Shown: positions 1 to 20,059 of the stretch, one piece after another
Layout of the letters: each line of letters opens with the position of its first letter
How positions within the stretch are numbered: the stretch's first letter is position 1
IMG/VR virus record: IMGVR_UViG_2734482785_000006
Span: 1-20,059 of that record
From: a virus
Taxonomy: Duplodnaviria > Heunggongvirae > Uroviricota > Caudoviricetes
Length of the DNA stretch: 20,059 nt
Reading direction: 5' to 3' (one strand)
Notes under the pieces: generated by a model
What the model was told of the DNA's origin: nothing
The model's database searches: none
What the model saw: only the letters and a program-made list of their open reading frames with translations
Made by a program: the position numbers and the translations under genes

Positions 1-1923
1 TCCCATGGTTTCAAGGTCGAGCATTAGATGGTCACACGTCCTGCTGGTGGATGTGATAACGTGATGACTGTTCACCGTAATTAAGGGATCTGCCGTCTCG
101 CCAGTTTTACTATCGCTGGCGTGGTCCTGAGCGCTGCCAGCATTCTCCTTGTGTGGATGTTCAGCGCCTTCCATTTTCTCCGAATCGTCTTTCTGAACTT
201 CAACCTGGTTCTTGTCATCGAATGTTTCCTGGTATGTTGCGTCGCCCATCACCGCACCACAATCAGGGCAGTTGCCGCCACCGCTTTGACCGCAGGCGGT
301 GCAGATCTTTTCCGGTTCCTGTTGCACTACTGGTTCAGGTTGTTTCGTTTCTGGCTCGTTTTGTTGCGTATTTGGGCTGTTTTGTTCCGCTTTCTGGTCG
401 TTCCGTTCCGATTCATGCTGGTTCTGGTTCACAGAATCGCGAGTCTGGATCCCCTTGACCCATTTCGGATCATTAGGGTCGCTAATCCCCTCAACAAATT
501 CACCACGCGATACAGCAAGTAACTTATCGGCGTCAGGCTGGCTGATATTGGCTGCCTGCATAATTTTGTTTACTTCGTCAGCGGTGACTTTTACTTGGTT
601 AGCGGAACTCACCTGCGACTGAGCATCCAGCGACTGCGCGTTCTGGCAATGTTCAGTTGTATCCGGTTCCATTGTTTCAGTTGTTGCCTGTTCACCTGCC
701 ATTGCGTCAGATGGTTGTGGTTTTTCTTCTTCTGTTTCACTCTCAATAACCACCTCGCGGTTAATTTCTTCCAGGATATCTTTTTCCGGCGTATGCCGGG
801 CAGCTGTGAGAGTTTCCTTGCTGGGGTTCTCGTGATCAGTTTCCGTCAAATAGGCGTTGATATACCCCTGAAGGCGTCCCGGGTAGTGATAAAATTCAGG
901 GTGTGCGCTTCGGATAAGTGCAAAAATAGCGGCGCGGGAATAGTCCAGAATACCAGGGGTTGCACGAAGTGCTGCGGACCATTCTTTGAATGGACTTTCT
1001 TTTTTCAGGACTACTTCTTTTGCGCGACGATAAACGCTGCCCGGAATTTCATAAATATTAAAATCCATCGGAAGTGTGGCTGCTGCAATCTCCACATCCA
1101 GTGTGTCGAGGGTGTGTACTAAATTCGGATTGCGATCGGTTTTGTTCCCACCGCCAGCATTAGCACCGGAAGCCGTGCGGGTGATGCGTGAAACACGATT
1201 TCCTTTCATCCACTCTTTTGTCAGCAGACCCCGATCAGTGTAGTCAGCGTCCAGGTATGCTTCGAAAAAAGCAGTTATTAGTCCCAGGTCTGAATTACCA
1301 GGATTAGGGAAAACTTTGTCAGTGTCACGAACCAGTTTGTGGAGGTCGCGAATCTCCAGCGAGTCGAGCAGACTGGTTTTATGCGAAATAGCCAGGGCAG
1401 TAACAGCCGGTAGTTCTTCAGCCCGTGCAATGTGTAATGCCTGGAGTTCGTCGCGTGAAACGTGCGTTACTGGTTTTTCGCTGCCGTGTTGAGCAAGCCA
1501 ACGAATGGGCAGTTCCTGACCGGAGACAGGCAGAAGCATGCTCTCCTCAATCTCAGTCATGTCTTCGCCGTTGATGTTGGTATTGTCAGTGCTGGCTGGT
1601 TTGTCCTGAACAGAGGGGGAAGGGCCGATAAATGTCATTGTGATGCCATCTTTCCCGCCTTTTTCATAGCGGTTGCAGAATTCAGTATCAAACACGCCTT
1701 CTGGCGGAAGGTCGTCAACAACGGGCAAATTTACGCGGACGGGTTTTTTAAAGTCGTCTTCATCATAATCGTTGTCATCCATTGCGGTAATGCAGCGGGA
1801 GATTGCAACAGATAATTTTTTTGCTGTAGTCCAGTAAAAACCACCTTTAATTCCCAGGCGTTTTCTTACTTTGTCATTTTTTGCTTCGCAATATAGTGCA
1901 AATTCTTCTTTATCAGTGCTCAT
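1..1923 (-). CDS. recE: RecE-like exodeoxyribonuclease VIII family protein, N-terminal ~640 codons; 3' end of the gene lies beyond the window start
   Basis: Reverse-strand ATG at 1923..1921 ([15 protein letters not shown]...) and the frame appears open down to position 1 (translated by eye; absent from the ORF track, presumably because it runs off the edge). Segments such as [83 protein letters not shown] and [18 protein letters not shown] match my recollection of the N-terminal region of E. coli Rac RecE. Plus-strand ORFs here are antisense. Confidence 0.6.
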
Positions 1924-2016
1924 TATTGATAAACCTCATCACAGATTTAAGGGTGAACAAATCTCTGCCATTGCTGACATATAAGAATGAAACTGGATAT
2001 TTATTACGGTGCTGTT

Positions 2017-2208
2017 TTAAAATCCTGCCGGGATTTCGTTATTATCCTGGTGAATAACTTTATCGACCGGATAACAGTTGCCTGTAATTTTCTGTTCTGT
2101 TGCTGCTGCCATACATTCCTGCATTGTTCTGTGAACACTGACTGCAATATCAACTGGCTCTCCGGAAACAAGAAAAACCGTCAGAATAAGTGCAAATACT
2201 GGATTCAT
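2017..2208 (-). CDS. Small protein (63 aa) with N-terminal hydrophobic/signal-like segment, YdfD-like by position and size
   Basis: ATG at 2208..2206 with AAGGA Shine-Dalgarno 8 nt upstream; start overlaps the dicB stop in an ATGA arrangement; product MNPVFALILTVFLVSGEPVD...; sits immediately downstream of dicB as ydfD does in Qin. Confidence 0.5.
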   Translation of the reverse strand: MNPVFALILTVFLVSGEPVDIAVSVHRTMQECMAAATEQKITGNCYPVDKVIHQDNNEIPAGF

Positions 2209-2393
2209 TGTGCACATCCTTTTGGCATCAGACGTAAACGGGCCAGCATTGAAACAATGCATACTTTATTTAATAACTCCCGTTCGAGTTTTCTTTTGTT
2301 AATGGCCTCTTCAGTAAATACAGGATTACTGATAGTGACACCAATTTCAAAACAACCTTCAGACGTATTAACGTTTGGTAATAACGTTTTCAT
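2205..2393 (-). CDS. dicB: Cell division inhibitor DicB (62 aa)
   Basis: ATG at 2393..2391 with GAGGG upstream; product MKTLLPNVNTSEGCFEIGVTISNPVFTEEAINKRKLERELLNKVCIVSMLARLRLMPKGCAQ matches recalled Qin DicB nearly residue for residue; located just downstream of DicF. Confidence 0.8.
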   Translation of the reverse strand: MKTLLPNVNTSEGCFEIGVTISNPVFTEEAINKRKLERELLNKVCIVSMLARLRLMPKGCAQ

Positions 2394-2562
2394 TATCGCG
2401 CCCTCAACAATGAGTTTTGTGATGCGGTGCCTGGTGCCTCCAGGTGACGTTAACCAGTTAACAATTAACGCCGGATACAGAGAATCCACCCATAACACTG
2501 TTTTTGGTTTTAACTGTTCCGCGTGCGCTCAGCCGCATTCACCACATCACAAAATTCACTTT

Positions 2563-2620
2563 AAAAAGGGCGGCAGAGCAGTCACGGAGTAAAACTGATA
2601 CCGCCAAACGTCACCAGAAA
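2563..2620 (-). ncRNA. dicF: DicF small regulatory RNA (antisense regulator of ftsZ and other targets) with its 3' terminator
   Basis: Reverse complement of 2563..2620 reads TTTCTGGTGACGTTTGGCGGTATCAGTTTTACTCCGTGACTGCTCTGCCGCCCTTTTT, which matches the DicF sequence as I recall it, including the GC stem and U-tail; correct position upstream of dicB. Confidence 0.8.
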
Positions 2621-2953
2621 ATTGATAACAGATGGCGTTGCAGCGGGGTTGTCACTTAAGCGTATGGTCAACCTGACAACCCGGTGTCCTCAACGGGGAA
2701 GAAATAACCCCGCCATACTTACCGCCGCACCATTTCGCGGGTTGCCACAACCGGAAGCGCACGGTCGACGAAAATTTAACGAAAGGCTATCTATGAACCA
2801 GCTACCTCGCCGTGCGCTTTCGCGTTATGGCTGACTTTTCAGGGAAATATCCTTTCAGTAAACTGTCAGTGCCGGATGCTCACCCGTGTCCGGCGCACGT
2901 ACTCCACCTCACCCGTGGAGAACTCCTTAATCACCAACCCTCAGGAGGGTGAA

Positions 2954-3229
2954 ATGTCGACTGAAAATGATGAAATCATTAACTCCCTGATACGCCAGAT
3001 TAATAATTTTGATAAAGCATTGCAGCATGCTGCGGCGCGTAGTGATATAACTCTTTTAGCAATTTCATTTCTTGCATCTGTTATGGATAAAAATGAAGTC
3101 GTACGACAGAGTCCTGTTGATTATATCGACTCGCTTCAACCCGGCACTTTCAATCATGAGAGCTTCAATCATGAGAAAGAGCATGTTAAGTCTGTAATTA
3201 ATTCTCTTATTTTGAATCAAAAGAATTAA
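2954..3229 (+). CDS. Hypothetical protein (91 aa), AT-rich accessory gene inserted in the early-left operon on the opposite strand
   Basis: ATG at 2954 preceded by strong GGAGGG Shine-Dalgarno; protein-like composition (MSTENDEIINSLIRQINNFDKALQHAAARSD...); contains a 15-bp tandem duplication encoding FNHESFNHE; no family recognised. Confidence 0.5.
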   Translation: MSTENDEIINSLIRQINNFDKALQHAAARSDITLLAISFLASVMDKNEVVRQSPVDYIDSLQPGTFNHESFNHEKEHVKSVINSLILNQKN

Positions 3230-3527
3230 TGCTTTTTGTTGCAAAGTAATTTTCAAGTGGTTCTATTCGAATCCCTTTCTTTTTCATTAACAAGCCAAAC
3301 CCCTTATCAATGATGTCCATTAGATCCAGGAAGTATTTTTCATGTAAATCCTGGTTATCAGAGAGCTGCTTCTCTTCGTACAGACCGATAAAGGCACGAC
3401 GCACGTTACCGGATATAGTATCGATGGTTTCTTTTTCTACGGTACTCAGGTCAAGAGTCGCCAGTTGGGAACGAACTATATTCGCTGCCATTTCCTGGAA
3501 TTGCATTGGTAAATCTTTAAATTCCAT
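3207..3527 (-). CDS. Hypothetical protein (106 aa), AT-rich, acidic/basic mixed
   Basis: ATG at 3527..3525 with GAGG upstream; product MEFKDLPMQFQEMAANIVRSQLATLDLSTVEKETID...; 3' end overlaps the convergent plus-strand gene by 23 bp; no family recognised. Confidence 0.5.
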   Translation of the reverse strand: MEFKDLPMQFQEMAANIVRSQLATLDLSTVEKETIDTISGNVRRAFIGLYEEKQLSDNQDLHEKYFLDLMDIIDKGFGLLMKKKGIRIEPLENYFATKSINSFDSK

Positions 3528-3549
3528 TATTAGCCTCGTTGGTTAGCTA

Positions 3550-3768
3550 TTAACGCGGGTATGTAATCATTCTGGCAATGCTTAATGCCGCTGCTTTTTC
3601 CAGCCTGGTGATATCCTGCTCCAGAGCGGACAGATTTTCAGCCTGCTTAGCCCTGGCTTCATTGGCCCATTTCAGATCCTGAGCTGCATTAATTTTCTGG
3701 CGCATCCACTCATAAAGTTCATCATCGGTATAGTCTGGCGCGATGATGACGGGTTCTCGTTTCTGCAT
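3550..3768 (-). CDS. Hypothetical early-left protein (72 aa), ydfC-like by size and position
   Basis: ATG at 3768..3766 with GAGGA 8 nt upstream (the track start at 3783 is a TTG); product MQKREPVIIAPDYTDDELYEWMRQKINAAQDLKWANEARAKQAENLSALEQDITRLEKAAALSIARMITYPR; first gene downstream of the PL-like promoter. Confidence 0.5.
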   Translation of the reverse strand: MQKREPVIIAPDYTDDELYEWMRQKINAAQDLKWANEARAKQAENLSALEQDITRLEKAAALSIARMITYPR

Positions 3769-3949
3769 AGTGATTCCTCGCAATGCTGTTTCCCCTTAAC
3801 GCCGGGGTGGCGGAACAAAGACCTGCTGCATAGTTAAAGTTGAACCCTGCCGTCATGTTCATACGCCTCGGGCTGGCTACTTAACCCCTGACCACTGCCG
3901 GGTAACTCGAAGTATTGCCCTGCATTCTGTGGGGCGGGGTGGGTTGGTA

Positions 3950-3996
3950 TTTGTAGTTTAATAAACATTAAACTCAAGTCAAGTAAAAACTAAACC
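3950..3996 (-). promoter_or_regulatory. PL-like early-left promoter with overlapping operator palindrome
   Basis: On the minus strand: TTGACT (rc of 3977..3982), 16-bp spacer, TAAACT (rc of 3955..3960). A perfect 8-bp inverted repeat AGTTTAAT-aaac-ATTAAACT spans 3955..3974, and an ACTAAAC motif lies at 3989..3995. Confidence 0.4.
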
Positions 3997-4066
3997 ACAA
4001 CACGAAACAAACACAACGCTTTTGATAAAGTCGTTGCGGTTGTTATGTTTCTATTGGTAGTGAAAG

Positions 4067-4345
4067 TTAGGGAAACTGGCGTCTTGCGTGGATCACGTTT
4101 ACTACTTCAACGCTTGATGTTGTTACGCGGTATAGAATTATATAGTTAGGGTGGGCCACAATCTCACGCAAGCCAGGCACCCTGTCGCTTGGTGGGTATA
4201 AATACGGGTGTTCGGATAACGGCAGCACACAACCCCTTAATCGCTGCCATAAGCGTTCTGCCGCATCTATGTCGAAACGAGCAATATAACCAGTTATATC
4301 ATCCAAGTCGGTATCTGCGCTTTCAAGCCATAATACGGGTAACAT
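4067..4345 (-). CDS. parE2: ParE-family toxin (ParE2-like, 92 aa)
   Basis: ATG at 4345..4343, one nt after the antitoxin stop; product MLPVLWLESADTDLDDITGYIARFDIDAAERLWQRL...YIILYRVTTSSVEVVNVIHARRQFP has the RelE/ParE fold signature and matches recalled ParE2 of E. coli O157 prophages in size. Confidence 0.75.
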   Translation of the reverse strand: MLPVLWLESADTDLDDITGYIARFDIDAAERLWQRLRGCVLPLSEHPYLYPPSDRVPGLREIVAHPNYIILYRVTTSSVEVVNVIHARRQFP

Positions 4346-4346
4346 T

Positions 4347-4538
4347 TTACTGCTTGCTCCGTTCCTTGCGCATTTTAGCAAAGCGTTCTGCCATTCTGCG
4401 CTCAACTTCGTCATGAGGAATTGCTGGGCGCGGATCTGCAAGGCTCGTTGCTACTTTCGCACGCAGCCATTCGTTGTAACTGTTTTCTTGTTCAATGGTT
4501 TCAAACTCAGAAACCATTGGTGAAAGGGCTCTATTCAT
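4347..4538 (-). CDS. paaA2: PaaA2-like antitoxin (63 aa)
   Basis: ATG at 4538..4536 with GGAGG 7 nt upstream; product MNRALSPMVSEFETIEQENSYNEWLRAKVATSLADPRPAIPHDEVERRMAERFAKMRKERSKQ; size and position upstream of the ParE toxin fit PaaA2. Confidence 0.7.
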   Translation of the reverse strand: MNRALSPMVSEFETIEQENSYNEWLRAKVATSLADPRPAIPHDEVERRMAERFAKMRKERSKQ

Positions 4539-4558
4539 GTTTCCTCCGGTTTTATAAC

Positions 4559-4930
4559 TCAGGCGCGGCGGCATTTTTGCGCCGCAATCCATCTCGCTAT
4601 GAGGTCTTCCATTGATTCTTTTTTCTGCTTTAACTCGCTGATTATCTGGCGTTGCTCATCCTCAGGGAAGGCTGAAAAAATCTGCAATAATTCCAGTTGA
4701 TTAGACGTTAACCCTGCATGTGGTGGAGAAACCTCCGGTTGTTCTGCGTATTCCGCATCCAGATACCCTTCCGGCATCCCGTATGTTTGCTCTATTCTTC
4801 TGGCAGCCTTTTCTCCAAACGAGGCTCTCCCACTCATTAGTTGAGATAGGTAGCTCTTCTCTTTGGGTGGCAGAGTTTTATCTTTAAACCACTCCTTGAG
4901 ACGTAAACGGCGAATTTCTTTTTTTTGCAT
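4559..4930 (-). CDS. paaR2: HTH repressor, PaaR2/DicA/CI-like (123 aa from ATG 4930; alternative GTG start at 4993)
   Basis: Product MQKKEIRRLRLKEWFKDKTLPPKEKSYLSQLMSGRASFGEKAARRIEQTYG... with C-terminal LELLQIFSAFPEDEQ motif resembling DicA-type repressors. No Shine-Dalgarno before ATG 4930 but a TTGCTT-17bp-GATAAT promoter ends 7 bp upstream, consistent with a leaderless mRNA as for lambda cI. Confidence 0.7.
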   Translation of the reverse strand: MQKKEIRRLRLKEWFKDKTLPPKEKSYLSQLMSGRASFGEKAARRIEQTYGMPEGYLDAEYAEQPEVSPPHAGLTSNQLELLQIFSAFPEDEQRQIISELKQKKESMEDLIARWIAAQKCRRA

Positions 4931-4939
4931 GTGGTAATT

Positions 4940-5020
4940 ATCTTTAGTAATCACTAAACAAGCAAATACTTGACTTAATGGTTTATTAAACACTAAACTC
5001 GCAAAAAAACACTAAACCGA
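4940..5020. promoter_or_regulatory. Divergent OR-like promoter/operator region between repressor and cro-like gene
   Basis: Three direct copies of CACTAAAC (4952..4959, 4991..4998, 5010..5017), a TTTAGT-aatc-ACTAAA palindrome (4943..4958), and a rightward TTGACT (4970..4975), 18-bp spacer, TAAACT (4994..4999) promoter; the leftward promoter for the repressor is described under that gene. Confidence 0.45.
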
Positions 5021-5027
5021 GGAAGGT

Positions 5028-5330
5028 ATGACATTAAAAGAGTTTATTAAATCATTGAGAGTTGGTGATGCTAAGAAATTCGCGGCCAGACTTGGTGTAT
5101 CGCCATCTTACTTATCGCAAATGGCGTCTGGACGAGCAGCTATATCTCCAACCCGCGCCCTTATGATCGAATCTGCGACGGAAGGCCAGGTAAGTAGGGC
5201 GGAGCTACGACCCCATGATTGGGAGCTTATTTGGCCTGAGTATGCGAGCGGCATTCGTTTGGGGCAAACACATGTAGTTCATGCTGAAGGTGATTGTAGT
5301 GCATGCTTATCTGATGGAGTTGATTCATGA
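5028..5330 (+). CDS. Cro/YdaS-like HTH DNA-binding protein (100 aa)
   Basis: ATG at 5028 with GAGGAAGG Shine-Dalgarno; product has HTH core FAARLGVSPSYLSQMASGRAAISPTRALMIESATEGQVSRAELRPHDW typical of the YdaS/Cro family; divergent from the repressor gene. Confidence 0.7.
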   Translation: MTLKEFIKSLRVGDAKKFAARLGVSPSYLSQMASGRAAISPTRALMIESATEGQVSRAELRPHDWELIWPEYASGIRLGQTHVVHAEGDCSACLSDGVDS

Positions 5331-5752
5331 AAATCAAGCATGAACACATCCGCATGGCGATGAATGCCTGGGCACATCCGGACGGCGAGAAAGTACCGGC
5401 TGCAGAGATTACCAAAGCGTATTTCGAACTGGGAATTACGTTCCCGGAACTGTATGACGACAGCCATCCGGAAGCCCTGGCACGCAATACTCAGAAAATT
5501 TTCCGCTGGGTGGAGAAAGACACCCCTGATGCGGTTAAAAAAATTCAGGCGTTGTTACCAGCTATCGAAAAAGCAATGCCACCTCTGCTGGTGGCCCGAA
5601 TGCGCAGCCATAGCTCAGCCTATTTTCGGGAACTAGTGGAGACGCGGGAACGACTGGTGAGAGACGCTGATGATTTTGTCGCAGTGGCGATCGCTGGTTT
5701 CAACCAGATGAATCGTGGTGGCCCTGCAGGAAATATTGTGGCTGTGCATTGA
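5327..5752 (+). CDS. ydaT: YdaT-like (CII-like) protein (141 aa)
   Basis: Start overlaps the previous stop (ATGA); N-terminus MKIKHEHI... matches my recollection of Rac YdaT; position after the cro-like gene. Confidence 0.6.
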   Translation: MKIKHEHIRMAMNAWAHPDGEKVPAAEITKAYFELGITFPELYDDSHPEALARNTQKIFRWVEKDTPDAVKKIQALLPAIEKAMPPLLVARMRSHSSAYFRELVETRERLVRDADDFVAVAIAGFNQMNRGGPAGNIVAVH

Positions 5753-5823
5753 CTCGCAATATTCATACCGGATCACTTCCGGCAATTTGTGAGTAAAAAG
5801 ATTCGGTATCAAAAGAGGTGAGT

Positions 5824-6864
5824 ATGGCTAACGCCTGGCTCAGATTATGGCATGACATGCCAAATGATCCTAAGTGGCGAACAATTTCCAGGGTGTCAGG
5901 ACAGCCAATCGCAACAGTGATGGCTGTGTATATCCACCTTCTGGTGAGCGCGTCACGAAATGTCACGACATGTCACGGCGTGTCACTACGTGGTCACATT
6001 GATGTCACGACGGAAGATTTAGCAAGTGCGCTTGATGTGACGGAAGAAGTAATTGATTCAATTTTACAGGCAATGCAGGGGCGGGTACTTGATGGAGATT
6101 TAATCACTGGATGGGAAAAACGCCAGGTACTGAAAGAGGACAATGGCAACGTTTCACAAACCGCGAAATCCCCGGCAGAGCGCAAGAGAGCGCAGCGCGA
6201 GAGGGAAAAATTACGAAAACAGAATGAGGGGTGTCACGACGAGTCACGCATATGTCACGACATGTCACGACGAGTCACGACAGATAAAGATACAGATAAA
6301 GAATTAAACCCCACACATAACGCGCACGTGCGCGAGAGTGCTCCGACCAGTGAGTCGAGTGGTACGCCGTTGCAGGCAGCAGAACCTGCATCCCTGGATG
6401 GCCTGAGCGAACCCATCGGGAAATTTCCGATGGCCGATGGCTGGCATCCGTCGCCGGATTTTCGACGGCGGGCTGCACTGTGGGGAGTTGCTTTGCCGGA
6501 GCCGGAATTTACACCTGCTGAACTTGCCGCCTTCCGGGACTACTGGGCAGCGGAGGGGAAAGTTTTCACGCAGGTTCAGTGGGAGCAGAAATTCGCCCGT
6601 CACGTAAATCACGTCAGGGCGCAGGTTAAACCAGTCAGCAAGGGGGTGAACCATGCAGCAGCACCAGGTGGTACCGCATCACGGGCAGTTCAGGAAATTC
6701 GGGCAGCACGTGAACAGTGGGAACGTGAAAACGGATTTATCAGCGACGGAAACGGCGTGGAAGCTGTGGGAACTCATGGGGGAGGTTTATTCGAACCGCT
6801 GGACCCAGAAGAACGGGGCCGCACCTTCGAAGCTCTGGATTGCACAGATTGGTGCGATGACTGA
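5824..6864 (+). CDS. Replication initiator, lambda O-like / YdaU-like (DUF1376-type N-terminus), ~346 aa
   Basis: ATG at 5824 five nt after GAGG (track start 5818 is GTG); N-terminus MANAWLRLWHDMPNDPKWRTI... resembles Rac YdaU; gene contains two clusters of GTCACG iterons followed by an AT-rich stretch, as for ori-lambda inside O. Confidence 0.65.
   Translation: MANAWLRLWHDMPNDPKWRTISRVSGQPIATVMAVYIHLLVSASRNVTTCHGVSLRGHIDVTTEDLASALDVTEEVIDSILQAMQGRVLDGDLITGWEKRQVLKEDNGNVSQTAKSPAERKRAQREREKLRKQNEGCHDESRICHDMSRRVTTDKDTDKELNPTHNAHVRESAPTSESSGTPLQAAEPASLDGLSEPIGKFPMADGWHPSPDFRRRAALWGVALPEPEFTPAELAAFRDYWAAEGKVFTQVQWEQKFARHVNHVRAQVKPVSKGVNHAAAPGGTASRAVQEIRAAREQWERENGFISDGNGVEAVGTHGGGLFEPLDPEERGRTFEALDCTDWCDD
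5952..6010. repeat. Iteron cluster 1: six copies of (T)GTCAC(G) at ~10-bp spacing
   Basis: cgtcacgaaa tgtcacgaca tgtcacggcg tgtcactacg tggtcacatt gatgtcacga read directly in the sequence. Confidence 0.55.
6231..6300. repeat. Iteron cluster 2 (five GTCACG copies at ~10-bp spacing) plus adjacent AT-rich direct repeat; candidate replication origin
   Basis: gtgtcacgac gagtcacgca tatgtcacga catgtcacga cgagtcacga followed by cagataaaga tacagataaa gaattaaacc. Confidence 0.55.
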
Positions 6865-7318
6865 GCAGCAAATCCGGCAGGTCTGCCGCCAGTGCATGGA
6901 CCGCTGCCGGGCGGGTGAAACATGGCCTCCGGACCTGGCTGAGTTTGTGGCGCTGATTTCGGAAAGCGGGGCCAATCCATTCAGTCTGACGGTGGATGCC
7001 GTGATGGAGGAGTACCGCCGCTGGCGCAACGAGTCCTGGCGATACGACGGGAGCGATAAATATCCGTGGTCTCAGCCTGTGCTGTATCACATTTGTCTCG
7101 AGATGCGTTCAAAGGGGATTGAGCGCCAGATGACCGAAGGGGAGTTAAAACGGCTTGCAGAACGGCAGCTGACGAAATGGGCAAAGCATGTTGGTAATGG
7201 CTTCAGCGTTCCGCCCGTACGGCGGCAACTGGCAGCACCAGAACGCCCGTCGGGGCCAACACCAATTGAGTTGCTGAAACAGGAATATGAGCGCCGGAAA
7301 GCGGCTGGTTTTGTATGA
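6653..7318 (+). CDS. Lambda P-like replicative helicase loader (start uncertain: ATG 6653, 6776 or 6857)
   Basis: C-terminal half (DGSDKYPWSQPVLYHICLEMRSKG...MTEGELKRLAERQLTKWAKHV) resembles recalled lambda P (ESYPWKSNAHYW...LTDAELRRKAADEL). ATG 6653 has an AAGGGGGTG Shine-Dalgarno; ATG 6857 overlaps the O-like stop. Confidence 0.55.
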   Translation: MQQHQVVPHHGQFRKFGQHVNSGNVKTDLSATETAWKLWELMGEVYSNRWTQKNGAAPSKLWIAQIGAMTEQQIRQVCRQCMDRCRAGETWPPDLAEFVALISESGANPFSLTVDAVMEEYRRWRNESWRYDGSDKYPWSQPVLYHICLEMRSKGIERQMTEGELKRLAERQLTKWAKHVGNGFSVPPVRRQLAAPERPSGPTPIELLKQEYERRKAAGFV

Positions 7319-7743
7319 ATTGTGAAGGTGATTTTTCAGGAGGGCTTGTGGCAAAAGCATATACACCCGAACAGCGGGAAGCGCTGAAGGCACGAATTAT
7401 CGGGTTGGTACGCAAAAATGAACGCATGACGATGTCGCAGCTGGAGAGGGCGACTGGGGCAGGCTGGCATTCGGTCCGACGCTGCCTTGTGGATGTGCTG
7501 GCTTGTGGCGATTTATACATGTCCGGTAAATACGGTGTTTTTGCGTCAGAGCAGACGTATCGCGAATGGCGTAAGACACCGGAGAAAACAACTGACCAGA
7601 CGTTGATTCGAAGGTTACCAGACGGAGAGATACGCCGCTATGACAGGCATCAGAACATCATTTGCCGTGAGTGCCGGCAGAGTGAGGTTATGCAGCGTGT
7701 GCTGGCGTTCTATCAGGGTAATTTTCAGGAGGTGATGGAGTGA
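7315..7743 (+). CDS. Hypothetical protein (142 aa)
   Basis: ATG overlaps the P-like stop (ATGA); product MNCEGDFSGGLVAKAYTPEQREALKARIIGLVRKNERMTMSQLERATG...; no family recognised. Confidence 0.5.
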   Translation: MNCEGDFSGGLVAKAYTPEQREALKARIIGLVRKNERMTMSQLERATGAGWHSVRRCLVDVLACGDLYMSGKYGVFASEQTYREWRKTPEKTTDQTLIRRLPDGEIRRYDRHQNIICRECRQSEVMQRVLAFYQGNFQEVME

Positions 7744-8039
7744 GGGTGAGGGTTTATATCGCCGGTCCGATGACCGGGTATAAAAATTTCAACCGTGAGG
7801 CGTTCCACAATGCGGAAGAGGAACTGAAACGGGAAGGGCATACAGTCTTAAACCCGGCAGTACTTCCGGACGGGCTGACACAGCCACACTACATGGATAT
7901 TTGCATGGCAATGATTCGTTGTGTGGATGCGATTTACATGCTGAAAGGCTGGCAGCGGTCAGCAGGCGCTAAGGCGGAACTGGCACTGGCGGAGAAGCTG
8001 GGGCATGCAGTTATTTTCCAGGAGGCAACCAGTGAGTAA
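7740..8039 (+). CDS. DUF4406-like protein (nucleoside 2-deoxyribosyltransferase-like fold), 99 aa
   Basis: GTG start overlapping the previous stop; N-terminal VYIAGPMTGYKNFNREAFHNAEEELKREGHTVLNP motif typical of DUF4406 phage proteins. Confidence 0.5.
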   Translation: MRVRVYIAGPMTGYKNFNREAFHNAEEELKREGHTVLNPAVLPDGLTQPHYMDICMAMIRCVDAIYMLKGWQRSAGAKAELALAEKLGHAVIFQEATSE

Positions 8040-8592
8040 CCAATGGCGACCAGATATTTGCCCAATAACCGGACGTGCATTTTTCATGTGGATTGAGCAT
8101 CCGACATTGGGAAATGTGCCGACGTATGGTGGCCCATTAGATAGCTACACCATCCCAACAAAGGACAGCGACGGTGAGTTTTCATGTGAGCGTTACGATC
8201 ATGATTTCGGTGGCTGGGTAGAAAGCGAATGTCTTGGGTTATATCTGATTGATGATAAAGAACAATGCAGAGTCTACGAACTCGAGGAGCGCGTTAAAGA
8301 GCTGGAAGCGCGGGAAATAAAACCGGCCAAGGGCGAAGTTCTTGTCGTTGTATCTGGTTTTACTGGTTGCGGAAAAAGCGCCATTGCCGGGGAAATAGAA
8401 ATTGCGATGAAGGCTATTGGTGTACCGGTTCAGTGGACTAATGGCGATGCAGAAAAGCGCATGACAGGAGCTGACTGGCTGGCAGCGATTGAGATGTACA
8501 AACCAACTGTGCGCATCGTGGAAGCTAATGTGCCACGCGCCGCTGGCATTCGCATCAAAGGAGAGGAGCATGGAAATCAAACCAGAAGATGA
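8032..8592 (+). CDS. Hypothetical protein (186 aa), Cys/His-rich N-terminal half
   Basis: GTG at 8032 six nt after GGAGG, overlapping the previous stop (track start 8005 lacks a ribosome-binding site); product VSNQWRPDICPITGRAFFMWIEHPTLGNVPTYGGPLDSYT... Confidence 0.45.
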   Translation: MSNQWRPDICPITGRAFFMWIEHPTLGNVPTYGGPLDSYTIPTKDSDGEFSCERYDHDFGGWVESECLGLYLIDDKEQCRVYELEERVKELEAREIKPAKGEVLVVVSGFTGCGKSAIAGEIEIAMKAIGVPVQWTNGDAEKRMTGADWLAAIEMYKPTVRIVEANVPRAAGIRIKGEEHGNQTRR

Positions 8593-8926
8593 GTTAAGTA
8601 ATATTGTTTTATTTCCGGTAAAAGAGGATGACCCACGTAATCAGGTTAATTTTCTTTATGAGCCATCGGAAAGACCATATTGTCATCACGCTTCTGTCCG
8701 GGTTGACGAAAAAGAGCGTCAGGTCCGCTGTAAAATCTGCGGTGCAGTTGTGGAGCCGTTTGACTGGATGCTCTCTGTGGCGAAAAGAGAAACCAGACTG
8801 GCAGATGATGTAAGGCTATTGCGCCAGGAGGAACAGGAAAGACGGAAAAATATAGAAAAGTTAATTCAGATTGAGCGTAACGCGAAAGCGCGGATACGCA
8901 GGGCGACGAAATCCAGAACTGAATAA
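8570..8926 (+). CDS. Hypothetical protein (118 aa) with putative zinc-ribbon and basic coiled-coil C-terminus
   Basis: ATG at 8570 after GAGGAG; overlaps the previous gene; CHHASVRVDEKERQVRCKICG motif; C-terminus RETRLADDVRLLRQEEQERRKNIEKLIQIERNAKARIRR. Confidence 0.45.
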   Translation: MEIKPEDELSNIVLFPVKEDDPRNQVNFLYEPSERPYCHHASVRVDEKERQVRCKICGAVVEPFDWMLSVAKRETRLADDVRLLRQEEQERRKNIEKLIQIERNAKARIRRATKSRTE

Positions 8927-8976
8927 ATAAATTTAGCACTGTAAATAAAATCAAATCATTAACTGGAGGTATATCT

Positions 8977-9189
8977 ATGTTAAATACACAGAAAACCATT
9001 AATGCGGAAAAATATAACGAGTGGGTGAGGAAATTTTCTGAGCAGATTTTTAAAATTACTGGCGACGAGAATGCGGCAAAAAATGAATTAGAGCCGTGGA
9101 CACCTGAAGGAGTCGAACCAAATTATTGCTGGTGGGATGTTGATCCAGTTGATGCTGCAAATGAAGCTATGAGTTATCACAACGATTAA
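8977..9189 (+). CDS. Hypothetical protein (70 aa)
   Basis: ATG at 8977 eight nt after GGAGG; acidic protein MLNTQKTINAEKYNEWVRKFSEQIFKITGDENAAKNELEPW... Confidence 0.45.
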   Translation: MLNTQKTINAEKYNEWVRKFSEQIFKITGDENAAKNELEPWTPEGVEPNYCWWDVDPVDAANEAMSYHND

Positions 9190-9221
9190 TGTCAGGAGGC
9201 CGCCCGAAAGGGCGGTAAGAA

Positions 9222-9440
9222 ATGACTACATTATTCAGAAAAGAATATCCGCGAAAAAGTAGAGCGACAGAATTTTTGTTTCTCATTCTGTTTATCGTGT
9301 TGATGATACCGATATCCCCGCTAATTTTTGTCTGGATAATCGTGAAAATAATTGAACCTATTATTGAGTTATATACCGATGTGATATGGGGACCATTCAA
9401 CACACTACACAATAAAATTAATCCGTATAAGGAAAGCTGA
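9222..9440 (+). CDS. Small membrane protein (72 aa), very AT-rich
   Basis: Hydrophobic core EFLFLILFIVLMIPISPLIFVWIIVKII; ATG at 9222; stop 1 nt before the HNH gene start; upstream stem-loop at 9200..9215. Confidence 0.4.
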   Translation: MTTLFRKEYPRKSRATEFLFLILFIVLMIPISPLIFVWIIVKIIEPIIELYTDVIWGPFNTLHNKINPYKES

Positions 9441-9441
9441 T

Positions 9442-9807
9442 ATGTCACTGACGAAAAAACAACGTGCAGAACTGCGCATGAAGTTCGGTGGTCGCTGCGC
9501 TTATTGCGGCTGCGAACTTGGCGAAAAGTGGCATGCAGACCATGTAAAACCGGTCATCCGTTTTGATGGAAATATGCTTCACCAGGAACGTGACGATATA
9601 TCCAACATGGTTCCGGCATGCCACCCATGCAATCTGCACAAGCATTGCAGTAGCCTGGAAGATTATCGGCGAATTATCAGTGATGGTCGTCGTGAATTCC
9701 TTGCGTCCGGGAAAGGCAAGGCGCTGGTTCGTATGGGATTGGTTGAAATGAAATCTGACCCAGTTGTGTTCTGGTTTGAAAAATATCAAGAAGGGGCTAC
9801 GGCATGA
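9442..9807 (+). CDS. HNH endonuclease (121 aa)
   Basis: ATG at 9442 after AAGGAAAG; HNH signature CAYCGC...WHADHVKPV...[14 protein letters not shown]. Confidence 0.7.
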
Positions 9808-10148
9808 CGACTTTTACCAGAGAGCAGTTAATAGCTCACGCAGAGGAGACTATTGAAGCACAGAGATTGTGCATACCGGGCACAATCGACAATGACATCA
9901 TCCGCACATATAAGATGGATATTGCTGTTCTGGAAATCGCACTGGTATCGCTGGCAGCAGAGCCAGCCGGTAAATTGCATGAATACAAACCAGTGGGGTA
10001 TCAGCGTCTGGTCGACGAGTTAACTATGCAGGTAAAGCAGTTAGCCTGGCAACTGAGGAAAGCGAAGCCAGACTGCAAATTACCGGATAAGGCGATGAGT
10101 TATCTGGAGCGGAACGGATTGATAAGCGTGGAGGATGTTTTACGATGA
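9804..10148 (+). CDS. Hypothetical protein (114 aa)
   Basis: ATG overlaps the HNH stop (ATGA); product [39 protein letters not shown]... Confidence 0.45.
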
Positions 10149-10228
10149 CCTGGCCTGAAGCATTCACAACGGTAGGAATCGCACTGGCGGTGGCGCTGGT
10201 GGTGTATTCGATTTGCCGCTGGGGATAA
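10145..10228 (+). CDS. Candidate 27-aa single-pass membrane peptide
   Basis: ATG overlapping the upstream stop (ATGA); [27 protein letters not shown]; immediately followed by a terminator; too short for the ORF track, so speculative. Confidence 0.3.
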
Positions 10229-10235
10229 ATCGCCG

Positions 10236-10280
10236 AAAAAAGATCCCGACACAAACATGAGCCGGGATCTTTGATTTATA
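10236..10280. terminator. Possible bidirectional rho-independent terminator
   Basis: 10-bp stem AAAGATCCCG (10239..10248) / CGGGATCTTT (10263..10272) with 14-nt loop, A-tract upstream and T-rich tail downstream; sits between converging plus-strand cassette and minus-strand TA operon. Confidence 0.4.
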
Positions 10281-10352
10281 TAGCCTACGAATCCGCCAGT
10301 AAGAGAGGGGGCGGACGGTTTATTCTAACACCGGAATGATGTGGGTAAAAGT

Positions 10353-10652
10353 TTATAAGAAATCGGTTTCATAACTTTGCCCACCATGATAGATACCGAC
10401 AATAAAGACTTTTCTGCTATCAACGGCAAAAGCAATAATCGTTCTGTGGCGGAAATGAGTTACCCGCATCCCCTGGCGAATATCATCGCGTTTATTGCCC
10501 CGATGCGGGAATGTAGAAAACCCATCAAGATAATCAAGAAGCGCATTGGCATAATTGTCAGCAATGACGTTCCCTGCTTTCTCCGTTATATACCTGTGCA
10601 GGTTGATTATTTGTTGTTCGGCCTCAGGAGTAATGATGACTTCATATGTCAT
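10353..10652 (-). CDS. RelE/ParE-family toxin (99 aa)
   Basis: ATG at 10652..10650; product MTYEVIITPEAEQQIINLHRYITEKAGNVIADNYANALLDYLDGFSTFPHRG...IVGIYHGGQ has the ParE/RelE pattern; directly downstream of the antitoxin gene. Confidence 0.7.
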   Translation of the reverse strand: MTYEVIITPEAEQQIINLHRYITEKAGNVIADNYANALLDYLDGFSTFPHRGNKRDDIRQGMRVTHFRHRTIIAFAVDSRKVFIVGIYHGGQSYETDFL

Positions 10653-10657
10653 GCAGA

Positions 10658-10915
10658 TTACTTCCCGGATCGAATCGCGGCGCGAACCTGTGAAATGGAG
10701 CGTCCGTTGTTTGGGTTTTCGCGGATAGAATCAAGAGAGGGGGCGGCTGAATGCGTTAACCACGCTTCGATTGCTTTATCGCGCTCATTCAGTGCGCGAA
10801 GCCCTTCACGAATGACCTCGCTTTCTGAAGCATAGGCACCGGAAGCCACACGGGCGCGCACCATGTCAGCCATTTCGTTAGTTAATGTAATGCTGAATTG
10901 TTGGGTTGTACGCAT
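10658..10915 (-). CDS. ParD-like ribbon-helix-helix antitoxin (85 aa)
   Basis: ATG at 10915..10913; product MRTTQQFSITLTNEMADMVRARVASGAYASESEVIREGLRALNERDKAIEAW... typical of ParD/RHH antitoxins. Confidence 0.65.
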   Translation of the reverse strand: MRTTQQFSITLTNEMADMVRARVASGAYASESEVIREGLRALNERDKAIEAWLTHSAAPSLDSIRENPNNGRSISQVRAAIRSGK

Positions 10916-11050
10916 GGTAAACCTCACGGAGTAGGATAGAACACCATTTGATGATAGCACGTTGCCTGTTGACGACAACAGAAATCAGAGACAATATTGC
11001 CGCACGCCAGCTTGAACAACTGGCACCTGCTGCGCCAGCAGAGAAAACCG

Positions 11051-11323
11051 ATGGCGCACAATACCAAACATCACAATTCTGATACCGCCCCTGCCAGCAG
11101 GCAAGGGCGGCGTTCTCACACATTCAAATATGACTGGTATCAGCATGCCCCCTGCACTGAAGAACAGGCCGAATGGCTGATACAGAACTACCGCAGACGT
11201 GGGTATGAGTTTAGGAAAGCCCTCAGCCTCGATTATCGTCACTGGATAATCTACGTCAGACTCCCTTATTCCGAACGCCCACCGCGTCCGTCCCGCACAT
11301 TCCAGCAACGCATCTGGAGGTAA
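11051..11323 (+). CDS. Hypothetical basic protein (90 aa from ATG 11051; TTG alternative at 10997)
   Basis: Stop is 1 nt before the DUF968 start, suggesting co-transcription; weak ribosome-binding site; competing minus-strand ORF 10985..11398 judged antisense. Confidence 0.35.
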   Translation: MAHNTKHHNSDTAPASRQGRRSHTFKYDWYQHAPCTEEQAEWLIQNYRRRGYEFRKALSLDYRHWIIYVRLPYSERPPRPSRTFQQRIWR

Positions 11324-11324
11324 C

Positions 11325-12374
11325 GTGCGGGTATTACTTCGACCTGTTCTGGTACCGGAACTCGGGCTGGTGGTCCTTAAGCCAGGTCGTGAATCCATGC
11401 AGGTATTTCACAATCCTCGAGTGCTGGTGGAGCCGGAATCGAAAAGCATGTGCGGCCTGCCATCCGGAGTCGTCCCTGCCGTTCGCCAGCCGCTGGCGGA
11501 GGATAAATCATTACTGCCATTTTTCAGCGATGAGCGGGTGATTCGTGCTGCTGGCGGCGCTGGGGCACTGTCTGACTGGCTGTTGCGTCATGTCAAATCC
11601 TGCCAGTGGCCTCATGGTGACTATCATCACAGTGAAATCGTCATACATCGTTACGGTACCGGCGCGATGGTGTTGTGCTGGCACTGCGACAACCAGCTGC
11701 GTGACCAGACATCCGAATCACTCGGGCAACTTGCTCATCAAAATCTGTCAGCATGGATGATTGACGTCATACGCCATGCAATGAATGGCACGCAGGAGAG
11801 GGAGTTATCGCTGGCTGAATTATCCTGGTGGGCGGTCTGCAATCAAGTGGCGGACGCGCTTCCGGAGGCAGTATTACGTCGTTCTCTGGGGTTACGTGCG
11901 GAAAAAATCCGCTCAGTATACCGCGAAAGCGACATCGTACCGGGAGAGCAGACCGCCACCAGCATACTGAAGCAGCGCACAAAAAATATTGCGCCACCAC
12001 CTCATGCCCACCAGCAACAGAACCCACCACAGGAAAAGACGGTGGTAAACGTTGCCGTTGATCCTGAGTCTCCTGAATCTTTCATGAAGCGGCCTAAACG
12101 TCGCCGCTGGGTAAATGAGAAATACACGCGCTGGGTAAAGACACAGCCGTGTGCGTGTTGCGGTAAGCCAGCCGACGATCCCCATCACCTGATTGGTCAT
12201 GGTCAGGGCGGAATGGGAACAAAATCCCACGATATTTTCACGCTACCGCTGTGTCGGGAGCATCACAATGAACTTCATGCTGATCCGCTGGCATTTGAAG
12301 AAAAGCATGGTTCCCAGATTGATTTAATTTTTCGTTTTCTTGATCACGCCTTTGCAACCGGCGTGCTCGGGTAA
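11325..12374 (+). CDS. DUF968 family protein (YdfU-like), 349 aa
   Basis: GTG at 11325 five nt after GGAGG; C-terminal Cys/His cluster CACCGKPADDPHHLIGHGQGGMGTKSHDIFTLPLCREHHNELH and conserved position upstream of rusA. Confidence 0.65.
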   Translation: MRVLLRPVLVPELGLVVLKPGRESMQVFHNPRVLVEPESKSMCGLPSGVVPAVRQPLAEDKSLLPFFSDERVIRAAGGAGALSDWLLRHVKSCQWPHGDYHHSEIVIHRYGTGAMVLCWHCDNQLRDQTSESLGQLAHQNLSAWMIDVIRHAMNGTQERELSLAELSWWAVCNQVADALPEAVLRRSLGLRAEKIRSVYRESDIVPGEQTATSILKQRTKNIAPPPHAHQQQNPPQEKTVVNVAVDPESPESFMKRPKRRRWVNEKYTRWVKTQPCACCGKPADDPHHLIGHGQGGMGTKSHDIFTLPLCREHHNELHADPLAFEEKHGSQIDLIFRFLDHAFATGVLG

Positions 12375-12386
12375 AAGAGGTTACTG

Positions 12387-12758
12387 ATGCGTATAGAGTT
12401 TGTTTTGCCTTACCCGCCGACGGTGAACACCTACTGGCGACGTCGTGGCAGCACATATTTTGTATCAAAAGCCGGTGAGTGTTATCGCCGTGATGTGGCG
12501 CTCATTGTTCGCCAGCAGCGGCTGAAATTAAATCTGTCCGGAAGGCTGGCAATAAAAATTACTGCAGAGCCACCGGATAAACGCCGTCGTGACCTGGACA
12601 ATATTCTGAAAGCACCACTGGATGCGCTGACGCATGCGGGACTGCTTATCGACGACGAGCAGTTTGATGAAATTAATATTGTGCGCGGTCAGCTCGTTCC
12701 TGGTGGTCGGCTGGGCGTGAAGATTTACGAAATTACAGGTGATAACGATGGCGCGTGA
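12387..12758 (+). CDS. rusA: Holliday junction resolvase RusA
   Basis: Product [21 protein letters not shown]...[29 protein letters not shown] matches recalled RusA motifs. Confidence 0.8.
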
Positions 12759-13134
12759 TATTCAGCAGGTTATGGAGCGGTGGGGAGCATGGGCTGCAAA
12801 CAATCACGAAGATGTGTCATGGGCGTCAATAGCTGCTGGTTTTAAAGGATTAATCCCGCCGAAAGTGAAATCACGCCCTCAGTGTTCTGATGATGATGCA
12901 ATGATAATTTGTGGCTGTATGGCCCGGTTGAACAAGAAAAATCAGGATTTGCACGATTTGTTGGTGGATTATTACGTAGGTGGAATGACTTTTATGGGGC
13001 TGGCACGAAAGCATGGGTGTTCGGATACCTGTATTGGCAAGCGCCTGCAGAAAGCGGAAGGGGTTATTGATGGCATGTTGATGATGCTTGATATCCGACT
13101 GGAGATGGACAGATACGTAGAACGAATCATGTAG
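12748..13134 (+). CDS. quuD: Late-gene antiterminator Q (QuuD-like), 128 aa
   Basis: ATG at 12748 seven nt after AGGTGA, overlapping the rusA stop; product [35 protein letters not shown]... closely resembles recalled DLP12 QuuD. Confidence 0.7.
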
Positions 13135-13138
13135 GAGC

Positions 13139-13169
13139 TTGACCAGACACATTGTCCGGGGCTATATTC
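13139..13169 (+). promoter_or_regulatory. PR'-like late promoter (qut region expected here)
   Basis: TTGACC (13139..13144), 17-bp spacer, CTATAT/TATATT, immediately after the Q stop; followed by a CGCCAG-caaaat-CTGGCG hairpin (13176..13193). Confidence 0.4.
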
Positions 13170-13230
13170 CTCACGCGCCAGCAAAATCTGGCGTCGGGAT
13201 TAGGAACCCCGGATAGAGACCGCGACAGAT

Positions 13231-13255
13231 ACACGCCGCGAGCGTGTTTTTTATT
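13231..13255 (+). terminator. tR'-like rho-independent terminator
   Basis: ACACGC-cgcga-GCGTGT stem-loop followed by TTTTTTATT, about 90 nt downstream of the late promoter. Confidence 0.55.
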
Positions 13256-13415
13256 GTCGTATGCACGCGCACATCTGAATTATGGTGGGGCGTATGGGGG
13301 AGCTGAAAGGCTCGCCGGTTGGTTTCCCGGTAGTTCCTAACCCTGTACGTCTCACCACCCGATGATTAGGAACCTGACGGTGGTGATAGTTTAGAAACCA
13401 CTAGAGGGCGTCATT

Positions 13416-13979
13416 ATGACAACTCAAATCTCTGTTGAAACTCTCTCCCCGATCACCCATAACCAGATTCCTGTAATTACCACTGAACTTTTGGCGCAGC
13501 TTTATGGCACCGAAATTCTGAATATCCAGGTTAACTTCACCAGAAACAAAGAGCGTTTTGTCGCAGGGAAGCACTTTTTTAAAGCAGCGGGTGAGGAATT
13601 AAAAAAATTGCGACTTACTTTAAGTAAGTCACAAAATCCCATCTCTCCCAAAACCCGCTCCCTCATTCTCTGGACAGAACGAGGCGCAGCCCGTCACGCC
13701 AAAATGCTCGAGACCGATCAGGCGTGGGATGTGTTCGAAAAACTGGAAGACTGTTATTTCAGCCAGAAACAGCCACCAGCAGCACAAAACTCCCCCACCG
13801 AAAATGATGGATGCGCATTACTGATCCACTTCGATAAACACGGTCAGGTCGACTTCACGGAAAAAGTACCCGCCGATGCGATGGTATGCACTCTGGAACG
13901 GTTTAAATTTTATCTGGAACAACGCGGCTGGATCGTTGCCCGTAAAGAGCAGCTGGTGGAACGACTGATGCGGCTTTAA
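13416..13979 (+). CDS. ORF6N/Rha-like antirepressor-type regulatory protein (187 aa)
   Basis: ATG at 13416 after GAGGG; N-terminal region PVITTELLAQLYGTEILNIQVNFTRNKERFVAGKHFFKAAGEELKKL resembles the ORF6N/Rha domain; family call is from memory. Confidence 0.5.
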   Translation: MTTQISVETLSPITHNQIPVITTELLAQLYGTEILNIQVNFTRNKERFVAGKHFFKAAGEELKKLRLTLSKSQNPISPKTRSLILWTERGAARHAKMLETDQAWDVFEKLEDCYFSQKQPPAAQNSPTENDGCALLIHFDKHGQVDFTEKVPADAMVCTLERFKFYLEQRGWIVARKEQLVERLMRL

Positions 13980-14054
13980 AAATTTTCCCCGAACGCTTTA
14001 CGATCGTAAAAAGTTGAATATCCTGTTAAGAGTGGTTACTACGCCAAACAGCTT

Positions 14055-14083
14055 AAACCCGCCACTGAGCGGGTTTTTTTTAT
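14055..14083 (+). terminator. Rho-independent terminator
   Basis: AAACCCGC-cactga-GCGGGTTT stem-loop followed by TTTTTTAT. Confidence 0.6.
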
Positions 14084-14203
14084 GCCTGAAAAACGGTACA
14101 GGACGTTAAACGCGCTGGTGGTTGCGAATACTGGTCTTTCGGCTTGTATTTTTGTAAATCGATATATACTTATCTTGTGACCAGTAATGTCAGGGCAATT
14201 GAT

Positions 14204-14947
14204 ATGAATGAAGCTTGTTCTGTTGTTTTTGTTCATTCCCCGTTTGTTGTGCTCTTTGAAGGAAAAGAGCTCTCTCTGGAAAGTGGTAGTGCACTTCTTG
14301 TCAGGGGGGGAGCTGGATCGTTATTGCCCTTTTCGGAATGTTTTCGGCGAATAAGTCTCAGTGAATCGACAATTATCCGTTACCTGTTGTGTGGAGACGA
14401 AAAACAGGATGTAGTTTTAGTCCGGCAAATACCACGATATCTTTGCGTGAGTTTTCCCAAGGCAGAATTGATGGGCATCCTGATTGATTATCTTTGTGAG
14501 GAAAAGATTCATACGGACAATTTAGCGGAAATGCTTTCCTTTTCGTGTCTGGCGTTTTTCTCATCAGAGAAAATGTTTTCGTCGTTTCTGACCGCGTGTA
14601 TTGGCAATATTAGTGACAGGCTTAGTGCATTGTTTCGTACGGACATTGCAGCAAACTGGACTCTGAGAGATGTGTCTTCGCGGTTATGTATCAGTGAAAG
14701 TTTGTTAAAAAAAAGACTGAAAGAAGAAGGCACCTGTTTCAGTGAGTTGTTGCTTACAGAGAGAATGAGAATGGCAGCAATGCTGTTGAATCAATCTCGT
14801 TGCGCCATCAACAGAATCGCTGCTCAGTGTGGCTATAATTTTACATCTTATTTTATCAGCGTATTCAGGAGTTATTTTGGTGTTACACCGGCAGGTTACA
14901 GGATGGCTGCATTCAATGAGATGAGTTTAAGTGTTACTCAAGAATAA
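14204..14947 (+). CDS. AraC-family transcriptional regulator (247 aa; track start at 14144 is an alternative)
   Basis: C-terminal AraC-type HTH WTLRDVSSRLCISESLLKKRLKEEGTCFSELLLTERMRMAAMLLNQSRCAINRIAAQCGYNFTSYFISVFRSYFGVTPAGYR; gene is AT-rich relative to flanks. Confidence 0.75.
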   Translation: MNEACSVVFVHSPFVVLFEGKELSLESGSALLVRGGAGSLLPFSECFRRISLSESTIIRYLLCGDEKQDVVLVRQIPRYLCVSFPKAELMGILIDYLCEEKIHTDNLAEMLSFSCLAFFSSEKMFSSFLTACIGNISDRLSALFRTDIAANWTLRDVSSRLCISESLLKKRLKEEGTCFSELLLTERMRMAAMLLNQSRCAINRIAAQCGYNFTSYFISVFRSYFGVTPAGYRMAAFNEMSLSVTQE

Positions 14948-14972
14948 TTGAATTTTGCACTCATTGAAAACA

Positions 14973-14997
14973 GGCTCGCTGCGGCGGGCCTTTTTTA
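14973..14997 (+). terminator. Rho-independent terminator
   Basis: GGCTCGC-tgcg-GCGGGCC stem (one G-U pair) followed by TTTTTTAT directly after the AraC-family gene stop. Confidence 0.5.
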
Positions 14998-15086
14998 TAT
15001 CCGCGCCACGTCCGGCGCACATCACATCAGATAACACCACACAAAAGGTATCTGCGGGTGCCTTTGACGGGGTGTTGTTTTTTTAC

Positions 15087-15110
15087 GGGCCGACAGTGGC
15101 CCTTTTTATT
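15087..15110 (+). terminator. Terminator-like hairpin immediately upstream of the lysis cassette
   Basis: GGGCC-gacagt-GGCCC followed by TTTTTATTT; lies 4 nt upstream of the AGGAG ribosome-binding site of the first lysis gene. Confidence 0.4.
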
Positions 15111-15125
15111 TACAGGAGAAAAAGT

Positions 15126-15518
15126 ATGTCTGAACCCTTATCCGGTTCCGGCACGGCTGCGGCGCTCGGCGGGGCGACGGTATTCGGGCTGTTTACCGGA
15201 ACGGATTTCGGGATTGTGTTTGGTGCATTCGCGGGGGCGTTGTTTGTGGCAACGATGCCACAGACGCTTTCAGCCTGGCGTGTGGCGGCGCATTTTCTGG
15301 TGTCGTTCATTATCGGCGTGCTGGGCGCAGAGGTTCTGGCATCCTGGCTGGTAAAGCATACAGGGTTTGACGGTGCACCTGTTGACGCATTGTGTGCAGT
15401 ACTGGTGTCAGTGGTGTCGGTGAAGATTCTGTCATTCATCCACCAGCAGGATATTGCATCACTGGTGTCCGGCCTGTTCTCCCGTCTGCGTGGCGGAGGA
15501 GGCGGCAATGTTAAGTAA
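15126..15518 (+). CDS. Putative holin-like membrane protein (130 aa)
   Basis: ATG at 15126 eight nt after AGGAG; several predicted transmembrane stretches (TVFGLFTGTDFGIVFGAFAGALFVA, FLVSFIIGVLGAEVLASWLV, ALCAVLVSVVSVKILSFI) and a charged C-terminus; first gene of the lysis block. Function inferred from position only. Confidence 0.4.
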   Translation: MSEPLSGSGTAAALGGATVFGLFTGTDFGIVFGAFAGALFVATMPQTLSAWRVAAHFLVSFIIGVLGAEVLASWLVKHTGFDGAPVDALCAVLVSVVSVKILSFIHQQDIASLVSGLFSRLRGGGGGNVK

Positions 15519-15783
15519 CCTTCCCGGATTGCTGAATGTGGCGTTATGCACGGTTATCGTGCTGACGCTCTTTTTTTATCGTCGCCGTGACTCCAGACAC
15601 AAACCGCTGCTGTCATGGCTGGCCTGGCTGCTGATGCTGCTTTATGGCTTTGCTCCACTCAGCTATCTGTGTGGTCGCCCGTTAGCAACGGGCTGGCTGG
15701 AAGTGTTTTTTAATCTGCTGTTCTGCGTGCTGGTGATACGCGCACGCGGGAACGTCATAAAAATCTTTCCATTGTTGAGGTGA
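15508..15783 (+). CDS. Membrane protein (91 aa), holin/antiholin-like by position
   Basis: ATG at 15508 after GGAGGAGG, overlapping the previous gene; hydrophobic segments LLNVALCTVIVLTLFFY and LSWLAWLLMLLYGFAPL; basic C-terminus. Confidence 0.4.
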   Translation: MLSNLPGLLNVALCTVIVLTLFFYRRRDSRHKPLLSWLAWLLMLLYGFAPLSYLCGRPLATGWLEVFFNLLFCVLVIRARGNVIKIFPLLR

Positions 15784-15785
15784 AT

Positions 15786-16163
15786 ATGCCGGGTAAATTC
15801 AGATTCAGCCGTCGCAGTGAAAAAAATCTGGAGGGCGTCAAACCACAGCTGGTTGCTGTCGTTCGCCGTGCGCTGGAGCTGACGGAGGTTGATTTCGGTA
15901 TTACGGAAGGCCTGCGCAGTAAGTATCGCCAGAAACAGCTGGTCGCGGAAGGGAAAAGCCAGACCATGAACAGCCGCCACCTGACCGGTGATGCGGTGGA
16001 TGTTGTGGCCTACATTGGCAGCCAGGTGTCATGGGACTGGCCTCTGTACGAGAAAATCGCGCAGGCATTTAAGCAGGCTGCCGCAGAGCTGGGGACTGCC
16101 ATCGAATGGGGCGGGGACTGGAAAACACTGAAAGACGGGCCTCACTTTCAGTTGAAACGCTGA
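15786..16163 (+). CDS. Endolysin, peptidase M15 (L-alanyl-D-glutamate peptidase / VanY-like) family, 125 aa
   Basis: ATG at 15786 after GAGG; motifs SRHLTGDAVDV and DWKTLKDGPHFQL typical of M15 zinc peptidase endolysins. Confidence 0.7.
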   Translation: MPGKFRFSRRSEKNLEGVKPQLVAVVRRALELTEVDFGITEGLRSKYRQKQLVAEGKSQTMNSRHLTGDAVDVVAYIGSQVSWDWPLYEKIAQAFKQAAAELGTAIEWGGDWKTLKDGPHFQLKR

Positions 16164-16177
16164 TAACCAGGTGTGTT

Positions 16178-16360
16178 ATGAGCAGAAAACACTGGACACA
16201 CAGAATGCCGCGAACGGCGGCGAAATGGGCATTGGTAGCGATACTGGTGCCTTTTTTTCTGGTGGGATGCGTCAGTCTGGATAAGGCGCGCCAGCTTTTC
16301 GATACAGCTTCTCAGGTCTGTGAAATTGTCGACGGTGTTCGGCAGTGTCTGCAGAACTGA
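16178..16360 (+). CDS. Small lipoprotein (60 aa), possible outer-membrane spanin-like lysis component
   Basis: ATG at 16178; signal peptide with lipobox AKWALVAILVPFFLVGC; short Cys-containing mature part; location right after the endolysin. Confidence 0.4.
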   Translation: MSRKHWTHRMPRTAAKWALVAILVPFFLVGCVSLDKARQLFDTASQVCEIVDGVRQCLQN

Positions 16361-16533
16361 TCGCCTGTAAGAGCAGAATATTTTGCTGAAAAATGAAGGA
16401 TGCGCCAGCGTCCTGAAAGCATGAAATTCTGCTGTGTGTGTCAATTTGTCTTATACATTCTGAATATTGCCGAATCAGGATGAACTTTGATCAGCAGCCC
16501 GGGCGGCAAGGGGCATTTTTATCCGGAGGGGAT

Positions 16534-16740
16534 ATGAAGAGATTACTGGTAACCGTAAAGCCCTTTAACGGAACGATTCCATTCAGGGTTTTGCAGCGCG
16601 GACGTGTTCTGGTTAAGGATATCTTCAGTGGTAAATGCACGGAGTGTTATTCCCGGACATATGAAGTGGATGCCACGGATGAAGAGGTAACTGTTGAGTG
16701 TGATAGCGGGATAGTCTCAGCTACATTGCTTCATGGATGA
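16534..16740 (+). CDS. Hypothetical protein (68 aa)
   Basis: ATG at 16534 after GGAGGGG; product MKRLLVTVKPFNGTIPFRVLQRGRVLVKDIFSGKCTECYSRTYEVD... Confidence 0.4.
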   Translation: MKRLLVTVKPFNGTIPFRVLQRGRVLVKDIFSGKCTECYSRTYEVDATDEEVTVECDSGIVSATLLHG

Positions 16741-16765
16741 ACTGGGTTGTTGCTGGAGGATGCAA

Positions 16766-16966
16766 ATGAATTACCAGCTGGCAAAACTTTATCGTGGTAA
16801 ACATTTCGTAGGGTATGGGATTGCAGTTAATGGTGAGTTACTGGAAGGACAGCTTTTCGCCAGGACAGAGTCACGCGGAGGCGAGCCACCAACAGTCACT
16901 GTGACTTTCAGACTGACAGCAGAGCATATCGAGAATCAGCCCGTCATTAAACTGAACAGGGGGTGA
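16766..16966 (+). CDS. Hypothetical protein (66 aa)
   Basis: ATG at 16766 six nt after GGAGG (the track start at 16733 lacks a ribosome-binding site); product MNYQLAKLYRGKHFVGYGIAVNGELLEGQLFART... Confidence 0.35.
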   Translation: MNYQLAKLYRGKHFVGYGIAVNGELLEGQLFARTESRGGEPPTVTVTFRLTAEHIENQPVIKLNRG

Positions 16967-16973
16967 GGTATTT

Positions 16974-17324
16974 ATGCCATCACGAATCCCCCGCGCATGT
17001 CGTAAGCGAGGCTGCGCAGGCACAACAACAGACAGTTCGGGCTACTGCGATAAACATCGGGGTGAAGGCTGGGTGCAGCACCAGCGCGGACTAAGCCGCC
17101 ACCAGCGTGGCTATGGCTCAAAATGGACGGTGATTCGAGCCCGTATTCTGAAGCGCGATAAAGGTCTGTGTCAGTTGTGTCTGCGTGTCGGTGTGGTGCG
17201 CGAGGCGAAAACTGTGGACCACATCATTCCGAAAGCTCATGGTGGCACGGATGCAGACAGTAACCTGCAGAGTCTGTGCTGGCCCTGCCATAAAGCAAAA
17301 ACTGCGCGCGAACGTATCAACTGA
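16974..17324 (+). CDS. HNH endonuclease associated with the terminase module (116 aa)
   Basis: HNH signature CQLCLRVG...VDHIIPKAHGGTDADSNLQSLCWPCHKAK; position immediately upstream of the small terminase subunit, as in HK97-like packaging modules. Confidence 0.7.
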   Translation: MPSRIPRACRKRGCAGTTTDSSGYCDKHRGEGWVQHQRGLSRHQRGYGSKWTVIRARILKRDKGLCQLCLRVGVVREAKTVDHIIPKAHGGTDADSNLQSLCWPCHKAKTARERIN

Positions 17325-17439
17325 TAATTGTTCTCACCTGTAGGGAGGGGCGGGTCAAATCCCTGCAGCCCTGGCTGTCCGGGACCGCCCGCCTCGTCAA
17401 ATTTTTACACCCGCGAAATTAAAAATTTCAGGATTTGAC

Positions 17440-17910
17440 ATGTCAGGAAAATCTGTTGCGCCCGGAAGAGGGAGAAAGCCGAAGCCGACTACCCGTAAGG
17501 AGCTGGCAGGCAATCCCGGCAAGCGGGCATTAAATAAGTTTGAGCCAAAATTCACGCCGATCACCCATGCTGACCCTCCCGAGTGGTTTGATGAAACCGC
17601 TCGCCATATGTGGGATACCATTATTCGTGAGCTCTGTGCCCAGCGAGTTCTTTATGTTACTGATTTGCATAATGTCGTTGCATTCTGCACTGCTTTTCGT
17701 AACTGGCATGAGTCGCAGCAGGAGGTTATGCGCGTTGGGATTACGGTAGAGAGTGAGGCGGGGCCAAAGAAAAACCCGGCACTCACGGCGGCAAATGAGG
17801 CCGCCAGACAAATGGTGACATTCGGTAGTTTATTAGGACTCGATCCTGCCAGTCGGCAGCGGCTTATCACGCCGAAGCAGGGGAGCGATAATCCATTTAA
17901 AAACCTATGA
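17440..17910 (+). CDS. Terminase small subunit, P27 family (156 aa)
   Basis: N-terminal [28 protein letters not shown] motif characteristic of the P27-type small terminase; directly precedes the large subunit. Confidence 0.75.
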
Positions 17911-19637
17911 CACGAAAAAATTACGTGAACGTTAACGCCGCAAATCAGTATGCACGTGACGTGGTTCGCGGAAAAATTCAGGCTTGCCGTTATGTCGTTC
18001 TGGCCTGCCAGCGTCACCTTGATGACCTGGAAAATTCAGTTAAAAAAAACTATCCGTTTAAATTTGATAAGGATAAAGCTGAGCGGGTGGCGAAATTTAT
18101 CCAGCTTTTGCCACACACCAAAGGGGAGTGGGCATTTAAACGGATGCCCATTACGCTTGAACCCTGGCAGTTGTTCTGTATCTGTGTTGTGTTTGGGTGG
18201 GTGAGAAAAAAGAGCGGTCTGCGTCGATTTCGCGAGGCTTACAACGAAATACCCCGTAAAAACGGGAAATCAGCAATGTCTGCTGGCGTTGGTCTGTATA
18301 TGTTTGCCTGCGATGATGAATTTGGCGCTGAAGTGTATTCCGGGGCCACAACAGAGAAACAGGCGTGGGAAGTTTTTCGTCCAGCCAGACTGATGGCGCA
18401 ACGCACGGAGCCATTGCGCGAAGCATTTGGTATTGAAGTACATGCTCAAAGCATGAGCCGTCCGGAGGACGGTGCCCGTTTTGAACCGTTGATTGGAGAT
18501 CCCGGAGACGGCGCGTCGCCGAGTTGCGCTCTCATTGATGAATATCACGAGCATCAGACCGATGCGCTTTACCAGACGATGCAAACCGGGATGGGGGCGC
18601 GTCGTCAGCCGCTGATTTTTGGTATCACCACTGCGGGATATAACATTGAAGGACCATGCTACGACAAACGTCGTGAAGTAATCGAAATGCTTGAAGGGAT
18701 TGTGCCCAATGATGAACTGTTCGGGATTATTTATACCATTGACGACGGGGATGACTGGACAGATCCGGCGATATTGCGTAAAGCGAACCCCAATATGGGG
18801 ATTTCTGTCTACAGTGATTACCTGTTATCTCAACAGCGCGCGGCAATTAACAACCCACGAAAAGTGGGCGTGTTCAAAACGAAACATCTGAATATCTGGG
18901 TGGCAGCAAAAGACGCCTTCTTCAATCTTGTGAACTGGCAGAAATGTGAGGACAGGAGTCTGACGCTGGAGCGTTTTGAGGGGCATACCTGCATTCTGGC
19001 GTTTGACCTTGCGCGAAAGCTGGATTTGAACGCAATGGTACGACTTTTTACCCGAGAGATTGACGGTAAAACGCATTATTATTGTGTTGCACCCAAATTT
19101 TTTGTTCCCTACGACACAATCTACAGCGCTGATGTGACAGACAGTCGCACAGCAGAACGTTATCAGAAGTGGGTTGAAGGGGGATTTATTACCGTTACCG
19201 ATGGTGCGGAAATTGATTACCGGGAGATCCTTGAGTCTGCGAAAGAAGCAAATCGCTTAAACGCTGTGGAGGAGTCACCTATAGATCCCCACGGAGCCAC
19301 AAACCTTTCTCACCACCTTGCTGATGAAAACTTAAACCCTATTACCATCATTCAGAACTACACCAATATGTCGGATCCCATGAAGGAACTTGAGGCGGCT
19401 ATCGAGGCCGGGCGTTTTCATCATGATGGTAATCCTGTGATGACATGGTGTATCAGCAACGTGATTGGAAAGCACATTCCCGGCGACGATGATGTTGTTC
19501 GTCCGATCAAACAAGGCAACGAAAACAAAATCGATGGTGCTGTGGCGCTGATTATGGCAATTGGTCGTTGCATGCTATTTGAGAAAGAAGGCACGCTGTC
19601 TGACCACATTGAGTCCTACGGGATCCGCTCGCTTTAA
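17907..19637 (+). CDS. Terminase large subunit (576 aa)
   Basis: ATG overlaps the small-subunit stop (ATGA); size and ATPase-region motifs ([35 protein letters not shown]) fit the Terminase_1 family. Confidence 0.85.
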
Positions 19638-19648
19638 CTGAGGTAATT

Positions 19649-19831
19649 ATGATCATGCTGATTCTCGCGCCTCTGGTGGGCGTGCTGGGTGTGCTTTTGC
19701 TGGCGTATGGCGCCTGGCTGATTTATCCCCCGGCGGGTTTTGTTGTTGCCGGGGCGCTGTGCCTGTTCTGGTCGTGGCTGGTTGCACGATATCTTGACCG
19801 TACACGGCAGTCTGTCGGCGGAGGTAAATAG
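19649..19831 (+). CDS. Small membrane protein (60 aa) between terminase and portal
   Basis: ATG at 19649 after GAGGT; two hydrophobic segments [23 protein letters not shown] and [16 protein letters not shown]. Confidence 0.4.
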
Positions 19832-20059
19832 TGTTCTTTTTGGGGTTATTTCAACGAAAAAGTGACGCACCGGTGACCACGCCAGCAGAGCTGGCGGAGG
19901 CTATCGGGCTGTCATACGACACCTATACCGGAAAGCGGATCAGCAGCCAGCGGGCCATGCGGCTGACGGCGGTCTATTCCTGCGTCAGGGTGCTGGCTGA
20001 GTCTGTTGGTATGCTGCCCTGCAGTCTCTACAAAATCAGCGGCACCCTTAAAACACGGG
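19831..20059 (+). CDS. Portal protein, N-terminal fragment (continues beyond window end)
   Basis: GTG at 19831 six nt after GGAGG, overlapping the previous stop; N-terminal motif RAMRLTAVYSCVRVLAESVGMLPCSLYK typical of HK97-family portal proteins. Confidence 0.6.
   Translation, partial: MFFLGLFQRKSDAPVTTPAELAEAIGLSYDTYTGKRISSQRAMRLTAVYSCVRVLAESVGMLPCSLYKISGTLKTR

Follow-up and report, generated by a model that had tools for sequence, protein, structure and literature searches.

A variable cargo slot with convergent small genes between ydfC and the dicF leader of Qin-type prophages

The stretch of DNA analyzed here (the window, 20,059 nt) belongs to a Qin-type lambdoid prophage, and sequence comparisons identify the site between ydfC and the dicF leader of its dicBF operon as a recombination hot spot that acts as a cargo slot. 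In this prophage the slot holds a cassette of two small convergent genes, named A and B here (Table 1). There is about an even chance that the cassette is an allele of a moron-type cargo slot that is coupled to the lytic operon by antisense. Accessory hot spots and morons are a known kind of locus; what is unusual is that the alternative cargos share one antisense platform and that each has an obligatory overlap, at its 3' end, with an early gene of modular make-up. Neither sequence nor fold gave a functional assignment for A or B. This is a variable slot in a classic operon, and literature searched by gene names, accessions and topic gave no description of A- or B-type genes or of the ydfC-dicF slot. 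The published descriptions of dicBF (PMC5069750, PMC10448788) mention neither genes nor a variable slot between ydfC and dicF.

Table 1. Features of the window around the ydfC-dicF slot, and cassette types of the slot
Feature	Position	Strand	Remarks
Early-left (dicBF) operon		-	order ydfA/ydfB, ydfC, gene B, structured leader, dicF, dicB, DUF1482 gene
dicB	2205-2393	-	cell-division inhibitor gene; ORF and RefSeq annotation of matching locus; downstream in same operon
dicF small RNA	2568-2619	-	Rfam RF00039, 76.7 bits
dicF leader of dicBF transcript	2620-2939	-	conserved, GC-rich; aligns with K-12 and so lies outside the insert
Candidate promoter for A	2836-2864	+	TTTTCA, 17 nt, TAAACT; predicted start about 2870
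Hairpin 1 of A leader	2869-2896	+	11 pairs, 2869-2879 with 2886-2896
Hairpin 2 of A leader	2902-2920	+	CTCCAC...GTGGAG; 2902-2907 with 2915-2920
Stem covering ribosome-binding site of A	2923-2947	+	CTCCT (2923-2927) with AGGAG (2943-2947)
Variable cargo cassette	2940-3529		590 bp; missing from K-12 Qin and most related prophages
Gene A (A1 type)	2954-3229	+	91 aa; ORF; reads against operon
15-bp in-frame repeat in A	3147-3176	+	two copies here; 1-3 in other alleles
A/B 3'-end overlap	3207-3229		exactly 23 bp
Gene B (B1 type)	3207-3527	-	106 aa; ORF; operon-sense early gene
B C-terminal module	3210-3362	-	exchangeable; from variant alignment
B N-terminal module (MEFKDLP...)	3363-3527	-	about residues 1-55; common to many variants
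GAGG ribosome-binding site of B	3534-3537	-	in 22-nt spacer after ydfC stop
ydfC	3550-3768	-	72 aa; directly upstream of B; RefSeq annotation of near-identical loci; phrog_1744
ydfA/ydfB	about 3722-3977	-	early-left operon
Cassette A1 + B1			91 aa + 106 aa; window type; 7 survey loci
Cassette A2 + B2			77 aa + 135 aa; O157 type; 16 survey loci
Cassette A3 + B3			63 aa + 201 aa; third type; 1 survey locus
Cassette A4 + B1			73 aa + B1 of 124 aa; beyond the survey's three types
Cassette A5 + B5			A5 of 100 aa; beyond the survey's three types
Cassette A6 against YdfC fusion			A6 of 76 aa (A4 family); YdfC fusion with B7-like tail; locus L065
Cassette A7 + B7			92 aa (A1 family) + 133 aa; beyond the survey's three types

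The operon around the slot is that of a Qin-type prophage, with dicF followed by dicB and preceded by ydfA, ydfB and ydfC, all on the same strand. A locus that is 98.6% identical (L001) is annotated with dicB, ydfC, ydfB and a DUF1391 gene, and a DUF1482 gene was detected downstream of dicB. K-12 Qin has the same backbone of ydfA/B/C, a long structured leader, dicF, dicB and the DUF1482 gene (PMC5069750, PMC10448788), and the dicF of the window is nearly identical to the Rfam model. K-12 Qin differs in having an empty slot, with no A, no B and a mutated ribosome-binding site for B. The dicBp transcript is reported as the source from which DicF is processed, and no further promoter was detected within the dicBF operon (PMC10448788). 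The original prediction took the small early genes of Qin-type prophages to run straight into dicF, which does not hold, since a long untranslated leader separates ydfC from dicF in K-12 Qin as well (PMC5069750). In the window the minus strand of this leader is strongly structured (z = -2.9), and the GC content of 2621-2939 is 53.6%, compared to 49% for the whole window.

Relatives that lack the insert define its limits. In a three-way alignment with K-12 and an O157 prophage, the junctions of the cassette against K-12 are sharp, and identity picks up again in the ydfC-B spacer. There is extra DNA relative to K-12 Qin, as had been proposed, but it amounts to the 590 bp of the cassette and not to about 900 bp, as 2621-2939 is normal dicF leader. 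The cassette is AT-rich, with a GC content of 38.0% against 49-54% for the flanks and the window. A low GC content is typical of morons. The segment is not universal in the lineage; it shows a true presence/absence polymorphism, and is missing in K-12 Qin and in 93 of 117 loci. The alignment with K-12 and O157 contains no direct repeats flanking the cassette, and a transposon-like insertion was rejected on this ground; the only match between the two ends is a 6-bp inverted one (ACCAAC/GTTGGT), possibly a chance occurrence.

Several features point to a loss in the empty lineages rather than to the insertion of the original prediction. Empty-slot prophages retain a 22-nt spacer with the ribosome-binding site of B, in which GAGG has changed to GAAG or AAAG. 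Alleles that have only B keep the last codons of the A4 gene, and some other alleles have deletions running through the leader. Loss thus seems at least as likely as gain.

A survey of the slot, with the leader and ydfC as anchors, covered 117 loci from IMG/VR and from references. The slot was empty in 93 and filled in the other 24, by the three cassette types counted in Table 1. Seven or more alternative A genes occupy the slot at exactly the same position. They belong to five or more families without detectable similarity to each other, and A1-A7 fall into different PHROGs or none. A1 and A4 were considered as distant homologues and rejected (hhalign probability 0.1). Among 5,426 complete E. 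coli genomes, the A1+B1 cassette was found in 198 and the A2+B2 cassette in 646, and the latter is identical in 599 genomes of many serotypes (STEC). B1 without any A is common, and A genes are often deleted. The site thus has the features of a moron or accessory hot spot, namely presence or absence with sharp junctions, unrelated alternatives and a differing base composition.

Gene A is predicted to be protein-coding, with purifying selection specific to its own frame. It has a strong ribosome-binding site (GGAGGG at 2944-2949, 4 nt ahead of the ATG), and this site, the coordinates of the ORF and the internal repeat are all as originally described. Two A1 subtypes differ at 16% of nucleotide positions, and dN/dS between them is 0.30 in the A frame versus 0.68-0.90 in the other two frames. 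Selection on A may nevertheless be weak, since A is often deleted. The two copies of the repeat, CTTTCAATCATGAGA and GCTTCAATCATGAGA, match at 13 of 15 positions and encode FNHES-FNHEK; Tandem Repeats Finder does not report the repeat at its thresholds. It is a genuine polymorphism, with one, two or three copies giving an A protein of 86, 91 or 96 aa, always in frame.

The A family is close to an orphan by database searches. Among 5.8 billion proteins there are 15 close relatives, all from Escherichia where the source organism is named, and an exhaustive HMM search of 1.84 billion representatives added one distant cluster, P0210, with 37% identity. P0210 (locus L210) comes from a prophage that was not found among E. 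coli genomes. It follows the dicF-leader sequence that also precedes A, and like A it converges on and overlaps the neighboring early gene. A is predicted to be soluble, acidic and helical (AF2 model, pLDDT 65), and its maximum 19-residue hydropathy of 1.43 indicates no membrane helix. A, B and five other cassette proteins had no Pfam, NCBIfam or PADLOC match, and only function-unknown families were found for them in PHROGs. PDB sequence-profile searches with A and B gave nothing below E = 0.2, and no fold assignment was found for either. The two genes thus remain unrecognized, as first noted, after sensitive profile and structure-based searches, and they do not match housekeeping phage families.

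B is a member of a widespread modular family of early genes that often occurs without any A gene. Its start lies 22 nt past ydfC and is preceded by a GAGG site, so B is an operon gene and not opposite-strand cargo. The original description of an opposite-strand gene in a leftward operon therefore applies to A, while B is in operon sense. B matches phrog_6937 (2.9e-69), and its N-terminal 55-66 residues also match phrog_1363, 2151, 9419 and 33007. B-type C-terminal modules are found in frame on other carriers, namely YdfC (L065) and an HTH_3 protein (L210). The AF2 model of B is a three- or four-helix bundle (pLDDT 69), and the maximum 19-residue hydropathy is 0.53, indicating no membrane helix. 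The dN/dS of B is estimated at 0.4-0.8 from just 8-9 substitutions. A profile search with the N-terminal module returned short E. coli fragments only, and among genomes scanned at one per species the module occurred only in Escherichia albertii, along with a weak Xenorhabdus match. A metagenome scan with the C-terminal module found E. coli-type copies only.

A and B converge and overlap by 23 bp, as originally described, and 3'-end overlaps of 11-77 bp occur in every one of the eight convergent A/B pairs examined. No intrinsic terminator was found between the two genes; candidates there and at 3573-3590 were rejected because they fold no better than shuffled sequence. From the convergent geometry and the lack of a terminator, it follows that the A and B transcripts would be mutually antisense. 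None of 30 filled slots had an A gene but no convergent B-type gene, in a search sample for A-only alleles that was limited and partly selected for the presence of B, and six of seven unresolved loci are A1+B1. B-only alleles are frequent. This resembles the situation in which an effector never occurs alone and orphan immunity genes do.

The types of A and B do not vary together one to one, as an effector and its immunity gene would. A1-family genes pair with both B1-type and B7-type tails, A4-family genes do likewise, and the related tails B3, B5 and B7 pair with A3, A5, A7 and A6. The distant A1 homologue with 37% identity opposes a gene with a B1-like C-terminus (45% identity over 29 aa). 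This locus, L210, suggested that A and the C-terminal module of B form a strictly cognate exchange unit, an idea that was then weakened by L065 and L268. The free combination of types weakens the case for a strict toxin/antidote or an obligate cognate pair. A and B also do not resemble a type II toxin-antitoxin system, as they are convergent rather than co-directional and co-transcribed, and there is no recognizable toxin fold or DNA-binding antitoxin. Nor do they have the small hydrophobic membrane toxin and non-coding antisense RNA of a type I system. Homology to known exclusion or abortive-infection proteins was not found in PADLOC, Pfam, NCBIfam or PDB sequences. The pair may still be a new small system or an antisense-regulated switch, as the original prediction had it.

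The part of the dicF leader that precedes A appears to serve as a platform shared by all cassettes. The same leader and ribosome-binding site lie before A1-A7 and the distant homologue. The candidate promoter is the best plus-strand match in the leader (PWM score 10.0) and a moderate one, with 8 of 12 consensus positions; it is below the stock-scan threshold, and about 0.2 such matches would be expected by chance in a sequence of this length. The element is the same in all E. coli cassette types and empty slots, about 90 nt before the start codon, and the best -10 element of the divergent L210 (TATTAT) is at the same distance. The predicted start of the A transcript is the foot of hairpin 1. 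This hairpin has three to four G.U pairs, which in the operon-sense RNA would become A.C mismatches, and pairing is found in 87 of 88 cells for the plus strand and 63 of 88 for the minus strand. Hairpin 2 has two pairs with compensatory changes across cassette types. The stem over the ribosome-binding site is paired in eight of eight cassette types, with U-A changed to A-U on both sides in two of them.

Across the eight cassette types, 97% of cells in the A leader pair and three pairs have changed on both sides, giving a covariation score that was reached by none of 500 shuffles, from eight sequences that represent few independent events. The fold has a z of -3.9, and Rfam at relaxed thresholds has no family for this leader. 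Variants that break hairpin 1 were found in 22 of 91 empty slots versus 0 of 30 filled ones, a difference with p = 0.002 by locus that is not significant by haplotype (p = 0.22). The shared platform, the covariation, the strand specificity of hairpin 1, the position of the start and the distribution of hairpin variants together favor a functional role for the plus-strand RNA as the leader of A. The platform is also kept in empty slots, and may instead serve the dicF precursor RNA or an antisense RNA.

The reading ranked first takes the cassette as independent cargo. A would be an accessory gene of the moron type that a weak promoter of its own expresses in the repressed prophage, and B would be translated from the operon transcript. 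When the operon fires upon induction or infection, its transcript would run antisense through A, and collision or duplex RNA would shut off A while B gets made. The slot would in this way deliver a lysogen-phase product, A, and a lytic-phase product, B, that are mutually exclusive, with a probable role in phage-phage or phage-host conflict or in host modulation. The reading ranked second, which is on the unlikely side, is that A and B are a two-protein conflict module with self-immunity, following the logic of P22 SieB/Esc or BstA/aba. The lysogen would make A, which stops or aborts infection by incoming phages or is harmful in another way, and B, as the first product of the phage's own early operon, would neutralize A and let the prophage still grow. 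An effector and its antidote would be expected to show the asymmetry found here, in which A was not seen without a convergent B-type gene (counting the A1+B1 pairs among the unresolved loci) and B often lacks an A. The 3'-end overlap of all eight pairs, the B1-like C-terminus that again opposes the distant A1 homologue, and the B-type tails that remain in frame on YdfC and the HTH protein are also in line with such a module. However, A and the C-terminal types of B are not matched one to one, and physical adjacency alone could explain the linkage. Both proteins are predicted to be soluble helical bundles without catalytic or membrane features, and neither is similar to a known defense, exclusion, toxin or antitoxin family. 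It is also doubtful that the dicF leader is a dedicated antisense expression platform for swapped small effector ORFs, made up of a promoter, a stabilizing hairpin at the 5' end and a stem gating the ribosome-binding site, with each ORF convergent on a modular early gene. The lysogen would then make A, and the lytic program would silence A by antisense and supply the protein partner B, which would be an undescribed class of conflict module with coupling to the lysis-lysogeny switch built in. If true, well over a tenth of E. coli genomes would carry such an expression-platform module, and most STEC lineages would be among them. Should the A genes encode effectors expressed in the lysogen, the slot would offer a compact source, easy to mine, of new small proteins for phage conflict or host modulation, and a natural example of cargo using one regulatory platform.

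The plus-strand transcript could itself be the functional product, driven against the early-left operon by a conserved antisense promoter in the dicF leader, with the A ORFs as passengers of little or no importance, and its antisense action would then damp leaky read-through into the toxic dicF and dicB or stabilize lysogeny. The promoter-like element and both hairpins are kept in empty slots that have no A gene, and the G.U pairs specific to the plus strand point to selection on that RNA regardless of coding content. Without a terminator, the RNA would run antisense over B and ydfC, and the frequent loss of A genes also fits. This would add an antisense layer to the control of dicF and dicB, but it is rather improbable and ranks third, as the low dN/dS is specific to the A frame and every allele, with the 15-bp copy-number variants among them, has an intact ORF. 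Moreover, a strong ribosome-binding site with a covarying stem over it precedes every A type, the A1 family is still recognizable at 37% identity in a distant prophage, and variants that break hairpins are confined to empty slots. The least probable explanation, and one that would be surprising, is that the cassette is a neutral leftover from mosaic recombination between prophages in decay, with A and B now lacking any function. Such an origin would suit a prophage family that is often defective, with many deletion derivatives and a slot that is empty in most loci. It would not account for the purifying selection on A, the identical A2+B2 cassettes in 599 genomes of many serotypes, the fact that each of the eight cassette types has kept its ribosome-binding sites and reading frames, or the compensatory changes in the structured leader.

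Superinfection-exclusion genes embedded in the early-left operon include sieB, with esc, of P22 and lambda, and the sieB of Rac. In P22, sieB and the pL operon share one reading direction, and sieB contains esc. Like A and B, sieB/esc is an accessory function within a pL-type operon that is thought to be expressed from the prophage, and the likeness would extend to a paired phage function that permits escape from the phage's own exclusion. In contrast, A and B are separate, convergent genes with no sequence or fold similarity to sieB/esc, and A lacks a membrane segment. Mention of sieB is made in PMC10883804. The likeness to BstA/aba would be one of concept, that of a prophage defense tightly linked to an element that spares the prophage (PMC8585504). 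BstA differs in being large, and aba in being a DNA element within the gene for BstA (PMC8585504). No homology between these and A or B was found.

Lambdoid morons are defined for HK97 and HK022. The slot is like morons and the antiviral hot spots of P2 and P4 (PMC9122126) in its presence or absence between otherwise collinear prophages, its lower GC content than the flanks, the many unrelated genes that alternate at one fixed position, and the conserved flanks that are recombination anchors. Unlike at those sites, the cargo of the slot is tiny (ORFs of 63-100 aa), has no recognizable defense domain, and is placed within an early lytic operon but on the other strand, with no convincing terminator found. 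The alternatives in the slot also all use one ready-made leader and ribosome-binding site, and the 3' end of every A gene overlaps that of a modular operon gene.

Prophages whose slot between ydfC and the dicF leader is empty still retain the spacer of the gene B ribosome-binding site, in which GAGG has become GAAG or AAAG. The comparison suggests that the empty state, that of K-12 Qin included, is a product of cassette loss. The last codons of A4, one of the alternative gene A types, remain in alleles that have only gene B (TAATGATTAATCGA), and in other alleles the leader and 5' half of A4 are deleted (L124, L228 and L254 compared). Decay of the slot proceeds by repeated deletion. At window positions 2869-2896, the hairpin-1 stem in the putative gene A leader RNA is broken by point changes in 22 of 91 empty slots (in K-12, for example, GTGCCGG is changed to GTTCCGG) and in none of 30 filled ones, a difference that is not significant when haplotypes are counted.

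Two other loci carry related genes. L210, from a prophage for which E. coli genomes gave no match, encodes a gene A relative (37% identity) preceded by the same dicF-leader sequence as in the window. It is convergent with a gene for a 214-aa HTH_3 protein, the last ~30 residues of which are similar to the C-terminal module of B1, the gene B type in the window. A Cox-like gene, an HTH repressor and an integrase lie beside this pair. In L065, loss of the ydfC stop codon extends the reading frame through a B7-type C-terminal module. The product is a fusion of 136 aa that lacks the MEFKDLP module; convergent with its gene is a member of the A4 family that starts with TTG.

The 15-bp unit of gene A is present in one, two or three copies, depending on the allele (window, L161 and L145 compared). 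It encodes SFNHE, and all copy-number variants are in frame. A 78-aa ORF lies antisense within gene B and has no ribosome-binding site. Its retention in related loci is accounted for by gene B conservation alone, and the ORF is probably spurious.

Features of the window and of the loci compared with it
Feature	Locus	Position	Strand	Remarks
15-bp unit of gene A	window	3147-3176
Gene B RBS spacer	window	3530-3549
Gene B RBS spacer, empty slot	L002	2540-2560
Last A4 codons	L124	3900-3960
Gene A relative region	L210	1-2160
ydfC-B7 fusion	L065	slot region	reverse
78-aa ORF	window	3310-3546	+
ParE-family toxin	window	4067-4348	-
PaaA2-type antitoxin	window	4347-4538	-
Regulator-like gene	window		-	123-144 aa; directly upstream of ParE/PaaA2 pair
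Trio of the three preceding genes	window	4067-4993	-
YdaS-like (HTH) and YdaT-like genes	window	5028-5752	+
isrK	window	within 13162-13362	+	Rfam, 69 bits
C4 antisense RNA	window	within 13162-13362	+	Rfam, 66 bits
a1/b1 target of C4 antisense RNA	window	within 13162-13362	+	Rfam, 48 bits

The ParE/PaaA2/regulator-like trio lies to the repressor side of the early-left promoter, where lambda has rexAB. The regulator-like gene has no Pfam match; the trio looks similar to paaR2-paaA2-parE2, a three-gene system known from O157 prophages. The YdaS-like and YdaT-like genes lie right of the immunity region, at the cro/cII position. The isrK/C4/a1-b1 cluster is, as judged from its Rfam matches, an antisense control unit of the P1/P7 type; it lies in the late-regulatory region of this lambdoid prophage.

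Follow-up and report, generated by a model that had tools for sequence, protein, structure and literature searches.

Organization of the locus

The window analysed here is a stretch of 20,059 nucleotides from a record of a Caudoviricetes virus (IMG/VR IMGVR_UViG_2734482785_000006), and the locus under study comprises two divergent groups of genes, paaR2–paaA2–parE2 and ydaS–ydaT, with their promoters and operators (Table 1). All elements named in the preliminary description of this DNA were recovered at their coordinates; the genes lie at 4067..4930 on the minus strand, the intergenic region spans exactly 97 bp, and ydaS starts at 5028. On the left, the module is flanked by exonuclease, dicB/ydfD-type, and ydfC-type genes; on the right, by DnaT-domain O-like and lambda P-like replication genes, followed by DUF968, RusA, Q, lysis, and terminase genes. 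Judging by the sequence, this gene context is lambdoid. No tRNA genes were found in the window.

Table 1. Features of the predicted immunity module (positions in the window).
Feature	Position	Strand	Description
PL	3982..3955	minus	TTGACT-16-TAAACT; promoter scan
OL operator cluster	3956..4008		five GTTTAG-type half-sites overlapping PL, left of parE2
parE2	4067..4345	minus	ParE-family toxin, 92 aa
paaA2	4347..4538	minus	antitoxin, 63 aa, intrinsically disordered, without DNA-binding domain
paaR2	4559..4930	minus	CI-analogue repressor, 123 aa, N-terminus MQKKE
OR region	4931..5027	both	97 bp, back-to-back promoters PRM and PR, operators 4942..5017
PRM	-35 TTGCTT 4965..4960, 17 nt, -10 GATAAT 4942..4937	minus	read from sequence
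PR	4970..4999	plus	TTGACT-18-TAAACT; promoter scan
ydaS	5028..5330	plus	Cro analogue, 100 aa, divergent from paaR2
YdaT operator OM	5320..5337		TTGATTCATGAAAATCAA; ydaS/ydaT junction, marks PRE region
ydaT	5327..5752	plus	CII analogue, 141 aa

The genes paaR2, paaA2, and parE2 are tightly spaced on one strand, with paaR2 the first in the operon: the 20-nt gap between paaR2 and paaA2 contains a ribosome-binding site (GGAGG), and the paaA2 stop codon is 1 nt away from the parE2 ATG. Within the operon, the promoter scan gave a single weak match, in the interior of parE2, and nothing promoter-like in the paaR2–paaA2 gap; from the parE2 stop codon to PL, the minus strand has no predicted site resembling an intrinsic terminator. 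The -10 box of PRM lies 6 nt from the paaR2 ATG (4930) and no Shine–Dalgarno sequence is present, hence the layout is that of a leaderless transcript.

The hexamers of PR and PL are identical. When the whole 20-kb window was scanned for the half-site GTTTAGTRW with at most one mismatch allowed, 24 matches were found, compared with 11.7 ± 3.2 in shuffled sequences, and half of them (12 out of 24) fall within segments 3956..4008 (five half-sites) and 4942..5050 (seven), together about 160 bp out of 20 kb, so that the region had been rightly called “operator-rich.” The similarity of the two clusters extends to longer direct repeats: 3956–3975 of OL is 90% identical to 4981–5000 of OR (D4), and 3980–3996 of OL is 82% identical to 5002–5018 of OR (D5). 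The YdaT site TTGATTN6AATCAA, as defined by Prolic-Kalinsek et al. (2023, PMC9986795), has a single exact match in the window, at the ydaS/ydaT junction.

In PaaR2, a linker connects an N-terminal DNA-binding domain to a helical C-terminal domain that resembles DicA. Since it has no match in Pfam, its identity rests on matches to PDB (residues 1–65 are identical to 7NKV / 8C3K, “Phage repressor protein CI”), to PHROG (phrog_5736, transcriptional regulator, E 1.6e-39), and, in the C-terminal domain, to DicA. According to BLASTP, residues 56–119 of PaaR2 align with residues 68–130 of K-12 DicA (30% identity, E 2e-7; C-terminal half only), and the helical motif LxxxELELLxxFxAxPExEQ is common to both proteins; the NCBIfam DicA model NF007257 matches residues 70–119 with E 9e-7 and 28.8 bits, below the cutoff of 101. 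The DicA-like C-terminal motif noted earlier is thus real, whereas membership of full-length PaaR2 in the DicA subfamily was rejected, as the model score is below the cutoff and the C-terminal part alone aligns. Indeed, the N-terminus of DicA, a standard XRE HTH, is unrelated to the DNA-binding domain of PaaR2. The DicA repressor of the K-12 Qin prophage occupies the same map position, and its left-arm neighbours are of the same ydfC, dicB, and ydfD types; unlike the window, Qin has no toxin–antitoxin (TA) genes after dicA, its relBE and hokD lying elsewhere.

The remaining proteins are assigned by profile matches. YdaS matches PF15943 (E 3.9e-12), HTH_3, weakly P22_Cro, and phrog_35 (transcriptional repressor), in line with the claim that the HTH gene diverges from a Cro-like gene. 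YdaT matches PF06254 and phrog_163 (CII-like activator, E 2e-44). PaaA2 matches PF21217 (E 1e-19, above the cutoff) and is identical to PDB 3ZBE / 5CW7 over residues 2–63 (62 residues). ParE2 matches PF05016 (E 5e-16, 59.5 bits with a cutoff of 23), and 91 of its 92 residues are identical to 5CW7_B. The same-strand order, the two short gaps, and these Pfam families agree with the description of the pair as PaaA2-like and ParE2-like genes that directly follow the repressor in the rexAB position; homology of the pair to RexA or RexB was not detected, Pfam giving only PaaA2 and ParE. In RefSeq, PaaR2 is labeled “hypothetical protein,” PaaA2, “RelB family antitoxin,” and YdaT, “toxin.”

The window also contains a second TA system, a canonical ParD(RHH)–ParE pair at 10353..10978; when relatedness and possible cross-talk were considered, BLASTP gave no alignment between its ParE and ParE2. 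Similarly to canonical parDE, the pair studied here has a ParE-fold toxin (PF05016), a labile antitoxin directly upstream, and near-overlapping genes, and post-segregational killing has been reported for its CP-933P counterpart (PMC8630535). In contrast to canonical parDE, PaaA2 lacks an RHH DNA-binding domain, and transcription is governed by a separate regulator of the phage switch.

Correspondence to the CP-933P switch and to lambda

The arrangement in which an immunity repressor and a TA pair share an operon is already known: it was shown by experiment for paaR2–paaA2–parE2 / ydaS–ydaT of CP-933P (= Sp12) from Escherichia coli O157:H7, published in 2021 (Jurenas et al., mBio 2021, PMC8630535), and the CP-933P region is also treated by Prolic-Kalinsek et al. 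(2023, PMC9986795). The locus of the window is the same in gene order, spacing, the 97-bp OR, the PR and PL hexamers, half-sites, and the YdaT site, its PL corresponding to PL933P; it differs in the backbone and in the C-terminal half of YdaT. PaaR2, PaaA2, ParE2, and YdaS of the window are 98–100% identical to the characterized or crystallized proteins of the CP-933P system. Compared with the copy of O157:H7 TR01, PaaR2 has 121 out of 123 residues identical, both substitutions being in the linker, PaaA2 has no amino acid differences, ParE2 has a single substitution (G19 vs. S19), YdaS has one substitution (99/100 identical), and the OR region is 100% identical; a small number of substitutions occur close to OL (at 3953, 3975, and 3997–4005). 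YdaT has 23 substitutions, mostly past residue 60, and is divergent from the CP-933P type in its C-terminal half. The replication genes also differ (an HTH and ATP-binding pair in the O157 copy vs. the DnaT-domain O-like and lambda-P-like genes of the window), and the late region of the window resembles that of phiP27. The CP-933P paaR2–paaA2–parE2 system was reportedly the subject of work by Hallez et al. in 2010.

The start mapping and gel-shift checks suggested in the preliminary description had in fact been published for the CP-933P sequence. The leaderless paaR2 transcript was demonstrated by 5′ RACE and N-terminal sequencing yielded MQKKE, so that the leaderless promoter follows both from the sequence studied here and from experiment on a near-identical one; both PaaR2 and YdaS bind the 97-bp region in EMSA and DNase I footprints (PMC8630535). 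GFP fusions showed repression of PR, PRM, and PL (left of parE2), PL933P being repressed by PaaR2 and YdaS, and the YdaT-activated PRE, bistability, and addiction were all shown on the CP-933P sequence, with most cells in the ydaST-on state in the plasmid reporter (PMC8630535). For the near-identical CP-933P proteins, toxicity of ParE2, its neutralization by PaaA2, and post-segregational killing on plasmids have been reported, and PaaA2 is protease-labile (PMC8630535).

The resemblance to lambda cI–rexA–rexB/cro/cII is one of organization. In both cases, a repressor gene and a cro gene diverge from a short multi-operator region, the repressor transcript is leaderless, a second operator set lies at the leftward PL, a CII-type activator is accompanied by a PRE-like promoter, and cargo genes are co-transcribed behind the repressor. 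At the same time, lambda CI and PaaR2 have no detectable sequence similarity and PaaR2 lacks the S24 autocleavage domain, lambda has three operators whereas the published analysis described four 18-bp inverted repeats (PMC8630535), YdaT is a POU-domain protein structurally unrelated to CII (PMC9986795), and a ParE toxin and its PaaA2 antitoxin stand in place of RexAB as the cargo.

Taking this together, we assign the region, with a probability of almost nine in ten, to the immunity modules (lysis/lysogeny switches) of lambdoid Escherichia prophages, specifically to the CP-933P type.

Repressor family and exchange of the module

In phages vB_EcoS-640R1 and Tritos, homology to the window ends at approximately 3941/3944 and resumes at approximately 5311/5322, and between these conserved flanks they carry annotated cI and dicC/cro genes that replace block 3945..5310. 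Hence, as far as sequence comparison goes, the module behaves as an exchangeable imm cassette. The survey of homologues covered 107 PaaR2 loci. Every PaaR2 copy at 98–100% identity is accompanied by PaaA2/ParE2, provided that the locus reaches far enough downstream; two loci end at paaR2. Homologues with 44–58% identity, from Xenorhabdus, Photorhabdus, Arsenophonus, Morganella, Raoultella, Enterobacter, and Yersinia, retain the divergent YdaS-like gene and lack PaaA2/ParE2 by tblastn; this absence was established with the E. coli proteins and inspection of open reading frames at 12 loci, a procedure that very divergent TA genes could escape. In Yersinia aleksiciae and Mycoavidus, the PaaR2-type N-terminal domain is fused to Peptidase_S24 (PF00717). 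Many of the distant homologues, including the two S24-bearing proteins, keep the leaderless promoter and the layout of operators. These comparisons indicate that it is YdaS, not the TA pair, with which the repressor is associated across the family.

As no S24 peptidase domain was found by Pfam in the 123 residues of PaaR2, while homologues of its N-terminal domain carry PF00717, PaaR2 can be placed in a CI-type family as a non-cleavable representative. PaaR2 reportedly does not respond to mitomycin C (PMC8630535). A search of the 20-kb window for a LexA box or an early antirepressor gave no convincing candidate. The sole perfect CTGT-N8-ACAG, at 10966..10981, was rejected as a LexA box, since its centre is GC-rich and it lies where the open reading frame of the second parD begins; it is more likely, by its sequence and position, to be the own operator of the second parD system. 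The ORF6N-domain gene at 13416..13979 was rejected as an antirepressor, being downstream of Q and lacking a LexA-like site.

An alternative is a “split antitoxin” of which PaaR2 would be the separated DNA-binding half; it would then serve to regulate the TA operon only, and some other protein would be the prophage repressor. PaaA2 has no DNA-binding domain of its own, the first description of the operon presented it as a TA system of three components (PMC8630535), and PaaR2 has neither a Pfam match nor an S24 domain. Moreover, a rare sister variant of the module, with four genes, has an extra XRE-type regulator directly upstream of paaA–parE, which shows that the regulator next to a TA pair may be encoded separately. 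The variant may correspond to paaR1–paaA1–parE1, the paralogous system of CP-933M; O157:H7 was not found among the full-length matches listed for it. We nevertheless regard a dedicated TA regulator as extremely improbable. PaaR2-type operators are present on either side of the cassette, at OR and at OL/PL, and PaaR2 represses PR and PL in published assays (PMC8630535). The DNA-binding domain occurs fused to an S24 peptidase and, in distant homologues, next to YdaS and the leaderless promoter with no PaaA2/ParE2; the cassette takes the place of cI and cro between conserved flanks. Finally, the 20-kb window holds no other repressor candidate in the immunity position. An HTH protein confined to its own promoter, with another repressor in charge of the early promoters, is therefore not what these data describe, and the proposal that the regulator of the TA locus is a CI-type repressor stands, supported by PR/PL repression, the cassette swap, the TA-free YdaS-linked homologues, and the S24 fusions. 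We infer that PaaR2 keeps this particular prophage silent.

Whether the module still serves a phage bears on the same reading. The reference copy, CP-933P, is cryptic and defective (PMC9986795; PMC8630535), the module-bearing prophages are mosaic, and the largest share of the window found in a single place of any E. coli genome is at most 55%, as might be expected of a decaying remnant that has no current role and is kept only through the addictiveness of the TA pair. This is improbable given that the five genes of the window are all intact and the module has accumulated very few substitutions in more than 60 viral contigs, that the copies of OR compared show no or almost no differences, that the replication, Q, lysis, and terminase genes of the window look complete, and that the module is found whole and intact in Evi, an isolated coliphage. 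In the Evi record, parE2 is unannotated.

The toxin–antitoxin pair within the switch

According to the model that we propose for the immunity module, a leaderless PRM-type transcript would carry paaR2, paaA2, and parE2, and PaaR2 would bind the repeated operators in OR and OL. It would thereby shut off the leftward PL as well as the divergent PR, from which ydaS–ydaT and, further on, the O/P replication genes are read; at low concentration, PaaR2 would stimulate its own promoter. YdaS is expected to compete for the PaaR2 operators, which would yield a bistable switch, while YdaT would bind TTGATTN6AATCAA at the ydaS/ydaT junction and turn on the leftward PRE, re-supplying paaR2–paaA2–parE2 transcripts. 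The TA pair would be a later insertion into the slot of lambda rexAB and, having no DNA-binding antitoxin, would rely on the phage repressor network for its transcription. With the labile PaaA2 being degraded by ClpXP/ClpAP, cells that lose the cassette, or have it swapped, would be poisoned by ParE2, and the prophage and its immunity type would thereby be stabilized.

One suggestion of the preliminary description, that toxin control is tied to maintenance of lysogeny, was not borne out in its simple form. The TA operon is transcribed in both states of the switch, and activation of ParE2 was not seen under the conditions tested (PMC8630535); because of this, toxin control is not simply coupled to lysogeny.

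Addiction, the role favored by the authors who characterized the system (PMC8630535), is in our view most likely the natural role of the TA pair. A RexAB-like role in superinfection exclusion or abortive infection, in which infection would disturb PaaA2 and ParE2 would kill or arrest the cell, protecting lysogens, is compatible with PaaR2 as the repressor. Such a role would fit the operon position and co-transcription with the repressor, the TA genes having been said to “replace rexB and rexA” (PMC9986795), the protease lability of PaaA2, the reports of many type II TA systems as phage-defence elements, and the presence of the module in 583 out of 5426 complete E. coli genomes (approximately 11%). 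Still, it seems rather unlikely: PADLOC, applied to the five switch and TA proteins and the second parDE, gave nothing meaningful, none of its models matching PaaR2, PaaA2, or ParE2, a literature search found no paper reporting PaaA2–ParE2 assayed against phages, and those favoring addiction saw no ParE2 activation in the conditions used (PMC8630535).

A broader proposal, which we put forward tentatively and consider doubtful, combines two parts: in live phages with this cassette (Evi and, perhaps, the prophage of the window), paaA2–parE2 would act in a RexAB-like manner (in abortive infection or exclusion, or as a guard that kills cells whose cassette has been replaced by a heteroimmune one), and the PaaR2 family would be an unrecognized widespread class of CI repressors with interchangeable C-terminal domains, either SOS-cleavable S24 or non-cleavable DicA-like. 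If this is true, the non-cleavable DicA-like domain implies a RecA-independent route of induction.

For the window itself, the value of these results is mainly correct annotation. More generally, the locus offers a textbook-style case of a TA pair that cedes its own regulation to the lysis/lysogeny switch of a phage, and it bears on the question of why prophages carry TA systems, for addiction or for defence. With the cassette boundaries, the TA-free and S24-bearing homologues, the leaderless promoter shared across genera, and phage Evi at hand, questions of lysogeny and exclusion now become experimentally tractable.

The operon and its published counterpart

As the preliminary description had claimed, an HTH gene, a PaaA2-like antitoxin gene and a ParE2-like toxin gene form one operon, paaR2–paaA2–parE2: the first two are separated by 20 nt containing a GGAGG ribosome-binding site, the last two by 1 nt, and the antitoxin and the toxin match the respective Pfam families (see the table). 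The window PaaA2 is identical to that in PDB:3ZBE and PDB:5CW7, and ParE2 matches its counterpart in PDB:5CW7 at 91 of 92 residues. PaaR2 has no match in Pfam, and is without an autocleavage domain; its residues 1–65 are identical to PDB:7NKV and PDB:8C3K, deposited as "Phage repressor protein CI." The DicA-like C-terminal motif noticed earlier is genuine, residues 56–119 aligning with residues 68–130 of K-12 DicA (E 2e-7). Membership in the DicA subfamily was ruled out (28.8 bits vs. a cutoff of 101).

Divergence from a Cro-like gene, ydaS, across an operator-rich region was likewise found; the 97-bp gap carries the rightward promoter PR and clustered GTTTAGTRW half-sites. This half-site has 24 matches in the window vs. 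11.7 ± 3.2 in shuffles, and half of the 24 fall inside 3956..4008 and 4942..5050. These operator regions, OL at the leftward promoter PL beside parE2 and OR in the gap, are linked by a repeat (3956–3975 vs. 4981–5000, 90% identical). Upstream of the paaR2 ATG, on the minus strand, stand TTGCTT and GATAAT, 17 nt apart, with 6 nt between the latter and the ATG; a Shine-Dalgarno sequence is absent, and the layout is leaderless. The YdaT operator, TTGATTN6AATCAA, occurs once in the window, at the ydaS/ydaT junction, and past ydaT the plus strand encodes a DnaT-domain O-like gene and a lambda-P-like gene.

This system is already known. The locus was examined in CP-933P, a defective prophage of Escherichia coli O157:H7 (Jurenas et al., 2021; PMC8630535; PMC9986795), where 5′ RACE placed the start of the paaR2 promoter PRM at the ATG, in line with the leaderless promoter suggested earlier, and protein sequencing gave the N-terminus MQKKE (PMC8630535), as in the window ORF. 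EMSA showed binding of both PaaR2 and YdaS to the 97-bp region, and in footprints they protected 78 and 65 bp, respectively; both proteins repress PRM, PR, and PL, the latter bearing three similar operators left of parE2; PRM is stimulated at low PaaR2 levels, and YdaT activates PRE between ydaS and ydaT (PMC8630535). The YdaT site has been defined, and parE2 and paaA2 are said to "replace rexB and rexA," the position assigned to the pair in the preliminary description (PMC9986795). Thus, what was inferred earlier has already been published, as have most of the checks then proposed.

The 1.5-kb core is present at ≥80% length in 583 of 5426 complete E. coli genomes, O157:H7 among them, and those listed as matching best are ~98% identical. 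Compared with O157:H7 strain TR01, the window has no differences in OR, an identical PaaA2, one differing residue each in ParE2 and YdaS, two in PaaR2, both in the linker, and 23 in YdaT, mostly in its C-terminal half. However, the backbone is a different mosaic from that of CP-933P, with different replication genes and a phiP27-like late region, and hence the window copy represents one more carrier of this known cassette rather than a new system. The replication module (5818..7318), DnaT-domain O-like and lambda-P-like here, consists of HTH and ATP-binding proteins in TR01, and at most 55% of the window is found in one place of any E. coli genome. A recombination junction lies inside ydaT (5400..5800), identity to the O157:H7 copy dropping sharply in the C-terminal half.

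Coordinates of features (loci outside the window in their own coordinates)
Feature	Coordinates	Strand	Remarks
117-aa ORF	2876..3229	plus	no PHROG match
106-aa ORF	3207..3527	minus	phrog_6937, function unknown
PL	3982..3955	leftward	promoter scan; both hexamers same as PR
parE2	4067..4345	minus	92 aa; ParE_toxin PF05016, E 5e-16
paaA2	4347..4538	minus	63 aa; PaaA2 PF21217, E 1e-19
paaR2	4559..4930	minus	123 aa
OR region	4931..5027		97 bp
PR	4970..4999	plus	promoter scan; TTGACT-18-TAAACT
ydaS	5028..5330	plus	YdaS/Cro-like HTH
YdaT operator	5320..5337
ydaT	5327..5752	plus	phrog_163, CII-like transcriptional activator
HNH endonuclease	9442..9807
Second ParE toxin	10353..10652	minus	PF05016, E 4.5e-10
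ParD RHH antitoxin ORF	10658..10978	minus	PF03693
137-aa ORF upstream of ParD	10985..11398	minus	no Pfam match
Q antiterminator	12739..13134
ORF6N-domain protein	13416..13979		downstream of Q
Stem-loop plus T-run	near 14058..14083
AraC-family regulator	14144..14947
HNH endonuclease	16974..17324
Terminase, small and large	17440..19637
Phage Evi parE2 (L002, LR597642.1)	14828..15103
Four-gene variant (L057; also L058–L066, L068)	4001..5313		E. coli strains 06-00048 and SCU-171
S24 fusion, Yersinia aleksiciae (L100)	4001..4633		E 5e-24
S24 fusion, Mycoavidus MAG (L104)	4001..4657		E 3e-17

The immunity cassette and the PaaR2 family

Phages vB_EcoS-640R1 and Tritos have a left flank in common with the window to ~3941/3944 and a right flank from ~5311/5322, and carry annotated cI plus dicC/cro between them; thus, region 3945..5310 (PL/OL, parE2, paaA2, paaR2, OR, and ydaS) behaves as a single immunity cassette that can be exchanged as a whole, the TA pair included. 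Further left, 2940..3529 (~590 bp) has no homology to TR01, 640R1, or Tritos, which are collinear on either side; the 117-aa and 106-aa ORFs of the table are found in this stretch.

We surveyed 107 loci of the family from viral contigs and species-representative genomes. Where PaaR2 is 98–100% identical, PaaA2/ParE2 come next in every locus reaching far enough downstream. Homologs 44–58% identical (Xenorhabdus, Photorhabdus, Arsenophonus, Morganella, Raoultella, Enterobacter, and Yersinia) keep the divergent YdaS-like gene, and tblastn found no PaaA2/ParE2 at their loci; in 12 of these, inspected by ORFs, ordinary left-arm genes occupy the TA place. Hence, judging from these sequences, the conserved partner of PaaR2 is the Cro-like gene rather than the TA pair, which fits the published suggestion that the pair was inserted into a pre-existing immunity region. 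Taken together, the published repression of PR, PRM, and PL (PMC8630535), the cassette swap, and the YdaS-linked homologs support the earlier view of PaaR2 as a CI-like repressor.

The PaaR2-type N-terminal domain also occurs fused to Peptidase_S24 in two proteins, which are classical cleavable CI/LexA-type repressors, and the family thus has both cleavable (CI/LexA-like) and non-cleavable members, the latter with the DicA-like C-terminus. Many distant homologs, including both S24-bearing proteins, retain the leaderless layout: −35 TTGCTT, operator GTTTAGnnnTTACTAA in the spacer, −10 GATAAT or CAAAAT, 6 nt, and ATG, with the PR −35 back-to-back.

A rare four-gene variant of the operon was found in full in 17 of the 5426 complete E. 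coli genomes. It consists, in this order, of a PaaR2-like gene (72–74% identical, with altered operators, still leaderless), an extra XRE-type HTH_3 regulator with the same DicA-like C-terminal domain, PaaA (92–95%), and ParE (88–95%).

Other features of the window

A second, canonical ParD/ParE pair (minus strand; 10353..11398 with the 137-aa ORF upstream) lies in the nin-like region directly upstream of a DUF968/ydfU gene, in the slot held by relBE-hokD in K-12 Qin. Its toxin has no similarity to ParE2 by BLASTP. This 1.25-kb stretch is present to 80% or more in 328 E. coli genomes, and those listed annotate the two genes as ParD/ParE. The ParD ORF has at its 5′ end a perfect palindrome, CTGTTGACGACAACAG (10966..10981), which agrees with the CTGT-N8-ACAG outline of a LexA box but is GC-rich in the centre; it is more likely a ParD operator than an SOS box. 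In Stx phages, stx sits downstream of Q, a place taken in this prophage by the ORF6N-domain gene, followed by the stem-loop plus T-run and then the AraC-family regulator gene; no stx or tRNA genes were found within the window. The second HNH gene is directly upstream of the terminase genes, as is usual where cos packaging is HNH-assisted.

A probable lambda-like switch with toxin–antitoxin cargo

The best-supported model for the locus is a lambda-like switch, in which the parts of CI, Cro, and CII would be played by PaaR2, YdaS, and YdaT, respectively. During repression, PRM would drive the TA pair; once the switch flips, YdaT-activated PRE would probably do so, which would explain why the pair was reported to be transcribed in both states while ParE2 was not activated. 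The CP-933P locus is bistable (PMC8630535). PaaR2 is reported to be unresponsive to mitomycin C (PMC8630535), and neither a LexA box nor an early antirepressor could be convincingly identified within the window.

Since the CP-933P locus stabilizes an unstable plasmid and PaaA2 turnover is Clp-dependent (PMC8630535), the role that appears most likely for the pair is addiction, either to the immunity cassette or to the prophage; for a chromosomal prophage this is inferred. Phage exclusion by PaaA2–ParE2 is speculative: PADLOC models gave no match to the locus proteins, and our literature search found no report of a test.

Phage Evi (LR597642), described as a coliphage that was isolated from infant faeces (PMC10910852), carries the module intact (PaaR2 99%, PaaA2 98%, ParE2 99%, YdaS 100%, and YdaT 96%), its OR differing from that of the window by one base. 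Its intact parE2 is missing from the deposited annotation, and RefSeq labels for E. coli read "hypothetical protein" for PaaR2, "RelB family antitoxin" for PaaA2, and "toxin YdaT family protein" for YdaT; these labels are outdated relative to the experimental work of 2021–2023. Low for discovery, the value of the window copy is modest for annotation and as a pointer to a tractable live-phage model.

Follow-up and report, generated by a model that had tools for sequence, protein, structure and literature searches.

A candidate replication origin with two phased iteron arrays inside the initiator gene of a lambdoid Escherichia coli prophage

The 20,059-nt stretch of viral DNA analyzed here (IMG/VR record IMGVR_UViG_2734482785_000006; hereafter, the window) carries two arrays of short, same-strand direct repeats, both located within a single open reading frame (positions 5824 to 6864) that encodes a replication initiator. 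We regard this region as probably the origin from which a Qin/Rac-like lambdoid E. coli prophage replicates, nested within the gene for its own initiator, with the downstream array (cluster 2) and an adjoining A-rich tract forming its core and the upstream array (cluster 1) serving as an auxiliary element. The DicF, isrK, and C4 RNAs encoded elsewhere in the window, together with matches to E. coli chromosomes, identify the element as a Qin/Rac-like lambdoid prophage, and the initiator allele (over at least 80% of its length) is present in 658 of 5,426 complete E. coli genomes; strains that carry the prophage include E. coli 042, ABU 83972, and NCTC86. A search of the literature on the motif, and on iterons in replisome-organizer or Rac-type prophages, returned no description of this origin or of the family to which it belongs.

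Iteron arrays, initiator, and neighboring genes

Cluster 1 (5952 to 6009, + strand) consists of six head-to-tail units. Four are exact copies of GTCACG, found by motif search at 5952, 5962, 5972, and 6004, and direct reading shows that the gap among them is filled by two one-mismatch units (GTCACT at 5982 and GTCACA at 5993), giving steps of 10, 10, 10, 11, and 11 nt. Cluster 2 (6233 to 6279, + strand) consists of five exact GTCACG units starting at 6233, 6243, 6254, 6264, and 6274, with steps of 10, 11, 10, and 10 nt. Tandem Repeats Finder assigns a period of 10 to both clusters, and a repeat finder places their units in one repeat family. An earlier, sequence-only reading of this DNA had proposed six and five copies at these positions, phased at about 10 bp; motif search and open reading frame checks bear out its coordinates, copy numbers, and phasing, with two of the six cluster 1 copies being the one-mismatch variants. 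GTCACG occurs 19 times in the window, versus 8.1 ± 3.0 expected (0 of 100 shuffles reach 19), and its highest density on one strand, 5 per 50 nt, compares with a maximum of 2 in 2,000 shuffles. A degenerate inverted unit lies between the clusters (6035 to 6040, − strand; TGTGAC, which is GTCACA on that strand), and the equivalent position is occupied by an exact CGTGAC in most relatives that use the GTCACG motif (class A).

The initiator gene (5824 to 6864, + strand) encodes a protein of 346 aa that comprises an N-terminal winged-helix-like domain, a linker, and a DnaT-like single-stranded DNA (ssDNA)-binding C-terminal domain. The sole Pfam match of the protein is to DnaT (PF17948; E = 6e-18, aa 201 to 267), and this domain also matches the DnaT structures 6aep, 4ou6, and 9zbt in the PDB, with E values from 1e-20 to 1e-19. 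By its N-terminal 135 aa, the protein falls into PHROG 1408/3729 (“replication initiation protein”). Its PGAP name is “DnaT-like ssDNA-binding domain-containing protein,” and the origin is unannotated. The N-terminal 135 aa returned no family above threshold in a Pfam scan. Against TIGR01714 (phage_rep_org_N), the N-terminal domain scores 20.4 bits (E = 4.5e-4), under the curated cutoff of 49.8; the alignment is full-length (aa 5 to 131 to positions 1 to 118 of 119), and weak matches to PF09681 are found in 7 of 52 N-domain homologues. On these alignments, the N-terminal domain appears to be a distant, sub-threshold relative of phage_rep_org_N. An AF2 model of aa 1 to 135, built with the 52 homologues and of moderate confidence (mean pLDDT, 75), predicts helices at 4 to 11, 16 to 25, and 29 to 45, a low-confidence hairpin at 47 to 56, helices at 63 to 70 and 74 to 84, and a wing. 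When this model was compared with the PDB by Foldseek, nothing was found at E < 0.1, and the weak matches are nearly all to winged-helix DNA-binding proteins. Cluster 1 encodes aa 43 to 62, which form the loop or hairpin between helices 29 to 45 and 63 to 70 of this domain, and cluster 2 falls in the interdomain linker.

Abutting cluster 2 on its 3′ side is an A-rich tract of hexamer repeats (6280 to 6312, + strand; ACAGATAAAGATACAGATAAAGAATTAAA), which we propose as the DNA-unwinding element. The direct repeat that had been noticed after cluster 2 is indeed present, as two copies of ACAGATAAAGA at 6280 to 6290 and 6292 to 6302. GC content in 40-nt windows reaches a minimum of 0.30 in the tract and ranges from 0.38 to 0.70 in the DNA between the clusters. 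The tract holds the least stable 40-mer of the gene, which ranks in the top 1.3% of the window and is thus not extreme, and its length of ~33 bp is short. Inspection of the tract by eye gave no convincing match to DnaA boxes or to DnaA-trio-like elements. Just 3′ of the tract, a terminator-like scan and the sequence itself reveal a perfect GC-rich palindrome (6321 to 6334; CGCGCACGTGCGCG), which recalls the palindrome known to the right of ori-lambda.

Directly downstream, and overlapping the initiator stop at its start (ATGACTGA), is a lambda-P-like helicase-loader gene (6857 to 7318, + strand; Pfam Phage_lambda_P, PF06992, E = 2e-14; PHROG 109, “P-like helicase loader”), named “replication protein P” by PGAP. 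Upstream of the initiator lies an early-right operon (4970 to 5752, + strand), made up of a pR-like promoter match (4970 to 4999, + strand), a Cro/YdaS-like gene (5028 to 5330, + strand), and a YdaT-like gene (5327 to 5752, + strand); transcription from this promoter would pass through the proposed origin. The suggestion that an origin is embedded here in a lambda O-like gene can be kept in part: the iteron-like array, the A/T-rich tract at the interdomain linker, and the P-like gene agree with it, but the initiator is not a homologue of lambda O, Pfam scans having found no match to Phage_rep_O in the 346-aa protein or in its N-domain homologues.

A mobile module with a family-wide two-array layout

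Homology to other phages divides the gene in two. A megablast search against phages splits it at about 6282 to 6302 (query positions 583 to 603): the segment that encodes the N terminus and contains both clusters has its matches in phages vB_EcoS-689R5, Evi, and Tritos, and the segment that encodes the C terminus, together with the P-like gene, has them in Rac-SA53 (ydaU/ydaV) and in PPompW phages. The YdaU protein of Rac-SA53 has an unrelated N terminus whose coding sequence lacks GTCACG, yet it has the same AAAGATACAGAT joint. Across the fetched loci, homology breakpoints of 47 loci fall at 6300 to 6324, the mosaic joint at which homology to the N-terminal module stops and that of the Rac-SA53 ydaU/ydaV type starts; the palindrome belongs to the C-terminal module. 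Because homology with relatives breaks at 6302, the N-terminal domain, the iterons, and the A-rich tract move as one module. This module is joined to ~20 C-terminal halves among which BLASTP shows no relationship, and the grouping of these halves does not follow the motif classes; when ten of the alternative halves were scanned against Pfam, only occasional DnaT matches resulted. Such a modular pattern is what would be expected if a DNA-binding domain and its sites need to stay together, although the co-inheritance of motif and N-terminal domain is partly trivial, since cluster 1 is itself part of the DNA that encodes that domain.

We surveyed ~240 IMG/VR loci and 60 genomic loci that encode homologues of the N-terminal domain, basing counts on 131 nonidentical IMG/VR loci. 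When 6-mers are counted over the first 600 nt of the gene, the commonest one in each locus proves to be a short motif that forms two same-strand arrays, and the positions of these arrays within the gene are fixed (nt ~129 to 160 and nt ~340 to 450). At least three units are found at the cluster 1 position in 127 of the 131 loci and at the cluster 2 position in nearly all. Steps between units, taken over the whole family, are of 10 nt in 617 cases and 11 nt in 210. The same layout occurs in prophages of Gamma-, Beta-, and Alphaproteobacteria and of Acidobacteria, with hosts that include Enterobacteriaceae, Pseudomonas, Bordetella, Janthinobacterium, Sphingomonas, and Acidobacteria. The sequence-only reading had treated the presence of two clusters as an excess over what one lambda-type origin needs; far from being peculiar to this locus, the layout is the rule of the family.

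The motif itself varies by lineage (GTCACG[C], CGAACGC, GTGACGC, GTAACGC, and rarer forms), and the two arrays of a locus share one variant; a few arrays are mixed. We rejected the notion that the motif classes are unrelated sequences: once aligned on ACG, all variants fit a common NNNACGC frame, such that the switch in specificity between classes is smaller than it seems at first sight. The co-variation of the two clusters is, for its part, of modest information content, because what distinguishes the variants is confined to one to three positions around the ACGC core, and gene conversion between the clusters could contribute to it. An A-rich hexamer tract adjoins the 3′ side of cluster 2 in every motif class; its length is highly variable, with 2 to 13 copies of AGATAA, AGATAC, or CAGATT.

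The proposed origin and competing readings

In the model that we favor, the winged-helix-like N-terminal domain of the initiator would bind the 10-bp head-to-tail units through their GTCACG core, and the unit spacing of ~10.3 bp would bring every bound protein onto the same face of the helix. Cluster 2 and the A-rich tract that it abuts would constitute the core origin, in which initiator would fill the array cooperatively, distort the DNA, and open the adjacent tract, whereupon the DnaT-like C-terminal domain would hold the ssDNA and, together with the P-like protein, recruit host DnaB. Cluster 1, ~230 bp upstream of cluster 2, most likely assists in loading the initiator, either through a higher local concentration of it or through looping to cluster 2. 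The reading of cluster 2 and the A-rich tract as the core origin draws on the conjunction of a phased array with an unstable tract, their position at the linker, their co-inheritance with the N-terminal domain, the exchange of modules at the end of the tract, and the presence of the P-like gene.

In the complete, viable phage Tritos (46 kb), the only GTCACG clusters are these two. In the SPP1 genome, G38P has a second binding region, oriR, far from the first. We considered a second, distant origin of that kind and discarded it, there being no further cluster in the 20-kb window or in Tritos. Likewise, promoters have no iteron cluster in their vicinity, whether in the window or in the complete Tritos genome. 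That Tritos has no clusters other than these two argues against both a distant second origin and operator-type sites at promoters.

The role of cluster 1 is where the favored model meets its main competitor, an unlikely one in our estimation, in which cluster 2 and the A-rich tract still form the origin but cluster 1 lies outside it as a control element; the sequence-only reading had likewise suggested that one of the clusters may serve in autoregulation or handcuffing. Initiator bound at cluster 1 would either act as a roadblock, limiting transcription of its own gene and of the P-like gene, or pair cluster 1 with cluster 2 or with sister copies and so shut the origin off, by handcuffing or titration of the kind known for P1 incA and F incC. 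Variation in cluster 1 across the family agrees with this possibility. Six lineages (L120, L132, L139, L247, L295, and L298) lack cluster 1 and keep cluster 2, indicating that cluster 1 is not essential everywhere, and elsewhere its units number from 3 to 6; the six units in the window represent the usual four plus a 21-nt, two-unit expansion of seven codons (TCHGVSL) that is common to many E. coli prophages. The gap between the clusters (158 to 261 nt) suffices for looping, with no helical phase shared between the clusters family-wide, and transcription that starts at the pR-like promoter would run across cluster 1. Against a control element, autoregulation by iteron-binding initiators usually involves iterons placed over a promoter, as is the case for no cluster here, and a lytic burst creates no obvious need for copy-number control; nothing in the sequence sets a positive role apart from a negative one. 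We also looked for compensation of a small or absent cluster 1 by a longer cluster 2, for which there are anecdotal cases (L132, L120, and L247, with 7 units); since the sizes of the two clusters show a weakly positive correlation over the 131 loci (Spearman, 0.28), no compensation is claimed.

A further reading, which we consider very improbable, assigns the sites to some other binder (a host factor, a phage repressor, or a partition or packaging protein) and makes them unrelated to replication initiation. The hexamer core is short, and binding by the N-terminal domain is predicted from sequence, which leaves some room for this reading. However, the motif always moves with the N-terminal domain while the C-terminal half and the downstream genes are swapped, and no further GTCACG clusters occur near the immunity region, cos, or the terminase genes of Tritos. 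A host factor, in particular, is argued against by the recurrence of the same layout from E. coli to Acidobacteria and by the use of differing variants in phages that share a host.

Since cluster 1 also specifies a conserved peptide (ASRNVTRGHxxVT), constraint on the DNA had to be separated from constraint on the protein. We did so by examining synonymous codon use in 21 class A (GTCACG) loci of <90% identity and in 24 class B (CGAACGC) loci. In class A, the top-codon fraction is 0.99 under cluster 1, versus 0.56 for residues of equal conservation outside the cluster (Mann-Whitney p = 4e-5); in class B, it is 0.95 versus 0.56 (p = 4e-5). The class A codons GCG TCA, GTC ACG, GGT CAC, and GTC ACG under cluster 1 are invariant or nearly so, and conserved residues elsewhere (P13, P16, R19, T20, and V32, among others) are each encoded by three to six codons. 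An RNA-family search revealed no RNA structure behind the frozen codons, nor was an overlapping gene apparent. Cluster 1 is under selection at the DNA level, beyond the constraint on the protein. It is scarcely credible that the repeats have no function as DNA and arise instead from a conserved or repetitive peptide or from a microsatellite prone to slippage. In favor of this view are the conservation of the cluster 1 peptide and the variation of unit number by in-frame slippage. Against it, codon choice is frozen at synonymous positions nowhere but under the iterons; the 10-nt period puts successive units into different frames (SR, VT, and CH) and hence encodes no repeated peptide; and in cluster 2 the linker peptide changes between loci, whereas the motif is preserved and is found, over the set of loci, in each of the three reading frames. 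The view of the two clusters as separate functional entities, already taken in the sequence-only reading, is sustained, in that cluster 1 is selected as DNA yet is absent from lineages that keep cluster 2.

Known origins and the meaning of the layout

The nearest point of comparison is ori-lambda, which lies inside gene O of lambda and the Stx phages and whose iterons are imperfect inverted repeats of ~19 bp in 4 to 6 copies (PMC7466680). Iteron number there changes by in-frame gain or loss, from 4 in lambda to 6 in Stx phages, with the addition of 13 aa (PMC7466680). The region described here resembles ori-lambda in the placement of the proposed origin inside the initiator gene, where the putative DNA-binding domain at the N terminus borders on a C-terminal domain that would partner with the loader; in having a mid-gene iteron array directly followed by an AT-rich tract (6233 to 6279 and 6280 to 6312, respectively) and a P-type helicase loader (PF06992) directly downstream; in the in-frame gain or loss of iterons, with two extra units adding 7 aa; and in the exchange of N-terminal domain and iterons between phages as a unit. 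It differs in that the initiator lacks a Phage_rep_O match and has a DnaT-like C-terminal domain, in that the units are direct repeats of 10 to 11 bp with an asymmetric core of 6 to 7 bp, and in the presence of a second, separate array ~230 bp upstream, within the coding sequence of the folded DNA-binding domain. By analogy, then, the region appears to follow the logic of ori-lambda with nonhomologous parts, departing from it in two defining respects, the initiator and the iteron type.

Other systems share fewer of these features. G38P of phage SPP1 is a replisome organizer that binds the origin oriL, with a helicase-loader gene next to its own (Missich et al. 1997, as related in PMC5615212). 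The present locus likewise has a candidate origin-binding initiator followed by a loader gene, with a full-length alignment to the TIGR01714/PF09681 family, but its TIGR01714 match is far under the cutoff, and Tritos has no cluster outside the gene. In the origins of SaPIs, two iteron sets that point in opposite directions flank an AT-rich region downstream of rep, and the initiator doubles as a helicase (PMC9371898). Common to both are penta- or hexanucleotide iterons read by a winged-helix domain (putatively so here), their arrangement in two sets, an AT-rich region, and an adjacent initiator gene. In contrast to SaPIs, both sets here are on the + strand and inside the gene, the A-rich tract is 3′ of the second set, the loader is encoded by a separate gene, and the initiator has no helicase domain detectable in a Pfam scan. 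Iteron plasmids of the Rep_3 type, which are subject to handcuffing, have a Rep_3/WH1-WH2 initiator and iterons of 17 to 22 bp over the rep promoter; this locus differs from them in its 10-bp units, in the lack of a Pfam Rep_3 match in the initiator, and in the lack of a cluster at the promoter-like site or anywhere else outside the gene. Paired arrays of a single initiator-binding repeat, one at the origin and one distant, are also known from P4 (ori/crr), P1 (incC/incA), and F (incB/incC), in which the distant array can act positively (P4 crr) or negatively (P1 incA); these systems have unrelated initiators and longer iterons, and their arrays lie outside or flank the gene, as opposed to inside it. 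No counterpart was found among these systems for a second array in the coding sequence of a folded DNA-binding domain, or for a bipartite layout maintained across a very broad family.

The location of cluster 1 raises the question of whether it also specifies the reader of the site. Between the GTCACG and CGAACGC classes, the only class-specific residues of the N-terminal domain are 45, 46, 48, and 58, all encoded by cluster 1, and the predicted helices and wing are not class-specific. It is conceivable, if rather improbable, that cluster 1 encodes the very loop that reads the iteron, with site and specificity determinant being the same nucleotides; the class-specific residues may instead reflect a tolerant loop whose sequence is dictated by the DNA. 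Were the loop to read the iteron, a change in the iteron would alter its reader at once, with consequences for the emergence of new origin specificities and for incompatibility between coresident prophages.

The repeats are most likely the sites at which the initiator binds a phage origin; their two-cluster layout is common to a large, uncharacterized family of prophage initiators and represents a variant of the lambda design as opposed to something entirely new. Defining the origin would supply a rule for locating origins in a large class of temperate phages, namely, two same-strand NNNACGC arrays with a 10-bp pitch, the second of which abuts an AGATAA-type tract, and would also explain the recurrent mosaic joint and assembly break in the gene. 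The locus further offers a natural case of overlapping constraints, in which the coding sequence of a DNA-binding domain doubles as its presumed array of binding sites and in which protein and site are separable by synonymous recoding.

Breakpoints and the sequence 3′ of the second iteron cluster

Homology breakpoints between the window and related prophages accumulate at five places: four of these pile-ups (5316-5322, 7320-7336, 7615, and 7725-7744) fall at gene borders, and the fifth (6300-6324) lies within the initiator gene, where the A-rich tract that follows iteron cluster 2 ends. Directly 3′ of this tract, and within the C-terminal (Rac-SA53-like) module of the initiator gene, is a perfect, GC-rich, 14-bp palindrome, CGCGCACGTGCGCG (6321-6334). 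The origin of phage lambda has a palindrome on its right, of which CGCGCACGTGCGCG is reminiscent.

The A-rich tract itself behaves like a hexamer microsatellite, the length of which differs widely between loci encoding homologues of the initiator's N-terminal domain (L091, L115, L101, L135, and L286). It consists of (ACAGAT)13 in L091 (positions 2840-2930 of that locus) and of (CAGATT)9 in L115, and the hexamers encode linkers of the (TD)n or (DS)n type.

Alternative C-terminal halves and partial homologues

In some homologues of the N-terminal domain (proteins P0044, P0073, P0078, P0093, P0105, and P0120, and locus L302), the usual C-terminal half is replaced by HNH endonuclease domains (PF01844/PF14279); no iteron arrays were found in L302. 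Phages vB_EcoS-689R5 (L001, 4236-4493) and Tritos (L243, 33216-33638) join the N-terminal module of the window to a different C-terminal half, for which a Pfam scan returned no match, and the gene that follows the initiator in these phages is LygF-like or hypothetical rather than a P-like helicase loader.

A large share of the initiator's database homologues (P0001-P0095) are "partial" proteins of 75 to 240 aa on short contigs. The initiator gene seems to be interrupted internally in short-read assemblies, plausibly at the mosaic joint common to coresident prophages or at the repeats.

Iteron arrays of variant form also occur among the relatives. An Erwinia locus (L294) has runs of CGTCA with a 5-nt period, and loci from Pantoea (L290) and Enterobacter (L293) have GTAACG arrays with palindromic GTAACGTTAC pairs, whose units, unlike those of the window arrays, are in mixed orientations.

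Gene overlap and other elements of the window

The start of the P-like gene overlaps the stop codon of the initiator gene at 6857-6864 (ATGACTGA), an arrangement that suggests translational coupling of the two genes. Elsewhere, a tandem repeat at 340-414 comprises 3.6 copies of the 21-nt unit TTGTTCCGTTTCTGGCTCGTT with 72% matches (Tandem Repeats Finder). Rfam matches, all scoring above the gathering threshold, are DicF RNA (2568-2619, minus strand) and, on the plus strand, c4-a1b1 targets (13162-13215), isrK (13175-13252), and C4 antisense RNA (13278-13362), the Qin/P1-like immunity and antitermination RNAs typical of lambdoid prophages of E. coli.

Follow-up and report, generated by a model that had tools for sequence, protein, structure and literature searches.

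The stretch that separates the late-gene activator Q from the lysis genes in an Escherichia coli prophage (positions 13135 to 15110 of the window, which is the whole 20,059-nucleotide viral DNA analysed here) is probably a mosaic of three functional units: an antirepressor module with a predicted C4-type antisense RNA, the native late promoter PR' with its terminator tR', and an AT-rich moron coding for an AraC-family regulator. We put the probability of this reading at about 0.7. The homologies, RNA family memberships, co-variation, gene order, and module boundaries that define the units are observed directly, and both the antirepressor switch and the AraC regulator are of known kinds, with no new kind of system. 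A sequence-only reading had taken the interval for a single cargo island. All of its open reading frames and its four terminators are real, with the ORF6N and AraC genes at the coordinates it gave, but they belong to separate units and the ORF6N gene is not cargo (Table 1).

Table 1. Features between Q and the lysis genes and in the flanking DNA (window coordinates)
Feature	Position	Strand	Evidence or remark
Antiterminator Q, Q21/Q933W family	12739-13134	+	PF06530, E 2.5e-52; phrog_79
Sigma-70 promoter of antirepressor module, TTGACC-18-TATATT	13139-13168	+	only 10/12 match in 12000-16500
c4-a1b1 motif (RF03163)	13162-13215	+	47.8 bits, only just above gathering score of 46.7
IsrK-type leader RNA	13175-13252	+	Rfam isrK (RF01394), 69.1 bits, gathering score 50
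Leader hairpin 1, loop GCAAAAUC	within 13175-13252	+	fold
b1, in loop of leader hairpin 2	13200-13207	+	
a1	13216-13222	+	
Weak leader terminator plus U-run	13231-13247	+	-8.1 kcal/mol, z -2.3
C4-type antisense RNA	13278-13362	+	Rfam C4 (RF01695), 65.7 bits vs 45, E 5e-11, full model 1-87
a', in 8-nt hairpin loop	13319-13326	+	
b', in 9-nt single-stranded bulge	13333-13340	+	
C4 target region, ant 5' UTR	13366-13408	+	complementarity to C4
b2	13366-13373	+	identical to b1, exact reverse complement of b'
a2 (GAAACCA)	13394-13400	+	pairs with a'; 3 nt before Shine-Dalgarno
Shine-Dalgarno AGAGGG	13403-13408	+	
ORF6N-domain antirepressor (predicted), AnrP homologue, 187 aa	13416-13979	+	PF10543, E 2.2e-20, 73.1 bits vs 27.8
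Probable Q-dependent late promoter PR', TTTACG-16-TATCCT	13997-14024	+	homology to VT1-Sakai "putative late promoter"
Late leader and tR'	14025-14084	+	alignment to VT1-Sakai "Q-utilization" and "terminator for pR' transcript" features
qut-like AAGAGTGGTTAC	14028-14039	+	within late leader
tR' hairpin plus U-run	14055-14076	+	-12.0 kcal/mol, z -3.0
AT-rich region 5' of AraC gene	14085-14203	+	conserved with the gene in L002, L003
Weak promoter candidate, TTGTAT-15-TATACT	14144-14170	+	relaxed scan
AraC/XylS-family regulator, YdeO/GadW/GadX/AppY/PatE clade, 247 aa	14204-14947	+	HTH_18, HTH_AraC; phrog_1450
Strong intrinsic terminator after AraC gene	14972-14991	+	-16.8 kcal/mol, z -4.9
Conserved lysis-cassette leader	15031-15125	+	contains holin-proximal terminator
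Holin-proximal terminator	15087-15102	+	-10.8 kcal/mol, z -2.8
Phage_holin_8	15126-15518	+	Pfam
3TM holin	15508-15783	+	Pfam
M15 endolysin	15780-16163	+	Pfam

All four intrinsic-terminator hairpins of the interval are on the plus strand, and terminator-like sites between 12000 and 16500 number 13, compared with 5.1 ± 2.3 in shuffled sequence. The three hairpins downstream of the ORF6N gene are kept in related prophages. The proposal that each of the two genes is followed by its own terminator holds for the AraC gene, but the hairpin behind the ORF6N gene is the homologue of the tR' of Stx phages. A terminator-like hairpin ahead of the first lysis gene had been rightly recognized; it is found directly 5' of the same holin in prophages L001 to L003 and L007 and in the Stx2k prophage L011. 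Rfam at E ≤ 1 over 12900-15300 gives no isrJ and nothing beyond isrK, c4-a1b1, and C4, and weak matches to Trp-leader, rsmX, and STnc100 in the same range merely reflect terminators. A tRNA scan of the whole window finds none; cargo of this sort, present in Stx and Gifsy-1 phages, is therefore missing here.

The first unit, from 13135 to ∼13990, looks like an antirepressor module of the immI type that entered between Q and the late promoter. The -35 TTGAC and -10 CTATATT of its promoter are conserved in modules aligned from other genomic contexts, with a spacer of variable length. The C4-type RNA folds with a long closing stem around two hairpins (minimum free energy -42.3 kcal/mol, z -3.6) and leaves its recognition stretches a' and b' unpaired; b1 and b2 both read UUAGGAAC, and b' reads GUUCCUAA. 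The order of b1 core, exact reverse complement b', and b2 is present in 43 of 43 unique relatives, with perfect co-variation across seven types, and a' comes in eight types, each with matching a1 and a2, the a/b combinations numbering 13. Cognate duplexes have energies of -15.7 ± 1.3 kcal/mol versus -10.4 ± 2.6 for non-cognate ones, and a2 lies 15 to 22 nt 5' of the ATG at correctly parsed sites, one a' class having been misplaced by the automatic search. The isrK, c4-a1b1, and C4 trio also lies 5' of AnrP in Gifsy-1 and of ant in VT2-Sakai, CP-1639, PhiR5_2, and pPE4.

The product of the ORF6N gene matches the PHROG family annotated "anti-repressor" (phrog_2379) over its full length (E 3e-90) and shares 56% identity over 186 of its 187 aa with the colinear and equally long AnrP (STM2616) of Gifsy-1; a PDB search with the protein gives no match, its C-terminal half being unlike any solved structure. 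The earlier description of it as Rha-like finds no counterpart in Pfam, where a scan at E ≤ 0.01 gives ORF6N only, and instead of cargo it is predicted to be the antirepressor of a phage module under a C4-type antisense RNA, an element that the sequence-only reading had missed. A candidate prophage repressor gene is located at 4559-4993 on the minus strand (phrog_5736).

In the proposed mechanism, the constitutive promoter would produce a short IsrK-type leader, usually halted at the weak terminator, and the read-through transcript would include the C4-type RNA, whose a' and b' would pair with a2 and b2 by the ant Shine-Dalgarno sequence and leave the ORF6N antirepressor untranslated in the lysogen. 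Because the leader has the same two sites (a1 and b1), it can compete for C4, and such competition would be the route by which excess IsrK turns on AnrP in Gifsy-1. Once made, the antirepressor would inactivate the prophage repressor and promote induction. Translation of anrP rises more than 100-fold when IsrK is supplied in trans, and AnrP expression induces Gifsy-1 (PMC4825925).

The closest described arrangement is the isrK-orf45(STnc1160)-anrP-isrJ locus of the Salmonella Typhimurium prophage Gifsy-1 (Hershko-Shalev et al. 2016, PMC4825925). Both loci run in one order: Q, promoter, IsrK leader with terminator, an ∼80-nt C4 RNA, a 187-aa ORF6N antirepressor, a short promoter-terminator unit, cargo, and lysis genes. 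A processed species of ∼80 nt has been reported for the Gifsy-1 homologue of the C4 RNA, and by our reading of the sequence the Gifsy-1 IsrK point mutations G28A and G31A (PMC4825925) fall in b1. The two loci differ in Q, that of Gifsy-1 (AntQ) being Q82-type and unrelated to the Q21/Q933W-type Q of the window, in pairing specificity (b is UUGGCGU in Gifsy-1), and in cargo, which is tRNA-Arg and gogA in Gifsy-1 and the AraC regulator in the window. They also differ in the upstream reading frame. The published Gifsy-1 mechanism has activation proceeding via translation of orf45, a 45-codon upstream ORF translationally coupled to the antirepressor gene (PMC4825925). Its stop overlaps the anrP start, whereas the upstream ORF of the window is 27 codons long, with its stop 53 nt short of the ATG, and an orf45-type ORF is absent as a conserved control element both here and in 43 other unique variants; orf45 is thus not conserved, and the published mechanism cannot simply be transferred.

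Phages P1 and P7 control ant with a C4-type system at immI, which comprises the c4 antisense RNA, the a1/b1 and a2/b2 sites, icd, and ant; C4 is released from its precursor by processing, with RNase P in P1. The RNAs of P1/P7 immI and the CI RNA/seqA/seqC of P4 belong to the same Rfam clan (CL00128) as that of the window. As in immI, one transcript strings together upstream sites, a processed antisense RNA whose two recognition stretches are exposed, and further sites downstream, at the ribosome binding site of the gene through which the antirepressor comes to be made, and the P1 and P7 specificity types differ by compensating changes, as do the relatives of the window. The window differs in that it has no icd-like gene, a2 is right by the ant Shine-Dalgarno sequence, the leader is closed by an intrinsic terminator and gives a short RNA of its own, and an ORF6N antirepressor takes the place of P1 Ant, all in a lambdoid phage.

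The second unit, 13997-14084, is probably the native late promoter PR' with a qut-like leader and tR'. Positions 13995-14084 are identical to the annotated PR'-qut-tR' of VT1-Sakai at 71 of 90 nucleotides (79%), and the Q of the window is 81% identical to the VT1-Sakai/H-19B-type Q over residues 2-125, diverging past "MDRYVER" (a RefSeq-style start of Q would be at 12751). With promoter unit and Q both so similar to those of Stx phages, the module looks like an insertion between them. A PR'-tR' homologue lies directly 3' of Q in relatives without the antirepressor module, which is present at 39 and absent at 41 of 80 IMG/VR loci with a related Q. In module-less loci with a Stx-phage-type Q, the stretch from TTTACGATCGTAAAAA to tR' comes immediately after Q; this stretch is present in 277 phage records and is annotated in VT1-Sakai as late promoter, Q-utilization site, and pR' terminator. 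The window has the homologous late promoter, Q-utilization site, and terminator, but a 0.86-kb module separates the unit from Q. The tR' terminator is likewise found 3' of late promoters of other Q types in the related prophages L002 and L003. The -10 hexamer is one match weaker than in Stx phage (TATCCT versus TATCAT) and 3 of 8 annotated Q-utilization bases are different, 5 being conserved, so that Q-dependence at 13997 is not certain. In a structural preprint the binding element of Q21 is an "8-bp direct repeat" whose sequence is not given there. Q would most likely load at 13997-14084, with polymerase then reading past tR' and the next two terminators into the lysis and head genes.

An alternative layout makes the promoter directly behind Q the late promoter PR' and the leader hairpin its tR', with the ORF6N and AraC genes both as late-operon cargo with their own terminators. 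That promoter is the sole strong sigma-70 match in the region and starts 5 nt past the stop codon of Q; IsrK has been described as made from an antitermination-regulated promoter (PMC7547250), and in Gifsy-1 the isrK promoter-leader unit likewise follows a Q gene. However, Stx phages have the isrK promoter and leader in their nin region, upstream of Q, and elsewhere the two follow unrelated antiterminator families, so the unit is not matched to any one Q, and the annotated PR', qut, and tR' of Stx phages with the similar Q align with 13995-14084, not with 13139-13252. In Gifsy-1 relatives without the module, the DNA next to Q is the isrJ region that follows anrP. We regard this layout as unlikely; the sequence-only reading most likely set its PR'/tR' label on the wrong pair, the one right after Q, which matches isrK, c4-a1b1, and C4. 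There is only a small chance that the ORF6N protein is a KilA-N/Rha-type DNA-binding regulator acting directly on promoters and not a repressor-binding antirepressor. The N-terminal ORF6N domain is the only one recognized, the C-terminal half has no match among solved structures, and the antirepressor activity of AnrP was itself deduced from induction and the amount of antQ mRNA rather than from binding assays. Against such a role stand the full-length PHROG match, the missing Rha match in Pfam, and the C4-type control of the gene, as for ant in P1/P7. The homologues in Stx phages have the same N-terminal domain fused to a P22 Ant-like C-terminus (PMC3064807), which also favours an antirepressor.

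On sequence grounds, the third unit (14085-15030) is an AT-rich moron encoding a YdeO/GadW/PatE-like AraC regulator in the stx slot. No other gene lies between the AraC gene and a PR'-tR' pair homologous to the one in H-19B/VT1-Sakai, in keeping with the earlier proposal that this is the position of stx; in a sibling prophage whose backbone and lysis cassette are the same, that slot holds an AraC-like gene, tRNAs, and stx2kAB. The lysis cassette (15126-16163) is common to L001 to L004 and L011, and the unit from the terminator 5' of the AraC gene to the holin leader follows three different antiterminator types. Phage pPE4 and the Stx2k prophage have the same holin but not the AraC unit, and homology to pPE4 resumes at ∼15031. 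The AT-rich composition noted earlier is confirmed by a GC content of 0.417, compared with 0.49 for the whole window and 0.47 to 0.575 for neighbouring genes, and the unit thus has the marks of a moron: presence or absence between adjacent phage genes, atypical composition, and a terminator. Homologues with 82% and 42% identity likewise come first behind a Q gene, and those with 37% and 36% identity lie further along the gap between Q and the lysis genes. As in the Stx phages H-19B, 933W, and VT1-Sakai, an AT-rich, non-essential gene comes first after tR' and precedes the lysis cassette; the window differs in that its cargo is a transcription factor and not a toxin, and in that its module separates Q from PR', the Stx-phage equivalent being in the nin region. 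By eye only, the StxS-containing second part of the Stx leader has no match in the window.

The regulator would be strongly made on induction, via Q, and in lysogens only from leakage at tR' or from a putative weak promoter of its own; the terminator behind the gene and the holin-proximal terminator would shield the lysis genes from such lysogen transcription. A relaxed sigma-70 scan of 14085-14203 gives no convincing AraC promoter, with matches of at best 8/12 and spacers of 15 or 19 nt.

The AraC protein matches HTH_18 (51.6 bits vs 33.6) and HTH_AraC (49.9 vs 26.6, in two stretches), with the C-terminal double helix-turn-helix domain of ∼100 aa that characterizes AraC/XylS regulators, and matches the structure of the GadX DNA-binding domain (3mkl) with E 2e-22. 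The NCBIfam YdeO model (NF007407) scores 146.9 bits over its full length, below its cut-off of 348, and the GadX model (NF007432) 98.1 bits against a cut-off of 500; the protein is placed by these scores in the YdeO/GadX clade, but as an orthologue of neither. Identities are 40% to GadX and, over the full length, 39% to ECs_0287 of Sakai, 37% to YdeO, 36% to GadW, and 30% to AppY. ECs_0287 is encoded by prophage Sp1 and is presumably a homologue of PatE. PatE, PsrA, and PsrB (EHEC), AppY (DLP12), YdeO, GadW, and GadX share with the window protein the clade, a length of ∼245 to 250 aa, a "CSV" N-terminal start motif, and the C-terminal double HTH, and the window gene is AT-rich and prophage-borne like its prophage-encoded relatives. 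It differs in location: ECs_0287 and AppY lie beyond tail-fibre genes and PsrA and PsrB by effector loci, whereas the window gene is directly behind PR'-tR'. These relatives switch on acid resistance through gadE/hdeAB and act as repressors of LEE secretion (PMC10877973). The suggestion of a virulence- or acid-resistance-type regulon fits this family (YdeO, GadW, GadX, PatE-like), as a family resemblance only; at 30 to 40% identity to characterized relatives, the targets of the regulator cannot be inferred. The protein matches the representative of a 241-member E. coli cluster at 100% identity, its gene is present in 65 of 5,426 complete E. coli genomes (1.2%), and a search of species-representative genomes with it found no relative; within the collections searched, only some E. 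coli appear to carry the gene. The literature searched contains no mention of the accessions of the protein.

It is improbable that the targets of the AraC protein are in the phage (lysis timing or late genes, for example) and not in the host. In its favour, the gene is linked in ∼65 complete genomes to the leader of the same holin cassette, behind three different antiterminators, but the cassettes of pPE4 and the Stx2k prophage do without it, it is AT-rich and terminator-flanked like morons, and the characterized relatives (YdeO, GadW, GadX, AppY, PatE, and PsrA/B) all act on host acid-stress and related regulons. Just as improbable is a silent passenger, for example one silenced by H-NS, with no function in this host. 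Such a fate would suit a gene that is rare, has no good promoter, and adjoins an ant gene that is decayed in most complete-genome copies; yet the AraC ORF is intact and 98 to 100% conserved among prophages with different backbones, and the position after Q is kept by homologues down to 42% identity, which argues for selection.

The three-unit reading corrects the late-control map by placing an RNA-controlled antirepressor module between Q and the likely late promoter. The three-way co-variation across the family lends support to the view that the C4 antisense mechanism is what IsrK-type loci conserve at their core, and the upstream ORF of Gifsy-1 appears to be lineage-specific. A broader and more tentative reading has a diverse clade of YdeO/GadW-like AraC regulators entering the interval from Q to the lysis genes more than once, in lambdoid phages with different antiterminator types; the homologues with 100%, 82%, and 42% identity each come first behind a Q-type antiterminator. 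A linked reading would make the isrK-C4-ant cassette an insertion aimed at the Q-PR' junction across unrelated Q families, and in Gifsy-1 the leader RNA that ends at the terminator behind PR' would then be IsrJ and not IsrK. By nucleotide homology the AraC gene sits in the Shiga-toxin slot, and under the broader reading its product would be a Q-dependent late product like Shiga toxin, made in the induced subpopulation and, in small amounts from leakage at tR', in lysogens; it would then rewire host regulons for acid stress or virulence in time with induction of the prophage. Should the regulator, like its relatives, act on GAD/hdeAB or LEE-type regulons, its carriers, which are mainly bovine- and farm-associated E. 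coli, would have a prophage-borne stress or virulence regulator whose dose would depend on prophage induction.

The interval between Q and the lysis genes holds two components, both of already known types. Judging by homology, an antirepressor module under RNA control directly follows Q, and the AraC-family protein encoded beyond it is an uncharacterized, putative YdeO/GadW/PatE-like regulator in the stx slot. The sequence-only reading described a terminator-punctuated cargo island, and that observation is real: Pfam bears out every protein it named (Q, ORF6N, AraC-family, and lysis genes), a consensus scan gives a single strong sigma-70 promoter directly after Q, and GC content drops to ~0.41 within 14000-14900. 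The hairpins are genuine, with four on the plus strand (folding z-scores of -2.3 to -4.9) and a total of 13 terminator-like sites by consensus scan, versus 5.1 +/- 2.3 in shuffles. No tRNAs are present in a tRNA scan of the window. The interpretation was half right: the features and the stx-slot position stand, but the assignments of the post-Q promoter and of a terminator to ORF6N most likely do not.

Features between Q and the lysis genes, with the corresponding Gifsy-1 stretch (window positions unless a locus is named)
Feature	Position	Strand	Basis or detail
Q	12739-13134	+	PF06530
Sigma-70 promoter	13139-13168	+	consensus scan
c4-a1b1	13162-13215	+	Rfam, above gathering score
isrK	13175-13252	+	Rfam, above gathering score
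b1	13200	+	UUAGGAAC, loop of leader hairpin 2
a1	13216	+	GAGACCG, pairs with a'
Terminator hairpin	13231	+	-8.1 kcal/mol
C4 antisense RNA	13278-13362	+	Rfam, above gathering score
orf45-equivalent ORF	13283-13366	+	27 codons
b2	13366	+	UUAGGAAC, 3' of C4
a2	13394	+	GAAACCA, pairs with a'; 3 nt 5' of Shine-Dalgarno
ORF6N-domain protein	13416-13979	+	Pfam
Terminator hairpin	14055	+	-12.0 kcal/mol
AraC-family protein	14204-14947	+	Pfam
Terminator hairpin	14972	+	-16.8 kcal/mol
Terminator hairpin	15087	+	-10.8 kcal/mol
Two holins and M15 endolysin	from 15126	+	Pfam
Gifsy-1 stretch after anrP, with isrJ	L009 33380-33520	minus	

Three Rfam families, c4-a1b1, isrK, and C4, all lie between Q and the ORF6N gene, and the same trio is located 5' of AnrP in Gifsy-1 and of annotated ant genes in VT2-Sakai, CP-1639, PhiR5_2, and phage pPE4. 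The ORF6N protein is colinear with AnrP, of equal length, and 56% identical to it, and matches the PHROG 'anti-repressor' family end to end. In Gifsy-1, anrP is transcribed from the isrK promoter as an untranslated mRNA, an ~80-nt species is processed out of the read-through transcript, IsrK supplied in trans increases anrP translation >100-fold, and AnrP both induces the prophage and leads to higher antQ expression (PMC4825925). The window and IMG/VR contig IMGVR_UViG_2630968766_000008 have an intact ORF6N gene; in complete E. coli genomes that share the Q-module-AraC arrangement it is truncated or split by IS66 (related prophages L001, 5274-5759, and L004, 1219-4106). The immunity region (window 4559-5752) is Rac-like, with a 144-aa regulator on the minus strand (4559-4993; phrog_5736, without a Pfam match) followed on the plus strand by genes of the YdaS-like and YdaT-like types; the antirepressor would probably target this 144-aa protein.

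The predicted C4-like RNA fold (-42.3 kcal/mol, z -3.6) presents a' (UUGGUUUC) in a hairpin loop and b' (GUUCCUAA) in a bulge; the exact complement of b', UUAGGAAC, occurs in two copies, b1 in the leader and b2 near ant. A co-variation set of 80 viral loci with an ORF6N protein and six other loci yields 43 unique modules, and each of the 43 has, in this order, a b1 core, the exact reverse complement of that core, and a second copy of the core. These modules include seven types of b core, eight types of a', each with a1 and a2 to match, and 13 combinations of a and b, and the loop-target duplexes are predicted at -15.7 +/- 1.3 kcal/mol for cognate pairs versus -10.4 +/- 2.6 where both sites differ. 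P1/P7 immI follows the same pairing logic, and this pattern argues that C4 would occlude the ant ribosome-binding site and that a1 and b1 of the leader would compete for C4. The window module is of the IsrK/C4/Ant type and has a pairing specificity not shared with Gifsy-1. In leader hairpin 1 the loop, GCAAAAUC (window 13181-13188), is identical across all aligned modules and does not pair with the loops of C4 that vary; the stem that closes it co-varies (GCGCCAG/CUGGCGU, GCAACCG/CGGUUGU, and GCAGCCG/CGGCUGC).

An upstream ORF could also have been the conserved element. Gifsy-1 orf45, recovered as a positive control in the ORF comparison, has 45 codons and a stop overlapping the anrP start, whereas its window equivalent stops at -53 relative to the ant ATG. 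Among 44 unique variants including the window and Gifsy-1, the stop-start overlap with ant/anrP is found in Gifsy-1 only; in the other 42 the equivalents range from 14 to 55 codons, and the stop falls between 95 nt 5' and 34 nt 3' of the ant ATG. The 45-codon form is absent from the window and all other variants, ruling out orf45 as a conserved element, and thus RNA pairing rather than an upstream ORF is the conserved core.

Among 80 IMG/VR loci encoding relatives of the window's Q, the module is present in 39 (all 38 with Q at >=94% identity and one at 84%) and absent in 41. In the largest module-less group, Q is immediately followed by TTTACGATCGTAAAAATCTGCATATCATGATAAGAGTGGTTAC...AACCCGCCGATGCGCGGGTTTTTTT, a stretch found in 277 phage records, mostly Stx-converting and including H-19B and VT1-Sakai, the latter labeling it 'putative late promoter', 'putative Q-utilization', and 'terminator for pR' transcript'. 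Window 13995-14084 is identical to this VT1-Sakai PR'-qut-tR' stretch at 71 of 90 positions, with a -10 one match weaker than that of the Stx phages and three of the eight annotated qut bases differing; the two Q proteins share 81% identity to residue 125 and diverge beyond. The 16-mer TTTACGATCGTAAAAA is single copy in the window and lies ~20 nt 3' of the ant stop in most of the sister loci listed. The sequence-only reading placed PR' and tR' right after Q, but that promoter and leader belong to the antirepressor module, and they are also found well 5' of Q in Stx phages and, elsewhere, behind antiterminators of unrelated families; the terminator it gave to ORF6N falls inside the PR'-qut-tR' homologue. 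Because of this homology, and because the 13139 unit is not tied to one Q, we conclude that the module is a probable insertion between Q and its PR', and the most likely start of Q-dependent late transcription is near 14031. The PR' homologue also has a perfect 12-bp palindrome, TTACGATCGTAA (window 13998-14009), that overlaps its -35 and is conserved in Stx-phage PR' regions.

The comparison was extended to 80 loci that encode relatives of AntQ, the Q of Gifsy-1 (L183-L262). All 47 that lack the module have a homologue (85-96% identity) of the isrJ-containing post-anrP Gifsy-1 stretch after Q, the isrJ-type DNA beginning ~13-37 nt beyond Q among the loci listed, and therefore the insertion pattern appears to hold for a Q82-type phage also. 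Since isrJ-type DNA follows Q wherever the module is absent, the native late promoter of Gifsy-1 may have IsrJ, not IsrK, as its terminated leader, for which no statement was found in the literature searched.

The AraC gene lies in a segment, from ~14053 to the holin, that Megablast finds at 97-99% identity in prophages whose antiterminators fall into three types: the window's Q, a 273-aa protein, and a DUF1133 protein. The 273-aa Q at the same position in prophage L178 is lambda-type (PF03589), and in the related prophage L002 a TTGATT-17-TAAATT promoter abuts Q with the shared terminator ~55 nt later, which makes that terminator tR' there. The same holin occurs without the AraC gene in pPE4 and an Stx2k prophage, homology to pPE4 restarts at ~15031, and these boundaries place the moron at ~14085-15030; the holin-proximal hairpin is kept in the AraC-bearing prophages, pPE4, and the Stx2k prophage. 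The moron is present at >=80% coverage in 65 of 5,426 complete E. coli genomes, most of them from bovine, farm, STEC, or ETEC isolates. A further ~175 complete E. coli genomes have tR' and ~70 nt beyond (window 14050-14146) without the AraC gene, so this leader segment is common to other cargo.

The AraC protein matches the representative of a 241-member E. coli cluster at 100% identity, and a search of species-representative genomes with it gave no relative. The comparison with prophage-encoded regulators that the sequence-only reading proposed finds Sakai ECs_0287 of prophage Sp1 (39% identity; presumably a PatE homologue), AppY (30%), and the Stx2k-phage regulator (36%); YdeO (37%), GadW (36%), and GadX (40%, C-terminal domain only) are also related. 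The NCBIfam YdeO model matches full length at 146.9 bits, under its 348-bit cut-off. A scan upstream of the gene gave no good promoter. Regulators of this clade that have been characterized are activators of gadE/hdeAB and repressors of LEE secretion (PMC10877973).

The position ascribed to the AraC gene, that of stx, is correct and more exact than could be known from the window: a sibling Stx2k prophage, with the dicB/relBE/ydaST/DnaT/DUF968/RusA backbone and lysis cassette in common, carries between Q and the lysis cassette two hypothetical genes, an AraC-like gene, three tRNA genes, stx2kAB, iraM, a second holin, and ydfR, and genes for homologues 82% and 42% identical to the window regulator each come first 3' of a lambda-type Q. 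A 37% homologue lies just 5' of the Lambda_2G7a holin, and another after the tail genes in mEp332. The sibling also has a dicB/ydfC-type early-left operon annotated in the region equivalent to that of a DicF sRNA in the window (2568-2619, minus strand; Rfam 76.7 bits). Two ParE/RelE-type toxin genes are present on the minus strand, one near the immunity region (4067-4441) and one in the nin region (10353-10978) adjoining a ParD-type antitoxin gene. At 16974-17324 an HNH endonuclease gene directly precedes the gene for a P27-family small terminase, as is usual in HK97-like cos phages.

In the lysogen, the promoters at 13139 and PR' would both fire; beyond this, we infer each step from homology. 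The first would yield a leader of the IsrK type and, where polymerase reads through, C4, which would keep ant off, and the second a short leader ending at tR', with the two terminators 3' of the AraC gene shielding the holin from Q-independent moron transcription. A rise in leader relative to C4 would release ant, Ant would inactivate the repressor, and Q would be made; Q-modified polymerase from PR' would then pass tR', the AraC gene, and both later terminators into lysis and morphogenesis.
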